Shown here: positions 1 through 64,000 of the stretch, in pieces
How the letters are laid out: each line of letters opens with the position of its first letter
Numbering within the stretch: the stretch's first letter is position 1
Source: a virus
Lineage: Duplodnaviria; Caudoviricetes
IMG/VR virus record: IMGVR_UViG_3300037183_000082
Location: 1 to 64,000 of that record
Length of the DNA: 64,000 nucleotides
Direction: 5' to 3' (one strand)
Position numbers and translations under genes: made by a program
The notes under the pieces: generated by a model
Databases searched by the model: none
Told to the model about the DNA's origin: nothing
The model's input: the letters and a program-made list of their open reading frames with translations, nothing else

Positions 1-138
1 CTGAGTTGGACCGCGGCTCGCCGGCCGCGTTCGCGTGCGCACTGAGCGTGCCCGGGTTGGTGGTGCGGCGAATCGCGCGGATCGAGGCGTCCACCTGTCC
101 GCGGTTTCGACTGGCTGTGCTCACGAGGGGCCCCCTGG

Positions 139-399
139 TTAGGGCGGGGTCCCGTTTCCCGAGCGCGCCGCCGCTACGATAGTATCAAGCAACGCGGCAA
201 CTCTCGGCGCCTTCATCGTGAGAAGACCTCGAAGGGTGTTTCCTGCGACTTTCGCCCCCGCACGCACAAGCTCAGCACATGCGCCAGTGTGCGCAGCGAA
301 CAGGGGCTTTCCGGCGGCACCGAACAGAATGTCTTTGCTCGGGTCGACTTCAAGCCCGCACACCTTGCAGTAGATGGGCCCGTGCGCGAGCGTGCTCAC
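139..399 (-). CDS. small hypothetical protein with CxxC
   Basis: ORF 139..471; GTG at 399 overlaps the TGA of the upstream gene (GTGA coupling); YCKVC motif. Confidence 0.55.
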   Translation of the reverse strand: MSTLAHGPIYCKVCGLEVDPSKDILFGAAGKPLFAAHTGACAELVRAGAKVAGNTLRGLLTMKAPRVAALLDTIVAAARSGNGTPP

Positions 400-590
400 T
401 TGTACCAGCTTTTCACGCCGATTTTCTGCTGCAGCGCGGCCTGTTTGGCGCGTGCGGCGCACGGCGAGCAATCAGTCTTGCTCTTTTTCTTGGTCGTACC
501 CTGGCTCGATTGCGCGACCTGGGCGCCCTTGTTCATGAGCGACTGCGCCGCCCCCGTCAGCAAATTTCCGAGAAGTCCCATCGGTGCCAC
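396..590 (-). CDS. small basic hypothetical protein
   Basis: ORF in the minus-strand operon, stop coupled to the next start. Confidence 0.6.
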   Translation of the reverse strand: MAPMGLLGNLLTGAAQSLMNKGAQVAQSSQGTTKKKSKTDCSPCAARAKQAALQQKIGVKSWYK

Positions 591-652
591 CTCCTGCTCA
601 GGCTAGCGTACACCAAGGGTGCTTTTGGCTGTGCTGCTATAGGGGTACACGG

Positions 653-1075
653 TCAGCGAGGCTTGCGCTTGAGCGCGAAGTAGAAGCTCGTACCCGACCA
701 CGCAAGAAACGCTGCGCCCACACCCCAGTGAACCGCGCGCCACTGATGCACGGTCTCGGCCGCAGACCACACCGCGCCCGCTGTGAGGCCGCCCGTGAGC
801 GCGCCCTTGCGGCTGCCCTGCGCCATGTACCCAATGAGCCCGCCGACCGCGAGCGCGCCCGCGTAGCCACCGAGCACGTAGGGCCAGTCGATGCGCCCAA
901 TCAGCTGAACCACGGTCTCCGCTGAGACCGAGCCGCCCCCGTTGCCAGGTGCGAGCGGGAGCCCAGGCGGAGGTGGCGCTGCAGGCGGGCTTGCATCTGC
1001 AAGGCGCGCGATGCCATGCCCCGTCGCATAGGCGGTAGGCATCGGTGCTCGTGCTGTGCGCGCGGCGCGGCTCAT
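653..1075 (-). CDS. membrane protein, putative virion membrane component
   Basis: Several Gly/Ala-rich hydrophobic segments ending LKRKPR; start chosen at the ATGA overlap with the 1072 stop. Confidence 0.65.
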   Translation of the reverse strand: MSRAARTARAPMPTAYATGHGIARLADASPPAAPPPPGLPLAPGNGGGSVSAETVVQLIGRIDWPYVLGGYAGALAVGGLIGYMAQGSRKGALTGGLTAGAVWSAAETVHQWRAVHWGVGAAFLAWSGTSFYFALKRKPR

Positions 1076-1449
1076 GCGAGCGATGCCGTCGGCATGTGAC
1101 TTTGGAAGTAGGAGATCAGAAGGCCCACGACGGCGTAGCCCTCGGTCGCCGCGCACCAGATCTCCTGATCAGGGCCGACGTCAACCACGATCTGTGCACC
1201 GGGCGGGTAGGGCGTGCCCTTGTAGATGCGGTTAGGACCCGCCGCGCGCGAGATGTTCGTGGCGGGATCCGGGAAGCGCGGGTCGGGGGTCATGATCGTG
1301 ACGATGCCTGGGCTCGGGGGCACGAGGATTTGCACGCGACGAAACGCACCCGGCGGAAGCCGCGCGGCATCCTGCTCGGCCGCGAGGATGCGCCGAAACT
1401 CCTGGGTCACGGTAACGCGGGGACTCTCCGAAGCTTTGCGCAACTGCAT
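1072..1449 (-). CDS. small beta-rich protein, possible penton/minor capsid protein
   Basis: Alternating hydrophobic strands (VQILV, QIVVDV, VVGLLISY) directly downstream of the capsid-like genes; function inferred. Confidence 0.5.
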   Translation of the reverse strand: MQLRKASESPRVTVTQEFRRILAAEQDAARLPPGAFRRVQILVPPSPGIVTIMTPDPRFPDPATNISRAAGPNRIYKGTPYPPGAQIVVDVGPDQEIWCAATEGYAVVGLLISYFQSHMPTASLA

Positions 1450-1459
1450 GGGACAGACC

Positions 1460-2419
1460 TCACTGGATCGCGATGTAACCGACGAGCGCAATGCCGACGT
1501 TCGTCAGCACCTCTGACGTGTAGGGCAAGGCACTCGCCGACACGAGGATTCCCTCGCCTGGCTCCCAGAGCAGCCCATTGCCCGGAAACTGGTGCACGAG
1601 ACCGCGGCCCGAGTAGGTGCCCCACAAGGAACCAAGGCACAGGTTCGGTTGACTCGGCGCCGAGACCACCCAGTCTGCGTTCGTGCCGTTACCGATCTGG
1701 CGCACGCCCATTTCGATGTTGCGCAGATCGCCGATGGCGGTCGTGTCGTCGACACCAGCCGCCGCGTTCACCGTGATGTCGGTGATCAAAACAGGCTCGG
1801 CGCCGTCGTTCTTGAAGTTCTCGGGCGGAATGGTGGTCTGCGCGAGCGTGCTGAGCAGCACCGTGCCTGAGAACAAGTACGGGCGCTTGCTCAGAAGGCC
1901 TACGCCCGTGATCGTAACGGCTGCGGGGATGGCGCCTGTTTCCGTGAGCACGAGCGCGCGCAGCGTCACGACCAGCGCATCGCGCACGCTGAGCACGAAT
2001 GGCCGCCAGGGGCGCAAGCTGGATGTGCCCGGGTTGATGACATCGCTCGACGCGTTGACCTGCGTGCCCCAGCACGGGATCGGAACGAAGGTCTCATTCA
2101 TGTAGAACTGGTCATGGAAACGTAGCTGCATCCCGACCTGCTGAATGGTGTCCTCGGCGGGGGTGAGCGCGCCGGTTTCGCGATCGAAGTCCGTGACACG
2201 CGTAGAGGTCACCATGTGCGTGATGCGCACCGGGAAGTCTTCGCCGTTCACGAACGTGTTGGCATCCGCGAACACCGGGATAGGGTTGCCCTCTGAGGTG
2301 TCGATCGAGAGCGCCTCGTAATACAGCCGCGGCTCCTCGATCACGCCCCGGGCGATGTTCTCGCTTGCGAGCTTGATCAGGTAGCTCTCGTATTCCTTGG
2401 TGTTCGGATTCAGATCCAT
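1460..2419 (-). CDS. beta-rich two-domain capsid-like protein (putative jelly-roll)
   Basis: 319 aa; two halves each ending in a hydrophobic strand plus Gly (AVTITGVG, VGIALVGY); in the capsid gene cluster. Confidence 0.55.
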   Translation of the reverse strand: MDLNPNTKEYESYLIKLASENIARGVIEEPRLYYEALSIDTSEGNPIPVFADANTFVNGEDFPVRITHMVTSTRVTDFDRETGALTPAEDTIQQVGMQLRFHDQFYMNETFVPIPCWGTQVNASSDVINPGTSSLRPWRPFVLSVRDALVVTLRALVLTETGAIPAAVTITGVGLLSKRPYLFSGTVLLSTLAQTTIPPENFKNDGAEPVLITDITVNAAAGVDDTTAIGDLRNIEMGVRQIGNGTNADWVVSAPSQPNLCLGSLWGTYSGRGLVHQFPGNGLLWEPGEGILVSASALPYTSEVLTNVGIALVGYIAIQ

Positions 2420-2423
2420 CGCC

Positions 2424-3584
2424 TTACCCCTTGATCACAGCGAAGCCGTTGAGACTGATCCCGAGCGTGAAGCGCTCAGCGAGCGTGCGATCGCCCCCCT
2501 CGAACGCGAGCCCCGGAATCTTGACCTGCATGTCGAACGTATCGCCTGGCCCGAGCGTCACCGCCTCGTCAAGCTCGTAGACGACGGCAGGCGTGATGCT
2601 GTCGAGCACAAGCGCGATGGGGGCCCCGGGGCGCCACCAATGCGCCCCACCACCGCCACCGTTCGTCACGCGCGCGCTGATACCCACGCTCTGACTCACC
2701 GGCGCCACACGACCCGGCACGATGGGGCCGCCTGCGAACGGGGTCGAGAGCCAGGCCTGGTCATACTCGACCTGATCGATCGCAACCGACATGCCGAGGA
2801 TCTTGGTCGAGCCGGAGCGCGTGGCCTCTTGCCTGTCGAATTCGGTCGCAGAGAACGTCGACTGGGGCGCCCAGAACGGCACCCCGTTAGGCGTGGTCGG
2901 GTTTTGGAGCTGCGGCGGCAAGGGCCAGGGCCAGCCGTCCTCGTTCTGCTGCGGGATGGCGTTGAACCCGCCCGCTGCGCGACTCACCTGCACCGGCATG
3001 GATTTGGTGCGCGCCGAGCCGGCAAAAAGACCGCCCGCTTCGAGGTAGGCCACTGTGGCCGGGAGCGAATCGATGCTCGCGTTGCCAAGCACGTTGATGC
3101 GACCGCCGCCGTCATCAAACGAGAAGTCCTGAATCGAGCTGAGCCGCGTCTCGATGCTGCCCGTGCGCGGCAAGTAGAGGGGCTTTTTGAAGTTGAGCCG
3201 ACACTGGCCGTAAAGAGAGCCCGCGCCACCCTTGGGTTGAGGCTCGGACGTCGGTTTCGGCCGCGCCGTCGCCGTCACGATGCTCTTGCGCGAGTAGTTC
3301 TGCCGCTGCGGCGCGTTCCACTGAAAGAGCGCCTGGCCGTTCAAGATCTCCGTGCCAGCTCCGTTCGGCACGTAGTTCGTGACACCCACCGGCGAAACCC
3401 GAAAGGGGTAGTTGATGGCCGCGATCGCCAGCCGCTCGAACACGATGGGGTAGGGCCCGGGATTGCGGAAGTGCTCGCGGCTCAGCACGAGATTCGAGAG
3501 CACCTCGCCCGCCTGCGGTGAAGCTCCACCCACCGCCCACAACGACCGCGGCTCGTACCAGATACCGCCTTCAGGTTCAGCCAT
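2424..3584 (-). CDS. beta-rich capsid-like protein (putative jelly-roll), probable paralog of 1460..2419
   Basis: C-terminal half resembles 1460..2419 (PI-LVLD/VYELDEAVTLGPGD-F; ends GISLNGFAVIKG). Confidence 0.55.
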   Translation of the reverse strand: MAEPEGGIWYEPRSLWAVGGASPQAGEVLSNLVLSREHFRNPGPYPIVFERLAIAAINYPFRVSPVGVTNYVPNGAGTEILNGQALFQWNAPQRQNYSRKSIVTATARPKPTSEPQPKGGAGSLYGQCRLNFKKPLYLPRTGSIETRLSSIQDFSFDDGGGRINVLGNASIDSLPATVAYLEAGGLFAGSARTKSMPVQVSRAAGGFNAIPQQNEDGWPWPLPPQLQNPTTPNGVPFWAPQSTFSATEFDRQEATRSGSTKILGMSVAIDQVEYDQAWLSTPFAGGPIVPGRVAPVSQSVGISARVTNGGGGGAHWWRPGAPIALVLDSITPAVVYELDEAVTLGPGDTFDMQVKIPGLAFEGGDRTLAERFTLGISLNGFAVIKG

Positions 3585-3674
3585 CGCTCGCTCTCCCCCC
3601 AAACACTCACGCCCTCAAGCATCCTAGCGGAAAGCCAGGACGCCCAAGGGCGTTCGTTCAACCAGCACCTGAAA

Positions 3675-4415
3675 TCAGGCGACTGCGCGACGCTTCAGGC
3701 CGTCCATGTAGACGCGAAGCCGCCAGCTCTGGTCGAGGCCAGTGATCTGGCCGCCCGGCGTCTTGAGCGCAACGTACGCAGCACGGTCGGCGTCGATCTT
3801 GATCGGCAGGTTCCAGCGGCGCTGGTTGTCCGGCCACACGGGACCACCCGTGCCGTAGTCGAGCGCGAGGTTCGAGATGTTCGGACCACCGCCCTGGGCG
3901 ATGCTCACGAGCAACCCGTCGCCCGAGCTGAACGCCACCGCACCGAGACCTTGGCCGTAGTAGGCAAGGGGTGCGGAAGCCATCGGCTTCGAGATGTTCG
4001 CGCCGACGAACAGCTCCATGAGCATGTCCTTCTGCAGGCGGCGCAGGTTCGTGCCCGTGAGGATGGGATCGACCGCGGTAATGTCGGTCGAGCCCGGCTC
4101 CCCAAAGCTCGGATCGCGCTCAAGCGCGAAGGGCTCGTAGGTGAGGTTGAAGCAGATAAAGCCCTCATCGTGGTTGATGCGACCACGCACCACCTGGTTG
4201 GTGTCCGAGACACCCGCCGTGACGGGCGCAAGCACGCCCATGACGGGGATGCGGTCGCCCACCACGTACTCGAACAGGCGCAGATCGCCGCCAGCGCCGT
4301 TGCCGGAGCTTGCGACGTTGCCCTGCCCGAGGCCCGTCGAGAACAGCGGCCAGTGCAGCCACTCCTCGACGTTGATTTCGGTGCCGTCCGTGAGTCGGAT
4401 TTTCTCGATTGCCAT
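3675..4415 (-). CDS. putative major capsid protein, single jelly-roll type, paralog 3
   Basis: N-term IEKIRLTDG-EINVEEW-HWPLFST and C-term RVYMDGLKRRAVA are shared with the two upstream genes. Confidence 0.65.
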   Translation of the reverse strand: MAIEKIRLTDGTEINVEEWLHWPLFSTGLGQGNVASSGNGAGGDLRLFEYVVGDRIPVMGVLAPVTAGVSDTNQVVRGRINHDEGFICFNLTYEPFALERDPSFGEPGSTDITAVDPILTGTNLRRLQKDMLMELFVGANISKPMASAPLAYYGQGLGAVAFSSGDGLLVSIAQGGGPNISNLALDYGTGGPVWPDNQRRWNLPIKIDADRAAYVALKTPGGQITGLDQSWRLRVYMDGLKRRAVA

Positions 4416-4424
4416 GGTTTCCCC

Positions 4425-5117
4425 TCACGCCACCGCACGACGGCGGAAACCGTCGAGGAAGAGACGGCACACGAGGCGCGCGTCCGTTTGCAGGTTGAGG
4501 CCCGCGACCTCGCCCTTGTTGAAGCTGAGCGCGACCTTGAAGGCCTCGCCGCCTGCGACGTAGAGCGGGCTCGCCAACGCGCGCACGCCCTCGGTGCTGG
4601 TCGAGCCGTTGTAGGCGACCGCCGTGCCCGTGGCGCCGTCCGACACGCGTGTCAGACCGCCCGAGTACACGTGCTGGACACCCGCGGCGCCCGGCCAGTA
4701 CGACAGCGGGCTCTGGGTGTAGTTCTTGACCGCCGCGATCGACAGCTCGATGAGCGTGTCGCGCTGCAGACGAAGCATGTCGGGCAGCGGGACCTCAGGC
4801 TGGTCCGGGTCGGGGAACGCGTTCGGGTCCAGGGCAAGGCCCTGCTTGAACACGTCGATCGCGAGGTAGTGAATCGCGATCTCCTCGTTCTCCGGGAGCT
4901 TCGAGCCCTCGCCCTGCAGGTTGGTGTCGATGGCGGTGGCCATGCGCGGCCCGACGCTGCCCGGCACCACGTCGCCTGACGTGTAGCTGAACGCGTTGAG
5001 GGTCGTGATAGGTCCCGCCGCGACCTCGACCGTGGACCAGAGAGGGACGGCAGACGTCCACTCGCCGGGAACCACGACCATGCCATTCGGTAGACGCATT
5101 TTGCGAATCTGTGCCAT
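4425..5117 (-). CDS. putative major capsid protein, single jelly-roll type, paralog 2
   Basis: N-term QIRKMRLPNG-VVVPGEW-SAVPLWST; C-term RLFLDGFRRRAVA. Confidence 0.65.
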   Translation of the reverse strand: MAQIRKMRLPNGMVVVPGEWTSAVPLWSTVEVAAGPITTLNAFSYTSGDVVPGSVGPRMATAIDTNLQGEGSKLPENEEIAIHYLAIDVFKQGLALDPNAFPDPDQPEVPLPDMLRLQRDTLIELSIAAVKNYTQSPLSYWPGAAGVQHVYSGGLTRVSDGATGTAVAYNGSTSTEGVRALASPLYVAGGEAFKVALSFNKGEVAGLNLQTDARLVCRLFLDGFRRRAVA

Positions 5118-5131
5118 GGGTTCGGGCTCCT

Positions 5132-5905
5132 TCAGCTCACAGGACGCTTGTAGAGGCCGTCCAGGTACACGCGCACGGTGGCCATGATGTTGTCGGGGCC
5201 GTTCGAGGCGCCCGTCACGACCGAGGGAGTCGCCTCCGTCTTGCCGATCCAGATGGGCTGGTTCGCGGCATTGCGGATGCGCAGCTTGAACTTTTCCTGG
5301 CCACCAATGTGGCTCGGAATGACGAGCGAGCGCACCGCCTCATCCGAGGGCAAGCCCTGGGAAGCCGGCGTGACACCCGCGCCCGTGGCCGTGGTGGTGA
5401 TGCCCGCCATCTGCCCGAAGCCCGGGTTGAAGTAGGCGAAACCCGCCTGACTGAAGATCTTCTGCGTGATCTCCAGCTCGATCAGCACCTTCGCGTTCAG
5501 CTCGGCCAACGCGGAGAGCGTCGGAGCGGGCATAAACGCGCGGCTGTTCTTGCCACCGAGGGTCGTGCCGCCCGAGACGCGCGTCGTGAAGTCGTTCGGG
5601 TCGAACGCGTACAGCTGCACGTCGGGCCTGATCGAGTAGACCAGGAATTCCTCAGTCGAGGAGAGCCCGCCCTGCGTCGCCACGTTCGTGTCGTTCGCAG
5701 TGTTCGTGCGCGGGGTGATGGCACCGAGCGCGGGGTTGGCGACTGACGGCACCGGGCGACCGATGGTCACCTGGAAGAGGTTGATCTCTTCGGCCGTGTA
5801 GCCGTTGCCCATGTCGCAGGATGCGAACAGGGGCTTGTCGGACCAGTCGGTAAGCGCGACGACAGCGCCGTCGGGCATCCGAATCTGAACGATCTGATTC
5901 AGCAT
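5132..5905 (-). CDS. putative major capsid protein, single jelly-roll type, paralog 1
   Basis: N-term QIVQIRMPDG-VVALTDW-DKPLFAS; C-term RVYLDGLYKRPVS. Confidence 0.65.
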   Translation of the reverse strand: MLNQIVQIRMPDGAVVALTDWSDKPLFASCDMGNGYTAEEINLFQVTIGRPVPSVANPALGAITPRTNTANDTNVATQGGLSSTEEFLVYSIRPDVQLYAFDPNDFTTRVSGGTTLGGKNSRAFMPAPTLSALAELNAKVLIELEITQKIFSQAGFAYFNPGFGQMAGITTTATGAGVTPASQGLPSDEAVRSLVIPSHIGGQEKFKLRIRNAANQPIWIGKTEATPSVVTGASNGPDNIMATVRVYLDGLYKRPVS

Positions 5906-5926
5906 GGGTGTTCAGCTCCTGTTCGA

Positions 5927-6607
5927 TCAGAACGAGGCCGGCCCGAAGGCCGACACGTCCATGCCTGCGCCCACGCCGCGGGACCGACCGAGGCCCTTGA
6001 CGTTGACGGTTTCGCCGCCCGAATAGGCGTTGTAGCCCTGGGCAGACTCGGGCTCCATCACGATGGCGCCGAGGCGGCGCGCACCGGCGGTGCCGTACTC
6101 GGGCAGGATGGCGCCGACGCCAGAGAAGCCCATCTTGCCGTCGAGCAGCATGTCGGCGAGCAGCACGCCGCCGACCACGCCAGCACCAGCGGCAGCGCCG
6201 TAGCCTGCGGGCTTGCCGGCGAGCATGCCAAGGGCCGCTGCGCCGAGACCGCCGACGACCACGCCGATGGCGGGCGCCCACTTGATCAGCATGGCCTGGG
6301 TGGGCGTCTGCGCGGATACGGCCGTTGCGGTCGTTGCGGCAGCGGCGGCAGCATCGGCGCCAAGGCCCATCTGCTGCCAATGCGCCGCAAGGCCCTTGGT
6401 GGTGGCCGCGTCCGTTTTCGGAGTCGCGAGCATCTTGACGGCCATCGTGGCGATCGCCGTCAGACCGCCACCGATCGCGGCAGGTAGGAAGGAGCCCGAG
6501 AACGAATTGGGCTGCTTCAACGAACCAAGGCCGCTCACGCGACGAGCAACGATCACGTTGCCTACGCCGCGATGTCCACGCCGCCCACGCTTTCTACGCT
6601 TTGCCAT
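5927..6607 (-). CDS. virion membrane/core protein with basic N-terminus
   Basis: MAKRRKRGRRG start, multiple Gly/Ala hydrophobic helices, xGLG motifs; GGAGG RBS upstream. Confidence 0.7.
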   Translation of the reverse strand: MAKRRKRGRRGHRGVGNVIVARRVSGLGSLKQPNSFSGSFLPAAIGGGLTAIATMAVKMLATPKTDAATTKGLAAHWQQMGLGADAAAAAATTATAVSAQTPTQAMLIKWAPAIGVVVGGLGAAALGMLAGKPAGYGAAAGAGVVGGVLLADMLLDGKMGFSGVGAILPEYGTAGARRLGAIVMEPESAQGYNAYSGGETVNVKGLGRSRGVGAGMDVSAFGPASF

Positions 6608-6673
6608 GCTGTCTTCCTCCGGGCGACGAAGCGCCGAGTTAGCGAAACCAGTGTACCGTTACTCTTCTGAGAC

Positions 6674-7111
6674 CTAGCGATTTTTTCGCTTGCGCGCGAA
6701 AACCGCCCACACACCGACGCCAAGGATGGCGACGAGCGCCCCCGCTGACGCCGCGATCGCCTGGTCCCAACGGCGCTTGTCCGTAAGGGCCCGCGACGCG
6801 TTTACCCTGAGCGCTTCGAGCTGGATAAGCAGCGCCTGCCGCTGATTGCCCCAGTCTGCATCGGCGGTGCTGCTCGACTTGGCTTCCATGGCGTCGATCG
6901 CCACGCCCATGCTGCTCAGCTGCGACTTGAGGGTGCCGGACGTGCCTGCACCTTCGTCAGACAGCAGATCGATCAGACCCTGCGCCTGCGCGTGCGCCGC
7001 CCAAAGGATCCCGACGTCAGTCTCACGCGAAGCGCCGACCGCAGCCGCGCCCAAACCGCTGAGCCCCATCATGGGGTAGCTGTACGTCAGGCCTGGAAAA
7101 TGGCGGCTCAC
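6674..7111 (-). CDS. tail-anchored membrane protein
   Basis: C-terminal TM followed by RKRKNR; LSGLG motif; GTGA-coupled start. Confidence 0.65.
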   Translation of the reverse strand: MSRHFPGLTYSYPMMGLSGLGAAAVGASRETDVGILWAAHAQAQGLIDLLSDEGAGTSGTLKSQLSSMGVAIDAMEAKSSSTADADWGNQRQALLIQLEALRVNASRALTDKRRWDQAIAASAGALVAILGVGVWAVFARKRKNR

Positions 7112-7848
7112 TTCTTCTTCCCCCAACGCCACCACGCGAAGCCCACCCCGAACACGCTGGCGCCGATCGCGACGTAGACCCAGGTGCTCAGACCCTTCGA
7201 GGTCGTACCTTCAACAGGTGCGACCTCGGTCGTGCTGAACGAGACATCCTGCGACGGGAGGATGTTCGTCCCGCCACCCTGACCTTGCGTCACAGCCTGC
7301 TGCGCGTCGGTGTTCACCGCAGGCGCGGGGCGCGACACCGGCGCAGGTGCCACAGGCTTTGAGGGCGTGGGCAGCGGTTTGGGCTGCGGGCGCGGTGCGG
7401 GTGCCGGCGCCTGCTGCACGAGCGGGATCGACAGCCGCTCGATGATCATCATGACGCCCGAAGCCCCGTCCGGGTTCGCGACATCGCAAGCATGCGTGTA
7501 GAACGCGCTCTGCGAAAAGCCGGTGTTGTCGACGAGGCAGAGCCACACCGCAAATGCGGTTTTCGGCCCGTACTTGCCATCGATCGTGAGCGGGCCGATC
7601 GCCACGCCCACGCTCTTGTAGAGCGACTTGAGCGTCGACACGCGCGTGTTCCACTGCGTCTGGAACGTGCTCACGGTCGTCGTTTTCACGAGCGTGTGCG
7701 GCTTTTTGCAGCCCGCCCCGCCCTCCATCGCGTCCAACATGCGCACAGCCATCGCACGCAGGTCAGTCAGCGCCTGGATCTGCGCGGCCGATGCCGACGG
7801 CATCGCGATGTAGGTCGAGGTGTCCTTCTGCTGGATCTGCTGCGCCAT
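7108..7848 (-). CDS. tail-anchored protein with peptidoglycan-binding-like motif
   Basis: LTIDGKYGPKT resembles the PG_binding_1 DGxYGPxT signature; Pro-rich linker; C-terminal TM plus GKKK. Confidence 0.6.
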   Translation of the reverse strand: MAQQIQQKDTSTYIAMPSASAAQIQALTDLRAMAVRMLDAMEGGAGCKKPHTLVKTTTVSTFQTQWNTRVSTLKSLYKSVGVAIGPLTIDGKYGPKTAFAVWLCLVDNTGFSQSAFYTHACDVANPDGASGVMMIIERLSIPLVQQAPAPAPRPQPKPLPTPSKPVAPAPVSRPAPAVNTDAQQAVTQGQGGGTNILPSQDVSFSTTEVAPVEGTTSKGLSTWVYVAIGASVFGVGFAWWRWGKKK

Positions 7849-7859
7849 CGCGATTTCCC

Positions 7860-8228
7860 CTAGAAGTAGAGCCGAGCCGCACGCGCGAGCGCGCTACCGA
7901 GCGATTCACTCACCATGCGCGAACCGGGGTTCGTCGGGTGGTTCATCGCGCTGTCGATGACCTGGTTGGCCGAGGGCACGCGGTAGAGCGGCGCTTGGTC
8001 GACGTCGACGATGTCGAGCGCGCCGAGCGGCATGAGCGGTGCGGTCGTCGGGTGGAGGCCGCCCGCAAGCAAGCGCGGCGTCTCGGCCATTTGCGTTGCC
8101 GCCCAGTGGCCATACTGCACCTCTCGTCCTGGGGGCACGATGTAGCCACTCGGCGTGTTGCCGCGACGCGCATCGAGCGCGATCTGCGAGCCGGGCTGCC
8201 CCTTCTGCGTGATGGTGAAACGACGCAT
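7860..8228 (-). CDS. hypothetical virion protein
   Basis: ORF in operon; start at MRRFTITQ after a GAGG RBS. Confidence 0.55.
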   Translation of the reverse strand: MRRFTITQKGQPGSQIALDARRGNTPSGYIVPPGREVQYGHWAATQMAETPRLLAGGLHPTTAPLMPLGALDIVDVDQAPLYRVPSANQVIDSAMNHPTNPGSRMVSESLGSALARAARLYF

Positions 8229-8232
8229 CGGA

Positions 8233-8757
8233 CTACCTCTTTTTTCTGAGCAGCAAGTAGCCGCCGCCCAAGACGAGCACGGCACCGCCCCCCAAAACCC
8301 AGGGATTCTTGTAGAACGGCGCAGGCGCCGTCGGATCGGTAGCGCCGAGCCCGCTCATGTTGAGGTGCGAGGTCGACAGCATTTGCTGGCTCGGAATGCG
8401 CCCGACGCGCAGGTGGCGTGTGGCCGAACCCGAGGGGCGCGCGTAGGCGATGGCGTGGCCGAGGCCGTTGAGTGCGAGCGTCTGGCTCAGCTCCGAAGCG
8501 TAGGCGTGATCGGCGGCAGCCCAGGAGTCACGTCGCACCATGGTGCGCACCGCGTCAGGACCTTCCGCGGTGTTGTCAGCGTGCAGCGTCGTGCGCGCCA
8601 CCTGGCCTGCACCACCCGGGGGCGTTCCCACTGCAGCGCGGGGCTCGAACGCCGGGCGACCACCCACGAACACCATCGACGAGTCCACGACTTTGCCGGG
8701 CATCGCGTTCGCGGTGCTCTGATACGGATTTGGCTTTGAGACCCGAATCGTCGACAT
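8233..8757 (-). CDS. tail-anchored membrane protein
   Basis: MSGLGATDP motif, C-terminal TM plus RKKR. Confidence 0.7.
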   Translation of the reverse strand: MSTIRVSKPNPYQSTANAMPGKVVDSSMVFVGGRPAFEPRAAVGTPPGGAGQVARTTLHADNTAEGPDAVRTMVRRDSWAAADHAYASELSQTLALNGLGHAIAYARPSGSATRHLRVGRIPSQQMLSTSHLNMSGLGATDPTAPAPFYKNPWVLGGGAVLVLGGGYLLLRKKR

Positions 8758-8787
8758 GCTGCCCCCTACTGGACCCGAACCATCGTA

Positions 8788-9648
8788 TCAGGCCCGCTTC
8801 GGTTTCCTGAAAAAGAACCACGACACGCCCAAAGCCCCAGCAAAAGCCCCTGCACCGATTGCGTACTTGGGCCAGCTCGTCGAGGTCGTGACTGCAGGCT
8901 TCGGCGCAGCCTTGGCCTTGGCCGCAGCCGCTGCGGCAGCCTGTGTGATGTGCAGATTCGCCGGAACGGCCATTGCAGGCGGCGCGGCGCTCGTCTTCGA
9001 TGTCGCCATCGCAGTGAGTGCACTCGACGCCGCAGCTTTCGTGATGGCCGTACCCGCCGACGCCGTAGTCGAGGTAGCGGGGCGTGAAGCACCAGGCGCC
9101 GCACCACAGCGCGACCCGCAAATCGCATGCTGCATAAGCGCCGCGAGGTGGTCGATCTCGCGATCGATCTGCCGAATGATCGCGTCCACAACCGTGTGCG
9201 TCAGCTCCGCGACGATCGTGCCCACAGCCATCGACACGATGCCGGCGTAGTTGACTCCACCGCCTTGGTTGAAAATGTGACTCGTGAGCTGGACGTTCGC
9301 TTGCACCGCAGCAACACAGCTCGCGCCTTTTTTGCTCACGCAGTGACCAGTCGCTGAGATCGACACGGCACCGTCTGCAAGCGAGCCAAGTGCCGTTTTC
9401 ACCATGGATTGCAACGTGGCGTTGAGCTTCGCTTTCATCACCTCGATAGGAAGCACCACCATGCTGCAGCAATCGAGATGCTGAGCTACGTCGATCGCAG
9501 CACTGAGTAGCGATGTGCCGGTGATCGCATACGCAGAAGCCTTGCCCGGGATCGCAAAGTAGAACGAATCGACGATGCCGCCGGATGCGGCAGCCGATGC
9601 CGACGCGGCGACCGAAGCCGGAACCAATCCGAGTACGTAGCGACTCAT
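8788..9648 (-). CDS. Ala-rich tail-anchored membrane protein
   Basis: ATGA-coupled start MSRYVLG; C-terminal TM plus RKPKRA. Confidence 0.65.
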   Translation of the reverse strand: MSRYVLGLVPASVAASASAAASGGIVDSFYFAIPGKASAYAITGTSLLSAAIDVAQHLDCCSMVVLPIEVMKAKLNATLQSMVKTALGSLADGAVSISATGHCVSKKGASCVAAVQANVQLTSHIFNQGGGVNYAGIVSMAVGTIVAELTHTVVDAIIRQIDREIDHLAALMQHAICGSRCGAAPGASRPATSTTASAGTAITKAAASSALTAMATSKTSAAPPAMAVPANLHITQAAAAAAAKAKAAPKPAVTTSTSWPKYAIGAGAFAGALGVSWFFFRKPKRA

Positions 9649-11591
9649 CGTCCGCGCTTTCTGAGGAGCAACCAAGCCCCCGTGGCGATCGATCCTGCCA
9701 CAGCTGTCCAGCCAACCCACGCCAAAGACTTGGTGGGCGCAGGCGCGGCCACCTTCTTTGCAACTGCAGGTGCCGCGGGCTTCGCCGCAGGCTTCACCAA
9801 ACGCTGGATCAAATTCGCAGCCGTCACATCGATCAGCATTTTCGGTTTCGGCGTCGCAGCCTTCACGGCACGCACGATGTTCTTGAACGCAGCGCCGTAG
9901 CGCGCGTACACCGTGTTCGTGCTTCCGTGCGTCGGCGATAGAAACGCCATGTCGGAAGTGAACTTGCCGCCCGGATCGGCAGGGATACCACCCGAGCGTA
10001 GGAACGCACCTGCAGGCATCTCGTAGAAGATTTCGAGCGGGTGTGCGGTGTGCTTCGCCGTGGCCTGGATGCTGTCGTAGGCGTTCTTGAGGTTGGCGGC
10101 GGCGGATGCGTAGTTCTCGTACACGAGATCGATGAGCGCGCCCAGCTCGCTCAGCGCAGGCGCCAACCCAACCGTCCAGGTTGCGAGCGTGTTCGACTTT
10201 TTGATCTTGTGGATCTCGTCATGGGCAAGCGGCATCATCATGTTGCCGGTGTCGGAGTTGGGGTGTCCTGCCGACATGAGATCGAGCCAGTCGGCCTGGA
10301 ACGCCTGCAGAAGCTCGACGTAGTCGATCGCCTGAAACCACGCCCCCCACGCGCGGTACTCGCCGCTCGACCATGACAGCGCGAACGCAAGGCTCGTCGC
10401 TGCAGCACGTTGCAGATCGGGCAGCGTCGGAATGAAGCGAAAGCCCGCCGGACAGCGGAAGCGGCCATCGCCATCTGGGTCAAACGGCGAGCCGTAGTTG
10501 AAAACACCTCGCGACGAGTCGACGACAGCCTTGTGGCCGGCTGTGCTGTCGCCGAGCGCATCAAAGCGATACGCGAACGAAAGGAACGACCACCGCGATG
10601 CCATGAACGCGAGGAACGCATTCGGGTTCGTGAGCGGCGGGTCTGCGCTGCCCGCAGCCTTGTAAAGCGCAAGCCGCGCGGCTGTCGCTACGGGATCCTC
10701 GATGAGCTTGGCGTTCTGAAAGATGGCATCGGCATCCGTGAACGAGCGCGCGATGATGCCGAGCGGCTGGTTGTAGAGCGCCTTGAAGCCCACACCCTTC
10801 GACCACGGGATGTGCACCGTCTGGTAGTCGAGACTGTCTTGCCACCATCGCGACAGGCGCACCTCGGTCGGCGCATCGTTGATGAGCGGAAGCGACAGAA
10901 ACATCGGCGCGGCCATGGTCCCGCACCCAAGCACGAGCGGCCCGATGTTTGAGCTGCGCCAGAGCGCCCCGCCGCTGTCCCACGAAGCTTGCCAGTAGCC
11001 CGCTGCAGACATCGCTTTCTTGTCGGCTGCAGCGCAAGTGCGCTTTGTCTTTGGGTAGTACCCCGAAGCACCAGAGAACGGCACTGAACCCATGGCCGTC
11101 CCGAGCTTGCCCTTTGCCGCCGACACCTTGCCCATCGCAGTGTAGAAGCGCTTCATCGAAGGGCTGTTCAGGTACGAGCCGGGCGGCAGTCGAACACCCT
11201 TGTTGAGCGTCTGCGCAACCCAGGGCGGCTGCCCAAAAAACGCGCGACCCCAGAGGTAGTCGCTCACGTTGAACGCGAACAAACCCTCGCCGATCGTCGC
11301 CATGAGCATCAACGCCCAGTACATGCGCTCGTCGCTCGGCGCCGTCGCTTTCGGCTCGTTCGCAAGCATCGCCTGCACAAGATCTTGTTGGGCCACGAAC
11401 CACGCGACCGGGTAGAGCGCCTTGGTGATGATCGCATCGCCGTTCGGCAGATCGGGGTCGGGGATGTTGTCGTCGGCGCGCAACCCTGTGCGCAGAACAC
11501 CGCTGACAGGCTTCGCGTTGCCGGGGATCGTCACCCAGTGCTTGGTGGTTTCAAGGTACGCCGGCCAGACGGCCTTGAACCACGCGTACAC
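9645..11591 (-). CDS. large tail-anchored virion protein
   Basis: 648 aa ORF; Pro/Ala/Lys linker, then C-terminal TM plus RKRGR. Confidence 0.75.
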   Translation of the reverse strand: MYAWFKAVWPAYLETTKHWVTIPGNAKPVSGVLRTGLRADDNIPDPDLPNGDAIITKALYPVAWFVAQQDLVQAMLANEPKATAPSDERMYWALMLMATIGEGLFAFNVSDYLWGRAFFGQPPWVAQTLNKGVRLPPGSYLNSPSMKRFYTAMGKVSAAKGKLGTAMGSVPFSGASGYYPKTKRTCAAADKKAMSAAGYWQASWDSGGALWRSSNIGPLVLGCGTMAAPMFLSLPLINDAPTEVRLSRWWQDSLDYQTVHIPWSKGVGFKALYNQPLGIIARSFTDADAIFQNAKLIEDPVATAARLALYKAAGSADPPLTNPNAFLAFMASRWSFLSFAYRFDALGDSTAGHKAVVDSSRGVFNYGSPFDPDGDGRFRCPAGFRFIPTLPDLQRAAATSLAFALSWSSGEYRAWGAWFQAIDYVELLQAFQADWLDLMSAGHPNSDTGNMMMPLAHDEIHKIKKSNTLATWTVGLAPALSELGALIDLVYENYASAAANLKNAYDSIQATAKHTAHPLEIFYEMPAGAFLRSGGIPADPGGKFTSDMAFLSPTHGSTNTVYARYGAAFKNIVRAVKAATPKPKMLIDVTAANLIQRLVKPAAKPAAPAVAKKVAAPAPTKSLAWVGWTAVAGSIATGAWLLLRKRGR

Positions 11592-11594
11592 GGG

Positions 11595-12113
11595 TCACTT
11601 CCCTGCAGGCTTGCCGTAGCCCTGCATCACGGCCACGCCGGTCGTGATCAGCGGGAACATGAAGCCGAGCGCGGCCCAACCGATGGTCCAGCCCGTCGAG
11701 CCCTTGTTGCGACGCGCGCCGTGGATACCACCTGCGATGGCCCCGAGCAGCGAATAGCCGAACGAGCGTGCCACGTAGAATTGCGTGATCGCCGAGTCCG
11801 GGACAGCTACACCAGCTTCAGGCGCGAGCGCACCGAGGCCTAGCCCGTAGAGCGCGTAGACCGGCGAACCTGCGCTCGACATATTGTTGCTCAGCGTCTT
11901 GTCCGTGGGGCGCAAGAGGTTCTGCGGGTAGCCCGGCGTGCTCGGGGGCATCGGCAAGCGATTGATGAGCCACGGCGGCTCGGGCGCGCCGTAGTCGTAG
12001 CGCGAGTCTGGTCCACCGTAGCCGGGGTATCCGCCCGCACCGTCGTAGCCCTGCTCGCGCGCGACCTGAGCCGAGTCGATCGCGCCAAGGGCCATCACCT
12101 GAATCGCTGGCAT
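11595..12113 (-). CDS. membrane protein with Gly/Tyr/Pro-rich N-terminus
   Basis: Two C-terminal hydrophobic helices; LYGLGLG motif. Confidence 0.7.
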   Translation of the reverse strand: MPAIQVMALGAIDSAQVAREQGYDGAGGYPGYGGPDSRYDYGAPEPPWLINRLPMPPSTPGYPQNLLRPTDKTLSNNMSSAGSPVYALYGLGLGALAPEAGVAVPDSAITQFYVARSFGYSLLGAIAGGIHGARRNKGSTGWTIGWAALGFMFPLITTGVAVMQGYGKPAGK

Positions 12114-12116
12114 GGT

Positions 12117-12329
12117 TCAGTACCTCCCAATGAGGCCCTGCGTGGGCGCGGTTTCGGGTGTCTCGGGTTTGGTGGAGTACGCAAACCACGCCCACAATGC
12201 CAAAAAGCCACCGCCGCCTACCGCCATACCGCGGTATGGGCGATCGTAGTCGATGAGCGTCCCCGCAATGGCGCACGCACTGGCAAGAAAAGCGTTGGCG
12301 ATCAGCTTTCCAGAGACTGGTTTAGCCAC
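12117..12329 (-). CDS. small two-TM membrane protein
   Basis: Two hydrophobic segments; tightly packed in the operon. Confidence 0.6.
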   Translation of the reverse strand: MAKPVSGKLIANAFLASACAIAGTLIDYDRPYRGMAVGGGGFLALWAWFAYSTKPETPETAPTQGLIGRY

Positions 12330-12330
12330 G

Positions 12331-12891
12331 TCAGTACCTCCGAATCCGATAGACGTCAGGAAAGCGCGGGGGTGCGCCGCGTGGCAGCAAGTAGGTCATC
12401 TGCGACTCGCCGACCGGATCGGCTGCGATGCCGCGCGCGATGGCCATGAGGTCGGTGTTCGACTGCACGTCGGGCCTGTCGAGCACCCCGCGGCTCGTTG
12501 GCACAGGGTTCATGTCGAGGTACGAGTCGACAGACGGGATGTCGTTGTAGGCGTCGGCCGCCTGATCGATGGGATTGAGCGACGCGACCGCGGGCCCGAG
12601 CCCGGCATCACGCAGTGAGGCCAGCATGCGTCGAGCCCCGTCGCGCGCTTCGATCACGTTCACAGCACCCATGCCGAGAACCTGGGTGTTGTAGCCCGCG
12701 GGCGGCGTGCGCCATTTGTTGAAGCCCATCTTCTGGGGCATGTAGTGGTCGGCTTCGACCCGGACGTCGGCGCCGGCCTGATCGTCCTGGATGCCCTGCT
12801 GCACGACCCAGGGCGCAGCCGGATAGGCCTGGTTGCGCAAGAGGTTGAACGGCAGGTTGCGAACCCTCTTTGGCGGCATGAAGGACGGCAT
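12331..12891 (-). CDS. hypothetical virion protein
   Basis: 186 aa ORF; TAGACT -10-like box 7 nt upstream of the ATG. Confidence 0.65.
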   Translation of the reverse strand: MPSFMPPKRVRNLPFNLLRNQAYPAAPWVVQQGIQDDQAGADVRVEADHYMPQKMGFNKWRTPPAGYNTQVLGMGAVNVIEARDGARRMLASLRDAGLGPAVASLNPIDQAADAYNDIPSVDSYLDMNPVPTSRGVLDRPDVQSNTDLMAIARGIAADPVGESQMTYLLPRGAPPRFPDVYRIRRY

Positions 12892-12896
12892 GGCGT

Positions 12897-13100
12897 TCAG
12901 TCTACCTTGTCAGGGGTGCTTTTCGGCCCGGACAGTGCACGCACCGCGCGCAGCTCCCAGGCGCGCGCAAGGCCCATGTCGCCGCCGCTCGCCCAATCGA
13001 GCGGATTTGCAGACAGAAGCACCGCGCGCAGCTGCCTGCAGTACGCGATGAGGTCGTTTCGCCCCATCGCGGTGTAATCAGGTGCGCCAGGGTCGTTCAT
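12897..13100 (-). CDS. small hypothetical protein
   Basis: Start overlaps the upstream stop (TGATG). Confidence 0.5.
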   Translation of the reverse strand: MNDPGAPDYTAMGRNDLIAYCRQLRAVLLSANPLDWASGGDMGLARAWELRAVRALSGPKSTPDKVD

Positions 13101-13318
13101 CACCTGCGCCCCCATGCAAGCCAGCCCGTGAGCAGCCCAAGCCCTGCGGCGAGCGTGGCCGAGCCCACGACCCAGGTGCGCGTCTTGCGCCGCTGGTCGA
13201 GGAACATCAGGTAGCCCTCGCTCGCGGTGCCCGTGAACGCGGCGTACTCCGCGCTCTCCTCAGGTGTGAGTTGGGAGGGTGCGAGCGTGCCGAGCGAGAC
13301 CTGTCGAACTTGTGCCAT
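13100..13318 (-). CDS. small tail-anchored membrane protein
   Basis: C-terminal TM plus GRR; GGAG RBS. Confidence 0.6.
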   Translation of the reverse strand: MAQVRQVSLGTLAPSQLTPEESAEYAAFTGTASEGYLMFLDQRRKTRTWVVGSATLAAGLGLLTGWLAWGRR

Positions 13319-13319
13319 C

Positions 13320-13988
13320 TCAACGCCTCCAAATCTGGATACCGAGGTAGAGCGCCATGAGCGCAATCGCACCGCCGCCCACGTAGTAGAGCGTCTTTTT
13401 GCTGGAATCGCTCAGGCTCTGCAGCCCCGCGGAAGCGCCATCGACAACGCCTTGCGTCACGGACGAGAACAGCCCTGCGATCGCGTCGCCGAACGTCGCG
13501 GGCGTGCCCATGGGGCGCGCGGTGACAGGCAACGGCTTCACCGCGCAGTGGCCGACCACGAACGCCTCCCACTGAAGCGCTCGCGCATGGAACGCCTGCG
13601 CCCGACTCACATCGTCCTTGAGCCACGTGAACCAAATCGAAGGCCCGGCGCTGTAGAACGTCACCCAAGAGGTGCGAAACGCGTACCACAGCGTGAGGTC
13701 GCTCGCCGGAAAGCACGGCTTGCGCATCACACCCCCGATCAAGGTGTTGAGCGCGAGCATGTAGCTGTGAATGTTGGCGTAGTACGTTTCGAGGTTGCCC
13801 GGGCTCGGGTAAAAAGTGACGTTCGTGTCCGCGCTCGGCAGCGTGTTCACCACAGGCGGCGCACCCCCAGGCATCGGCGGAGGTGGAACGGGGGGCGTCG
13901 CAGGCGTGACCCCCAAACTGCGGCGTGTCGTGATCATCGCTTCGCTTTGGCTCGGGCGCGTTTGGCTTTTGCGCTTGGGTATTGGCAA
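13320..13988 (-). CDS. tail-anchored membrane protein
   Basis: 222 aa; C-terminal TM plus RR. Confidence 0.7.
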   Translation of the reverse strand: MPIPKRKSQTRPSQSEAMITTRRSLGVTPATPPVPPPPMPGGAPPVVNTLPSADTNVTFYPSPGNLETYYANIHSYMLALNTLIGGVMRKPCFPASDLTLWYAFRTSWVTFYSAGPSIWFTWLKDDVSRAQAFHARALQWEAFVVGHCAVKPLPVTARPMGTPATFGDAIAGLFSSVTQGVVDGASAGLQSLSDSSKKTLYYVGGGAIALMALYLGIQIWRR

Positions 13989-14107
13989 AGCAACTTGAGC
14001 GTGCCGCCGTGACGACGCCGCCCTTTAACTGCTTGCGAGCGTGTCGCATATATGTGCGACCTTGAACCTGACGCCAACCACCACCAACATCGCTGGTTTG
14101 ACATGGC

Positions 14108-14512
14108 TCAACGCCTCTTGCGGAATAGAAGCCAGCCTGCGACGAGGCCGAGCACTGCACCGCCACCACCGAAATACCACTTCGTGTAGTCGACAGGTGC
14201 TGCGGGATCGGTCGCACCAAGGCGCCCGACCTCGTTGTGGTAGGGCAACAGGTTGTAGCCCGAGCCGAGACCACGCACCGGCGCAATGCTCTGTGCTGCA
14301 GGATGCAGCGTCGCCTGACACTGAAGCAGCGCACGGTGGTAGACCGTCGCAACATTCATTTCACTTGCAAGGCGTGCCCTACAAGTGGCCAAAGAATCTG
14401 CGCACGAAGTTGCACCGAGACCGCGCAGGCCGTGCAGCACGTCGTAGGAGGTGTAGATGTTGCCGATCTCGGAGCGTGGCGGCATGAGGGGGAAGGGACG
14501 CATGTTCAGCAC
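14108..14512 (-). CDS. tail-anchored membrane protein
   Basis: LRGLG, VRGLG and RLGATDP motifs; C-terminal TM plus RKRR. Confidence 0.7.
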   Translation of the reverse strand: MLNMRPFPLMPPRSEIGNIYTSYDVLHGLRGLGATSCADSLATCRARLASEMNVATVYHRALLQCQATLHPAAQSIAPVRGLGSGYNLLPYHNEVGRLGATDPAAPVDYTKWYFGGGGAVLGLVAGWLLFRKRR

Positions 14513-14515
14513 CTT

Positions 14516-15154
14516 TCAAACGAGCATGTAGTCGCGGAACTTCGCGATCTGGTCGAACTGCCAGCCGGGCACAGCGCCCGTGACGGTGATGTCGAGCGGG
14601 AGCCACCACACAGGGGCCGCCTTGGGCAGCCCTACGAGCGGATAGATGTGCACCCACTCGCCGGGATTTTCCTGCGTGGAGATCACGCGCGCTGCGATGT
14701 GGAAACCGAGCGCGCCGAGGAGCGCGGCGAACGCGATTGCAGCGTCGTCACAGTCCCCGCCGCCTGCCTGCAGCGTGGCCTTGAGCGTCGCAAAGGTGTC
14801 CACGTTCGTGATGTCGTAGACATACCTCACGTTCTCGACGAGGAAGTTCCAGATCTTGCCGATCTCGCACTCGTCATTGCGCGGCGGACAGGGCTGCATG
14901 CCGTTGTCCGGGGGATGGAAGTAGTCGCCCCACGCTTCGATGCGGGGCATGTCCATGCCGTTCACGCGCAGGAACGTCGTCTTGTCGGAGACGATCTTGA
15001 CGGCGAGCTGGCGCGACTCAGGGTCCCGCAAGGACTTCTGCACCTGCTGCTGGATGATCCCCACGTGCTCGTCGAGGTTTTTCGTCGCGTAGAAGCGCAC
15101 CGGCGTGCTGTTCACAGCGGCGGTAGCGGCAGACGCTTGGGCGGGACGGGCCAT
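14516..15154 (-). CDS. transglutaminase-like (papain-fold) cysteine protease/transferase
   Basis: Cys-His-Asp triad motifs GDCDD, WVHIY, PLDIT; VRYVYD upstream. Confidence 0.8.
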   Translation of the reverse strand: MARPAQASAATAAVNSTPVRFYATKNLDEHVGIIQQQVQKSLRDPESRQLAVKIVSDKTTFLRVNGMDMPRIEAWGDYFHPPDNGMQPCPPRNDECEIGKIWNFLVENVRYVYDITNVDTFATLKATLQAGGGDCDDAAIAFAALLGALGFHIAARVISTQENPGEWVHIYPLVGLPKAAPVWWLPLDITVTGAVPGWQFDQIAKFRDYMLV

Positions 15155-15161
15155 GCGAAAA

Positions 15162-15171
15162 ATCGTATCAC
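15162..15171 (-). promoter_or_regulatory. extended -10 promoter GTGATACGAT, leaderless
   Basis: TGnTAnnnT 7 nt upstream of the ATG at 15154; recurs at 41905, 53814, 54170 and 55644. Confidence 0.65.
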
Positions 15172-15239
15172 GGGCCCTTGGCGCCCCCGGCGGTTTCGTG
15201 TACCAAGGGGGCTCAGGTCGCGCGGCAACGTGCGGCCTT

Positions 15240-15281
15240 CCGCAAACGACGCGAAAGCGACGTAGGGGAGCGCCGACGGCC
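15240..15281 (+). repeat. copy 1 of a ~40 bp repeat CCGCAAACGAC..GCGACGTAGGGGAGCGCCGACG
   Basis: Direct copy at 16990-17028, inverted copy at 17222-17262. Confidence 0.85.
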
Positions 15282-15306
15282 TAGCCATCGACGCCACCTC
15301 TCTAAT

Positions 15307-16665
15307 TCAGTTGGGTCGTCTGCGCGCTTCGGAGTAGTCCGCGACCGCTTGGAGCTGGTCGACTACATGCTGCGGCGCAAACTCTTTGGCCCAGTAGCGC
15401 ATCGAAGGGCGCCCAGGCTTGCCGATGTTGTCCGCCATGCCGAAGATGAGCTGTCGATCTTCGAGCGTGGAGATCACCTCGGTCATCTCACGCTCGGTCG
15501 TGGCGACGCGCCCCGTGCGCGGCGCGTAGAGACCTGCGCGCTTCACACCCACAGCCCCGGCATGCCGAAGGGCACGCATCGCGCGTTCGAGCCGCAGGTC
15601 GGTCTCGCTGCCACCTATCGCAAGGCCTGCAAGACGGCTGACAACGTCGCACGATTCGAGCGCTAGGTTCGAGGCCGCTTGCGCGTCGGCTTCCGTGATC
15701 TTGAGGCTCCCGCGCGTGGTGGCGTAGAGCGCTGCGATCACGTGCGCTTTCCACTCGGCGCGCGCCATCACGGTGCGCTGGGCCAGCTCTGCCTCGTCGA
15801 ACTTCTGCCCAAGCGCTTCGGTGAAGTTGTCGAAGGCGAGGTTTGCGCTGTCCTCGACCGTGATCATGTTCGTGCCCCGACCGGCCCAGAGGTCGAGCGC
15901 GTTGAGCCACTGTCGCATTTCCATCACGAGCACCGCCCAGCGCTCGGGCGGGATGCGCAGAAAGCGCTTTCGGAGTGGCACGATGCTTTTCACCTCGGCG
16001 GCCTGCAAAAGCAGCATGCGCGCGAGAAAACCCGTGTTCGCCATGTCATTCGTGAAGGTGCGCTCCAACGCCTCGGCCACCGTCAAAAACACCCCCGTGA
16101 GCCGCGGAGAGCGCACCTCCTGCAGGTTCGAGCCTGCCTCGCTGCGCTGTCCCTTCATCGACTTCGTGTAGGTGCCGCCACTGAAGATCGTGTTGAAAAA
16201 CTGCGGCAGGGTGACGTTGTGGCGGTTGCTCGCAATACCGACGAGCACGCTCGAAAACTCGTCGGAATGCAGCACGCCCACGGTCTCGTCGCGGTTCTTG
16301 TCGTAGACCCGGCCCAGGTTCTCGATCATGCCGGCGACAGTGCCCTCTGCCGAGACGATCGCAGGGTGCGGATGGCCCGTCACTTCCTCGTAGAGCCCGA
16401 GCAGCTGTTGCCACGCAGTGCTCTTGCCTAGCCCACTTTGGGCAACGACCACAGACGCGATACTGAGCGCGCGGGGCTTCTCCCCGACGGCTTGCAAGTC
16501 GAGTCGATAGCCCCTCCGATTCAGCTCGTACAATGCAAGCGGAATCATCAGACCGATGTTGATGACCGCGTCCCCCCCGGGCGCGTACTCCTGCATGAGG
16601 TCAATGTAGGTGTGAATGAACCCTTCCTGTGGAATGCACAGGTGCAGGTTGTTCGGTAACTCCAT
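15307..16665 (-). CDS. DUF3987/YfjI-like P-loop NTPase, putative replicative helicase
   Basis: Walker A AQSGLGKST, GTVAG motif, Walker B VLHSDEF, FLARML motif, winged-helix-like C-terminus. Confidence 0.7.
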   Translation of the reverse strand: MELPNNLHLCIPQEGFIHTYIDLMQEYAPGGDAVINIGLMIPLALYELNRRGYRLDLQAVGEKPRALSIASVVVAQSGLGKSTAWQQLLGLYEEVTGHPHPAIVSAEGTVAGMIENLGRVYDKNRDETVGVLHSDEFSSVLVGIASNRHNVTLPQFFNTIFSGGTYTKSMKGQRSEAGSNLQEVRSPRLTGVFLTVAEALERTFTNDMANTGFLARMLLLQAAEVKSIVPLRKRFLRIPPERWAVLVMEMRQWLNALDLWAGRGTNMITVEDSANLAFDNFTEALGQKFDEAELAQRTVMARAEWKAHVIAALYATTRGSLKITEADAQAASNLALESCDVVSRLAGLAIGGSETDLRLERAMRALRHAGAVGVKRAGLYAPRTGRVATTEREMTEVISTLEDRQLIFGMADNIGKPGRPSMRYWAKEFAPQHVVDQLQAVADYSEARRRPN

Positions 16666-16989
16666 GATCGCACTGTCCTTTCACCGCTGCGATCATCCCC
16701 CCGGCCACGCCGCACGGACTCCAGTTGACGCAAATCGCCTCTATTGATAGGTTCCAGGCGTTGCACATACGTCGCTCCCCCCCGAGAGTTGTGCGTGCGA
16801 GTGGTGGCGGGATGCAGAGACCCCAGATTCTGAGCGGAATCTGGGGTCTCCTTTTGCGCAACCAATCAGTGGACCCTTGTAGCCTTTCGCCGCACGTCGG
16901 GGCAAGAGGCTGCCTGAGTCGCCGCATACCTTTGCAGGCAAGACCACTTGCGCAAGACTGCGGGCCCTCCGGGCCTTGCTTGTGGATCT

Positions 16990-17262
16990 CCGCAAACGAC
17001 CTTGCGACGTAGGGGAGCGCCGACGGCCCAGCACACCGAGCCCCGCTCTCTAGGGGGGCTCGACAGGCAAGGGAGCGCGAGACCCGACTCGCCAAGGGCT
17101 CGCCGTCGCGCTCCGCAAGGCCAAGGAAGGCCGTTCCAGCCAACATGGCTACCACCCTAGCGGTTTTCGCTCTCGGCCCTGGAAGGCCCCTTCTAGAGAG
17201 CGGGGCGGCCGTTGGCAGGTTCGTCGGCGCTCCCCTACGTCGCCTTTCAGCGTCGTTTGCGG
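16990..17262. repeat. nested inverted repeats (large imperfect palindrome)
   Basis: Outer arms 16990-17028 / 17222-17262; inner arms CCCCGCTCTCTAG 17041-17053 / CTAGAGAGCGGGG 17193-17205. Confidence 0.8.
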
Positions 17263-17323
17263 AGAAAAGTGACCAAAAAAGGCCGAAGGCCCCCGAAATC
17301 TGGCTCAGGTTAGGTCGATTCAG

Positions 17324-17558
17324 GGGTTTAGTTTATTGGGTCCCTACGTAATTACCAATACGTGCGCAAGTGCGCTTGCATGTACGGGCGATCGCGCCCC
17401 TTCGCGCACTCGTCAGAAGTAATGAAATAAAATAACTCAAAAAAACTTCTATGTCATGCGAGGCTTTGATACACACGTATCACACAAAGCGTGAAGTTCT
17501 TGCCACACCCGAGCACGAATTTGGATGTTTTGTAGGGACCCCCTAATAAACTAAACCC
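17324..17558. other. putative replication origin: AT-rich core between inverted repeats
   Basis: GGGTTTAGTTTATTGGGTCCCTAC (17324-17347) and its near-complement (17532-17558) flank AATGAAATAAAATAACTCAAAAAAACTT. Confidence 0.55.
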
Positions 17559-17619
17559 TAAAACTCGGCGAATCTTTTGCGTTGGCATGTACCGTGCAAG
17601 TAAGACGCCAGTAGCCAGC

Positions 17620-18033
17620 TCACTTGTGGTGTATCCGTTCTACAACGGCTAGCTTGCCAACTTGTCCCACTTGCAAAATGGCGTTGTCAGATTGTCGCAG
17701 CACGTTTGGCAGCTCCGCAGGTAGCGGTTTCATCCCCAAACGGTGTAGCTGGACCACGATCGCTGTGATGCGCCGCTGGTAGACGAGGGACGCCTCCTGC
17801 AGCTCCTCGGAGACCTCCGCCCAGGCCCACGCCCGTCCAAGGGCGAACGCGACCTGCAGAGGGCTCTTGCTGCCCCCTGCGGCCTCGTGCACCGCCCCCT
17901 CGAACATCCGAACCGCGAAGCCTGGGGAGAACGCCGGCACGACTGGCTCAGGTGGTGGGGGTGGCGCCGCAGCCCGAGCGCGGAGGGTGGGTGGCTTGCG
18001 CCGTGCGGCGGGCTTGCGGGTCTGTGTGCTCAT
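17620..18033 (-). CDS. hypothetical protein, possible regulator
   Basis: 137 aa ORF with a basic/Pro-rich N-terminus, divergent from the replication operon. Confidence 0.55.
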   Translation of the reverse strand: MSTQTRKPAARRKPPTLRARAAAPPPPPEPVVPAFSPGFAVRMFEGAVHEAAGGSKSPLQVAFALGRAWAWAEVSEELQEASLVYQRRITAIVVQLHRLGMKPLPAELPNVLRQSDNAILQVGQVGKLAVVERIHHK

Positions 18034-18545
18034 AGCAACACGGTGCCGTTTTGTTCTTGCCCAGACAAGACAGACCTGTCTAGATTCCGGTCTGCAACCT
18101 GACAGATCTGTCAGGTTAGGGTGGCTTTGATGGACGGAGGGTGTCTACCCGCCGCTGTAGCTCTGGCTCGACCAGAGCGTCCTAGCGGGCTGGGTGGTGC
18201 CTCCCTGCGAGGGGGTCGGGGTGGTGAAGCTCGTGGTGCGTGCGTCTCGTTCTGCTGACGCTGGAAGGGCCCACCCGCCTGGACGGTGCCAGTCGAATCT
18301 CGTGCGCACGTCCCGCGAGTGGAAGCGCCCCGATTTGGTGCTGCCTGCGAAAGCGGTCGCGGTGGGCACCTTCGGTCCATTTAGGCTGGTGTGCGGAAGC
18401 GTGCGGTTTGCGATCACGATGGAAACGATCGGGTATCGGTTCGGGGGGCGAACCGTGTCGGGCCTGCGTCGCAACGGCGAAGTGACGGCAATGGCTTGAA
18501 AGTGCGCTGAATCATGCCGACATTGGCATGTCTGAGGGGGCAAGT

Positions 18546-19046
18546 ATGACTGTGTGGATATGGGTGGGGGCGCTTGTGGGCTTACTCGCAGTATTTGGGC
18601 TCGCGGTCCGACTCGTGACGAAGCCGCGCTCGCTCGCGTTGCCGCCGCCAAAGACGCGCAGCTGCCAGAAGTGTGTGCACTGGGATCACGAAGAGGGACA
18701 GCGCGCACTGCGCAGAAATCCCGCGTTTTGGCAGGCCGCGCAGACGCTCTCTGCAAACAAGATGTCGCGCGGTGGTGTCGATGCTGAGGGTGTTCCGAAG
18801 CGCGGCCCTTCGCTCCCGCAAGTCGAGGATCGCTGGGAGTACATGGGTGCGTGTCTGAAGCGTGATGAGGTCCGCCATCGCACAGACACTTGCCCCAACT
18901 TTCGGTCGCCGCTCACCGCGAAGTTGTTCGGCACAAGCGACGCGATCGTGCCGCCGCCGAGTCCGCTTGCAGACGCGCTGGAGCCTAGCGAGCGCGAGGG
19001 CACGCAGTACGTCAGCACCGAGGACAAGCGCGGAGACGCGCCGTGA
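18546..19046 (+). CDS. N-terminal TM protein with Cys-rich domain
   Basis: TM helix, then CxxCxxW ... C ... C; GAGGGGG RBS. Confidence 0.65.
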   Translation: MTVWIWVGALVGLLAVFGLAVRLVTKPRSLALPPPKTRSCQKCVHWDHEEGQRALRRNPAFWQAAQTLSANKMSRGGVDAEGVPKRGPSLPQVEDRWEYMGACLKRDEVRHRTDTCPNFRSPLTAKLFGTSDAIVPPPSPLADALEPSEREGTQYVSTEDKRGDAP

Positions 19047-19531
19047 ACCCGCACAATCCCTGGACAGAATGGCGCAAAAACCCGCGTTTGCGTGCGATCG
19101 CGTCGGCTGCAATGGCCAAGGTCACAGCGAAGCTCGCCGGCACTGAGAAGTCGATCGAGCAGCTGCAAGCCGAGGACGCGAACACGCAGGTTGTGCGTGG
19201 TGGTGTTCCTGTCGTGTGGAGCGATCCGAGCGGTCGGCGCCTTCGCGGCAAGGGCGCATCGATCGTCACGCCCGACGGCAAACAGGTGTCGAACTTCGCT
19301 GTGCCGCCTAACGCGACGTGCGCCGAGTGTGCGCACTTCAACATCACAGAGGGTCGCAAAGAGATCGTTCGGCAGAAGTTCGCCGAGCGCCTTGTGCTCG
19401 AAGAAGAATGGGCGTTGCGCCACCTTGGGGGTTCGATCGACCACATGGGGCTGTGCGGGCGGGCGAATGGCGATCTCGCCACGCTCACGATGAGCCCCGC
19501 TTGTGACGGCTTCAAACCGCGGGGCAAGTGA
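19043..19531 (+). CDS. Cys-rich hypothetical protein, probable paralog of 18546..19046
   Basis: CAECAHF...GLC...CDGFKP mirrors CQKCVHW...GAC...CPNFRS. Confidence 0.65.
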   Translation: MNPHNPWTEWRKNPRLRAIASAAMAKVTAKLAGTEKSIEQLQAEDANTQVVRGGVPVVWSDPSGRRLRGKGASIVTPDGKQVSNFAVPPNATCAECAHFNITEGRKEIVRQKFAERLVLEEEWALRHLGGSIDHMGLCGRANGDLATLTMSPACDGFKPRGK

Positions 19532-19532
19532 G

Positions 19533-19769
19533 ATGGGCATCCTCGACGCCATGATCGATCTCAAGATCATCGCTGCTGCGACGACGTTTACGCGCCTTGT
19601 GCGCGAGCAGCTCGACCAGGCCGGCACCGACAAGACTGTGCGCGGGCAGATCGCCGTCGTCTTTGACAACGCCCTTGCGCGCTACGCCGAGGTCTCTGCC
19701 GATCAACCTACTGTCCAGCGGGTGATCCCGCGTATTCGCGTGGAGGTGCGCCGATGTCTGACAGCGTGA
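19533..19769 (+). CDS. hypothetical protein
   Basis: ORF in a coupled operon. Confidence 0.55.
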   Translation: MGILDAMIDLKIIAAATTFTRLVREQLDQAGTDKTVRGQIAVVFDNALARYAEVSADQPTVQRVIPRIRVEVRRCLTA

Positions 19770-20092
19770 TCGTTCCGAAACAACACCTTGTGCTCATCGA
19801 GCAGCTCGGGCTCCCAATCGCGCCCATCGTGTGCGACTTCGAGACGCGCGAGGAAGCTGAGGCTGCCGCGCGTGCGTGGGCGGATGCGGGTCGCGTCGAG
19901 CATCGCGGGCACGGCATGGCGCCGCGCTCCGAACCCATCCTGCAGCTCGTCGCGCTGAAAGCACCCTTTCGCGCGCTCGTCATGTCGCGCACCGAGCACG
20001 CGTCGCAGGTGCGTGAGCTGCAAATCAATCAAATGCGCGCACACCAAGCTGCGTCGCTTGGCAACGTCCCTCCGACCCCGATTCGCCGATGA
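19754..20092 (+). CDS. hypothetical protein
   Basis: ORF in a coupled operon; GGAGG RBS. Confidence 0.6.
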   Translation: MSDSVIVPKQHLVLIEQLGLPIAPIVCDFETREEAEAAARAWADAGRVEHRGHGMAPRSEPILQLVALKAPFRALVMSRTEHASQVRELQINQMRAHQAASLGNVPPTPIRR

Positions 20093-20436
20093 TCGCACTC
20101 ATTCAATGGGCGCTCGTGGTGCTCGGCGTGATCTACTTTGTCACCGAATCGGTGATCTTCGGGCCCGTGCGCGTGACCCTCACACGCGGCTCCGTTTTCC
20201 GTAGCACGCTGCTTTACTGCCCAGCCTGTATGGGCTTCTGGGTGGGCGTCGCGTCGGGCTTTTTGCAGCCGGCGCTCTGGCAAAACCCTGTGCAGAGCGG
20301 TCTCGCTGCGATGGCGCTCGGCCGCATTTGGGCGCTCTGCGGTGGTGGCGGCAACACGTTCGCGACCGAGCTGCACATGCTTCACATCGACACCGAGGAA
20401 ACCCATGACACGCAGAAAGAGGCGCAAGATGTCTGA
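20089..20436 (+). CDS. membrane protein with CxxC (DUF1360-like)
   Basis: TM helices and an LLYCPACMGFWVG motif. Confidence 0.65.
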   Translation: MIALIQWALVVLGVIYFVTESVIFGPVRVTLTRGSVFRSTLLYCPACMGFWVGVASGFLQPALWQNPVQSGLAAMALGRIWALCGGGGNTFATELHMLHIDTEETHDTQKEAQDV

Positions 20437-22195
20437 GCCACGTCCGAAGGTCGCAACGCACGAAGGTGTTCCGCACGCACAGATTCAGGACGCGCAGACC
20501 AAGTGGGAGCACGTCGTGGTTCGCATGCACCGCCGCGTTGCAGGCGGGAAGCTCGCCGCGCTCGGCAACAAGCAAATGACGCTCGGTGAACTGAGCGACA
20601 TCGAAAACTACGTCAGGGAGTGTGCGGGCGGCGGCATTTTTCGGATCGAACCGCGCAACCCGCAGGATCTGCTTTCGTACGCAGACCCGATCCCGCCCTT
20701 CACCATCGAGATTGATGGGCCGCCCAAGCCCTCCAACGCGTTCGAGCACACCGGCAGTCAGATGCCGTTCGCGGGGGGCATCGCGCGCATGTCGAACCCG
20801 AGCGGTATGCACATCCCGCCCGAAGCGCTCGCGCAGATCCCATCCTGGGTGCGACCCGAGCATCGCGCCGCGTGGCTTGCGGCATCAGACCCTGTCGGTG
20901 TCGCCGCCGCGAACGGTTTGCCGATGCCTGCGTATGACCCGCACATGCCGCGCGCGGCAGCCCCGGCCGCCGCGTTCTCCTCCGATCAGCTCGCCGTCAA
21001 ACAGCTCGACGAGCTGCGTGCCGAGGTCGCAGCCGACCGTGCTCGCGCTGCGCAACGCGAGAAGGCTCTCACCGAGGAGCTGGAGCGTTCGCGCAAGGAC
21101 ATCGAGAAGCACAAGGACGAGGAGCGCAGCCTCCGCGAGAAGGGCGAGCGTGAAGTCCTCAAGCTGCAGCTCGAATCGCTGCGCGCGGAGCTGCAGGTGA
21201 TTCGCGCGACACCACCGCCAGCTCCGCCCCCTGCGCGACCGGCGATTCCTGTGGAAGCGTGGATCGGCCTGGTCGGCGCGCTCGCACCCGTGCTCACAGC
21301 TGTCGTGACGAGCGGCTCGACGCGACAGGCATCCATGGCCGAGCAGCAGGCCAAGGTCGCCGAGCTGCAGATGGCAGGTCTGAGCACGGTGCTCGGTGCC
21401 GCCAACAACAAGAAATCCGACCTCTCAGGACTCGCCGAGACGCTGCTCAAAGTCGCGCCGCTCGCGGTCCCGCTGTTCACCGAGTTTTTCAAGAACAAGA
21501 GCCCCGCTGCGCAGGCCAACCTGTTCAGCACGCTCATGGAAAACAACCTGACGACGCTGAGCACGATGGGCAGCTTCCTGCAGAGCATGCTCGAAATGCA
21601 GGGCGGCGACCCGTGGTGGAGGCCGATGGTTGAAAACGGCATCCAAGGTGTCGTCGCTGCCGCGCAGCAATACTCAGAGATGGCCGTGAAGCAGAACGGC
21701 GGGACTGTCGCGAACGAGCAGGCCAAGCCACCCGCACGTCAGGCGAGCCCCGGCACGACTATGGCCACCATGATCGTAAACAACCCGCAGTTCCCAAAGG
21801 AGCTGAAAAACGGCGCGTGGGTCGAGGTCATCGCAGCGCTGCATGACAAGGCCCCGCCGCCCAACGTCGCCGAGTTTGTGACCGAGGAGCTGGTCGCCAT
21901 GCGCGACAAGAACGCGCTACCCGAGATCTTCGCGCAGGTGTTCGAGATGCCAGAGCAAGCTGTTGCGCAGCTCATCGCATTTCTACCCATCTACAAGGCC
22001 GATCGTCCCTACGCCGATGCTGTGATCCAAGCCATCGGCCAGGCCGTGCGCGCCACGACCGTGGTCGAAACGAAGGGTGAACCTGCCGGCGACGATGACG
22101 ACGGCGACGATGACGAGCCTGCAGCGCGCCCGCCGGCTGTGCCTTTCAACCTCAACGCAGCACGTGGCAATGCGCGTGTCCCGGTGCCGGCGTGA
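20429..22195 (+). CDS. large hypothetical protein with coiled coil
   Basis: 588 aa; central E/K/R coiled coil, amphipathic helices, acidic tail. Confidence 0.75.
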   Translation: MSEPRPKVATHEGVPHAQIQDAQTKWEHVVVRMHRRVAGGKLAALGNKQMTLGELSDIENYVRECAGGGIFRIEPRNPQDLLSYADPIPPFTIEIDGPPKPSNAFEHTGSQMPFAGGIARMSNPSGMHIPPEALAQIPSWVRPEHRAAWLAASDPVGVAAANGLPMPAYDPHMPRAAAPAAAFSSDQLAVKQLDELRAEVAADRARAAQREKALTEELERSRKDIEKHKDEERSLREKGEREVLKLQLESLRAELQVIRATPPPAPPPARPAIPVEAWIGLVGALAPVLTAVVTSGSTRQASMAEQQAKVAELQMAGLSTVLGAANNKKSDLSGLAETLLKVAPLAVPLFTEFFKNKSPAAQANLFSTLMENNLTTLSTMGSFLQSMLEMQGGDPWWRPMVENGIQGVVAAAQQYSEMAVKQNGGTVANEQAKPPARQASPGTTMATMIVNNPQFPKELKNGAWVEVIAALHDKAPPPNVAEFVTEELVAMRDKNALPEIFAQVFEMPEQAVAQLIAFLPIYKADRPYADAVIQAIGQAVRATTVVETKGEPAGDDDDGDDDEPAARPPAVPFNLNAARGNARVPVPA

Positions 22196-22476
22196 ACAGC
22201 AAAGAGCGCATTCTCGCTGCGCTACAGGCGTTGCCTGACGACTGGACAGGCACGCCAACGCCGCGGCGTTTCCTCGAAGCGCGCCTTGCGCTCGATGCGC
22301 TCTCGCCAGAGGAGTTGACTCGTGTCGCGCGTTTCATGCTCGCGAGTGTCTGTGCTGGTGCGCAGATGGCGCAAGGTGAAGGGGTGTCGGTTTCGATGGA
22401 TGCCGTGCTTGGGTTCGTGCTCACGGAATCCGCCGCGATGGAGCGCAACATGCTCCGACTCGTTCCTGATCTGTGA
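22192..22476 (+). CDS. hypothetical protein
   Basis: GTGA-coupled ORF. Confidence 0.55.
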   Translation: MNSKERILAALQALPDDWTGTPTPRRFLEARLALDALSPEELTRVARFMLASVCAGAQMAQGEGVSVSMDAVLGFVLTESAAMERNMLRLVPDL

Positions 22477-22650
22477 TCGCGCGCGTACTCGCGCCAACAT
22501 GCGATGCAACCAGCAATCTTACTGTTTGACTCAGAGTAACCACGCGATCGACTTACCTAGGTTTATGCAAAACACCTTGCGTGTGAAAGCGCATGGCGCT
22601 GCAGAAAACGTCTTGCACGACTGTGGTGTGACGAACTAGTTTCGGCCTCG

Positions 22651-22748
22651 TTCGACAGGTTTGATTCTGTCTGCACCCGGGGGGGCCGCAGACAGGAGAA
22701 AGCTGCAGCGGCCGGGGGGTCTGGCTGTTGCGCTGTAAGCCTGTCGAA
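22651..22748 (+). ncRNA. candidate three-way-junction structured RNA
   Basis: P1 TTCGACAGGTTT/AAGCCTGTCGAA, P2 CTGTCTGC/GCAGACAG, P3 GCAGCGGCC/GGCTGTTGC in an intergenic gap; strand inferred from G-U pairs. Confidence 0.5.
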
Positions 22749-22767
22749 TACCCAATAGGGGCTGTGA

Positions 22768-24435
22768 ATGACATCGCTGCGTTACCGTCTCGCGTCCAGC
22801 GCACGCTGGGCCTCGCTTATTTGGAGCGAGGAGCGGGGCCACTCCCAAGAGTTTCTTTTGGCGTGCGCAGCGGCACTTCCCATCCCCGGGGTGCGTGAGC
22901 ACCCAAAGGCGATCGATGTTCCCGTAACGGCTTTCATGCTGCCGGAAGTACATCGGTTGTTTGCGGCAGCTCGGGTCGACATCCCTACCCCACGTTCGGA
23001 TGTCGACCCGGGCAAGCTGTGGTCACCACAGCAAAAGCCCTTTGATCACCAAGTGGAAGGTGCGCGCTTCATCGTGAACGCGGGCTCTGCACTTGTCTGC
23101 GACGAAATGGGAGTCGGTAAGACTCGCACTGCGATTCAGGCTGCGCAGTCTGCTCGACTTAGCTGGGGCGGACCTGCTGTCATTGTTGCACCCAAGTTCA
23201 CCCGCGCGACTTGGTTGCGCGAGCTGCTCGCGACAGGCGCCATCGAAAACCCCACCCAGTTCTGCGCGCTCGAATCGCGCGACCTCGGAGATAGCTCGTT
23301 TCGCGCCGGCTGCCACTACTACTTCGTGCACTACGACGTCGTTTCGACGTGGTGGACACGCCTGCAGTCGTCTGAGCGCCCGACGGTGACCATCGTCGAT
23401 GAGGCGCACTGGATCAAGAACGGCCGGGCCAAGCGATCCAAGGGCGCAGATCTCGCAACTGCCGGCACTCACATGCGGATTTTGCTCACGGGCACGCCGC
23501 TCGTGAACAGCCCTGCAGACCTCTGGTACCCGCTTCAATGCGTCACAGGAGCATCCACTTGGGGCAGTCCGCTCGACTTCAGGGTTCGCTACAACGGTGC
23601 GATACGTACGTCGTATGGTCATAAGGACCTAGGGCCAACCTACACGAACGAGCTGCGTCTGCGCATGGCGCCTTGGTACCTGCGCCGCACGACTGAACAG
23701 GCCGGCCTGCAGCTCCCTGCGCTCACGCGCACCGCAGTCGAGTGTGAGATGTCGCGCGCGCTTGCTCGCGAGCACAGCGGCATTCTCGGCAAGGTCGATC
23801 CGGCAGCCATCGTCACCGCGATCTTGGAAAACCGGATGGGGACCGAGACGCTCAAGATGCTCAATCGGCTGCGCCAGATCACGTCCGCGGCCAAGCTCGG
23901 CGACACCGCCGAGTACGTGAGCAACATCCTCGACCAGGGCGACGCCGCGGTGGTGTTCGTCTGGCAGCCCGAAACCGCCCGCAAGCTTCGCGCGCGCATG
24001 GCCGAGCCTGACGCGCACGCTGAAATCACAGGTGACCAGGACCAAGGCACGCGCGACGCGTTGATCGCAGCGTTCCAGGCCGGCGCGGGGCCCGCCGCTC
24101 TGTTCTGCACCTACGGCACCGTGCGCGAGGGTGTGACGCTGCATCGCGCGCGCCATGTTGTGCACCACGACCTCGACTGGACAGCCGTCACCATCCAGCA
24201 GGCTGAAAAGCGCATTCACCGCATCGGCCAGAACCGCGCTTGCACAGCCACTTGGATGGTCGCGCGCAACTCGATGGACACCATTTTCGCGGAGGTTCTG
24301 CGCGCCAAGCTCGACGCCGCACAGCAGGTGTTCGGCGACGCGAACCCCTTCGAGGCATCTCTCGACACGATTTCGGTCGGCATGTCCCTGCAGGACAAGA
24401 TGCGCGCCGCGATCGAGGAATGGCGGGCGTGGTGA
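22768..24435 (+). CDS. SNF2-family (SF2) helicase
   Basis: DEMGVGKT (I), DEAH (II), LTGTP (III), REGVTL (V), QAEKRIHRIGQ (VI). Confidence 0.92.
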   Translation: MTSLRYRLASSARWASLIWSEERGHSQEFLLACAAALPIPGVREHPKAIDVPVTAFMLPEVHRLFAAARVDIPTPRSDVDPGKLWSPQQKPFDHQVEGARFIVNAGSALVCDEMGVGKTRTAIQAAQSARLSWGGPAVIVAPKFTRATWLRELLATGAIENPTQFCALESRDLGDSSFRAGCHYYFVHYDVVSTWWTRLQSSERPTVTIVDEAHWIKNGRAKRSKGADLATAGTHMRILLTGTPLVNSPADLWYPLQCVTGASTWGSPLDFRVRYNGAIRTSYGHKDLGPTYTNELRLRMAPWYLRRTTEQAGLQLPALTRTAVECEMSRALAREHSGILGKVDPAAIVTAILENRMGTETLKMLNRLRQITSAAKLGDTAEYVSNILDQGDAAVVFVWQPETARKLRARMAEPDAHAEITGDQDQGTRDALIAAFQAGAGPAALFCTYGTVREGVTLHRARHVVHHDLDWTAVTIQQAEKRIHRIGQNRACTATWMVARNSMDTIFAEVLRAKLDAAQQVFGDANPFEASLDTISVGMSLQDKMRAAIEEWRAW

Positions 24436-25451
24436 TCCTCGACATCCTATACGACCCGATGCCCGCTGCGAAGCGCCCGACCGAGCGGCGTGCGCTAGGC
24501 GAGGTCGGCATTCCGAACGAGGGGGCCTCGCCCACGGGCAGCTCGTTCTACAAGACGTTGCTCGCGTGCCCGCGGGAGTTTGCGCTCGCGCACGTCGAGG
24601 GCATCCGGCCTGTGATCGAGCGCGACGAGCTGTCGATCGGGATCATCTTCCACCACGCGCTCATGGTGTACTACCGCGCGATCTACGAGCACCAACAGCG
24701 GTGCAAACCGGCCACGCGCTGTCCTGTCGGCAATGAAAAGCTAGCGCCCGAGTGGCAGCACTTCTTCTGGGGCAACCAGCGCGAGGCTGGCCAGGCTGCG
24801 TTTGCGTCCGTGCTGCAGCTCGCAGCAGAGCCTGGCTACACGGAGATCTACGAGACCGTCGAGCGCTGCCTTGAAGCCTATTTCGAGACCTATTGGCGCA
24901 CCGACCGCTGGATTGTCGTCGCGGTCGAGGAGACGATCATTCGCAACGGGTTGCCGACGCCATGGAGCGCACGCCTCGATCTATTCATCCACGACATGAA
25001 AGACGACGGCCTGTGGATCTGCGAGCACAAGACCGCGAAGTTCATCAACGCCGACCTCATCGACAACTATGAGATGGACATTCAGATCCTCGGCCAAAAG
25101 TGGCTCGTGCAGCGTTGTGTTGATCTCACCGCGTACCCGCACTTCAAGGGCGTGCTCATCAACATCGTGAGCAAGGCGAAAACACCCAAGCTCGTGCGCA
25201 CCCAGGTAAGCCCGAGCCCCGCGCACCTGCGCGAGTTCGAGAACACGCTCGCGAGCCTTCCCGTGCAGCGCAAGGTCTATGAGCGCCTCGGTTGGCCGAA
25301 GTTCCTCGGCCACTGCTCGGGCTACGCGCGCGGCTACTCGCGGTGTCAATTCTATTCGCTTTGCCATGACTACCCGGAAGTCACGCCCGCGCAGTGGCGC
25401 GGCTTCGATTTGCCGGAGGAGTTTGAACGTAAGGAGGTTGCTGTGCCCTAG
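24432..25451 (+). CDS. PD-(D/E)XK nuclease, Cas4/RecB-like
   Basis: AVEE..ARLDL..CEHKT catalytic motifs, QILG motif, N-terminal Cys (CPRE) plus C-terminal C-x9-C-x5-C. Confidence 0.8.
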   Translation: MILDILYDPMPAAKRPTERRALGEVGIPNEGASPTGSSFYKTLLACPREFALAHVEGIRPVIERDELSIGIIFHHALMVYYRAIYEHQQRCKPATRCPVGNEKLAPEWQHFFWGNQREAGQAAFASVLQLAAEPGYTEIYETVERCLEAYFETYWRTDRWIVVAVEETIIRNGLPTPWSARLDLFIHDMKDDGLWICEHKTAKFINADLIDNYEMDIQILGQKWLVQRCVDLTAYPHFKGVLINIVSKAKTPKLVRTQVSPSPAHLREFENTLASLPVQRKVYERLGWPKFLGHCSGYARGYSRCQFYSLCHDYPEVTPAQWRGFDLPEEFERKEVAVP

Positions 25452-25501
25452 TGCTTTGTACGGCACGGTTTTGCGCCGCACGGTACTGCACCGTCAGGTA
25501 G
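25452..25501 (+). repeat. period-5 NGY-NN tract 1 (10 units), candidate guide RNA
   Basis: tgctt tgtac ggcac ggttt tgcgc cgcac ggtac tgcac cgtca ggtag; 10 of 10 fit NGY. Confidence 0.85.
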
Positions 25502-25529
25502 AAAGATGGATTCAAAAAGTTTCTGCCGC

Positions 25530-25635
25530 GGTTCTGTCAATCGTGGTTCGGTAGCGTGGGGTTCTGTGGAGTTAGTTTATGCAGCGTGATGTCTCCTAGC
25601 GTCATGTTTGGCTCGGTTCGGCTCTAGTTCGGTTC
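25530..25635 (+). repeat. period-5 NGY-NN tract 2 (21 units, one 1-nt slip), candidate guide RNA
   Basis: ggttc tgtca atcgt ggttc ggtag cgtgg ggttc tgtgg agtta gttta tgcag cgtga tgtct cctag cgtca tgttt ggctc ggttc ggctc (t) agttc ggttc; 18 of 21 NGY, 21 of 21 Y at position 3. Confidence 0.85.
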
Positions 25636-25663
25636 GACAAGACGAAGAAAAGGGTGGTTTTCA

Positions 25664-26332
25664 ATGCAAAGAACAAGAATCAGTTTCGAGGGTGTGAGTC
25701 CGCTTCTACAGAATCGGATGTCAGAGGAACAGCTCATGGCGCTCTTTACGAAAGAGCCGAGCACGCGGCGCAAGTTCGAGGCGCCCAAGGACATTCGCGA
25801 GACGGCGCGAAGCAAAGTACACATGACCGAGGCAGGACTGCCCTACGTTCCGGCAGAGATGTTCATGTCGTGCTGCATCATCGCAGGTCGCTTTATCAAA
25901 CTCGACGGCAAGCGGCAGATGTCGACAGCTAACTCGACGCTCCTGCCCGGCTTTCTCTCAGTCGAAGAGACGTTCTTCTACCTCGTGGACCCGCGACAGG
26001 GCGGCCCGGCCGAGTGGGCAACAGCTACGCAAACAGCCCCGGCGCAGCCAAAACACCCAGCTGAGTGGGAATCCGACATTCGACGTGGTGTGAGCAACAA
26101 CGCAGGTGGAAGCGCCGTTGCCATCGTACGCCCCCGCTTTGATCGCTGGGGTTTCACGGTGACGTGCATGCTCGACACCGATCAGCTCAGTGAAGCAACT
26201 TTCCGCGAGCTGTTCGATATTGCTGGCTCGCGCGTCGGGATCGGCGACTTCCGTCCGATGCGCAAAGGCATTTACGGTCGTTTCAAGGTCACAGGCTGGC
26301 AGCGCATGGACGAGCTGAAGTCCGCATCATGA
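25664..26332 (+). CDS. stand-alone RAMP / Cas7-like RNA-binding protein
   Basis: RAMP-like motifs: first strand ISFEGVSPLLQN, PYVPAE, thumb-like ..VAIVRPRF, C-terminal Gly-rich loop GSRVGIGDFRPMRKGIYGRFKV. Confidence 0.75.
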   Translation: MQRTRISFEGVSPLLQNRMSEEQLMALFTKEPSTRRKFEAPKDIRETARSKVHMTEAGLPYVPAEMFMSCCIIAGRFIKLDGKRQMSTANSTLLPGFLSVEETFFYLVDPRQGGPAEWATATQTAPAQPKHPAEWESDIRRGVSNNAGGSAVAIVRPRFDRWGFTVTCMLDTDQLSEATFRELFDIAGSRVGIGDFRPMRKGIYGRFKVTGWQRMDELKSAS

Positions 26333-27069
26333 GCAGCTTGCTCGCCAAATGTCTGAACGCGCAGACGATCAACACCGATGGGCAACTGCCCTGGCTGCAC
26401 TTCTTCGTGTATGGCGAGGGCGGAAGTGGGAAAACCACACTCTGCGCGACCTTTCCGCGTCCGCTGCTCCTCGTGCCGAAGATTGAAAACTCGGTCACGA
26501 CGCTTGCAGGACAGGACGTGCCCTACCTCTTTACGGATGGCCGGAACGCGACCCTTCGCAATGGCTGCGGCGGCCTTGAAACCATCGTGGCGATGCTTGA
26601 GAACGAGTACACCGCGAACCCTCAGGCCTTCCCGTTCGATACGATCTGTCTGGAGTCGTTCTCGCACTACATCGAGATCTTCCAAGAGGAGCTGACGCAG
26701 GGCAACAAGACGGCCATGGACCAGCGCGGCTGGGGGTTGCTCGCCACCCACGTCCGCAACATCCAGGCCCGGCTGCGCGCGCTCGAAGTGCACGTGGTGT
26801 TCACGGCGCTCGCCAAGCTTGAAACCGACGCTGCCGGCCACACGCATGGCGGCCCGATGCTCCCGGGCAAGACGGCGGCGATGCTTCCGACCGCGTGTGA
26901 CGTCGTTGCGTACTGCGAGGCCGGCACAGGCAAGGTGCCCATCTACAAGACGCACTTTCGCCGGCACAACCACTTCTTTGCGCGCACGCGCTTCAAGAGC
27001 CTGCCGGCTGCCATCGAAAACTGCACTTTCGAGAAGATGCGTCCATTCCTGGACGGATCTGCTCAGTAA
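26329..27069 (+). CDS. AAA_24 / Sak4-like recombination ATPase
   Basis: VYGEGGSGKTT Walker A, TICLESFS Walker B, WG motif, HVVFTA. Confidence 0.85.
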   Translation: MSSLLAKCLNAQTINTDGQLPWLHFFVYGEGGSGKTTLCATFPRPLLLVPKIENSVTTLAGQDVPYLFTDGRNATLRNGCGGLETIVAMLENEYTANPQAFPFDTICLESFSHYIEIFQEELTQGNKTAMDQRGWGLLATHVRNIQARLRALEVHVVFTALAKLETDAAGHTHGGPMLPGKTAAMLPTACDVVAYCEAGTGKVPIYKTHFRRHNHFFARTRFKSLPAAIENCTFEKMRPFLDGSAQ

Positions 27070-27083
27070 ATAGGGGGAAACAA

Positions 27084-27659
27084 ATGCCAGAGATTGAATT
27101 CAACGCAACGCAAGGAACCGTGTTCACGCCGCTGCCCAAGGGCTCCTACACGGCGCTGATCGAAAACATCGAGTTCAGCAAGACCAAGGAAAAGAACAAC
27201 CCTCAGATGTGTCTCATCATGCGGGTGTCGGGTGGTGAGTACGACGGTCGCGAAGTTCGCGACTGGATGGTCACCGGCGGCGAGAACGCGCACAAGTCGG
27301 GCTGGCGCATCGCGAACCTGCTCGAAGCAACCATCCCAGGCGAGTACGACGAGATCGAGACCGGGGAGCTGAACGAGAAGGGCAAGCCCCTTTACCGCTA
27401 CAAGTTCAACACGGACCACCTGATCGGGGTCTCGGTGAGCTTCAAGGCGACCATCGAGGAAGACAACAAGGGCGAGGACCGCAACCAGTTCCGCTACATC
27501 GCCAAGACTGGCGCCACGGAGGCTGCCAAGGCTTCCGACGCCCAGACCCAGGCCGGCTTGCCCGCTGCGGTTGCGCAAACGCAGCCCGCACAAGCCGCGC
27601 CCGCCACACAGGCTGCGGCGCCTGCCACTTCGGGCCGTCGCGCTCGGCTGTCGGCCTAA
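27084..27659 (+). CDS. single-stranded DNA-binding protein (DUF669-like)
   Basis: PLPKGSYTALIENIE..K...PQM motif; low-complexity tail; follows the Sak4-like gene. Confidence 0.75.
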   Translation: MPEIEFNATQGTVFTPLPKGSYTALIENIEFSKTKEKNNPQMCLIMRVSGGEYDGREVRDWMVTGGENAHKSGWRIANLLEATIPGEYDEIETGELNEKGKPLYRYKFNTDHLIGVSVSFKATIEEDNKGEDRNQFRYIAKTGATEAAKASDAQTQAGLPAAVAQTQPAQAAPATQAAAPATSGRRARLSA

Positions 27660-27670
27660 GGAAACACCCC

Positions 27671-28132
27671 ATGTCGAACCCCGAAGACGAGCCCGAGATG
27701 GACCTCACACCCGAGCAACAAGCCGCCTACGATCAAGGCGTCTTGGTGATTCGGCAAATCGCCGAGGCCATTTTGCCGTTTGCGCCCGAGATGACCGAAG
27801 CGCAGCTCAGCGGGCTCGCGATCGGGGCGCTCGAAGAACAGCAAAAGGTCATGCACGAGATCTTTCCAACGCTGTTCGGCGAGCAGGCGCACCACTACCC
27901 ATCGATCCAGGTGTTGATCAAGGGCCCGAACGGCATGGAAGGCGCTGTCACCGCGCCCAAACGCCTGGAAGGTGTCGAGGATCCGCAGCCTGGCCTGCAG
28001 TGGGCATTCATGCAGGCGCTTCTGCTCTCACCGAGTGTGCGCGCCATCCTGCGCGTCTGGGGCTTCACGTACTCGTTTGCCCAGGTGCAGGCGGACGTGT
28101 CGAAGCCGACCGGCATCATCGTCAAGCACTGA
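27671..28132 (+). CDS. hypothetical protein
   Basis: 153 aa ORF with an AAGGA RBS. Confidence 0.65.
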   Translation: MSNPEDEPEMDLTPEQQAAYDQGVLVIRQIAEAILPFAPEMTEAQLSGLAIGALEEQQKVMHEIFPTLFGEQAHHYPSIQVLIKGPNGMEGAVTAPKRLEGVEDPQPGLQWAFMQALLLSPSVRAILRVWGFTYSFAQVQADVSKPTGIIVKH

Positions 28133-28192
28133 GACCGCGTCGAGTCGGGGCCTCGCACAAGCGCCCCAAGTTTTTTTTCTCGGGGGAATCCA

Positions 28193-28411
28193 ATGTCTCA
28201 CACCTGCCATGCGCGCGGCTGCGTTCGGTCGTGCCTGCCTGAGTTTCTCATGTGCGGTAAGCACTGGCGCATGGTGCCCAAACAGCTGAAAGACGCTGTC
28301 TGGAAGCACTACCGCCCCGGGCAGGAGATCGACAAGGATCCGACACCTGAGTATTTGAAAGTCGCGCAAGACGCGATTGCTTGGGTTGCAGACGTCGAGG
28401 TCGGCGCGTGA
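28193..28411 (+). CDS. small Cys/His protein common in phages
   Basis: CHARGC...LMCGKHWRMVP. Confidence 0.7.
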   Translation: MSHTCHARGCVRSCLPEFLMCGKHWRMVPKQLKDAVWKHYRPGQEIDKDPTPEYLKVAQDAIAWVADVEVGA

Positions 28412-28589
28412 GATCGATATGGCTATTGCCCGGGGTGGCGCGCGTGTTCAAGACGAAGCGTGCGGCTTTGGCTTTCAAGCTTGCGTGGAAGATCCGCGGC
28501 GAGCCGTCCCAATATCTACGTGCTCCGCGATTTATCAAGGATCCGCCCGCGCGCGTCGTGCGCCCGAAATATAGAAAGCCGGCGCCGGT

Positions 28590-29111
28590 ATGAGCAACGA
28601 GCACATGCACGGCACCAACGACACGTGGTGCACGCCAGAGCCGATCTGGGGCCCGCTCGTCGAGCACCTAGGGCCGATCTCACTCGATCCCATGACGAAT
28701 CCGCGCAGCAAGGTGCCTGCGAACGAGCGCTGGACTGACTGGGACGGCAACGTTGCACGGTTCGGGCTGATCAAGCGCAACGCCTACGAGCATTCGTGGG
28801 ATAGCTACCCGTTCGTGTTCGTAAACGGGCCGTGGTCTGTGATGGCGCCATGGTGCAAGCAAGCCGCCGAGCGCGTGCATTTCAACCACACGGTGCTCCT
28901 TGTGCCTGTGCGCCCGACGGGCGGCGCTTGGCAGAAGTGGATCTTTCCGAACTTCGCGGTGCTCTGGCTCAACTTCCGCATCCAGTTCGACGGCGCCAAG
29001 GATCCTATCCCAGGCCACTGCGCGCTCTGCTACCGCGGCGATTCGCTGCGAGTATTCAAGCGGGCTTTCAGGGGCAAAGGCACGATCACCTGCCAAAGCG
29101 AGATGCTCTGA
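28590..29111 (+). CDS. phage DNA N6-adenine methyltransferase (Dam-like)
   Basis: DTWCTP, LDP, VFVNGPWS (NPPY-like), VLLVP-R, RIQF. Confidence 0.75.
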   Translation: MSNEHMHGTNDTWCTPEPIWGPLVEHLGPISLDPMTNPRSKVPANERWTDWDGNVARFGLIKRNAYEHSWDSYPFVFVNGPWSVMAPWCKQAAERVHFNHTVLLVPVRPTGGAWQKWIFPNFAVLWLNFRIQFDGAKDPIPGHCALCYRGDSLRVFKRAFRGKGTITCQSEML

Positions 29112-29590
29112 TGTCGCACTTCAACGGACCGGACTACAACGCGCAGCTCGACGACGGGCGGCTGTCTGCGCAGCACGAGCGCGTCAAAGCGCTCATGCTC
29201 GACGGGGTTTGGCGCACGCTCGGCGAGATCGCCGCCGTGACGGGCGACCCGGAAGCCTCGATCTCGGCCCAGCTTCGCCACCTACGAAAGCGCCGGTTCG
29301 GCGCCTATGTCGTGCTGCTCCAAGCGCGCGGCGAGCGCGAGCACGGTTTGTGGGAGTACCAGGTGCTCCCGCCCACCGACGCCTCGATGCGTGCGGCGGA
29401 GGTCGCCGACATCGCAGACACCGCAGCGCGCGCGCTGTCCGTGAAAGAGCTGGAAGCCTCGCTGTTCATGCTGGAGGCGATCTATCCCATCGTGTGTATC
29501 GAACACCACGCGCACAAAGTCATCCTGGAGCGTCTTTTCTACTATCTCGAAGCGCGGTTCGAGCGCCGCACCCAGGTGAAAGCAGCATGA
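29111..29590 (+). CDS. HTH-domain protein
   Basis: WRTLGEIAAVTGDPEASISAQLRHLRK. Confidence 0.7.
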   Translation: MSHFNGPDYNAQLDDGRLSAQHERVKALMLDGVWRTLGEIAAVTGDPEASISAQLRHLRKRRFGAYVVLLQARGEREHGLWEYQVLPPTDASMRAAEVADIADTAARALSVKELEASLFMLEAIYPIVCIEHHAHKVILERLFYYLEARFERRTQVKAA

Positions 29591-29988
29591 CACCCGTCCA
29601 ACTTGAGAGCCCTTACGCAGGCCACGTCCATCGCAACAAGGCCTACCTACAGCTCTGCATCCGCGATTGCTTTGAGCGCGGCGAGGCGCCATTCGCGTCG
29701 CACCAGCTCTATGTGGATGCGCTCGACGACGACATCGCGATCGAGCGAAAGCAGGGCATCGAAGCGGGCTTGATCTGGGGCAAGTTCGCCGAACGTACGG
29801 TGGTCTACACAGACTTCGGGATTTCGAGTGGCATGAAGCACGGAATCCTTGCGGCCGAGAAGCTTCGACGCCCGTGCATTTTTCGCACGCTGAAAGACTT
29901 CGACCGCGTCACGTTCTACACGGCGACTGACGAGCTGCAAGAGACAGACTGGCACGAGCTGCTCACACGCTGCCGGAGCGTGCGATGA
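29587..29988 (+). CDS. phage protein with ESPY motif (nucleoside deoxyribosyltransferase-like fold)
   Basis: LESPYAG..GEAPFASH..VVYTDFGISSGM. Confidence 0.7.
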   Translation: MTPVQLESPYAGHVHRNKAYLQLCIRDCFERGEAPFASHQLYVDALDDDIAIERKQGIEAGLIWGKFAERTVVYTDFGISSGMKHGILAAEKLRRPCIFRTLKDFDRVTFYTATDELQETDWHELLTRCRSVR

Positions 29989-32900
29989 GCCCGAACCGCC
30001 CGACGCGTTTTCCGATCTACACCGAGGCGCACGCCAACTGCAGCAAGTGCGAGCTGCAACCAGCCTGCGAGGACGGCAAGGTCGTACAGGCCTACCAGCC
30101 GGCCAGCGACGCGCCTTTCAACGGTATCATGATCGTGGGCGAGGGTCCCGGGCATCACGAGGTCATCCAGGGCCGCCCGTTCGTGGGACCTTCCGGGCGC
30201 TTGCTCCGTGCGATTCTCAAGTCGCTCGGGGCTGATCTCGACGCTTGCTACATCACCAACGCAACGTTGTGCCGACCGCCTATCACGGCATCGGATGACA
30301 AACGCTCGTTCATGCAGAAGTTCCCCCGCGCGGTGCACAGCTGCCTGCCGCGCCTGGAGCTTGAGATCACTGCTGTCCGCCCGCGCGTGATCCTCGCGCT
30401 CGGGGCACAAGCCCTGGCTGCGCTCACGGGCTACGAGGAGCACTACACGAAGCTTCTGCCCGCGCCGCCGTGCGAGACGTGTAAGGGCGGCCATGTGCTG
30501 AAAGACGGTGGGGAGACGCCGCGCAGGGTGGTCGGCGTGCAGTGCTCCAAAGGTGAGTGCAAGCACCGCATTCTCTTGCCGCCCCAGTTCGAGGGAAAGA
30601 AGGTCAAAGGGCTCGATCTGCCCGATATCCTGCCCACGGATTGCCCCAAGTGCGGCGCGACCTTGCAGCGGCTCACGGTGCGACAGATCCCGTGCCCGAC
30701 CTGCGGCGGCCTCAAGCGCGTCGAGACGCCACTTGTGAACTTTCGGTGGGACTACCAGCTCGGCGAGGTCGCAGGGGCTGTCATCGATGCGAGCAAGCAC
30801 GGGTGGGAGACGTGTGGCGTGCGGTACGTGATCGCGACCTACCACCCCTCGTTCTTGCTTCGACCTCCGCCCAGCTCAGGCACGGGCGAGGACAAGGCCA
30901 TGGGCGGCCAGTACGCGGCGCCTTGCGTTCAGAAGCACATGAAAAAGTCGCTGCGTCTACTCACCGAGGACGCGGACTGGTCCACAGGTTTTGAGGTCAC
31001 AGACGAGTCGGACCACACAGACGCTGCGGCGCACTTGCTCGACTACATCTACGGCGACCCGGCAGTCACCGAGTTCACATGCGATATCGAGAGCGAGGGC
31101 TGGGGCTCCGAATACGTCTGCCAGGTGTGCGAGACGAAGTCTGGGATCATCCGCACCGCACCACCGACCGAGCTGTCCGCCGAGCTGCACCATTGCGAGA
31201 CGTGCACAACCGCCGCGAACGCAGTTTTGCGGGCGGAGAACAAGGAAGAAACGGGCCCGCTGTTCACGCAGCACGTGCCGATCGTAAAAGAGCTGGACGC
31301 CCGCAAGATCGCCGAGGTGTCGAAGATCAAGATCCTGGGGTTCGCGAGCCGTAAGCGTGGCTATTCGTTGGTCACAGACACGCGCACGCTCGACCCTGAC
31401 AATACAAGCGACCCGCTCTATCAGGCCATCGTCAAGGTGCTCACCGACACGACCTTGCGCATCTGCTTTCACCACGGCAACTACGACGTGCCGGCGCTGT
31501 ACAAGCTCTGGGGCATTGAGGTCAAGAACTACACAGACGACACGCTGATCCTGCACCACGATCTGTACCCGGACGAAAAGCACTCGCTGTCGCACGTCGC
31601 ATTCGAGTTTACCGATGTCCACGCGTGGAAGCCGCCCAAGAAACTTCACAACCGACTCGCGCACGAGTCGTTCGAGGAAGAGTGCGCGTACAACGCACGC
31701 GACACGATGCTCACGGACGACTCGCTCCAACAGATGAAGCTCAAGCTTGCCCCGAAGCACCTCGATAAGGTCTACGCCATCGACATGCAGCTGCAGCAGC
31801 AGGCTGTTGAGATGTGGCGCAACGGGATGTACGTCGACAAAGACAACGCCATCCGCATCGGCCAGGAGGCAGTCGACCGCGAGCTACGCCTGCAAGCCGA
31901 AATGCGCAAGCTGCTCAAGTGGGACAACTTCAACCCGCGTTCTGCCACGCAGCTGGCTGAGGCGCTGTTCGATCGCTTTGGCTACACGCCCTCGAAGATG
32001 ACTGAGGGTGGCGCGCGCTCGACCGCGAAAGAGGTCGTGCTGCGGCTCACAGACAGCCCCTTTAAGCGCCTCGTGCTCGACCACAAGGATGCCGTGGCCA
32101 CGCTGGCTAACTTCTTCGAGGTGGTAGACAACCGCGCCTACCCGGGGCGCAGCCTGCGCATCTGGAACGACCAGCGCATCCGCGCGACGTGGAAAGCGTA
32201 CGGCGCACGCACGGGGCGTTTCTCGTCCAATCCCAACTTTCAAAACTGGAAGGCGTGGCTCAAGGCACTCGTGACCTGCGCGCCAGGCCGCAAGATCGTG
32301 GGTGCCGATTACGACCAGCTGGAGCTGCGCATTCTTGCTGCCCTGAGCGGTGATCCTGTGCTCATGGAAAAGTGTCTGAACGCCGACGAGAACGACAAGC
32401 TCAACCCGGACAAGGACCCGCACAGCTACGTGGCGTTTTTCGCGTTCGGCAAGCTGTTCACGGATCTAGACAAGAACGACCCGGCGCACGACAAAAAGAA
32501 CGAGCGCTGCAAGTGCCAGAAGTGCGAGCGCAAGGCCCTGCGCGATATCTGCAAGCGTGTGATCTACGGCATGAACTACGGCGCGGGCGACGAGACCGTG
32601 CTCGAAGCCATCTATTCAGGCGGGTACAACGGCCCGCCCATCTCGCTCGACATGATCGGCCGCGTCCGCAAGGCCATCTACACCGCGTTCAGTGGGATCA
32701 AGGCCTACCAGGAAAAGCTCTACACCGACGCCGTCAAGAACAAGGCGATCTTTTCGCCGCTGCTCGGCCGCCGTCGGATCTTCCCGCTCGGCGATGTGCC
32801 GTTCACCGAGATCCTCAACTTCCCAATCCAGTGTCTTACCGGCGCGACGCGCGTTCTCACTGATCGCGGCTACCAGACGCTCGAAAGTCTCAACGCGCTC

Positions 32901-34259
32901 ACGCAAGCACATACGGGCAGCGAACAGGTGCAAGCACGGGTGCTCTCGAAGGGCGCGGAGCAAGTTTGGCGTGTGACGCTAGACAACGGGCAGCAAATCG
33001 AAACGAACGAGGGTCACTATTTGCTCGGCACGAACGGCTGGCTCGCGACGGGTGAGCTGCAGCCTGACACACTGATCGCGCAACCACTTGCACGAGAGCA
33101 GCCAACGCGCCGTGACATGACGGCAGGTTTCGGGCGGGACCCGGACACGTTCTACTGGCTCGGCTACTACGTCGGCAACGGTTCTTGGGATACCGACGAT
33201 GCGATCAAATTCGCGTTCGGTTCGCGTGTGAAGCGGCAACACCATAGTGAATACGCCACCAAGTTCCTGGAGTGGGCGCGCTTGCACGAGCTTGCACCGC
33301 AAAAGCCGCAGATCGAGCTAAACCTTACTTGCGTGACGTTGCAGAACCACGCGGCGCGCGAACTGTTCACAAGTCTCGGCGTTATGCCCGGGGCTGGCGC
33401 GCATCAAAAGCGGCTTCCGGAAGCTGCGTGGGCGGGCTCGATTGCGGAGCGCAAAGCCTTCTTGGTCGGGCTGCTCGATGCCGACGGTTCGCTTGCGACA
33501 GACCCGCCCAACATCACGTTGTGCAACCGCGCTTTGCTTCAGGACGTGCAGCTCCTACTGCGGACGGTCGGGATTCCGAGCCGCCTGTACGGGCCCTATG
33601 TCGCGGATCGTGCGGGTCACCTGGCGTGGCGTCTCACGATTCCAGGGACGCTGCTCACACGACTCGGGTACGGGCAAGCGCAGCGTGTGCGGTACCCGAA
33701 TGACGTGTCACTGGATCCGACCTCTATTGCGGAGTTTCTGGATACGTTCCCCAAGAATCCGTTCAGTTTTTCGACACAGCAAAGCATGTACATGCTCTGG
33801 CGGCGGATCTCAGAGGGTGGTTTCACGAACCCCCACACGCTTTTACGCATGTGGGAGGCGCTCGACGCAACACCGACCCAACCGATTTACGCTTTCCATG
33901 CGGTGCGCAGCGTCGAGCGTTTGGATCGCGCGGCGCCGATGTTCACGCTTCACGTTGACCACCCACTCCATCGTTACGACAGCGCTGGCGTGATCAGCAA
34001 AAACTCAGGCGGCGCAGACATCATGAACCAGCGCAATCTTATCTTCGGTGGCGAGGTGCGCAGCATCGATCCCACTGCGATGTACATCGCCCAGGTGCAC
34101 GACGCCGTCTACTACGAAGTCGACGAGCAGCGCGCGCCCCAGGTCGCAGACCGTATGACCGAGGTCCTCACCTGGGATACCGCGATGTACGAAGGCGGCC
34201 CCGTGATGCACTTCAGTGCGCAGGCGTCCATTGGCGACACCTGGAAGGCGGCAGCATGA
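29985..34259 (+). CDS. family A DNA polymerase with N-terminal uracil-DNA glycosylase domain, 3'-5' exonuclease and an intein
   Basis: UDG-4 motifs GEGPG/PFVGPSG/YHPS; exonuclease DIESE, DDT; polymerase RTGRFSS, DYDQLELR, KRVIYGMNYG, NFPIQ-SGGAD, QVHD. Confidence 0.93.
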   Translation: MSPNRPTRFPIYTEAHANCSKCELQPACEDGKVVQAYQPASDAPFNGIMIVGEGPGHHEVIQGRPFVGPSGRLLRAILKSLGADLDACYITNATLCRPPITASDDKRSFMQKFPRAVHSCLPRLELEITAVRPRVILALGAQALAALTGYEEHYTKLLPAPPCETCKGGHVLKDGGETPRRVVGVQCSKGECKHRILLPPQFEGKKVKGLDLPDILPTDCPKCGATLQRLTVRQIPCPTCGGLKRVETPLVNFRWDYQLGEVAGAVIDASKHGWETCGVRYVIATYHPSFLLRPPPSSGTGEDKAMGGQYAAPCVQKHMKKSLRLLTEDADWSTGFEVTDESDHTDAAAHLLDYIYGDPAVTEFTCDIESEGWGSEYVCQVCETKSGIIRTAPPTELSAELHHCETCTTAANAVLRAENKEETGPLFTQHVPIVKELDARKIAEVSKIKILGFASRKRGYSLVTDTRTLDPDNTSDPLYQAIVKVLTDTTLRICFHHGNYDVPALYKLWGIEVKNYTDDTLILHHDLYPDEKHSLSHVAFEFTDVHAWKPPKKLHNRLAHESFEEECAYNARDTMLTDDSLQQMKLKLAPKHLDKVYAIDMQLQQQAVEMWRNGMYVDKDNAIRIGQEAVDRELRLQAEMRKLLKWDNFNPRSATQLAEALFDRFGYTPSKMTEGGARSTAKEVVLRLTDSPFKRLVLDHKDAVATLANFFEVVDNRAYPGRSLRIWNDQRIRATWKAYGARTGRFSSNPNFQNWKAWLKALVTCAPGRKIVGADYDQLELRILAALSGDPVLMEKCLNADENDKLNPDKDPHSYVAFFAFGKLFTDLDKNDPAHDKKNERCKCQKCERKALRDICKRVIYGMNYGAGDETVLEAIYSGGYNGPPISLDMIGRVRKAIYTAFSGIKAYQEKLYTDAVKNKAIFSPLLGRRRIFPLGDVPFTEILNFPIQCLTGATRVLTDRGYQTLESLNALTQAHTGSEQVQARVLSKGAEQVWRVTLDNGQQIETNEGHYLLGTNGWLATGELQPDTLIAQPLAREQPTRRDMTAGFGRDPDTFYWLGYYVGNGSWDTDDAIKFAFGSRVKRQHHSEYATKFLEWARLHELAPQKPQIELNLTCVTLQNHAARELFTSLGVMPGAGAHQKRLPEAAWAGSIAERKAFLVGLLDADGSLATDPPNITLCNRALLQDVQLLLRTVGIPSRLYGPYVADRAGHLAWRLTIPGTLLTRLGYGQAQRVRYPNDVSLDPTSIAEFLDTFPKNPFSFSTQQSMYMLWRRISEGGFTNPHTLLRMWEALDATPTQPIYAFHAVRSVERLDRAAPMFTLHVDHPLHRYDSAGVISKNSGGADIMNQRNLIFGGEVRSIDPTAMYIAQVHDAVYYEVDEQRAPQVADRMTEVLTWDTAMYEGGPVMHFSAQASIGDTWKAAA
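32832..34004 (+). mobile_element. intein (391 aa) with LAGLIDADG homing endonuclease
   Basis: Starts CLTGATRV, has block B IETNEGH, LGYYVGNG and GLLDADG motifs, ends SKN before Ser; removal restores NFPIQ-SGGAD. Confidence 0.9.
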
Positions 34260-34654
34260 AAGGCGCATGCCGCGGTTGTGGTTGCCAAGTGAGCCACCCT
34301 GACGATGTGATCTGTGCGGCTTGTGAGGGTCGCCGGCTCGCCTCCAAAGCTCAGATCGATGCGCTCATGCGCAAGGACACGGACGATGAAAACAAGAAAG
34401 ATCGAGTGCAAGAACGCGCAGGCGCGGAAGAAGTATCAGGTCGTGGTCGAGTACAAGAGACGATCCTCGTCGGCCACACCGGACAGTACCTCACCCGAGA
34501 CAAAGGGCCCTTCGCCGCAGTCGTCATCTGCGTTCATGAGGACGGATCCTTCGACCTCCAAGTGACTCTGCCGTCGCGCAAGCAAAACCGGCACTTCTTC
34601 TACGCCGAGCGGGTGCGCACGACCGGCGAGTTCCACCACTTCAGGAGGGTTTGA
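34256..34654 (+). CDS. hypothetical protein
   Basis: ATGA-coupled ORF with Cys-rich N-terminus. Confidence 0.5.
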   Translation: MKGACRGCGCQVSHPDDVICAACEGRRLASKAQIDALMRKDTDDENKKDRVQERAGAEEVSGRGRVQETILVGHTGQYLTRDKGPFAAVVICVHEDGSFDLQVTLPSRKQNRHFFYAERVRTTGEFHHFRRV

Positions 34655-34884
34655 TCATGAGTCACTACATCGTTTCACTACCAGTCGTCGGGCGCATTGA
34701 AGCTGTCATCGAGGCGGAGAACGCAGACGAAGCTCGCGCCGCAGCATGGGCGTTGTTCGAGGCGGACGGCGAGGACGGCTTCGAGGAAGTCGAGGTCAAA
34801 GCCCAGGCGATGCTCGGCGCCACGGTCACGATTGCAGACGTCGGGGTCGAGTTGACCGAGATCGACGAGGGCGACGATGACTGA
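34651..34884 (+). CDS. small acidic hypothetical protein
   Basis: GGAGG RBS, coupled ORF. Confidence 0.6.
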   Translation: MIMSHYIVSLPVVGRIEAVIEAENADEARAAAWALFEADGEDGFEEVEVKAQAMLGATVTIADVGVELTEIDEGDDD

Positions 34885-35212
34885 CACCTGCCAGGAGTGC
34901 GGTGCGGCCGTGCCCGCCGGGCTTGCGGTATGCGAGGCCTGTTTCCGGGGTCGGGGCCTGTACCGCATCGATGAGCACGGCGAGGGTAAGCCGCCGTGGG
35001 ATGTGCAGCGCAAGGCCCAAATAAAGCAGCCCCCCGGCGACCAAACCGAGGGGCTCAAGGACAGACATCCCACTGAAGCGATGCCAACGGAGCCTACCAA
35101 AGCTCTGCTGTCGCCGCAATGGCGCCAAGAGGTTATCGGACTTCTGCGCGCGCAACAGCTCGAAATCACACTCTTGATCGCAAAGCTCGAAGGGATGGAC
35201 GCCCATGTTTGA
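34877..35212 (+). CDS. zinc-ribbon hypothetical protein
   Basis: CQEC...CEAC. Confidence 0.55.
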   Translation: MTDTCQECGAAVPAGLAVCEACFRGRGLYRIDEHGEGKPPWDVQRKAQIKQPPGDQTEGLKDRHPTEAMPTEPTKALLSPQWRQEVIGLLRAQQLEITLLIAKLEGMDAHV

Positions 35213-36638
35213 AGACGAAGAAACGGACGAGCTGCAGCTCGACGACCCGGAGCCTGTTGAAAGCCCTGCCAATCTGGCGTTTTCGCCGAAACAGAAGGCC
35301 GCGCTCGATGTGCTCTTGAACACCCGAGACAACGTGCTTCTCACGGGCGTCGCAGGCTGCGGTAAGAGCACCATCATCCGCGAGTTTTTGCGGCAGATGG
35401 CTTTGCGCAAGGCGGAGACAGGCACGGGGCGCCTGCCCGTGGTGTGTGCACCGACCGGCATCGCGGCCCTCAACGTGGGCGGCACGACGATCCACAAGCT
35501 GTTCGGGCTCGGCATCGACTTCGACGTGACGCGGCCCAAGCTCAGCAATCGCGCGCTCGGGATCCTCGGCTACATCGACACGATCATCATCGACGAGATC
35601 TCGATGGTCCGCTCGGATCTGTTTCACATGATGGACATCGCGCTCAAGCGCGCGAACAGCAACACGCGCCCGTTCGGCGGAACGCGGATCATCATGGTGG
35701 GCGACCCGTACCAGCTGCCGCCCGTCGTAAAGCGGCAAGAGGCGCAGTTTCTAGAGACGAACTACGGCACCGCGGCGGGCTGGTGTTTTCTCTCGCCGCA
35801 ATTCGAGACGCTCAACCCTCGGGTGTTCTACCTGCAGGACTCGTTTCGACAGGCCGATACAACGTTCGTTGACCTGCTCAACCGCGTGCGAGACAAGGAC
35901 CTGAGCGCGGTCTCTGCGCTGAACGCCATCGCGCGCAGCCACGAGCTTGCGCCTGAGACGGTGCCCTGGCTGTGCTCCTACAAGGCGGACATGGACGTCC
36001 GCAACTACAAGATGCTGCGCGCGCTTGACGAGCAAATCGGCACCATCCGGCCGGATCTGGAAGGCGACACTAGCTCGGCGCCGAAAGAGATTCTCGAACC
36101 CGTCGAGCTGGCCATCGGCGCGCGCGTCATGATTACCAAGAACGCACAGGGTTGGGAGGGTGCGCCGCCGGAGTACGTGAACGGCTCGCTCGGCTGGGTC
36201 GAGGACTTTTCGGCGACCGCCTACGTCTGGAAGAAAGACGATGACGGTAACTGGGCGAAGTCGCCCAAAGACGCCATCGGTGTGCGGCTCGACAGCGGCG
36301 TGGTAGTGAACGTGCCTGCGTTCGAGTACGAGCTGACGAAGCTGGAGCCGAACAGCAAGACGGCTGAGCTTGAAAAGGTTCGCGTCGGCGCTGTGCGGCA
36401 GTACCCGTTGACGCTGGCCTGGGCCATCACCATCCACAAAGCCCAAGGCATGGGCTTCGATGCCGCAGTCGTGAACCTCGGCGAGCGCGGCGCCTTCGCA
36501 CACGGGCAGGCCTACGTCGCGCTGAGCCGACTCAAGAGCGCGCAGGGCCTGTACTTGCGCCACCCGCTCATGAAGCGCGACCTTCAATGCGACGCGAACG
36601 TGCCGAAGTTCCTGGCCCCTTACGCGGTAGGTGCGTGA
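35205..36638 (+). CDS. Pif1/RecD-like SF1B helicase
   Basis: TGVAGCGKS, APTGIAA, DEISM, GDPYQLPPV, FRQ, LAWAITIHKAQG, GQAYVALSR. Confidence 0.92.
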   Translation: MFEDEETDELQLDDPEPVESPANLAFSPKQKAALDVLLNTRDNVLLTGVAGCGKSTIIREFLRQMALRKAETGTGRLPVVCAPTGIAALNVGGTTIHKLFGLGIDFDVTRPKLSNRALGILGYIDTIIIDEISMVRSDLFHMMDIALKRANSNTRPFGGTRIIMVGDPYQLPPVVKRQEAQFLETNYGTAAGWCFLSPQFETLNPRVFYLQDSFRQADTTFVDLLNRVRDKDLSAVSALNAIARSHELAPETVPWLCSYKADMDVRNYKMLRALDEQIGTIRPDLEGDTSSAPKEILEPVELAIGARVMITKNAQGWEGAPPEYVNGSLGWVEDFSATAYVWKKDDDGNWAKSPKDAIGVRLDSGVVVNVPAFEYELTKLEPNSKTAELEKVRVGAVRQYPLTLAWAITIHKAQGMGFDAAVVNLGERGAFAHGQAYVALSRLKSAQGLYLRHPLMKRDLQCDANVPKFLAPYAVGA

Positions 36639-36853
36639 TGGCAAAGTTCGATATCACGGCGCACGTGACGATCTCGATCTACAAGACGGTCGAGGCCAAG
36701 AACGAAAAGCAAGCGCGCACCAAAGCGCTGGAGCTGGAGTTGCCGAACCTGTGCCACCAGTGTGCGGGGGCAGGCGAAGGCGATCCTGATGTCTGGGAGC
36801 TGACTGGCGAGCTGGACGGCGAACCGCAGATCCAGAAAATTGAGGCGATGTGA
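36638..36853 (+). CDS. small hypothetical protein
   Basis: TGATG-coupled ORF. Confidence 0.55.
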   Translation: MAKFDITAHVTISIYKTVEAKNEKQARTKALELELPNLCHQCAGAGEGDPDVWELTGELDGEPQIQKIEAM

Positions 36854-37032
36854 TGCCGCCCACAACGCACTGCGCTTGCGGCGTCGAGCTGCCGACGCAC
36901 ATCGCCAAGCACGTGCCGACGCGCGTTCGCTACGAGCACACGTGTTCGTGCAGGCGGCGCTGGAAGTACGTCGATGCCGTCTGGGTACAGAAGATCGGCG
37001 AAGGCGGCCTGTTTCATGGCAACCGCGCATGA
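36853..37032 (+). CDS. small zinc-binding hypothetical protein
   Basis: CACG...CSC; coupled ORF. Confidence 0.5.
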   Translation: MPPTTHCACGVELPTHIAKHVPTRVRYEHTCSCRRRWKYVDAVWVQKIGEGGLFHGNRA

Positions 37033-37526
37033 GTGACAAGTTGCGCGTTCGGCCGTGGACGGTGAAGCGTGAGCAAGCGCTCGCGTTTGTAGGTCAAGTT
37101 CACCGTCGCCGACCTCGCGTGCAAGGCGCGATGTGGTGCGTGTCTGTTCGATGCGGATCGGAGATTGTTGGTGTTGCACTCGTGGGCTGGCCAGCCATGG
37201 CGTGGACGGACGGTGAGATCGACACACTCTGCGTTCTGCGCGTTGCCGTCAAAGAGGGCTTCAAGAACGCGTGCTCGAAGCTCTACGGGTCGTGCTGGCG
37301 TGCCGCACGGGCGATGGGCGCAGAGAGTATGGTCACGTACACAGACCTCGACGAGCCGGGGACGTCGTTACGCGCCGCTGGCTGGGTTGAGGATGGCACG
37401 ACCGCGGGTGGTGAATGGACCAGGCCATCGCGTCGAAGGAAGGGCGCCGTAAACGCCGATCCGAAGCGCCGTTGGTGGGCGCCCGGGAGCGCGCGCATTC
37501 CGGCGCGTGTTGGGAGCAAAGCATGA
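37029..37526 (+). CDS. XF1762/Mom-like GNAT-fold protein, putative DNA modification
   Basis: FVGQVHRR, VGVALVGWP, NACSKLYG..WRAARAMG, VTYT..EPGTSLRAAGW. Confidence 0.75.
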   Translation: MSDKLRVRPWTVKREQALAFVGQVHRRRPRVQGAMWCVSVRCGSEIVGVALVGWPAMAWTDGEIDTLCVLRVAVKEGFKNACSKLYGSCWRAARAMGAESMVTYTDLDEPGTSLRAAGWVEDGTTAGGEWTRPSRRRKGAVNADPKRRWWAPGSARIPARVGSKA

Positions 37527-38059
37527 CTGCGCGAAAGCCCGTGCCCCTTCCGCCGCCGAGCGCGCACCACCCTGATGCGTGGTTGAAGCTCGCCGAGGCT
37601 GCGCCTTACTTGCGCATGACGCCCGGCGAGCTGCGCAAGAACGTGGCGAAGGGTCTGATCAAACCAGATGGTGTGGGATCACACAGCACGTGGCTTTTCA
37701 AGGTCCGAACGCTTGACCAGTTTGTGACAGACCGTCTGAAGCGCTACACCGACTCTATCCAGGAGTCGGACAGTGCGAATCAAAACGACCAAAACCCGGT
37801 TCTCGGGCGTGTACAGCGCGGACGAGCGGCCAGGGTTCTACCGAGTGTGGGGACAGACCGAGGACAAGAAAACGGGCCTGAAGCTGACGCTCGACAAGAT
37901 CATCGAAGCGCGGAGCCCGCTCGACGCGAACCGGCAGCGGACAGAGCTGCTCGCAAAGCTCGACGTGCGGGAGCAAGAGAAGACACGAAAGCGCCTGTCC
38001 GATTACGTGGAATCGTGGCTGCGTACCAAGCTGCCAAAGGTAAAGGCGTCGACCGCTAG
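37523..38059 (+). CDS. excisionase-like HTH protein
   Basis: WLKLAEAAPYLRMTPGELRK..G; sits just upstream of the integrase; the C-terminal tail overlaps int in another frame. Confidence 0.6.
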   Translation: MTARKPVPLPPPSAHHPDAWLKLAEAAPYLRMTPGELRKNVAKGLIKPDGVGSHSTWLFKVRTLDQFVTDRLKRYTDSIQESDSANQNDQNPVLGRVQRGRAARVLPSVGTDRGQENGPEADARQDHRSAEPARREPAADRAARKARRAGAREDTKAPVRLRGIVAAYQAAKGKGVDR

Positions 38060-39032
38060 CCTCTACGCGACCGTGATCGACGAGCACATCCTTCCCGTGC
38101 TCGGCGACTTCTACCTCGACGCCATCACGCGAGACGACGTGCTCGACTGGCGCGACGCGATGAGCGCAAAGCAGCTCCTCGACCCGGTGGGCCGTCCTGT
38201 GTTCAACGTAGATGGCACGCCGCGCCTTCCGCAGCCCGTCACCGTGAACGGGCGCTACCGCGTGCTCAAGACGTTGCTGCTCGATGCTGTGGTCGATGAG
38301 AAGCTCGACCGCGACCCGACCTCGCGCGTGTCCGCCATTCGCGAGAACACCGCGACGGGCGAGGACACGGACGAGGGCGGCGGCAAGAGCATCACCGCGG
38401 CCGAGCTTGCCTCGCTGCTCACCCAAGCCCAGGCCGCGACGCCGGGGTGGTACCCGTTCTTTTTCGTGCTCGCGTTCACGGGCTTGCGCTTCGGCGAGAT
38501 CACGGCGCTCAAGTGGCGCGACCTCGACGAGGACGCCGGCAAGCTCTGGGTCCGGCGCGCGCAGTGGAAGGGCATCGTCGACACGGTCAAGAACAACAAG
38601 CCGCGCACGGTGCCCCTCATGCCCGAGCTGCTCGCCGTGTTCGAGCAGCACCGGGCGGCCCAGCATGCCGCGATGACCAAGCGCCTGAAGCGACAGCGCG
38701 TGCCCGACCTCGCGTCTGCCAACCCCGGGGACTGGATCTTCCCCTCGCGGCAGCCGGGCAAGCTCCTGCACAGCACAGCTCCCAGGAAGCCCCTCGCGCT
38801 CGCTACCTCAAAGGCGGGCGTCGAGCCAGGATTTACAATTCATGGCTTCCGCCACACCTTCAACAACCTGGTCCGCCAGGTCGCCGAGCTGAACGGCCAG
38901 ACCATCGTGCTGCAGGCCATGACGGGCCATTCGAGCGACCAGATGACCGAGCACTACAGCCAGGTGGGCATCGAGGAAAAGCGCCGTGCGGTGGGCGGCC
39001 TTCTGCGCCTGGTCCAGGGCGGCGCTCCGTAA
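37773..39032 (+). CDS. int: tyrosine integrase
   Basis: TGLRFGE (R), HGFRHT (HxxR), GHSS, TEHY (Y); AGGAG RBS before GTG. Confidence 0.93.
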   Translation: MRIKTTKTRFSGVYSADERPGFYRVWGQTEDKKTGLKLTLDKIIEARSPLDANRQRTELLAKLDVREQEKTRKRLSDYVESWLRTKLPKVKASTASLYATVIDEHILPVLGDFYLDAITRDDVLDWRDAMSAKQLLDPVGRPVFNVDGTPRLPQPVTVNGRYRVLKTLLLDAVVDEKLDRDPTSRVSAIRENTATGEDTDEGGGKSITAAELASLLTQAQAATPGWYPFFFVLAFTGLRFGEITALKWRDLDEDAGKLWVRRAQWKGIVDTVKNNKPRTVPLMPELLAVFEQHRAAQHAAMTKRLKRQRVPDLASANPGDWIFPSRQPGKLLHSTAPRKPLALATSKAGVEPGFTIHGFRHTFNNLVRQVAELNGQTIVLQAMTGHSSDQMTEHYSQVGIEEKRRAVGGLLRLVQGGAP

Positions 39033-39083
39033 AGTTTGGAACGGGTTTGGAACTTGGTGCTTTCGGGGGCTCGGCTGAAAAGC

Positions 39084-39110
39084 AAAAACCCCGCTTTTGA
39101 CGGGGTTTTT
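39084..39110. terminator. bidirectional intrinsic terminator
   Basis: AAAAACCCCG-CTTTTGA-CGGGGTTTTT between int and the tRNA fragment. Confidence 0.85.
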
Positions 39111-39155
39111 TGGTCGGGGTGACGGGATTTGAACCCATGACATCTAGCTCCCAAA
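39111..39155 (-). other. attP core: 3' half of tRNA-Pro(TGG)
   Basis: Reverse complement TTTGGGA-GCTAG-ATGTC-ATGGGTTCAAATCCCGT-CACCCCG-A-CCA; no D arm or 5' anticodon stem. Confidence 0.85.
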
Positions 39156-39304
39156 TACTCCCGACGGCCCCAGAACCATTGCGAGTTTTCGAGCTAACTC
39201 CCGGGAATTTCGCGGTTCTGCTGGCCCAGTCTGCGCCGTGCTGTCCCAGGCTGTTCCAAGCGTTTCCGGTCAGAAGTTTGGAACTTTTTTGGAACGTCCA
39301 AGGG

Positions 39305-39496
39305 TCACGGCCTGTCGCCAGTGAGGTCGGGTTGGTACCGTGAGACGCCGCTCTTTGCGACCACGCCGACACGCCGCTTGAGGCCCATCTTCCGGGTGAG
39401 GAATCGAACGCGCACCGTCCTGTCGTTGACCGAGTCGAGGATCTCCACGGGGATCGCATTCACGCCTCGGTAAATCCAACCTTTGACCATTGTCAT
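39305..39496 (-). CDS. small basic hypothetical protein
   Basis: Coupled minus-strand operon. Confidence 0.5.
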   Translation of the reverse strand: MTMVKGWIYRGVNAIPVEILDSVNDRTVRVRFLTRKMGLKRRVGVVAKSGVSRYQPDLTGDRP

Positions 39497-39687
39497 TGCA
39501 CCTTTCTGTTGCGTTCCTGCTCGGCGACGATGTGCTGGCTACGTCCTGTGTCCTTGGCGATCTGCTCCCAGGTCGCGCAGCGGTCCTTGCACAGCCAGAT
39601 GCGGCGCATGCCGTACTCGTCGCAGCTTTCGATCAGCTCGCCGATGGAGGCCCCGCACTTGTCGCAGCGCTTGGTGGTGCGCGTCAT
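39493..39687 (-). CDS. small zinc-finger protein
   Basis: CDKC...CKDRC. Confidence 0.55.
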   Translation of the reverse strand: MTRTTKRCDKCGASIGELIESCDEYGMRRIWLCKDRCATWEQIAKDTGRSQHIVAEQERNRKVQ

Positions 39688-39890
39688 CGAGACAGCGATA
39701 GCGCAGGTCGCTGCGTCTTGGGAAGGGCAATGCCGCACCAAGGGCAGTACGCGATCAAGCGTTTCGTGCCGCCCATCTCCACCTGCCACGCCCAGTTGCC
39801 GGCGAAAGCTGTGACACGCAGGTGCGTGGTTGCACCGGGGCAGCACGTGTGGGGGGCGGGCTTCGCAAGCGGGTTGGCGCGGGTCCTCAT
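39684..39890 (-). CDS. small Cys-containing hypothetical protein
   Basis: ATGA-coupled at both ends. Confidence 0.5.
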   Translation of the reverse strand: MRTRANPLAKPAPHTCCPGATTHLRVTAFAGNWAWQVEMGGTKRLIAYCPWCGIALPKTQRPALSLSR

Positions 39891-40099
39891 GCGTTGCCTG
39901 TGTGGCAGACGTTGAAAACGCTGGTTGGCGTCACGACCGCAGTGGTACCCGGGCTGAGGGTCTCGCCCAGCCTGTGTTTGTGCTCGGTCCATGCGTGCGT
40001 GATGCTCGGCATGCCTTTCATGTCCGCGAGCGCGACCAGCTCCTCGTAGGAGATGACGCGGCCCGCTTCGCACGAAACCTCTTTGCCGTTGATGCGCAC
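39887..40099 (-). CDS. ubiquitin-like (multiubiquitin-family) single-domain protein
   Basis: VRINGKE..ISYEELVALA..LSPG..VV...VFNV..TGNA matches the Multi_ubiq pattern by eye. Confidence 0.6.
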   Translation of the reverse strand: MRINGKEVSCEAGRVISYEELVALADMKGMPSITHAWTEHKHRLGETLSPGTTAVVTPTSVFNVCHTGNA

Positions 40100-40104
40100 T
40101 GGCT

Positions 40105-40236
40105 CGGGCCCCTCGCCCCCATTAGACCGAGGGCACCTGGCAGCCGGGCGCACCGTCGGGGGTGGGGGAAGGGATTCCCGCCGACCACTTGGTGTTGCAA
40201 ACAAAAGCCTAGGCCCGAAGGGCCCGGCCCGTCAAG
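40105..40236 (-). repeat. copy A of the promoter plus conserved leader element
   Basis: TTGACG-18 nt containing GGCCCTTCGGGCC-TAGGCT, then CAAC...CCCCCACCCCCGAC...GGTCTA...GGGGCCC. Confidence 0.75.
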
Positions 40237-40266
40237 GCTGCCCAGGTCTCGTGTTACTATTGGAGG

Positions 40267-40536
40267 ATGTCGAACCCGCGCACGTTGAACTTTCGGATCG
40301 ATGACGAGCTGTACCAACAGCTGTCGGATGCCGTTGCCGAGCACGGGGGCTCGCAGTCGCTCGTGGCACGGCAGCTCTTGCGGGCGGCGCTGAACACACC
40401 CAAGACGCGCGCTGTCGCAGCCGAGCTTACCTTTGCGACGGTCGCCGCACAGAAGCGCGCGCTCAACCGCGTCACCGAGATCGTGCAAGCGTACTTGCCC
40501 AAGCTGATCGCCGAGGAAACTTCTGGAATGGGTTAG
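40267..40536 (+). CDS. ribbon-helix-helix transcription regulator
   Basis: TLNFRIDDELYQQL....G.SQSLVARQLL; TGT-TACTAT promoter and GGAGG RBS. Confidence 0.75.
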   Translation: MSNPRTLNFRIDDELYQQLSDAVAEHGGSQSLVARQLLRAALNTPKTRAVAAELTFATVAAQKRALNRVTEIVQAYLPKLIAEETSGMG

Positions 40537-40537
40537 G

Positions 40538-40897
40538 ATGGATCGTATGTCCCAGGCCGCCGTCCAGAGCCCGCCCCGCACTTTGCGCGTCAGCCCGAGC
40601 ACGACTCTCGTGCCCGCCGCCGGTGCGCCGCGGATGGTCTCTCGGAGCCCGGGACAACCCCTTCCTGCGCCGGCTTCCTTCAAAGGGATGCCGAGCGCTC
40701 CGTACCAGCTCGTGCAGGGCGTTCCCGGATCGTGGCGCGGCATTGTGCAAGCAACGTTGCTGCGCGGTGTGCTGATCGGGGGCGGCCTTTACATCGCGGG
40801 CGTGCGTTCGCCGACGCAACTCGGGCTCGGGGCGCTGGCGGCGAGCGGCACCCTCTCACTCCTTCAGGTGGCAAGTCATGCAGCAAGGGCTCGGTAA
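40538..40897 (+). CDS. membrane protein
   Basis: LLRGVLIGGGLYIAGVRSPTQL-LGALAAS; paralogous segment in the next gene. Confidence 0.6.
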   Translation: MDRMSQAAVQSPPRTLRVSPSTTLVPAAGAPRMVSRSPGQPLPAPASFKGMPSAPYQLVQGVPGSWRGIVQATLLRGVLIGGGLYIAGVRSPTQLGLGALAASGTLSLLQVASHAARAR

Positions 40898-41291
40898 CGT
40901 CGTTCCGCTCGGTGCAGATGCTGCCGCGAACATCCCGGAGGGCTCGCCGCCGACGAGTTACGCCGCCTACGCGGTTGTGACGGGCGAGCGTGGTGCGTTG
41001 TTACGCTTCGCCGGCTTCACGCTTCTGCGCAGCCTGATCATCGCGCCCGGCGTGGCGCTCGCGGGCGTGCGCGGACGGCAGCTCGTGTGGGGCAGTCTCG
41101 CGGCGTCGGGCGTGATCAGCGCAGCTGCGCTCGGGTATGCCTACGCGAGTCGGAAGATGGCTCAGCCCAGCTCGGCGGACGTGTTGCAGCCGCTTCCGAA
41201 TCCGCCGCCGCCCACGCCTGTCGACACGACTGGTGAGACGGTGTCGCAGCAACCTGCGGCCTCGACTCCGGGCGTCCAGGGCGCTTGGTAG
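40878..41291 (+). CDS. membrane protein, paralog of 40538..40897
   Basis: LLRSLIIAPGVALAGVRGRQL-WGSLAAS. Confidence 0.6.
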   Translation: MQQGLGNVVPLGADAAANIPEGSPPTSYAAYAVVTGERGALLRFAGFTLLRSLIIAPGVALAGVRGRQLVWGSLAASGVISAAALGYAYASRKMAQPSSADVLQPLPNPPPPTPVDTTGETVSQQPAASTPGVQGAW

Positions 41292-41292
41292 C

Positions 41293-41526
41293 GTGGAGCA
41301 CCTGCTCGACCAGCTGGCGTCGACAGGGCCGCTCGGGGTCGTGGCAGTCCTTGCGATCTGGACCTGTGGGCAGCTCTACCGGCAGCTGATCGCGTGCCAA
41401 GAAAAGCGCGTCACCGATATCGAGCGCGTCGTGACTGTGGTGCACACTCTCACCGAGGGTTTGAATCAGAACACCGAGGTGATGCGTGACACGCTCAAAG
41501 AGCTGCGGGACCGCAGCCGGGGGTAG
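41293..41526 (+). CDS. holin-like small membrane protein
   Basis: Single TM (GPLGVVAVLAIW) followed by a coiled-coil tail. Confidence 0.55.
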   Translation: MEHLLDQLASTGPLGVVAVLAIWTCGQLYRQLIACQEKRVTDIERVVTVVHTLTEGLNQNTEVMRDTLKELRDRSRG

Positions 41527-41528
41527 TC

Positions 41529-41741
41529 ATGACCGAGCGCCCACCGCCGCCGCCCGAGAAGGAAAAGACGTCGCTGTGGCCGCTGCGCTTGCGCAAGGGC
41601 AGCTCGACGCACCCCGCTGTCGAAGCCGAGGCCAAGCTGGAGGAAGCGCTCGCGGCGCTCAAAGCGGCCAAGGACGAAAACGATGCGATGTACCGCGAGT
41701 TTTTCAGCGACGATGACGACTCCGGGGAGGGCACCGCATGA
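41529..41741 (+). CDS. small hypothetical protein
   Basis: Coupled ORF. Confidence 0.5.
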   Translation: MTERPPPPPEKEKTSLWPLRLRKGSSTHPAVEAEAKLEEALAALKAAKDENDAMYREFFSDDDDSGEGTA

Positions 41742-41908
41742 GCACGCTCGCGTTCGTGCGTCTCGTGCTGCCGGCGCTGTTCAGTCTCGCGGAAGATCTG
41801 TTCGCGCTCACCGAGGGTGACGCCACCGCAGCTGTGCTGGAGATCGAGGACTACCGAGCGCAGATCGCCACGCGTGTCGCGGCTCGAAGGAAGCCTCCAC
41901 CCCCGTGA
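41738..41908 (+). CDS. small hypothetical protein (56 aa, not in the ORF track)
   Basis: ATGA-coupled with a GGAGG RBS: MSTLAFVRLVLPALFSLAEDL... Confidence 0.5.
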   Translation: MSTLAFVRLVLPALFSLAEDLFALTEGDATAAVLEIEDYRAQIATRVAARRKPPPP

Positions 41909-41920
41909 TACGATTTTTCC

Positions 41921-42436
41921 ATGGCCAACATCGACCCCAAAACCGTCTCCGACGCCGCCATCGAGACGTGGCGCCAAACCGCTCCCGGTGGCCCGGGGTA
42001 TGACTCGGCGCGCAAGTGCTACTGCTGGGGCTTCCGGCCCGCGTACAAGGCCCAGCCGATTCAGATCATCGGTCTCGGCGCGCTTGGTGGCGACAAGTGG
42101 GGCTTTCTCGCCACGCAATGGTCGATCTGTCCTGACAACACAGGGGCGTGCGCGTGCGCAGCGCCGCCACCCCCACCCAAGTGCCCGACCTGCCCCAAGT
42201 GCCCCAAGTGCGCAGCGCCGCAGCCCGCGGTGCACTGCAAGACGTGCCCGGTCTGCGCAGCGCCGCAGCCTCCGCCGGCCCAGGCTGCGCCGCCCATGCT
42301 CGCACCCACGCCAGTCGCAGCGCCCCCCTCGAAGTGGGGCGTCACCATCGGTTGGCTCGTCGGCGCCGCGGTGGTTGGTGGCGGCGGGTACTTCATGTAC
42401 AAAAAGGGCGCCTTCGGGAAAGGCAAGCGGCGATGA
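41921..42436 (+). CDS. Cys/Pro-rich tail-anchored virion protein
   Basis: IIGLG motif, CPxCPxC repeats, C-terminal TM plus basic tail; leaderless promoter. Confidence 0.7.
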   Translation: MANIDPKTVSDAAIETWRQTAPGGPGYDSARKCYCWGFRPAYKAQPIQIIGLGALGGDKWGFLATQWSICPDNTGACACAAPPPPPKCPTCPKCPKCAAPQPAVHCKTCPVCAAPQPPPAQAAPPMLAPTPVAAPPSKWGVTIGWLVGAAVVGGGGYFMYKKGAFGKGKRR

Positions 42437-42651
42437 AACGCAAAAAACTCTGCCCTCACGGGGTGTCGAAGAAGACGGGTCGCTGTCTCAAACACAAGCG
42501 ACGCGCGCCGGTGAAGCGTACACCTGTGCGACGCAGCTCGGGCTCGGGCTCGGGCTCGGGCTCGTTCATGACAACAGATCCAGATGTGATCGCGGCGTTG
42601 CAGAGCGCGGGCTGCAGCTACAATCGTGTCACGGGCATGTGGAAGTGCTGA
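42433..42651 (+). CDS. small basic Cys-containing protein
   Basis: CPHGVSKKTGRCLKH, nearly identical to a motif in 54635..54883. Confidence 0.6.
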   Translation: MKRKKLCPHGVSKKTGRCLKHKRRAPVKRTPVRRSSGSGSGSGSFMTTDPDVIAALQSAGCSYNRVTGMWKC

Positions 42652-42830
42652 AAACACGCGACAAGCGCACAGGGCAGTACGCGCACAACAAGATGGAAGT
42701 GCTCTGCGTGTGTGGCCATCCGCTCGCGGTTCATGCAGCCGAAGTGGTCGGCGGCGCGCGCCCATGTTTCTCGGGCGATTTCACGGAAGAGGGGCACTGC
42801 GAGTGCGAGCGCTTCCGAAAGAAGCGCTGA
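42645..42830 (+). CDS. small Cys/His protein
   Basis: CVCGH...H...C...CECERF. Confidence 0.5.
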   Translation: MLKTRDKRTGQYAHNKMEVLCVCGHPLAVHAAEVVGGARPCFSGDFTEEGHCECERFRKKR

Positions 42831-43385
42831 TCACTTCGAGGGCTTGGCGTTCGGGATTCGCGTCTGGTGCAGCTTGAGCTTGGTCTCGTGCACGGCGCCG
42901 ACACCGAACAGCCGGTTGGGCGTGCCGCCCCGGCGCACAGTCCGTGCGACCCACCAAAAGCCGACGCCGATCGCGATCGTTCCTAGCCCCAGCAGACCCC
43001 AGAGCCACTTGCTTGACGTGCTCGTGTTCTCCCAGGTCGTGCCGAGACCTCGGAGCCCCGAGAACTTCTGGCCGTTGATTGAGCCGTAGTCGCCGGTGAG
43101 TGCGAAGACCCCCCGGCGCCAGGTCTGGAGCTGTTTGGCCAGGCCCTGCAGCGCAAAGGGGTTCGACTCGGCGGCCTCGATGTTCAGGTCGAGCTGGGCG
43201 CCCATGTTCTGCAGGCGCTGTTTGCCTGCAGCTTGCTCGTCACTCGTCGGGACGAACGCGGCCAGGCGCTGCAAGCCATCCGTAAAGGCTGCGCGCAGGG
43301 TGGCTGCGTCGTTGGGCAGAAGCTCGTTTGGCGCTGCCGCAGACGCGGGGAAGGTCTCGCTCGTGTTGCTGCGGTAGTCCGGCAT
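42831..43385 (-). CDS. membrane-anchored virion protein
   Basis: LRGLG motif, then TM plus basic tail. Confidence 0.65.
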   Translation of the reverse strand: MPDYRSNTSETFPASAAAPNELLPNDAATLRAAFTDGLQRLAAFVPTSDEQAAGKQRLQNMGAQLDLNIEAAESNPFALQGLAKQLQTWRRGVFALTGDYGSINGQKFSGLRGLGTTWENTSTSSKWLWGLLGLGTIAIGVGFWWVARTVRRGGTPNRLFGVGAVHETKLKLHQTRIPNAKPSK

Positions 43386-43398
43386 GCCACCCAGTCTA

Positions 43399-43941
43399 CT
43401 ACGCGACCAGGCGGTTTCGCTCGGCGATGGTCGAGCCCCGAAATGCTTGCTCTAGGCGCACGGGAACAGCCTGGGCGTGGGCCCAATCGTCCTTGTTCGA
43501 GAAGGTGTGCCCGGAGGTGAGCCCCTCCGCTTCGACCGCAGCGATGAGGTCGCGCTTGAATGCAGCGCTCGCGTTCCAAAGGAGCTTGCGATCGACGATA
43601 TCGACGGCGCCGCCGTACTCGTGCATGGAGTCGGAAACACCCGTACCGACCTGCACGAGGTGCGCCACACGCACAGGGCTGCGATACGCCTCGAACACGA
43701 CTGCGTCATGCCCTCGCGCGCGCATGTACTGCATGACGCGTTCGATCTTGTCTGCGAACGCGGGCAAGACACCTGACGGATCGCGGTAGATGCGATCGCC
43801 CCACTGATCGAGGCCGGGCGGCCGACCCCACGTCCAACGCGGTCCAGCTGCTTTGCGCCATAGCCACGTAGCAAGGGTCACAACCCCCACCATCCCTGCG
43901 ATTGACCCGGCCCACAGCCAGCCGCTACGACGCGTCACCAT
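43399..43941 (-). CDS. M15-family peptidase endolysin with N-terminal TM
   Basis: EAYRS, SMHEYGGAVDI, DWAH Zn-peptidase motifs. Confidence 0.8.
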   Translation of the reverse strand: MVTRRSGWLWAGSIAGMVGVVTLATWLWRKAAGPRWTWGRPPGLDQWGDRIYRDPSGVLPAFADKIERVMQYMRARGHDAVVFEAYRSPVRVAHLVQVGTGVSDSMHEYGGAVDIVDRKLLWNASAAFKRDLIAAVEAEGLTSGHTFSNKDDWAHAQAVPVRLEQAFRGSTIAERNRLVA

Positions 43942-44674
43942 GCTCCGAGGATACATGGCCGTCAGTGGTATTCTGATGTCAATGGTGAGTCAGGCCGCCG
44001 TCGACTTTCAGCCCGCGCAGATCACGACTGCGGACGGTGCGACAGCCTATGCGCTCACGCCCGCGGATGTCTTGCTCGCAGCGCGCGCGGTCTCCTACGA
44101 GTCTAAAAAGGCGACCGATCCGGCAAAAGTCCTCTGGACGCTCACGCAGCGCTGGGTGCGCTGGCAGTGCATCGGCAAGCCCATGAGCTTCAAGGCTTCG
44201 ACCGAGGGCTTTTCGCAGCCGATCAATCCTGCGTGGCGCGCAGGCGGCGCGAAATGCCAGCAGTACCCGGCCGACTGCAGCGCGGCGGCGCTCGCACGAC
44301 GTGAGGCTGCCGCCGTAGCGACCTGGGACGATCTGCTCGCGCGCGACGATGCTGAGGGTCTCAACGCGGTCGCAGCGACCCGTCTTTGGGCGCAAGCACG
44401 CTTGCCGAACCCTGTGCCAACAGTGACCAACTTCGCCGTGGCCTCGGTCGCCGCCAATTACCTTTCTGCGAATCCGGCGAGCCGACTCTACGAGAAGGAC
44501 GAAGACGGGCACTGGTACATCATCGACCCGCCTGCGACGCGCTGGCCGCTCAATTTTGTGACGATGGTGTCGCCGACAGGCGCGCGCGCAGGCCCCCTCG
44601 AAGGTCCTCGCACGATGCTGCGGCACGCGGCCGATTCGTTCTGGGACGCGTTCAGTTTTCGATCCTATTGGTAA
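43940..44674 (+). CDS. SleB-like cell wall hydrolase (tentative)
   Basis: LLAARAVSYES..VLWTLTQRW..FSQPIN resembles the Hydrolase_2 catalytic Glu region; start uncertain. Confidence 0.5.
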   Translation: MLRGYMAVSGILMSMVSQAAVDFQPAQITTADGATAYALTPADVLLAARAVSYESKKATDPAKVLWTLTQRWVRWQCIGKPMSFKASTEGFSQPINPAWRAGGAKCQQYPADCSAAALARREAAAVATWDDLLARDDAEGLNAVAATRLWAQARLPNPVPTVTNFAVASVAANYLSANPASRLYEKDEDGHWYIIDPPATRWPLNFVTMVSPTGARAGPLEGPRTMLRHAADSFWDAFSFRSYW

Positions 44675-44687
44675 AGGGGCCTGACGA

Positions 44688-45347
44688 ATGAAAAAGCTCA
44701 CGGCAAAGCAGAAGCTTGCGCTCAAGCGTGTAGGGTGGGGCGCCTTCGCCGTCGGCACCGTCATGGCGGCGCGCGAGCTGTACCTCGCGCTCGGCCCGTG
44801 GCGGGATCAGCGTCGCGCGACCTTCGAGCAGGCCGCCGCACGTGCTTCCGCAACGCACAAGCAACTGATCGTGCTCGGGGACCCCGAGGGCACGCTCAGC
44901 TCTCGCATTCTGGGCCGATCGTGGCAGTGCGGCGCCATCTGCATCGACCCCAAGGGCTGCAGCCAGTGCGGCGGCCCGAGCGAGCATTCGATTCAGGGCC
45001 AGCCGCTCGATGTTTTGCGCACGATGGGCACAGGGAGCGCGGTCATCTACGACTCGGGTTTGTTCGCCAAGGCGGACGATCCCCAGGCACTCGCTGCCGA
45101 GATGGTGCGCGTGTCTGGCGGCGACATCTACATGTTCGACGTCAACAGGTTCTCGCTCACCTCCGTGTTCGAGCCCGGCCGACGCCGCATCATGCAGGCT
45201 TTGCCGCCGACCGATCCGCAGATCGCCTGGAAGCCCTTGTGGTGGCAGAAAGACCCGGGCGCCCACAGCGAGGCGCTGAAAGGTCTCGGAAGGGGCACCC
45301 GCGGTGCGCAGGGTCTCGGCACGGTGATCTGGGAATACTACGAGTAA
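44688..45347 (+). CDS. hypothetical membrane-anchored protein
   Basis: N-terminal hydrophobic helix, Cys cluster, two xGLG motifs near the C-terminus. Confidence 0.65.
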   Translation: MKKLTAKQKLALKRVGWGAFAVGTVMAARELYLALGPWRDQRRATFEQAAARASATHKQLIVLGDPEGTLSSRILGRSWQCGAICIDPKGCSQCGGPSEHSIQGQPLDVLRTMGTGSAVIYDSGLFAKADDPQALAAEMVRVSGGDIYMFDVNRFSLTSVFEPGRRRIMQALPPTDPQIAWKPLWWQKDPGAHSEALKGLGRGTRGAQGLGTVIWEYYE

Positions 45348-45366
45348 CTCCCCGATCCCGCAGGGA

Positions 45367-46122
45367 TCAGCCTCCGCCGAACGCGTGCTCGGTCGCCAGC
45401 GGGTAGGCGTACTGCACATCGTACATTGCGCGCCCGAGCGGATCGGCGCCGCCGAGCGCCAAGGTGTACTGCGAGGTTGCGGTGCCCTCGTCGAACAGCG
45501 CACCGTCGAACTCGCGCGTCAAGCTCTGCGCTGTCCAGCAGTGCGATGTCAGTCCCGCGACGGCGTTGTGGATGTCCATCATGGAAGCTGTTTGTGCGAG
45601 CGCCTGTGCGTTCGAGATCGCGGCGTAGTCGAGCGTGATCGCGACGATTGCACCAGTAAACGGATCGTGACCACCCGCGTAGCCACAAAGCAAGGGCAGG
45701 GGGCTCGGCACGAACGGATCGCCCCCGCTGATCACGGAGATCAATGTGCCGTTGCAGAATGAGGCGTAGTTGCCCGAACCGTCGTAGGTGAAATGCAAGA
45801 TCAGGGGGTGGTTCGCGATGCCTGAGGCGTTGCAGTCGATACCGAGCTGCGCGCCGCCCGTACCTGTGCCCCAGGTCATGATGTACGAGGTGATCCTGCG
45901 ATCGACGACGTTCTTGGTGAGCTGAAAGCCGGCGTCGACACCGGGATCGTTGCCGAAGATCCACTCGTCGTCGTCGGTGAGGTCGGTGCCGATCGGGAGG
46001 ATGAAGGCCATGAGCGTCATCGCACCATTGCCGGGTACCGAACCTGAGCCTGCGGGGCCCTGCAGGAAGGCGCCAGATGCGAATTCCCCGAGCGTGATGA
46101 ACTGCGTTTGTTGGGTCTGCAT
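45367..46122 (-). CDS. LamG/concanavalin A-like lectin protein, paralog 3
   Basis: MTLMAFI, HFTYDG...FCNG motifs; shared C-terminal DVQYA. Confidence 0.7.
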   Translation of the reverse strand: MQTQQTQFITLGEFASGAFLQGPAGSGSVPGNGAMTLMAFILPIGTDLTDDDEWIFGNDPGVDAGFQLTKNVVDRRITSYIMTWGTGTGGAQLGIDCNASGIANHPLILHFTYDGSGNYASFCNGTLISVISGGDPFVPSPLPLLCGYAGGHDPFTGAIVAITLDYAAISNAQALAQTASMMDIHNAVAGLTSHCWTAQSLTREFDGALFDEGTATSQYTLALGGADPLGRAMYDVQYAYPLATEHAFGGG

Positions 46123-46135
46123 GTTCGGGGTCCTT

Positions 46136-46894
46136 TCAGGTGATGTTGACGTAACGAGGGCTCGAATACGCCACGTCTGAGACGTAACGAATCGTGGGTA
46201 GTCCTGCGTTCGCGGTGAGGGTGATGGGCGATCCTGCGCCCGAGTCGGTGAGCGCGAGCGGGATGCCGCGCGTGGCGTTGTCGGCCGTCGACCACGCATG
46301 GTCGAAGAACCCTGCACCCGTAAACTGGTGCGCAGACATGCACGCGAGCGCGTGCTGCTCGACCTCGCTTGAGGAAAGTACAGCGTTGTTGAGCGCTGCA
46401 CCGAGGATGGCTGTGTTGATGGTGGCTGCAGGGCCTGCGATGCCGCCCCCGAGCAAAATTGGCGATGCGCCCGCCGGGACGAACGGGTGCGCGAGCGTGA
46501 ACGACACCGCAAGTCCGCCGTTCACAAAAGCCGCAAGGTTTGTACCCATCGTCAGCACGAACGTGAGCACGACGGGGCGGCCCGCCACGGTGCCGGCTTC
46601 GAGTGAGACGTCGAAAAGTTCGGCTGGGTGGGTGCCCTCACCCAACTGAATGGCGAAGTCGACATACCCATCGGCGACGCCGCTGCGCGCAACGAAAAGC
46701 CCGTCCGTTTGATCGTTGGTGATCGCTGCGAACAGAATCTCTGAAGTGGCGTTCGGTTGCGCTGCGACGCTTTGCAGCATAAGCGAAAGGCTGAAATCGC
46801 CGACGATGGCGCCCGCGCCAGCCGGGCCGGCGTAGCAGTCAGCGGTGCTCTGCCAGCCTGCGAGGCCGACGGTTTGCGTTTGCTTGGTCGACAT
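46136..46894 (-). CDS. LamG/concanavalin A-like lectin protein, paralog 2
   Basis: FSLSLML, VVLTF..AFVNG, AVLSSSEV; C-terminal DVAYSSP. Confidence 0.7.
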   Translation of the reverse strand: MSTKQTQTVGLAGWQSTADCYAGPAGAGAIVGDFSLSLMLQSVAAQPNATSEILFAAITNDQTDGLFVARSGVADGYVDFAIQLGEGTHPAELFDVSLEAGTVAGRPVVLTFVLTMGTNLAAFVNGGLAVSFTLAHPFVPAGASPILLGGGIAGPAATINTAILGAALNNAVLSSSEVEQHALACMSAHQFTGAGFFDHAWSTADNATRGIPLALTDSGAGSPITLTANAGLPTIRYVSDVAYSSPRYVNIT

Positions 46895-46896
46895 GA

Positions 46897-47628
46897 TCAG
46901 CCCCCCTCGACGAGCACGGGGCTCGCGAATTGCACGTCTGCGATGAAACGTTCGGCGCCGCCGAGGCCCACGCGCAACATCGGTACGTTGCCCACCTGGC
47001 TCAGATCTTTGAGGATCGCCGGGTTGTCGCGCGCACCGTCTTGTTGGAACGACCAGAGGTGATCGTAGTTACCCGGGATGATGTCGTGTGCTGCCATCGA
47101 TTGGCACACCTCGCTCTCGACGTCTTCCTGGGTGAGTGCAATGGATGCGAGCGCCGCGGACAGAATCACGGTGCTGCCGTTGGTGGGGGCGCCGATGCTG
47201 GCGCCGAGGCGCGCAATGGTCCCGGCAACGGGCGGGTTGGCGAGCGACAGGGAGCCGCATGGAGTCCCGTTGGCGTAGCCACTGAGCGCGCTTTCACCGT
47301 CGTAGACGAAGTGCAGAAACAGCCCCGCGCCGACGACGCTGTTGCCGTAGAGGTTCATGGTGAAGGCCTCGACCGCACCCCCCTCGCCCACCTGACACTC
47401 GAATGCGGCTGCGTTGGTTGCCATCCGCGCGACGCGAATGCCGTCATTGCCGGTGAGCGTCGAGAAGATCGTCTCAGTGGTCTCCGAATCGGAGACCAGC
47501 CGGATGCAGCGCACGAATAGTGCGAGCGTCCAGGCGGCACTCCCAGGGCCTACGGGTGCCGCGGTTGCGTAGTGGTTGGCCTCGTCCGTAGAGCAGACCC
47601 CGATGAGTTTCGTCTGAGCAACTGACAT
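46897..47628 (-). CDS. LamG/concanavalin A-like lectin protein, paralog 1
   Basis: WTLALFV, HFVYDG..GYANG, ALTQEDV; C-terminal DVQFASP. Confidence 0.7.
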   Translation of the reverse strand: MSVAQTKLIGVCSTDEANHYATAAPVGPGSAAWTLALFVRCIRLVSDSETTETIFSTLTGNDGIRVARMATNAAAFECQVGEGGAVEAFTMNLYGNSVVGAGLFLHFVYDGESALSGYANGTPCGSLSLANPPVAGTIARLGASIGAPTNGSTVILSAALASIALTQEDVESEVCQSMAAHDIIPGNYDHLWSFQQDGARDNPAILKDLSQVGNVPMLRVGLGGAERFIADVQFASPVLVEGG

Positions 47629-47718
47629 TCGCACCCTCCTCCAAAGCGCCGATCCTACCTCAACTTGCCGCTTTACAGCCCGAGCCCGCGGCCGTACACA
47701 CGCGACTGGGGGTGCGGT

Positions 47719-47982
47719 TTGGCGAAACGCAAGCGCGATGCGGACGAGGACGATGATAAAGCGGCAGGCGCGCCCGACCGCTGCGATGCTTGCGGCGGGC
47801 TCATGCGCCGGTGTGGGGGCTGGGAGCAAGCGCTCGCAGTGTGCGTGTGCTCGAAGCAATCGAGCTTCAAGCACGGGCCGCAACCAGTCCGGGGTGACGA
47901 CTTCTCCGATGTGCTCACCCACGGCGGGCACCTCGCGCACCCGGGCAGCTTCGGTGCCTTTGCCGGCGCGCGCTCACGCTAG
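47719..47982 (+). CDS. small zinc-finger hypothetical protein
   Basis: CDAC...CVC; TTG start. Confidence 0.45.
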   Translation: MAKRKRDADEDDDKAAGAPDRCDACGGLMRRCGGWEQALAVCVCSKQSSFKHGPQPVRGDDFSDVLTHGGHLAHPGSFGAFAGARSR

Positions 47983-48179
47983 GGCGGCGGTTCGGGCTCC
48001 TCTTTCGACGGCGGATCGGTGTCGCGGCCCTGGCCGTGCTTGATCCCCGCGTCGAAGGCCTTGGCGATGGCGGCGCGCACGATGTACTGCGCCTTTTGCG
48101 AGATCGGCAGCCCTTCGAGCGCATCCAGCTCGCGCACGGCACCCTCGATCAGGCGTCGCAGCACGGAAATGGCGCGCAT
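47979..48179 (-). CDS. small hypothetical protein
   Basis: Amphipathic helical ORF. Confidence 0.45.
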   Translation of the reverse strand: MRAISVLRRLIEGAVRELDALEGLPISQKAQYIVRAAIAKAFDAGIKHGQGRDTDPPSKEEPEPPP

Positions 48180-48215
48180 GGTTCGTGTGTGGGGTGACAT
48201 CCGGGGACCATCGTA

Positions 48216-48348
48216 CTTGACCGGCAGGCCCTTCGGGCCTTACGGTTTTCTGACAACCGCGGTGGCTTCTGGACTCCCCGTCCCTGGTGCCCCACCCCCG
48301 GACCCGCACGGTGACCCCGCGTGGGCCCTGGGTCTAGACAGGGGGCCC
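48216..48348 (+). repeat. copy B of the promoter plus conserved leader element
   Basis: TTGACC-18 nt containing GGCCCTTCGGGCC-TACGGT, then CAAC...CCCCACCCCCGGAC...GGTCTA...GGGGCCC. Confidence 0.75.
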
Positions 48349-48951
48349 GCTCCTAGGCCATCGTCGCCACCACGGTGCTGCACGAGGCCTTCAACCTGTT
48401 CTGGTGCGTGGTGGGCTGGCTGCTCCCCTGTATCGCGGTGCTCTGGCTCGTCCTGCGCCCAGCCATCGACGCTGCCCTCAAGCCTGGGCAGTACGTTTAC
48501 GGCGGCGGGTGTGCGCAAACCCCGTTCGATTCACCCCGACACGCCTTGCCAAGTGTGTCGCAACACCACCCGCGCGTGCGCCACCTAACATCTGGTGTCG
48601 TTGCGCACATCCTACGTGGGATCGGCGGGACGCGAGGGATTGGACCTCGGACAGTCCGCAACCTTAGGCTAATTTGGCCAGTGCCCCGGGCGCGTTCACG
48701 TGCGTTCCGGGGTTTTTAGTGTCCAGTGAGTCCCGAGAGAATTTGCGAAAAGCGATAGGGCTCCGTGGGGTTTTCCCGATCGCGGCATATAGGAGCTGTG
48801 GCAGCCTAGAACGTGCCGCAAGGCTTCTTGCTTTGAACTGGGCCCGCGGAGAATCGGCAAGGGAGCGGGGTTTTCCGCGGGCCTGGGGCTCTTTCCGATC
48901 TTGCGCAGGTGCGTGTCCTACAATAGTGTCACGCCCGATTGGGGGAACGAC

Positions 48952-49155
48952 ATGGACGATCGGGTCCAGGAGTTGTGTCGTGTGATTCACGACATGACGA
49001 ATGCTTTTGCACGCCTAAATTTGGCCGCAGAGGTCGCGGTGAGTCGCATGCCCGGGGTGGACACCACCTCGCTCGTGCGGGAACGGCACGCGGCTCAGCG
49101 CGCCTTCATCGCAGCCTTTGACCGCGCAGCGACGGTTGTGTCGTGCCCGCCATGA
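48952..49155 (+). CDS. small hypothetical protein
   Basis: GGGGGA RBS; ATGA-coupled to the next gene. Confidence 0.55.
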   Translation: MDDRVQELCRVIHDMTNAFARLNLAAEVAVSRMPGVDTTSLVRERHAAQRAFIAAFDRAATVVSCPP

Positions 49156-49730
49156 ACACGGCGAGCGCGGACCTGTTCGCGGTTCCGCTCCACTCGGCGC
49201 GCTTCAAGGGGTTCGAGCAGCAAGCACCTGCGCTGCTCTCGGACATCGCGCTCGTTGCAGGACAGCCGAGCCCTGTGCACGCGAGCAACCAGCACGCCTG
49301 GCACTCCGACCGCGAGTTTCACCTGCGCAATGGCATGGCCTACAGCTGGCTGCGCAGCTCGATTCTGGCTTTCGCGCGAGCTGCAATGCCCAAGGGACCT
49401 CCGTTCCGCATCACCGAGTGCTGGGCCATCTCGACACCCTTTGGTGGGTTCATGACCCCCCACACGCATTTCCCCTCGCCCTTGTCGGGCGTGCTCTACC
49501 TAGCCGCCGAGCGTGCGACGACACCCGACGTCGCAGACCGAGCGGGCAAGCTGGAGCTGTTCAACCCCGTCACCATGCCCGAGATGTTTGGGGCGCCGAC
49601 GAGCGTGGTGATCGCACCGATCGATGGCGTCGCCCTGCTGTTCCCGGGCTGCCTGAGCCACATGGTGCACCCGAACCGCACTGACGAGGCCCGCGTCTCG
49701 ATCTCTTTCAACCTGGGGTTTGCTGCGTGA
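49152..49730 (+). CDS. 2OG-Fe(II) oxygenase (TIGR02466-like)
   Basis: PHTH..SGVLY, LLFPG-L-HMV-PN, RVSISFN. Confidence 0.85.
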   Translation: MNTASADLFAVPLHSARFKGFEQQAPALLSDIALVAGQPSPVHASNQHAWHSDREFHLRNGMAYSWLRSSILAFARAAMPKGPPFRITECWAISTPFGGFMTPHTHFPSPLSGVLYLAAERATTPDVADRAGKLELFNPVTMPEMFGAPTSVVIAPIDGVALLFPGCLSHMVHPNRTDEARVSISFNLGFAA

Positions 49731-49963
49731 TCTGGACCGACAAATGCAAAGAACACGTGTTGTACTTCGGCAATCGCGAGATCGTTGTGCATCGGCATAT
49801 CGACTTCCCCGCCGACAAGTGGCTCCTGACTTGTCGGGACATTCGGCTCGTGCAGTACCCGCTGGCTTGCAAGGATCTGGACGCTGCAAAGCACGAGGCT
49901 GTGAGCGCGGTGCGCACACGCTTGCGGGAAGCGTTACATGACCTCGACGAGGCCTGCGCATGA
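49727..49963 (+). CDS. hypothetical protein
   Basis: GTGA-coupled ORF. Confidence 0.55.
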   Translation: MIWTDKCKEHVLYFGNREIVVHRHIDFPADKWLLTCRDIRLVQYPLACKDLDAAKHEAVSAVRTRLREALHDLDEACA

Positions 49964-50268
49964 TGAACACCTTTTGCACCTGCAAGTGGTGGCAGTATTT
50001 GCCGTTCTTTACGCCCTGTGCGTGCTGTCTCGACAGGATCGCGCGCTACGTGCCGCCGCCCGAACCTACACCGCGGATCGATGATCCCGAGCGTGAGTTG
50101 CTCGACGACCTTGCAACGATCGCTGTGGGTGTCGTGGTCGGCAAGGCAGTCAGCTCGCTGTTTGATGACAATGGCAGCGGCTCGACTGAGGGTGATTCCA
50201 GCTCGCCGCCTGACATCGAGGGTGGTGGTGGTGGTTTTGGTGGCGGCGGCGCTAGCGGGGAGTGGTGA
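49960..50268 (+). CDS. hypothetical protein with GGGGGFGGGGASGEW tail
   Basis: C-terminal GGFGGGGASGxW as in TPM/DUF477-associated tails. Confidence 0.6.
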   Translation: MMNTFCTCKWWQYLPFFTPCACCLDRIARYVPPPEPTPRIDDPERELLDDLATIAVGVVVGKAVSSLFDDNGSGSTEGDSSSPPDIEGGGGGFGGGGASGEW

Positions 50269-50648
50269 TGCCACGCGTTCCTGTTCAGTGGACCGCTGCA
50301 AGGGACTGCGAAAGGTGCCTTGGGGCAGGTTATTACGAGTCGAGCGGTTTTAGTCTCGACCTGTGCCACTGCCTGCAAGCAGTGCGGTATATTTGTCCGC
50401 CGCCGCTGTCTGAAGTACCGCTGTCTGAAGCACCCACAAAGCATCTGGGGGCACACCTTCGCTACGATGAGCCCGACGAAACAGGCTCGCTCCTCGTGAG
50501 CACGCAAGAGCTCGCCCCTGCGCGCTTGTTTCAGGTGCCGGGCAGCCTCGATGAAGCGCTGGCCCTGCTCGACGCGTGCACGCGGCACCTGCGCGAGGCT
50601 CAGCGCGAGCTGCAGCGCGCCTTCGTGGCGCTCGGGAGGCGGACATGA
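50268..50648 (+). CDS. zinc-ribbon hypothetical protein
   Basis: CERC-G-G...CHC. Confidence 0.55.
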   Translation: MPRVPVQWTAARDCERCLGAGYYESSGFSLDLCHCLQAVRYICPPPLSEVPLSEAPTKHLGAHLRYDEPDETGSLLVSTQELAPARLFQVPGSLDEALALLDACTRHLREAQRELQRAFVALGRRT

Positions 50649-50755
50649 CTTTGCCGATCGGCCAACCACCCCCGACCCCTGATTGGGTCGCGTGGCTCGG
50701 CTGGGCTTTGATAGCCTTGTCGGTGGCATCTTTTCTGTGGGGGAAGCGCACGTGA
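50645..50755 (+). CDS. 36 aa single-TM peptide (not in the ORF track)
   Basis: GGAGG RBS; coupled at both ends; WVAWLGWALIALSVASFLWGKRT. Confidence 0.55.
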   Translation: MTLPIGQPPPTPDWVAWLGWALIALSVASFLWGKRT

Positions 50756-51171
50756 ACTACAACCAACAGAAGCGCGCTGTCGTCGAAGCTTTGTTGCCCC
50801 TGTGCCCTTTCCTTGCGGTGGATGGGACGCATCCTGGCATGCTCCTACCGCCCGACCTGCACGTCGCGGACCTGGTGCTGCGTATCGGTTCGACCCCAAC
50901 CGTGATCGACGTTCCTCAGCTCATTTTCACCGACGAGGCTTGGACTGGGGTGATCAGCCAGCACGGGCGCTTGTCGACGATCATCGTGCCCTGGACGGCA
51001 GTCAGCAGGCTCTGGATCGGGCCGCCCTTCGAGGGCCCTGTGGTGCTTTGGCCTGATGCAGCCCAGGTCCCACTGCCCCCCAAACCTCCCAAGCTCGGCC
51101 TCGTGCATTCCGTGCGTGAGCCACTTGAGCCGCCGGCACCTCTTGAGCCATTTCCCGGCAAGAGCGCGTGA
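50752..51171 (+). CDS. SspB-like (ClpXP adaptor) protein, myxobacterial type
   Basis: VDG-HPG-LLP..L.LRI..P.L..TD...ISxxG...IVPW-AV pattern; Pro-rich tail. Confidence 0.65.
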   Translation: MNYNQQKRAVVEALLPLCPFLAVDGTHPGMLLPPDLHVADLVLRIGSTPTVIDVPQLIFTDEAWTGVISQHGRLSTIIVPWTAVSRLWIGPPFEGPVVLWPDAAQVPLPPKPPKLGLVHSVREPLEPPAPLEPFPGKSA

Positions 51172-51172
51172 C

Positions 51173-51607
51173 GTGGCCAACCAGTACACGACGCCTGTGC
51201 CTGTCGCCGAGCGCTTCGCGGCGTTCACGAAGCGGTGTGAGGTCACAGGCTGTCTGATCTGGACAGGGGCCACGCGGAAGGCATCGCGAGCGCGGCGCTA
51301 CCGCGGAGGTCACACGCTGCCGCACGGGCGCTTCAACCTGCATGGCAAAGCACGCTCGGCTCACCGCGTTTCGTACATGCTCTATCACGGCTTTTCCGAC
51401 TGCACGATTGCCGACTTCGGCTTGCTTGAGCACGGGTGCGACAACCCGCGCTGCGTCGAACCGACGCACCTTTTCGAGAGCGATCACAGCGCGAACCTGC
51501 AGAGTGCTTACGACCGGGGCCGGCGCAAGCCAGCACCTGAGGTTGCGCTCGCAGAGCTGTTTGACTTCTTCGACTCGAATCCGATGTACGCGACTGCTGC
51601 CGAGTGA
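51173..51607 (+). CDS. HNH endonuclease
   Basis: GCLIWTG, AHRVSY, H-CDNPRCVEPTHL, HSAN. Confidence 0.85.
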   Translation: MANQYTTPVPVAERFAAFTKRCEVTGCLIWTGATRKASRARRYRGGHTLPHGRFNLHGKARSAHRVSYMLYHGFSDCTIADFGLLEHGCDNPRCVEPTHLFESDHSANLQSAYDRGRRKPAPEVALAELFDFFDSNPMYATAAE

Positions 51608-51622
51608 AAGGACAGACCGACC

Positions 51623-51820
51623 ATGAGCATCACGAAGAACCGCGCCATTGCGCGCGGCCATCTGGAAGTCGACGCGCTGAGTGACATCTTGCGTGCGCTC
51701 GAAAAGCTCACCAAGAAAGAGCAGGCGCGTGTGATCGCTTACGCTGCGGATAAGCAGTTTGGGTGGCAACTCTGGTCGGACGCTGCCACCGTGCGGGAAG
51801 AAGAGTTAGAACCACGATGA
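51623..51820 (+). CDS. small hypothetical protein
   Basis: GAAAGGACAG RBS motif. Confidence 0.6.
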   Translation: MSITKNRAIARGHLEVDALSDILRALEKLTKKEQARVIAYAADKQFGWQLWSDAATVREEELEPR

Positions 51821-52134
51821 CCGCAGAGCCGCTCAAGATTCTGCAGCCGGACGACCTCGTTGAGGTCCCGCCAGGACGGCGCTTGTTCCTGGACATCACC
51901 CCGGGCCAGCGTCTCGCCATGACCACAAAAGACGGCGTGCTGCTCAACATCGAAGTGAGCATGCGCTTCAACGAAGTCGGCGGCGAGCGCCGGGAGTTCT
52001 GGCGCGGTGAGACGCCCTCGGGGCAGGTCGTGTATTTCGAGCTGCGCCACGTGCAGGACATCGCTCCCACGCGCTCGACCTCGGGGCTGTTCAAAGCCCT
52101 GCGCGACCTGTTTCGGGGTCCCAGTGAGCGATGA
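51817..52134 (+). CDS. hypothetical protein
   Basis: Coupled ORF. Confidence 0.55.
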   Translation: MTAEPLKILQPDDLVEVPPGRRLFLDITPGQRLAMTTKDGVLLNIEVSMRFNEVGGERREFWRGETPSGQVVYFELRHVQDIAPTRSTSGLFKALRDLFRGPSER

Positions 52135-52339
52135 GGCGACGCCTGCGCAACCTTGCGAGGCCTGGGTCGCGCTCGGCCCAATGCGCATCCAGTGTGCTGG
52201 GCTCAAGGATCACGAGGGCCCGCACAGCGTGACGTTTCGCGGCATCTCGGACACCGACCACAAGCGCATCGATGGACAGATTGTTTGGACGCTCGTGCCC
52301 TACCTGCGCGCGCTCCCGAAAGTAAAGGACGGACCATGA
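52124..52339 (+). CDS. small hypothetical protein
   Basis: C..C-G..-H-GPH motif; coupled ORF. Confidence 0.5.
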   Translation: MSDEATPAQPCEAWVALGPMRIQCAGLKDHEGPHSVTFRGISDTDHKRIDGQIVWTLVPYLRALPKVKDGP

Positions 52340-52551
52340 CTTTTCTCGAAAAACTAAGCCTCACCTGGGCCTGGCTCTGTGGCGATCGCAACCTACGCCA
52401 GCTGCTCGACGAGGCGCTCTCGGCACTTGAGGATGCGGAACGCGTCATTGAAGCGGCCAAGGCCTACTGCGAGGCGCCGGGCGGCGAGGACACCGAAGAA
52501 CTTGGGGCACTTGCCACGGCCGTGGGCGCGTACCTGCAGAAACACCGATGA
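52336..52551 (+). CDS. small hypothetical protein
   Basis: AAAGGA RBS; ATGA-coupled. Confidence 0.55.
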   Translation: MTFLEKLSLTWAWLCGDRNLRQLLDEALSALEDAERVIEAAKAYCEAPGGEDTEELGALATAVGAYLQKHR

Positions 52552-52760
52552 AAGCGTGCTGCTGGAAGCTCGAAAACCGCCAGTACGAGACGCTGCCGGA
52601 TGGCACGCTCGTGGTGCGCGAGAGTCGCAAAAAGCTCCTCTACCACTGGCGCTGCGCGGGCTGCGAGGCGGTCTACTCGACCGAGCAACGCCCGAAGGAC
52701 GGCGCCTACACACCCTTGGTGCAGGCACAGCGCAGGCTCGCCACGCGCGTACGTCCCTGA
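52548..52760 (+). CDS. small zinc-ribbon protein
   Basis: CC...WRCAGC. Confidence 0.5.
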   Translation: MKACCWKLENRQYETLPDGTLVVRESRKKLLYHWRCAGCEAVYSTEQRPKDGAYTPLVQAQRRLATRVRP

Positions 52761-52880
52761 AAGGGGGCTGTCCCACTATAGGGTGACGTGGCTCGGCTTT
52801 TGCACACATACGCGCACGCGCAATACGCGCGCCTCCTGGGCGAGACACAACGCCCCGAACGTGAGCTTGAGGTACGCACA

Positions 52881-53108
52881 ATGGGACAGATCAGCACCGA
52901 CCACCAAAATCCACTGAACAAGTTCTTAGTGGGACAGAACGCTGACGGGACGCAGGTCGCGATCTTGAAGCCGCCAAAGCTCCTTCGACCTGCAGACGCG
53001 CTTCTGCTCGCGGCGTGGCTTGTCGACGCAGCCGACCCGAGCCCCGACCTCGGCTCGTTCAAGTCGATGTTGTACAGCGTGCAGGGGCGCGTCCGGCGAA
53101 GCGGCTAA
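52881..53108 (+). CDS. small hypothetical protein
   Basis: GAGG RBS; NKFLVG..ILKPP..ALLLAAWLV. Confidence 0.5.
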   Translation: MGQISTDHQNPLNKFLVGQNADGTQVAILKPPKLLRPADALLLAAWLVDAADPSPDLGSFKSMLYSVQGRVRRSG

Positions 53109-53806
53109 CCGCGGCGCGTCGTGCGCGAGGCTGCGAACAGCTTGCCGGGTTTCTTCCATTCGGGGTAGCCATCGGCGAATTGTTGTGAGACCTCGCCGTT
53201 GACCATGGTGATCACGTAGCCCCCTGCGTCCATGGTGAAGGGGGCTTTCAGCTTGCCCATGTAGTCGAAGCGCGCGCCGTGGGGTGGCTGCGCGTCGAAC
53301 CAGGACGGGAGCAGGAAGTTCGACACGTGCACGGGGTGCGCGTTGAGCGCGGGCGTGATGGCATAGCCGTCGTTCTCGACCGCATCGCCCAGCTCCATGG
53401 CGTACATGGTGCCGTCGGCGGCCTGGCCCCAGTAGTTGATCGTGGGGTCGCCCCACATTTCGAGCACCTCATGCGAGAGGCACGCAGCGATGCCATTCAG
53501 GCCCAGGATGGTGCCGCCGTTGTCGAGGATCGTCTTGGCGAACACCCGGGCGTAGGGCTGCCCCGTCGGCGTCTCATCGTGGTAGCCGAGTGCGCCGGCC
53601 TGGTCGGCATCGTCGAACATGAACACTTGCCAGGCACCGGGGATCGTGTGCCTGGAGTCGGCGCAGAAGGTCACCGAGGCCGGCAGGCGATTCCACGCCG
53701 GGGCTGCGTGCTTCGCGACTTGCACCGAGCACGCGTTGCACATCGCCGCGAGCAGATCTTCATGCCCAGCGAGCGCCTTCGACTTGTTCGACACCTGGAT
53801 TTGCAT
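53105..53806 (-). CDS. zincin-like metallopeptidase
   Basis: GALGYHD, SHEVLEMWGDP (HExxE), ELGDAVE, VSNFLLPSWF; leaderless promoter. Confidence 0.7.
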   Translation of the reverse strand: MQIQVSNKSKALAGHEDLLAAMCNACSVQVAKHAAPAWNRLPASVTFCADSRHTIPGAWQVFMFDDADQAGALGYHDETPTGQPYARVFAKTILDNGGTILGLNGIAACLSHEVLEMWGDPTINYWGQAADGTMYAMELGDAVENDGYAITPALNAHPVHVSNFLLPSWFDAQPPHGARFDYMGKLKAPFTMDAGGYVITMVNGEVSQQFADGYPEWKKPGKLFAASRTTRRG

Positions 53807-53832
53807 GGCGTCGAGCGTATCACGGCACCCGC

Positions 53833-54162
53833 TCAGGCCTGCGCGCAGGCGTCGAGGATCGAGATGCGCGTCGAGAGTGCCGTGGCCTTGTCCGCATCCG
53901 ACATCGTTGCGATTGCAGCGTCGCTCGGGTAGCCCTGGGCGCTGAGACACGCACTGAAGCGCTGCGCTGTCTTCTGCTGCGCAGCGTTGCGCCACAGCAC
54001 GAACGCGAGCGCTGCGACGAGCCCGCCACCGAGGCCGACAGCGGTCCCCACCAAGTGGTTCTTGCGCTTGCCGATCGTGAGCCCCGCGAGGCCACCCCCG
54101 GCGACGAGCATGGTGGGCACGAGGTAGGGGACGATGGGGCTCGGCATGTTCGTGGTGACCAT
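53833..54162 (-). CDS. two-TM membrane protein
   Basis: Hydrophobic hairpin around KRKNH; leaderless promoter at 54170. Confidence 0.65.
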   Translation of the reverse strand: MVTTNMPSPIVPYLVPTMLVAGGGLAGLTIGKRKNHLVGTAVGLGGGLVAALAFVLWRNAAQQKTAQRFSACLSAQGYPSDAAIATMSDADKATALSTRISILDACAQA

Positions 54163-54504
54163 GCCCAAGAGCGTATCACGAGGGTCGTTTATGCCGACCT
54201 TTGGCGGTTTATCGAGGGCCCCAAAGACGCACGGCCCGAGCTTTCGCCCGAGCCGATTGTACAAAGCCTTCTCGCCTGCTGCAGACAGGTTTCTCGGCTT
54301 GGGGCGAAAGTGGCAACTTCGGTTGCAGGTGGCAAGTCGAAAAGCGCGCCGTTTGAATTCTCATCCGGGTGCGCGCGCCCCCAAAACGCGCTGGCAACGG
54401 GCTCGGTAGCTGGCCTAAGAGCTTGCACTGCGCACCCTCGCGGGTGGCTCTGGGTCTTTCAGGGGTACTCGGCTGCCAGCGCCTACTACAACCCCTTGTT
54501 CGGT

Positions 54505-54638
54505 GGGCCCCTTGCCTGCCCCTCAGCATAAACCAACGGCCGGGCCGCGCGTGGCGGACCGTCCGGGGGTGGGGTGCCATTGCTGACGCCGCCTTCTTGT
54601 TGAACAACCAAATAGGCCCGAAGGGCCCCTCTGGTCAA
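54505..54638 (-). repeat. copy C of the promoter plus conserved leader element
   Basis: TTGACC-18 nt containing GGCCCTTCGGGCC-TATTTG, then CAAC...CCCCACCCCCGGAC...GGTTTA...GGGGCCC. Confidence 0.75.
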
Positions 54639-54883
54639 GCGCTACAGCGACGTCGCGGAATCGACTTGCTCGAAACGAGCCTGTCGTTGCGCCAGCACTG
54701 TTTGTGACAGTACGTCCTGCCACCCGCTTTGATCTTCACCGGCTCGCAATGCAGCTTCGCCCGAGCCCGCTTGCGCGCGAGACGCCCGAGGCCACGCAAG
54801 CCCGACCGAGGGTGCTTGAGGCACTTCCCAGTCGTCTTGCTCACGCCACGTTTGCAGACACGCTTTTTCACAGCGTCTTGCAT
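54635..54883 (-). CDS. small basic Cys-rich protein
   Basis: CKRGVSKTTGKCLKH, LRGLG, further paired Cys. Confidence 0.65.
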   Translation of the reverse strand: MQDAVKKRVCKRGVSKTTGKCLKHPRSGLRGLGRLARKRARAKLHCEPVKIKAGGRTYCHKQCWRNDRLVSSKSIPRRRCSA

Positions 54884-55221
54884 CCACTGGCGGCGGTGTT
54901 GCGCGTGATCTTGCCGCTGCGACCGCGGCAGATCTCACGACAACGGCGGTTGCCGTAGTGGCTCATCACCACTTTCTTGCAACCCGAGCCGTTGGTGCGC
55001 GAGATGGTGCGTCGCTTGGGGGCTGCGCGCTTGATGCAGCGGCGACTGCCCGAGGCGCGCTTGACGCAACGCCCCTTGCGGGCTCCCTTGGAATGGCTCA
55101 CGACCGGGCCACGCTTGCCGCCGCTCTTGCAGCGCACGAACTTGCCCTTTTTCGGGCCCCGCTCGTACTTGCACAGCTTGCCGCCCACGCGGACAAGGCC
55201 GAGCCCTTTCAGGCTCGCCAT
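54868..55221 (-). CDS. highly basic Cys-rich protein, putative DNA-condensing core protein
   Basis: MASLKGLG, then K/R-rich repeats with paired Cys; GAGG RBS. Confidence 0.7.
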   Translation of the reverse strand: MASLKGLGLVRVGGKLCKYERGPKKGKFVRCKSGGKRGPVVSHSKGARKGRCVKRASGSRRCIKRAAPKRRTISRTNGSGCKKVVMSHYGNRRCREICRGRSGKITRNTAASGCKTL

Positions 55222-55225
55222 GTCC

Positions 55226-55321
55226 TCACCGCCCCTTGCGGCGAGACTTGCGCGACTTGCGCTTGGTGCCCGAGCACTTGGTGAAGCGCCCCTTGGCGGT
55301 ACGGCAGATTCGTCGAGCCAT
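55226..55321 (-). CDS. 31 aa protamine-like peptide (not in the ORF track)
   Basis: MARRICRTAKGRFTKCSGTKRKSRKSRRKGR with a GGGAGGA RBS. Confidence 0.65.
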   Translation of the reverse strand: MARRICRTAKGRFTKCSGTKRKSRKSRRKGR

Positions 55322-55414
55322 GTTGTCCTCCCTGTTCTTGTCGGTGGGGCCCACCGACATTCGGAGGGCTTGCTCGACAGGATATCACGGTGCGTGCGGA
55401 ATCCGCGCGCACGG

Positions 55415-55636
55415 TTAGCGGCGGGGAATTCCCGCAAAGATCAGGTTGTCGGAGCGCTCGCCCGCGTGCCCGAGCCCCACGACCTTCGGGCCGTTGCACC
55501 CGCAGTCGCCGAGCCCTGCTGTCGTGGCAGCTGGCGCGAGTGCGCGTGAACGCATGTAGGCGGCCCAGCCTACCCAGGCTGCGCCGCCGATTCCGAGCAC
55601 CGTCAAAGCGCCCTTCAGGTTGGAGTTTTTCGCCAT
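55415..55636 (-). CDS. small membrane protein
   Basis: N-terminal TM, TAGLG and VVGLG motifs; leaderless promoter. Confidence 0.65.
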   Translation of the reverse strand: MAKNSNLKGALTVLGIGGAAWVGWAAYMRSRALAPAATTAGLGDCGCNGPKVVGLGHAGERSDNLIFAGIPRR

Positions 55637-55690
55637 GCGTAGGAGCGTATCACAGGCCTTTGCGGGCCCGGGCGCGCACCAACCTGTCCT

Positions 55691-56020
55691 TTACACGCCT
55701 TCCCAGAAATCGCCTAGGTTCCACACGTCTTGTACAGCGCTCTTGATCGACGCGATCAGATCGTGTTCCGGCGCGGGGTGCGTCACGAGACCGTTTGCAC
55801 GCTCGCGCCCGTACACAAAAACGCGCGTATCGCTACGTTCAGCAAGCTCACACTGCACTGTGACGCCGGGATAGAGCCCTGAGAGGTACTCGACAACATG
55901 GCGACAGAAGTTCGCTTGATCGTTGTCACTCCATTCACAGCCAGCGTCGGATGACGATTCGACCCGGATCGATCCGAGATTGTTGATAGCGGGCATGGTC
56001 TGTCCTATCTGCACGCCCAT
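55691..56020 (-). CDS. hypothetical protein
   Basis: 109 aa ORF in the minus-strand early cluster. Confidence 0.5.
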   Translation of the reverse strand: MGVQIGQTMPAINNLGSIRVESSSDAGCEWSDNDQANFCRHVVEYLSGLYPGVTVQCELAERSDTRVFVYGRERANGLVTHPAPEHDLIASIKSAVQDVWNLGDFWEGV

Positions 56021-56255
56021 GACGTGCGTTTTTGGCGCCGATCCAAGATCGGCGCGTCACTTCATACACGGCTGAACCTATCGAGAATGCCGCCCTTTAC
56101 AGCGACCTCTTGACTCGCTCTAACGTAAGCAGTCTCATAAAGGTTGTGCTTCCGGGCAGCATCTACGCGGTACGATCCAGCCCACACGCCCGCCGAATCG
56201 TAAAGGGTGACGATTCCGCGAACTTTCGAGACTGTCTCAAGCTTCGCAGTGAACC

Positions 56256-56477
56256 TCACAGCGCGCTCGCTATCGGACGCACTTGGTGCGCGACAAAGCG
56301 AACCTCGCACCCGTCGAATGTACCGCCCACGTGCCGCACGATCGCGCAACCTGTAACAGGCGCCCACCGCACGAACGTGTAGCCAGTGGACCACGCCAAC
56401 AGGGCGGGCGACGCGGCGACGACATGGCCGACCTGCACGGGCTCACCTTCCCGGTACGATACCGTGATGCTTTTCAT
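56256..56477 (-). CDS. small hypothetical protein
   Basis: GAAAGGACAG RBS motif. Confidence 0.55.
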   Translation of the reverse strand: MKSITVSYREGEPVQVGHVVAASPALLAWSTGYTFVRWAPVTGCAIVRHVGGTFDGCEVRFVAHQVRPIASAL

Positions 56478-56531
56478 GGTCTGCTGTCCTTTCACTACAA
56501 GAGACGATCGGCGTGGTGGCGATCTGACACT

Positions 56532-56735
56532 TCAGGTGCGCGAGTAGCGGATCGTCAAACCAGCCTTTAGCCTTTCGATTTCAGCGCGTGTCAGTTTCCT
56601 GCAAGGGACACTCTGCTTTCTTGCCGCGCCATGTGATGCGCAGTAGCTGTAGCCCTTGTTGTCGATGTGAGTCACGGTGCAGGTGCAAGCCGTTGTCATA
56701 TCGCACTGAAGCGCACCTGTTTTTTCATTGAACAT
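56532..56735 (-). CDS. small Cys/His protein
   Basis: GAAAGGACAG RBS; C...C...YC-SH. Confidence 0.6.
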   Translation of the reverse strand: MFNEKTGALQCDMTTACTCTVTHIDNKGYSYCASHGAARKQSVPCRKLTRAEIERLKAGLTIRYSRT

Positions 56736-56755
56736 GGTCGTGCTGTCCTTTCGAG

Positions 56756-56947
56756 CTAGCGCACCTTTACAACGGTGATCTGATACTCGGATCCGTCGCT
56801 CCCGTAGCGCACGACGATCCCGTCGTCTTCCGTGAGCAAGTTCGCTTCTGCGAACGTCCGAACGTGCACAGTCTGATCACCGTTCGGCAGTAGCTCTAGA
56901 TCGACTAGCGCGTGGGCGAGCCGTTGCGCCATCTCGTAGTCGGTCAC
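56756..56947 (-). CDS. small hypothetical protein
   Basis: GTGA-coupled ORF. Confidence 0.55.
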   Translation of the reverse strand: MTDYEMAQRLAHALVDLELLPNGDQTVHVRTFAEANLLTEDDGIVVRYGSDGSEYQITVVKVR

Positions 56948-57207
56948 GGTCCGTACCCCTCTCCCTCATAGGCGCCTGTAGCGCTTGCCGTGATCTCGTG
57001 GCGATCCGCGTCGTAAGCGCGGCGGGCGTCGCCGATCCTTTCGAGCGCCTGATCCCAGGTGAGCGTCCCTTCGACGTCGCGCGCGCGCCTGATGTGGCGC
57101 AGCTCATCCTGAAATTCCGCCGCGCGGGCGGCCAGCGTGGTTTGTAGGTGGTTAGGCACGGTGACCTGCCTTTCGTGCGATTTCGCGGTCAAGGCGCCTA
57201 CTTTCAT
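56944..57207 (-). CDS. small hypothetical protein
   Basis: ORF in the cluster. Confidence 0.45.
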   Translation of the reverse strand: MKVGALTAKSHERQVTVPNHLQTTLAARAAEFQDELRHIRRARDVEGTLTWDQALERIGDARRAYDADRHEITASATGAYEGEGYGP

Positions 57208-57370
57208 CGGCGCACAGCTCGCTTTGTCCGGCGTAGGCCTGTTGGGCTTGCCGACACACGCGCCCGTCGGGCCGATCGTGGTCGCGCATAAAGCCGGCGT
57301 AGTCTGTAGACCACGTGCGAGCCTTGCAGTGCGGACACTGGATCCGCGTGTCGACGTTCAGGCGTGCCAT
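57152..57370 (-). CDS. small zinc-finger protein
   Basis: CPHC...H..PDGRVC; AAAGGA RBS. Confidence 0.5.
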   Translation of the reverse strand: MARLNVDTRIQCPHCKARTWSTDYAGFMRDHDRPDGRVCRQAQQAYAGQSELCADESRRLDREIARKAGHRA

Positions 57371-57375
57371 GGCGA

Positions 57376-57744
57376 TCACCCGATCCTTTCGATCTTGCGT
57401 TCAGCGTCGGTGCCGTTGGCGACCAGCGACAGCACGTAGGCTCCCGCGTCGAACAAGAAAGCGTGTTCAGCAATCGGTTCGTTGCCCGAACGTCGTGCGA
57501 TCGAAAGGATCCCGATCGCGACGCCCATTTGACGCTCCGCACGGGCAAGCGTGATCAGTCGATCGCGAAAGGTGGCCGCGTCTAGGCAAGCGCGGTAGGC
57601 GCTAGCAGCCGTGGAAAGCGCTTCAAGATACTGGAACCACGCCGGTTCAAGCGAGCGTTCAAAGGTTTCGTTCTCGTAGACTTCTGCAATTTCGTTCAGC
57701 CTACGGATCAGATCGTGCGTCGACATGCTTGCAACGGAAGTCAT
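57376..57744 (-). CDS. hypothetical protein
   Basis: GAAAGGACAG RBS motif. Confidence 0.6.
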   Translation of the reverse strand: MTSVASMSTHDLIRRLNEIAEVYENETFERSLEPAWFQYLEALSTAASAYRACLDAATFRDRLITLARAERQMGVAIGILSIARRSGNEPIAEHAFLFDAGAYVLSLVANGTDAERKIERIG

Positions 57745-57795
57745 GGTCCTACTGTCCTTTCGTGTCCAGATTGACGGGCAAGCTTGCCCGGGTAT

Positions 57796-58164
57796 TCAGT
57801 CGATTTTCGCGGATTCCGCCGCGCGCTTTGCGTTGTTACGCTCGAAAGTTGCGGTGTACTCCGCAGCGCGAACCCACGACGCAGCTTTCAGGAAGGCGAC
57901 AAAAGCAGACTCGCCCATAGGAGCCATTTGCGGAAAGTCGCTGCAGCGGGGAATGCGGACACAAACACGAAACTTGCGTTTCTCTTCTGAGATCACGTGC
58001 GTCGCTTCGTTCAGATCGCGCGCGATCACGTCGGACCAATAACCGTGAACTTGACTCGGGAGCACGCGCAAGTCCGCTTCGGAGAGGTACAGACGTGATG
58101 CAGACGCGTCAACCTTGGCTTGCCGGACGTACTCTAGAGCCGCTTCAATCGTTTCGAGCTTCAT
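57796..58164 (-). CDS. hypothetical protein
   Basis: GGGAG RBS before MKLETIE. Confidence 0.55.
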   Translation of the reverse strand: MKLETIEAALEYVRQAKVDASASRLYLSEADLRVLPSQVHGYWSDVIARDLNEATHVISEEKRKFRVCVRIPRCSDFPQMAPMGESAFVAFLKAASWVRAAEYTATFERNNAKRAAESAKID

Positions 58165-58213
58165 TGTCCGTACTCCCTGTGTTCTGTCCAGATTGACGCT
58201 AGAGTCTGTTCGG

Positions 58214-58417
58214 CTATTCAGCCTGCAAGGCGAGATCATCGATCGCGATCTTGCGCCAATCGCCGATCTGCCGGTCCCACACAGTGACGCTAGGCGCGAA
58301 TCCAAGCTCGACAAGCTCGATTGCGTACGCGTAGGCACGCGTTGCCGTGAAAAACTCGCGTCTATCGGCCTCATGCGTAGGATTCTCGACTTTGATTTCA
58401 GCTGTGCAAAATGACAC
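58214..58417 (-). CDS. small hypothetical protein
   Basis: First gene of the leftward early cluster. Confidence 0.5.
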   Translation of the reverse strand: MSFCTAEIKVENPTHEADRREFFTATRAYAYAIELVELGFAPSVTVWDRQIGDWRKIAIDDLALQAE

Positions 58418-58630
58418 GGCGCGCTCCTAGTTTGGGCCCGGTTCTACCCGGGTTTCATGTCAGACTTTGCCGTGTCCAGATTTATTCAAATCTTGTTGTG
58501 TTACTATGGTAACACAAAAGAACTTGGCTAGGATTGAATAACTGTCCAGACTGGCCCGTCTATCTTGCCGTAACGAGAACCTGGCACGGTCCTGAAACCG
58601 TGGCCACACGGAAGCAAGGCAAGCTGAACC
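58418..58630. promoter_or_regulatory. AT-rich divergent control region
   Basis: Local AT rise, gene orientation switch, two TGTCCAGAYT boxes (58473, 58543). Confidence 0.6.
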
Positions 58631-58861
58631 ATGGACATTCCGGTCATACCCGTAGCATCCACGGCAGTACGGATCCGAGTCACGGATCAGGGTCAGTACC
58701 TGGCCGTGATTCCGTGGACGTGGACCGACGATTACGGTTCACCCCTGGCCGGCGTAGTGGACGCGATCCGCGATGCCCTTCGGATCCGTGACGTGCGTTG
58801 CCCGTGTCTCACGGTTTACGACTCGGCAGATAGCCGAGTCTTTGATCTCACCTTCGGTTGA
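58631..58861 (+). CDS. small hypothetical protein
   Basis: First gene of the rightward early cluster. Confidence 0.5.
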   Translation: MDIPVIPVASTAVRIRVTDQGQYLAVIPWTWTDDYGSPLAGVVDAIRDALRIRDVRCPCLTVYDSADSRVFDLTFG

Positions 58862-58876
58862 AAGGACAGAACGACC

Positions 58877-59239
58877 ATGGCTCCCAGAAAGTCTGCACTG
58901 ACACAACGGCTTGAAACCGAGCTAGCTACCGCGAAGCACGAGCTTGCCGCGGCCCATGAATGGTTCACGTTGACGCAACGCGCGGCCCCTCCGATCTATC
59001 TGGCCATCACGCTGGACTGGACTGGAACGGGTGACGATACGCGCACAATCCTTGTGACGGTCCTGGGGCCCGAACGTATGTGCGGTGGAGTCGCGATCGT
59101 GACTGACGCAAGCCCGGACTATCCTCGGTTTCTTGGCGGATTGATCGTGGACTGGCAACGGTCGCCCTACTGGGAGTTACGGGAAGCTGCGGTCAAGCTG
59201 CAACGGATTCAAACCGACGCAGTAAGCAAGGTCGGGTGA
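58877..59239 (+). CDS. hypothetical protein
   Basis: GAAAGGACAG RBS motif. Confidence 0.65.
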   Translation: MAPRKSALTQRLETELATAKHELAAAHEWFTLTQRAAPPIYLAITLDWTGTGDDTRTILVTVLGPERMCGGVAIVTDASPDYPRFLGGLIVDWQRSPYWELREAAVKLQRIQTDAVSKVG

Positions 59240-59590
59240 AGCTGTGGGCCCGACCTTCGATCCTACCGTCGCGATCTTCCGCTTGGCCGTCAAGCTCTCG
59301 GTTGGCGCAGTGATCCAGCTTCCCGACAGCACGGGCCAAGTTTTCAGCGTGGGCCCATACCTCACGGCATGCGGAGACTGGTCTACCCGGTTTGCTGCGT
59401 TCGTTGGGCCTGAGATCTGGCCTATCGCCGATGCCTGCGACGGGGCCCGGCTTGCCGCCCAGCTGGCTTGCCCGGTCGCCTTGCAGGCCTGGCTGAACGA
59501 GCATGCGGCCTGAACTTTCTTTGTCCAGACTTAGAATAGAGTCTGGCCAGTATCGTCTCAAGTAGCGAACCTGAACACGGAGCTAGGGCC

Positions 59591-59827
59591 ATGGAGTACG
59601 TCGCACGCAAGAATCAACACGGGCAGACCTGCATCATTCAGGCACACACGGCAGATCTCCCCCACGTTTCAGTGAGTTTCTACGATGGTGGGATCTACAT
59701 GGGCGGGGAATGCGCGGTGCTTCCCGGCGAGACGAACGAACAGGCAGCACTGCGCGCGTTTGGGCGCCGGATCGCTAACAAGTGGCTCGACACGTTGACC
59801 GTCACCCCGATCGTTTGGCGCAGCTAG
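59591..59827 (+). CDS. small hypothetical protein
   Basis: ORF downstream of a TGTCCAGACT box. Confidence 0.5.
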   Translation: MEYVARKNQHGQTCIIQAHTADLPHVSVSFYDGGIYMGGECAVLPGETNEQAALRAFGRRIANKWLDTLTVTPIVWRS

Positions 59828-59921
59828 TTCGCTTGATCCTCCGCCCTGCAAGCGAGCCTGCAAGGTTCGCGCGGTAGGTACGCACGATCACACGGTACGA
59901 AACGAAAGGACAGAAACGACC

Positions 59922-60497
59922 ATGGCACTGATTGAAGCGCTTGCGCGGGCCGTAGCTCGCGAGTTGTCTGCGGGCGACACGGAAACGTGGGTTGCGACCT
60001 GTCAGGCCGACCCGGAACGGGCCCGCATTCAGCGTGGCATGTCGACTTTCGCGGTACGCCTGTACCGTGAATGGGGCAGCAAGGGCCGTTTCACGGTCTG
60101 CGCAGACTTGCCGAGCAAGGGCCCCACGGGTAGCTCACTTTCCGTGCTCCGCTACAACGAAAAGCTTGCGGAGATCACGGTAGCAGATACGCGCACGCCG
60201 ACGGCCATCGCAAACGAGATCCGGCGTCGCTTGCTCCCGACGGCACTTGTTCAGCACGATCAAGCCGTAGCGATTGTGCGCAACGCATGGGAGTACGCGG
60301 AAACCACGGATCGCGTGGCGCGCAAGCTTGCCAAGTTCGGCCACACGGGAAGCAATCCCGACGCGATCCACGTGACGGACGGGCCCACTGTGCATGTGCA
60401 AGGCAACTCGGTTCGGTTTGAAACCTTCTACGTGCCTGCAGACCTGGCAGAGAAACTCTTGACCGTGCTCGCAGCGGAGACTCGGAAGGCGAGCTAG
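59922..60497 (+). CDS. hypothetical protein
   Basis: GAAAGGACAG RBS motif; 191 aa. Confidence 0.7.
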   Translation: MALIEALARAVARELSAGDTETWVATCQADPERARIQRGMSTFAVRLYREWGSKGRFTVCADLPSKGPTGSSLSVLRYNEKLAEITVADTRTPTAIANEIRRRLLPTALVQHDQAVAIVRNAWEYAETTDRVARKLAKFGHTGSNPDAIHVTDGPTVHVQGNSVRFETFYVPADLAEKLLTVLAAETRKAS

Positions 60498-60580
60498 GTC
60501 TACCGCCCGCCCCTGCCCGTGAGCCGCAAGGCTCGCGCTACAGCTGCGAACGGTTCACCCGTTGAAAGGACAGATCGACC

Positions 60581-61117
60581 ATGGCCCCGAAGCGAACCAA
60601 AAAAGCCAAGTCGGACACGCGCGCGCAGCTCCATGCGGCTCGGGTCGCGTTGCGGGAAGCGCGCAACGCCCATGCGCGGGACACCACGCGACGCACCTAC
60701 GATGGCGCGACCTTGCGCGACGATATCGAGCTTGCGCGCGCGGCTGTAACGGACGCCACGAACGAGATCAAGACTGTGATCGATGGCTACCAGGCCTTGA
60801 TCGCGCGCTACGCGAGCGCGCTAGATCTGTTCGGCACGGGTGAGCACTGCGAGCACCTGCTAGGTGTGGCGGCAGAAGCGCGGGGCCTTGCGGACTCGGC
60901 AGAGAATCGCTTGACTGAGTTGTCAGAAGCAATCGAAGCGCACGAAAGCGAGCTAGACGACACTCACAATCTGATCGCAAGTGAGCTTGACGCCGCGATC
61001 GCCCTTGCGCGTGCAGTCCAGGCACCCCAGCTGCGCCCTAGCACGTGGGAGACCCTTGAAGATCAGGCCTATCGCGTCGAGAACGAGCTGCGCGATCTGA
61101 CAGTCGGGGTGTTGTGA
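60581..61117 (+). CDS. coiled-coil hypothetical protein
   Basis: GAAAGGACAG RBS motif; heptad-rich. Confidence 0.7.
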   Translation: MAPKRTKKAKSDTRAQLHAARVALREARNAHARDTTRRTYDGATLRDDIELARAAVTDATNEIKTVIDGYQALIARYASALDLFGTGEHCEHLLGVAAEARGLADSAENRLTELSEAIEAHESELDDTHNLIASELDAAIALARAVQAPQLRPSTWETLEDQAYRVENELRDLTVGVL

Positions 61118-61407
61118 TGGCAAGCGAGCGCGATCCAGGCACGAAAACGACCGTGCCCTTCCATATCTGGAAACATAACGTGCAGATCGCAGCGATCGCG
61201 CAAGGTGCTCCCGGCGAGCTTGTGATGCAGCTCGGCGACGAGATCACTGCGTGCGGGCAGCCGCGCCTGGCCCTTTGGTACAACACAGGGGAGCCGATCT
61301 GGATGGCTGCGCAATCGCTTGCGTTTCTCGCGAAGGGCCACGCGTTGCACGCGCGCGCCGAAAGCGATCTGAACTTCCGCCGCATGCTGGGGCGCAAAAA
61401 GTTTTGA
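61114..61407 (+). CDS. hypothetical protein
   Basis: GTGA-coupled ORF. Confidence 0.55.
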   Translation: MMASERDPGTKTTVPFHIWKHNVQIAAIAQGAPGELVMQLGDEITACGQPRLALWYNTGEPIWMAAQSLAFLAKGHALHARAESDLNFRRMLGRKKF

Positions 61408-61487
61408 ATCTTCGTCAAGATTGCACGTCAGTCTTGACAACGAACAAACAACGGGGCTACACCAAGGGAGCCCAAAAGGACACGACC

Positions 61488-62648
61488 ATGCCCGCCGCGC
61501 CCATTCAAGCTACCGTCACACGCAGCGCCACGACCAAAGCGACCACGCTCAATGCGGCCAGTCGGCAGTTTGCGAACCGTCCCGCAGACGAGCGTTACGC
61601 GACGCTCGACGCCCTGTTGACGGCGACGCGACGACACGCGCGGGTGGCTGTGAGCAAGCCGATCAAGCTCAACCAGTGCGCGGCGGTTGTAGACCACGAT
61701 GGCGCGCTGGCCGTGCGCGGGCCCCAGGGCGGAATCGTCCAGCCGAACCATTGGGCGTTCGGACAGATCTGCGGCTTGACCGCAACGCCAGCCCACTACC
61801 TCCGCACGCTCCCGACGCTTCTAGCCGCCGAGTGCCTGAACAACGGCTTGAAAGCCGACGATGGCACCGATCGCCACATGCTGATCGACGTCGAGCACCG
61901 CACCTTGCGCGCGGTCAACGGCAAGGCCTACCGCCGGATCTGGAATTACGAAGTCGTCGAGCAGCTCGTACAGCTGCGCGAGCGCTGCCCGTCGTGGCAG
62001 TTTCCCGAACCGTTCCGCACCGTGGGCGGCAAGGCTGCAAACGCGTGGGGCCCGGCCGATGGGAAGCAGGTCCCGGTCGCTTTCGCCTCAGATCGCGACA
62101 TGTTCGCCTTCCTCGTCGACTATGAACACCCGATCGAGGTCAACGGCACGCCCCTCGCCCGCGGCTTTTTTGCCGAAAACTCCGAAGTTGGTGACGCTTC
62201 TTTCAAGTTGACCACGTTCCTTTTTGACTTCGTGTGCTCCAACATTCTCGTGTGGGGTGCTCGCAACGTGTGTGAGATCGCGATCCGCCACACGGGCCGC
62301 GCGCGTGACCGCGTGCTTGCAGCCGACAGCGACGTGATCGAGCACCTGCGCGCCTACGCAGCCACGCCGGCCAGCGTGCAACAGGCGCAGATCCAGAAAG
62401 CGCAAACGCTCGTGCTGGGCGACGATCGCAACGATGTGATCGGCAAGCTCTTTGCCAAGCTCGACGTCTCGCGCACCAGCCTGGAAGCTGCGTACACGGT
62501 AGCCGAGCAAACGCCGCGCTACGGCGACCCCAGCACCGCGTGGGCCATGGCAAACGGGCTTACCGAGGTCTCGCAACAGGCGCCGCACGCAGACGAGCGG
62601 ATCAAGCTCGACCGCGCGGCGGGGGAGATCCTGGACTTCGCTTTCTGA
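61488..62648 (+). CDS. DUF932-family protein
   Basis: SDRDMFAFL, RGFFAENSEVG..F.L..FLF..VC-N, IRHTG, TAW..ANGLT. Confidence 0.8.
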   Translation: MPAAPIQATVTRSATTKATTLNAASRQFANRPADERYATLDALLTATRRHARVAVSKPIKLNQCAAVVDHDGALAVRGPQGGIVQPNHWAFGQICGLTATPAHYLRTLPTLLAAECLNNGLKADDGTDRHMLIDVEHRTLRAVNGKAYRRIWNYEVVEQLVQLRERCPSWQFPEPFRTVGGKAANAWGPADGKQVPVAFASDRDMFAFLVDYEHPIEVNGTPLARGFFAENSEVGDASFKLTTFLFDFVCSNILVWGARNVCEIAIRHTGRARDRVLAADSDVIEHLRAYAATPASVQQAQIQKAQTLVLGDDRNDVIGKLFAKLDVSRTSLEAAYTVAEQTPRYGDPSTAWAMANGLTEVSQQAPHADERIKLDRAAGEILDFAF

Positions 62649-62739
62649 AAGGGTGCGCGGCTTTCCGCGTTGCCGCGTGCTGGGGGTGAGAGGCCCGGCA
62701 CGCGGCAGATCGGAAGGGACGAAAGGACAGACCAAGACC

Positions 62740-63099
62740 ATGGCACCGAGAAAAAAGAAGGCTGTACCCGAGGTCTCTACAACCACCGCACACTGGCTTG
62801 AGCAAGCACGCGCGATCGCGAATGTGGCGCACATTCTCGGGGAGGTCCCGGACCTATTCCGTGACGAGCCAAGTGGTCCACGCGGAATTGGTTGGAGCGA
62901 CTGGGGCATCAAAATCACCTTCGATAGGGACGGCGCAGCCTTGCGCATCCTGTTCGACGAACCGCCCGAGTCCACGACCACGCTCGCGGTGCTGGGCTAC
63001 GCCGCAAAGCAGCAGATCGCTGTCGTGATCTTCAACAGCAACGGGCGCACCGAGATCACAACAACCGACGGGCCTACGCCCGATCGGAGCGCGAACTAG
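62740..63099 (+). CDS. hypothetical protein
   Basis: GAAAGGACAG RBS before MAPRKKK. Confidence 0.6.
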   Translation: MAPRKKKAVPEVSTTTAHWLEQARAIANVAHILGEVPDLFRDEPSGPRGIGWSDWGIKITFDRDGAALRILFDEPPESTTTLAVLGYAAKQQIAVVIFNSNGRTEITTTDGPTPDRSAN

Positions 63100-63127
63100 A
63101 CCGAATGACTGACAGGGGGACACGACC

Positions 63128-63358
63128 ATGGGGGTTTTTGAAGGCTTCACCCGCGATGAGCTGGCCGAAGCGGTAGTCGACTTGCTTGCGCTCGCAGCGG
63201 TAGCGCGTAGGCGTGCAGGGCTCACGGAAAAAGAAATCAGAGCACTCAGCCCGACGATCGCAGTGCGCGCCAACGATCTGGAGCGCACCGAGTGCCCACA
63301 CTGCGTGGGCGCAGCGGAAATTCTGCGCGCGCCGGTCAAGGAAGGGTTCGACGCATGA
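63128..63358 (+). CDS. small hypothetical protein
   Basis: GGGGGA RBS; CPHC. Confidence 0.55.
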   Translation: MGVFEGFTRDELAEAVVDLLALAAVARRRAGLTEKEIRALSPTIAVRANDLERTECPHCVGAAEILRAPVKEGFDA

Positions 63359-63591
63359 CACCGATCCTAACGCTGTATCTGTGCGTGGCGGCTGTCTGGC
63401 GCCATCGGCTCATGCTGCGCCACAGCAAGCTGAGTCACACGGTTGTGGCGTCGCAGCGGGAGGGCTCCTATCGCTTCTCGACCATGGCGCACCGTGAACG
63501 CAGCGCCATCGCACGCACGATCGCGATCGTCGACTTGAGTTTGTTCGCCGCTGCGGTGCTCGCAATTTGGCGTCTCGGGACGGGGCTATGA
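63355..63591 (+). CDS. small two-TM membrane protein
   Basis: ATGA-coupled; hydrophobic ends. Confidence 0.5.
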   Translation: MTPILTLYLCVAAVWRHRLMLRHSKLSHTVVASQREGSYRFSTMAHRERSAIARTIAIVDLSLFAAAVLAIWRLGTGL

Positions 63592-63950
63592 TCGATCCCG
63601 CGCTCACCTTCGACTCGACCGATCTGGCCGTTCAGGCCCGGGAGCGCCTGTTGCGGCTCGGCGTGGCCTACACCGTGCGCGGCAATCTGATCCGCTACTG
63701 GTTGATCGGACCTTCCGCAATGGCGACCGAGCAGCTCGGAAAGACGTGGAGCGCGCGCTTGCATCGGCCGTTCACGCACTTGGCTGTCGGCCACATCCGG
63801 GAGACCGCGGCCCGGCAAGTGGCCGTCACGTTTCACTTTCTGCACCTCCCACGCGATGCAGGCTTGTCCCGCCAGTGGGCGATCTTGCCGATTCGACACG
63901 AGGATCTGAATCCGAAAGACTTCGCGAAAGTCTTACCACTCAGGAGCTAA
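63588..63950 (+). CDS. hypothetical protein
   Basis: ATGA-coupled ORF. Confidence 0.55.
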   Translation: MIDPALTFDSTDLAVQARERLLRLGVAYTVRGNLIRYWLIGPSAMATEQLGKTWSARLHRPFTHLAVGHIRETAARQVAVTFHFLHLPRDAGLSRQWAILPIRHEDLNPKDFAKVLPLRS

Positions 63951-64000
63951 CCCCCCATGACAAAAACACTCGACAAGGCGGATATCCGCCGCTGGATGGC

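What the first reader, a model, noticed from the sequence alone, without database searches (positions are those of the whole stretch)
25530..25635. Tract 2: 21 pentamer units with three deviant units and a TC-rich tail
19 units are in one phase (25530-25624), then a 1-nt slip precedes two more. The NN string is TC CA GT TC AG GG TC GG TA TA AG GA CT AG CA TT TC TC TC TC TC. All 21 units keep a pyrimidine at position 3 and 18 keep G at position 2. The last five units all end in TC and may be a constant 3' handle or an expansion seed. The deviant units (atcgt, gttta, cctag) could separate sub-guides; cctag also immediately precedes tract 1 (25447-25451). These roles are inference.
Basis: partly seen in the sequence, partly recalled or inferred. 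Interest (0 to 1): 0.78.

Follow-up and report, generated by a model that had tools for sequence, protein, structure and literature searches.

The report
VIPR guide-RNA tract beside vipr gene
The five-base repeat tract is real and is most likely a guide RNA gene (vrRNA) of a VIPR system, a CRISPR-related phage system for RNA-guided DNA silencing first described in 2026 preprints, so it is a new example of a known kind.

Summary
All 21 have a pyrimidine at position 3 and 18 have G at position 2. None of 5000 dinucleotide-preserving shuffles of the 212-bp gap reaches either tract's score.

Nearly all of 73 IMG/VR loci encoding homologues carry same-strand NGY-NN tracts directly flanking the gene. 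Two viruses with 97% identical vipr genes have different guide letters on the same G-Y scaffold.

Tract 2 is therefore best read as a vrRNA gene with the published degenerate YNNNG unit. The sub-claims are not supported: the TC run is not a shared handle, and nothing shows that the deviant units separate sub-guides.

No natural target was found under the published 1-nt-skip rule, and no dedicated accessory gene was identified.

This scan has already noted VIPR-like loci many times on other DNA (119 notes in at least 105 genomes). This is a new member of a known kind, of modest interest.

The parts
24429..25451 (+). Neighbour: Cas4-like PD-(D/E)XK nuclease gene; its TAG stop abuts tract 1. Not shown to belong to the system.
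   Evidence: Pfam PDDEXK_1 E 1.8e-8 and phrog_1218 exonuclease; 340-aa gene call in the identical contig L084. It is adjacent to vipr in only 1 of 79 related loci.
25452..25501 (+). vrRNA tract 1: 10 of 10 NGY-NN units. NN string: TT AC AC TT GC AC AC AC CA AG.
25502..25529 (+). 28-nt A-rich linker between the tracts. The tracts are 3 nt out of phase, so they are separate arrays. The linker may be the 3' tail of vrRNA 1 (inferred).
   Evidence: No significant similarity to the 3' flank of tract 2.
25530..25624 (+). vrRNA tract 2 (the finding): 19 in-phase pentamers, 16 of them NGY-NN. Deviants at 25540, 25575 and 25595. The best-scoring core is 25545-25624.
25625..25635 (+). One extra T, then two more units (AGTTC GGTTC). 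Together with 25610-25624 this forms a run of five xGYTC units that looks like a 10-nt block duplication.
   Evidence: Direct reading.
25636..25663 (+). 3' flank of tract 2. It starts with the deviant unit GACAA followed by GACGAAG, which resembles the TGCAA-ACGAAG end of a tract in L017. It then carries the purine-rich ribosome-binding region of vipr.
25664..26332 (+). vipr gene: 222-aa minimal RAMP (Cas7-like) protein. Homologues align from residue 1, so the start is ATG 25664; the database gene call (198 aa) starts at an internal ATG.
26329..27069 (+). Neighbour: Sak4-like AAA_24 gene whose ATG overlaps the vipr stop (ATGA). It leaves no room for the downstream vrRNA array that most relatives have.

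Best explanation
Tract 2 (25530-25635) and tract 1 (25452-25501) are the guide RNA genes (vrRNAs) of a VIPR system. Its single effector is the Vipr protein encoded directly downstream (25664-26332).

By homology with the SUSP1 system, the mechanism would run as follows. The tracts are transcribed on the + strand. One Vipr protomer binds each 5-nt unit, and the protomers form a helical filament. The protein flips out and holds the scaffold bases (here N-G-Y, the published YNNNG variant) and presents the two NN bases of each unit. The NN bases pair with double-stranded DNA that has the matching dinucleotides separated by one skipped base. The resulting R-loop/triplex blocks transcription of a competing mobile element.

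Shown here: the repeat is real and non-random; the neighbour is a Vipr homologue with a RAMP fold; the tract-gene association is conserved across relatives; guide letters turn over on a fixed scaffold. Inferred from the papers: transcription, RNP assembly, the 1-nt-skip code and silencing. Unknown: the target, the RNA ends, and whether 19-21 units make one guide or two.
For: A profile of 38 homologues hits PDB 36pp_D 'SUSP1 Vipr protein' at E 1.9e-7 over residues 4-192 against 4-190. SUSP1 contact residues R138, D177, W178 and R179 (read) align with R156, D195, F196 and R197, which are invariant in the family.

Nearly all of 73 IMG/VR loci with homologues (28-50% identity) carry NGY-NN tracts within about 1.5 kb of the gene, mostly abutting it, on the gene's strand. 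L035 and L039 have vipr genes 97% identical. Their upstream guides differ at positions 1, 4 and 5, position 2 stays G in all but one unit and position 3 stays a pyrimidine. The only change in their first downstream tract (14 units) is at the NN positions of one unit.

The gap RNA is no more structured than shuffles (z +0.48), as expected for a protein-bound guide. There is no self-target in the 80.6-kb genome, as the paper reports for natural systems. The system's definition, the YNNNG variant and the code come from bioRxiv 10.64898/2026.04.26.720920 and .720927.
Against: No natural target was found under the 1-nt-skip rule. No promoter, terminator or conserved structured 3' tail was detected in the gap. 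No dedicated vap gene was recognised. Tract 2 has 19-21 units, more than the 9-16 reported for characterised vrRNAs, with three off-scaffold units and a 6-nt unit that would break the protomer register. The sequence link to SUSP1 Vipr is remote (profile E 1.9e-7). Expression was not tested.
Confidence: 0.88

Rival explanations
1. The tracts are a cis-acting leader. Vipr coats the 5' untranslated region of its own mRNA (tract 2 ends 28 nt before the start codon) and so autoregulates its translation. The tracts would have no trans target.
For: Tract 2 lies directly upstream of the vipr ribosome-binding region. No promoter or terminator separates it from the gene. No target was found.
Against: Most relatives also have tracts downstream of the gene, often several in a row, which cannot be leaders. 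NN letters turn over rapidly between near-identical viruses, which suggests selection on specificity rather than on mere binding. In SUSP1 the upstream vrRNA1 is a functional trans guide. The two roles are not mutually exclusive.
Confidence: 0.07
2. The tracts are a DNA-level element of the phage replication and recombination module, such as origin iterons or a recombination hotspot. They would be read as DNA by a neighbouring replication protein, not as RNA.
For: The gap lies between a Cas4-like nuclease gene and Sak4/SSB genes in a replication module. Relatives also place the cassette among replication genes.
Against: The tracts travel with vipr, not with any replication gene; the nuclease, Sak4, SNF2 and SSB genes are absent within about 4 kb of vipr in 78 of 79 related loci. 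They are strand-specific with respect to vipr. A 5-nt period with two free letters matches the solved Vipr-RNA contact pattern and matches no known iteron.
Confidence: 0.03
3. The periodicity is a chance or compositional feature of a G/T-rich spacer.
For: The motif-blind period-5 power is only modestly above the next-best windows. A 9-unit NGY run also occurs inside coding sequence at 4937-4981 on the minus strand.
Against: None of 5000 local dinucleotide shuffles reaches the score. The same feature recurs next to homologous genes in about 70 independent loci.
Confidence: 0.01

Closest known systems
VIPR systems (Vipr protein + vrRNA). Type II of Escherichia phage SUSP1 and the Pseudomonas fulva prophage are the characterised examples: bioRxiv 10.64898/2026.04.26.720920, 10.64898/2026.04.26.720927, 10.64898/2026.10.15.759431; PDB 36pp.
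   Same: A small stand-alone RAMP protein of about 200 aa with a G-loop (GxGDFRP) and a thumb arginine. Tandem pentamers with a fixed trinucleotide and two variable letters, on the gene's strand, directly flanking the gene. Viral genome. No CRISPR array or cas genes. No self-target.
   Different: The scaffold is N-G-Y (position 1 is G 42%, T 33%, C 21%, A 4%) rather than G-G-Y; this is the YNNNG variant that the paper names but does not characterise in its main text. There is no recognisable structured 3' tail or pseudoknot and no vap1-like partner. Both tracts are upstream, with no downstream array. Tract 2 has 19-21 units against the published 9-16. Protein similarity to SUSP1 Vipr is detectable only with a profile. 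The type (I-VII) could not be assigned because the type definitions sit in figures and data files that are not held.
Class 1 CRISPR backbone subunits Cas7/Csm3 (types III and VII) with crRNA
   Different: The step is 5 nt with three guide bases displaced, not 6 nt with one. The guide information is written inside a repeat, not in a spacer between repeats. There is no Cas5, Cas6, Cas10 or large subunit, no adaptation genes and no array.
TRAP-type RNA-binding attenuation proteins (11 G/UAG triplets spaced by 2-3 nt)
   Same: Triplet plus 2-nt spacer, giving a 5-nt period in a 5' leader bound by a protein oligomer. This comparison rests on my own knowledge and was an early lead only.
   Different: No TRAP-like protein is encoded here. 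The neighbouring protein is a RAMP. The tracts also occur downstream of the gene in relatives.

Membership tests
VIPR system | Vipr protein: a minimal stand-alone RAMP (RRM core, thumb, glycine-rich loop) related to published Vipr proteins | tested here: met
VIPR system | RNA-contact residues of the solved complex are conserved (SUSP1 R138 thumb; D177, W178, R179 G-loop; H17) | tested here: met
   They align with R156, D195, F196 and R197, all invariant in 38 homologues. H17 aligns with N17. That change does not track whether position 1 is G: the G fraction ranges from 0.03 to 1.0 among loci that have N17.
VIPR system | Tandem pentanucleotide repeats (GGY/NN or the related NNNGG, YNNNG or NNNNG units; the paper's calling threshold is at least 4 units, and characterised vrRNAs have 9-16) next to vipr on its strand | tested here: met
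   Tract 1 has 10 of 10 units and tract 2 has 18 of 21, both YNNNG type, ending 163 and 29 nt before the start codon. The same arrangement is seen in nearly all of 73 related loci. Tract 2 exceeds the 9-16 range.
VIPR system | NN positions hypervariable while the scaffold is conserved among close relatives | tested here: met
   L035 against L039 (vipr 97% identical): over the 14 aligned upstream units, mismatches at unit positions 1 to 5 number 12, 4, 6, 10 and 12. Within the shared tract, position 2 stays G in all but one unit and position 3 stays Y. The only change in their first downstream tract (14 units) is at NN. No close variant of this window's own virus was available; L084 is identical.
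VIPR system | Invariant structured 3' tail after the repeat tract (a pseudoknot in the SUSP1 clade) | tested here: inconclusive
   The two 3' flanks share no significant similarity. The gap folds no better than shuffles. There is no Rfam match. Relatives show a recurrent xGYAA-GGG end, and one array (L016) has a repeated 19-nt tail. The window has only a weak echo of this (GACAA-GACGAAG).
VIPR system | Accessory vap gene in an operon with vipr | tested here: inconclusive
   No conserved partner was found. Neighbours differ between loci but are replication or recombination genes: helicase, PD-(D/E)XK, AAA_24, Prim-Pol, methylase, PolA. The paper says types III-V have nuclease or helicase vaps and some systems are minimal. 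The vap families could not be compared because they are not held.
VIPR system | vrRNA is expressed and co-purifies with Vipr | not testable with these tools
   Needs small-RNA sequencing or a pull-down.
VIPR system | Natural targets match the NN string with one skipped base (at least 80% NN match), usually in competing mobile elements | tested here: inconclusive
   No match above shuffled-guide controls in the virus's own genome or in 83 related loci. Exact tract 1 pattern: 0 in IMG/VR, 0 in JGI metagenomes, 2 chance-level hits in GTDB genomes. Seed-and-extend for tract 2 stayed at chance. Mismatch-tolerant scanning of large collections was not possible.
CRISPR-Cas class 1 | CRISPR array of direct repeats and spacers plus Cas5, Cas6 or a large subunit | tested here: not met
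   TRF finds no array in 64 kb. No cas families were found among the 10 genes around the locus.

The most novel reading that the evidence does not exclude
In this Vipr clade, position 1 of the pentamer may be a third guide letter. YNNNG units would then read three bases per unit and close the published 1-nt skip, giving a contiguous-triplet code different from the characterised GGY/NN code. The basis is that position 1 differs between two near-identical viruses as often as the NN letters do, and that its base preference swings from 3% to 100% G among loci whose G1-contacting residues are the same. Against it: A is depleted at position 1 in this window, and local and phage-database searches with triplet rules gave nothing.
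Probability: 0.1. Interest if true: 0.7.

Novelty: new member of a known kind. Interest (0 to 1): 0.3.

Why it matters
VIPR is a very recent discovery, proposed to be older than CRISPR and of interest as a compact programmable DNA binder. This locus adds a clean, minimal example in an uncultured 80.6-kb GC-rich virus. It has one protein and two upstream guides with the little-studied N-G-Y scaffold, wedged into the recombination module and translationally coupled to a Sak4-like gene.

The comparative set gathered here (about 70 loci) shows two things. The scaffold's first letter is clade-specific and is not explained by the residue that reads G1 in SUSP1. The cassette recurrently sits among replication genes. 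Both are testable leads for how the code varies.

For the scan itself, the value is a firm annotation.

Tried and rejected
1. TRAP-like attenuator or origin iterons were my first guesses. I dropped them once the neighbour proved to be a Vipr RAMP.

2. The H17-to-N17 change as the cause of the degenerate first G. Rejected: loci with N17 range from 3% to 100% G at position 1.

3. A shared 3' handle. The two flanks are no more similar than shuffles, and the TC run is absent from tract 1 and from relatives.

4. The Cas4-like nuclease, SNF2 or Sak4 genes as conserved partners. They are absent from 78 of 79 related loci.

5. [quoted passage not shown] - Related loci: nothing above controls.
- Exact tract 1 pattern: IMG/VR 0, JGI metagenomes 0, GTDB genomes 2 hits in a Promethearchaeota and a Bacteroidales MAG, about the number expected by chance.
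- Tract 2 seeds for units 1-8, 8-15 and 4-12: extension gave 20-26 of 38. The best was L105 at 28 of 38 (74%), below the 80% criterion and with the skip base not at the codon wobble position.

6. Triplet (position 1 included) rules with skips of 0 to 2, tested locally, and a contiguous-triplet BLAST against phages: chance level.

7. Reading tract 2 as degenerate peptides and scanning Pfam: nothing, though 21-aa queries have little power.

8. Rfam: no match in 24000-27000.

A host-pangenome target search was therefore impossible.

10. VIPR type assignment: the type definitions are in figures and data files that are not held.

Full report
**The observation**

The 212-bp gap between the stop of a Cas4-like nuclease gene (25451) and the ATG at 25664 was read directly and parsed in all five phases. 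Tract 2 is exactly as described:
- 19 in-phase pentamers from 25530 to 25624.
- One extra T at 25625, then AGTTC GGTTC.
- A pyrimidine at position 3 in all 21 units and G at position 2 in 18.
- Deviant units at 25540, 25575 and 25595.
- The NN string as written, and the last five units ending in TC.

Tract 1 (25452-25501) has 10 perfect units and lies 3 nt out of phase with tract 2.

The pattern is far beyond chance:
- None of 5000 dinucleotide-preserving shuffles of the gap reaches a tract score of 10. The shuffle maximum is 8, and the gap holds two tracts of 10.
- In 100 Markov-2 simulations of 64 kb the best score averaged 6.2 and never exceeded 9.
- A motif-blind period-5 power scan of the whole 80.6-kb genome peaks at 25521-25541, though only modestly above other windows.
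- TRF misses the tract because the units are not copies of each other.

**What it is**

The surrounding genes form a phage replication and recombination module: SNF2 helicase, PD-(D/E)XK nuclease, Sak4-like AAA_24, DUF669 SSB, Dam, and PolA with UDG and an intein. The 222-aa ORF after the tracts has no Pfam family and matches only phrog_4652, of unknown function.

Its homologues (229 found, all unnamed) share invariant motifs, including a glycine-rich loop GLGDFRPxRKGxFG. A profile of 38 of them hits one solved structure, PDB 36pp 'SUSP1 Vipr protein', at E 1.9e-7 over the whole length.

The literature search led to three 2026 preprints on VIPR (Viral Interference Programmable Repeat) systems. 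These pair a lone ancestral RAMP, Vipr, with vrRNAs made of 9-16 GGY/NN pentamers followed by a 3' tail. The discovery paper explicitly lists variant units NNNGG, YNNNG and NNNNG. The unit here, N-G-Y-N-N, is the YNNNG form.

In the cryo-EM structures, G1 is read by H17 and D177, G2 by R138 and W178, and Y3 by R179 and helix 1. These align with N17, D195, R156, F196 and R197 of the window's protein. All but N17 are invariant in the family, and N17 is nearly so.

**Comparative evidence**

A scan of IMG/VR with the family alignment returned 80 loci. In nearly all of the 73 analysed, NGY-NN tracts scoring 6 to 90 lie just upstream and/or just downstream of the homologous gene, on its strand. Minus-strand calls appear mainly where the scaffold is GGC-rich, so that GC dinucleotides also read on the other strand.

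L035 and L039 have vipr genes 97% identical. Their upstream guides differ at unit positions 1, 4 and 5. Position 2 stays G in all but one unit, position 3 stays a pyrimidine, and the 3' flank is conserved. In their first downstream tract (14 units) the only difference is the NN of one unit. This is the signature of a programmable guide on a fixed scaffold.

The only other contig carrying this window's own locus (Logan SRR11594338) is identical across the tracts, so it adds nothing.

**Mechanism**

The following is inferred from the papers, not shown here. The tracts are transcribed with or just ahead of vipr. One protomer binds each unit. The filament hides N-G-Y and presents NN. The target is double-stranded DNA carrying NN-x-NN-x, and binding forms an R-loop triplex that silences a competitor's gene.

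Consistent with a protein-bound, unstructured guide, the gap RNA folds no better than shuffles (z +0.48) and matches no Rfam family. No sigma-70-like promoter or terminator lies in the gap, so co-transcription with the nuclease operon followed by processing is possible. The RNA ends are unknown.

The TC run is not a constant handle, for three reasons:
- Tract 1 lacks it.
- The two 3' flanks are no more similar than shuffles.
- The closest relatives instead often end a tract with xGYAA followed by GGG (13 of 38 tracts). One array (L016) repeats a 19-nt tail.

The TC run reads as GGCTCGGTTC / GGCTC-T-AGTTC / GGTTC. That is a two-unit block duplicated with an indel, which also explains the 1-nt slip.

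Whether the three deviant units divide sub-guides cannot be decided. The discovery paper notes frequent internal degeneracy and also staggered arrays offset by 1 nt. Tracts of 20-57 units are common among relatives, so a 19-21-unit tract is not unusual in this clade.

**Targets**

None was found.
[quoted passage not shown] Only the skip-3 'match' to the locus itself appears, which validates the scanner.
- Related loci: nothing.
- Exact tract 1 pattern (20 specified bases): absent from IMG/VR and from JGI metagenomes. It occurs twice in GTDB genomes, in a Promethearchaeota and a Bacteroidales MAG, about the chance expectation.
- Tract 2 seed-and-extend: 27 seeds extend at chance level. The best reaches 28 of 38, with skip bases off the wobble position.
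- Triplet rules that include position 1: also nothing.

The host is unknown, so a host-pangenome search was not possible.

**Context**

The nuclease, SNF2, Sak4 and SSB genes are not conserved neighbours of vipr; only 1 of 79 loci has a PD-(D/E)XK gene and a Sak4 gene nearby. In the close relatives, however, the cassette again sits among replication genes: Prim-Pol, ParB-methylase, DEAD/ResIII helicase, a PD-(D/E)XK fusion, AAA_24, PolA-UDG and a serine recombinase. Whether any of these acts as a vap is open.

Unlike most relatives, this locus has no downstream array, because the vipr stop overlaps the Sak4 start (ATGA).

**Verdict**

This is a genuine vrRNA tract of a VIPR system: a new member of a known, recently published kind, with the degenerate YNNNG scaffold. 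The scan has already noted such loci 119 times in at least 105 genomes.

Noticed in passing
window 4937-4981 (minus strand): Nine consecutive NGY-NN units (CGTCA GGCGA CGTGG TGCCG GGCAG CGTCG GGCCG CGCAT GGCCA) lie inside overlapping long ORFs of the structural region. This is probably chance in 65% GC coding DNA (Markov maximum 9), but it could be a solo guide.
   Followed up: partly
window 25664 vs 25736: The public gene call for this protein (P0001, 198 aa) starts at an internal ATG. Homologues align from residue 1 of the 222-aa ORF, so the true start is 25664, with a purine-rich ribosome-binding region upstream. The protein also carries an insertion of about 20 aa (residues ~117-135) that relatives lack.
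   Followed up: partly
L016:4618-5235 (IMG/VR 3300009826_001295): This downstream vrRNA array has four tracts that each end in TGTAA (the fourth in CCGTAA), followed by a near-identical tail (GGGCATTTCTAGAAC-like). It is a candidate invariant 3' tail for this Vipr clade. xGYAA-GGG ends recur in L005, L007, L008, L013 and L017.
   Followed up: partly
L021-L031 vs L055, L083 (IMG/VR loci): The first scaffold letter is clade-specific: T in 48-85% of units in the L021-L031 loci scored (a TGY scaffold) and G in 96-100% in L055 and L083. All of these have the same N17, D195, F196 and R197 residues, so the determinant of position-1 preference lies elsewhere in the protein.
   Followed up: partly
L035 and L039 (IMG/VR 3300045988 contigs), 3900-4000: Two viruses from one sample have 97% identical vipr genes but a completely different upstream guide next to a conserved 3' flank. 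This is a natural example of guide replacement.
   Followed up: yes
window 29985-34259: A 1424-aa ORF fuses a UDG-family domain, a 3'-5' exonuclease and a family A DNA polymerase, and contains a LAGLIDADG domain (a likely intein). L016 has a PolA-UDG fusion next to its vipr as well.
   Followed up: no
whole record: The window's genome is a single 80,634-bp virus record. The same virus appears as a 74.8-kb contig in Logan SRR11594338 and as a fragment in JGI 3300037226. It has no tRNA genes and no close cultured phage, so the host is unknown.
   Followed up: partly
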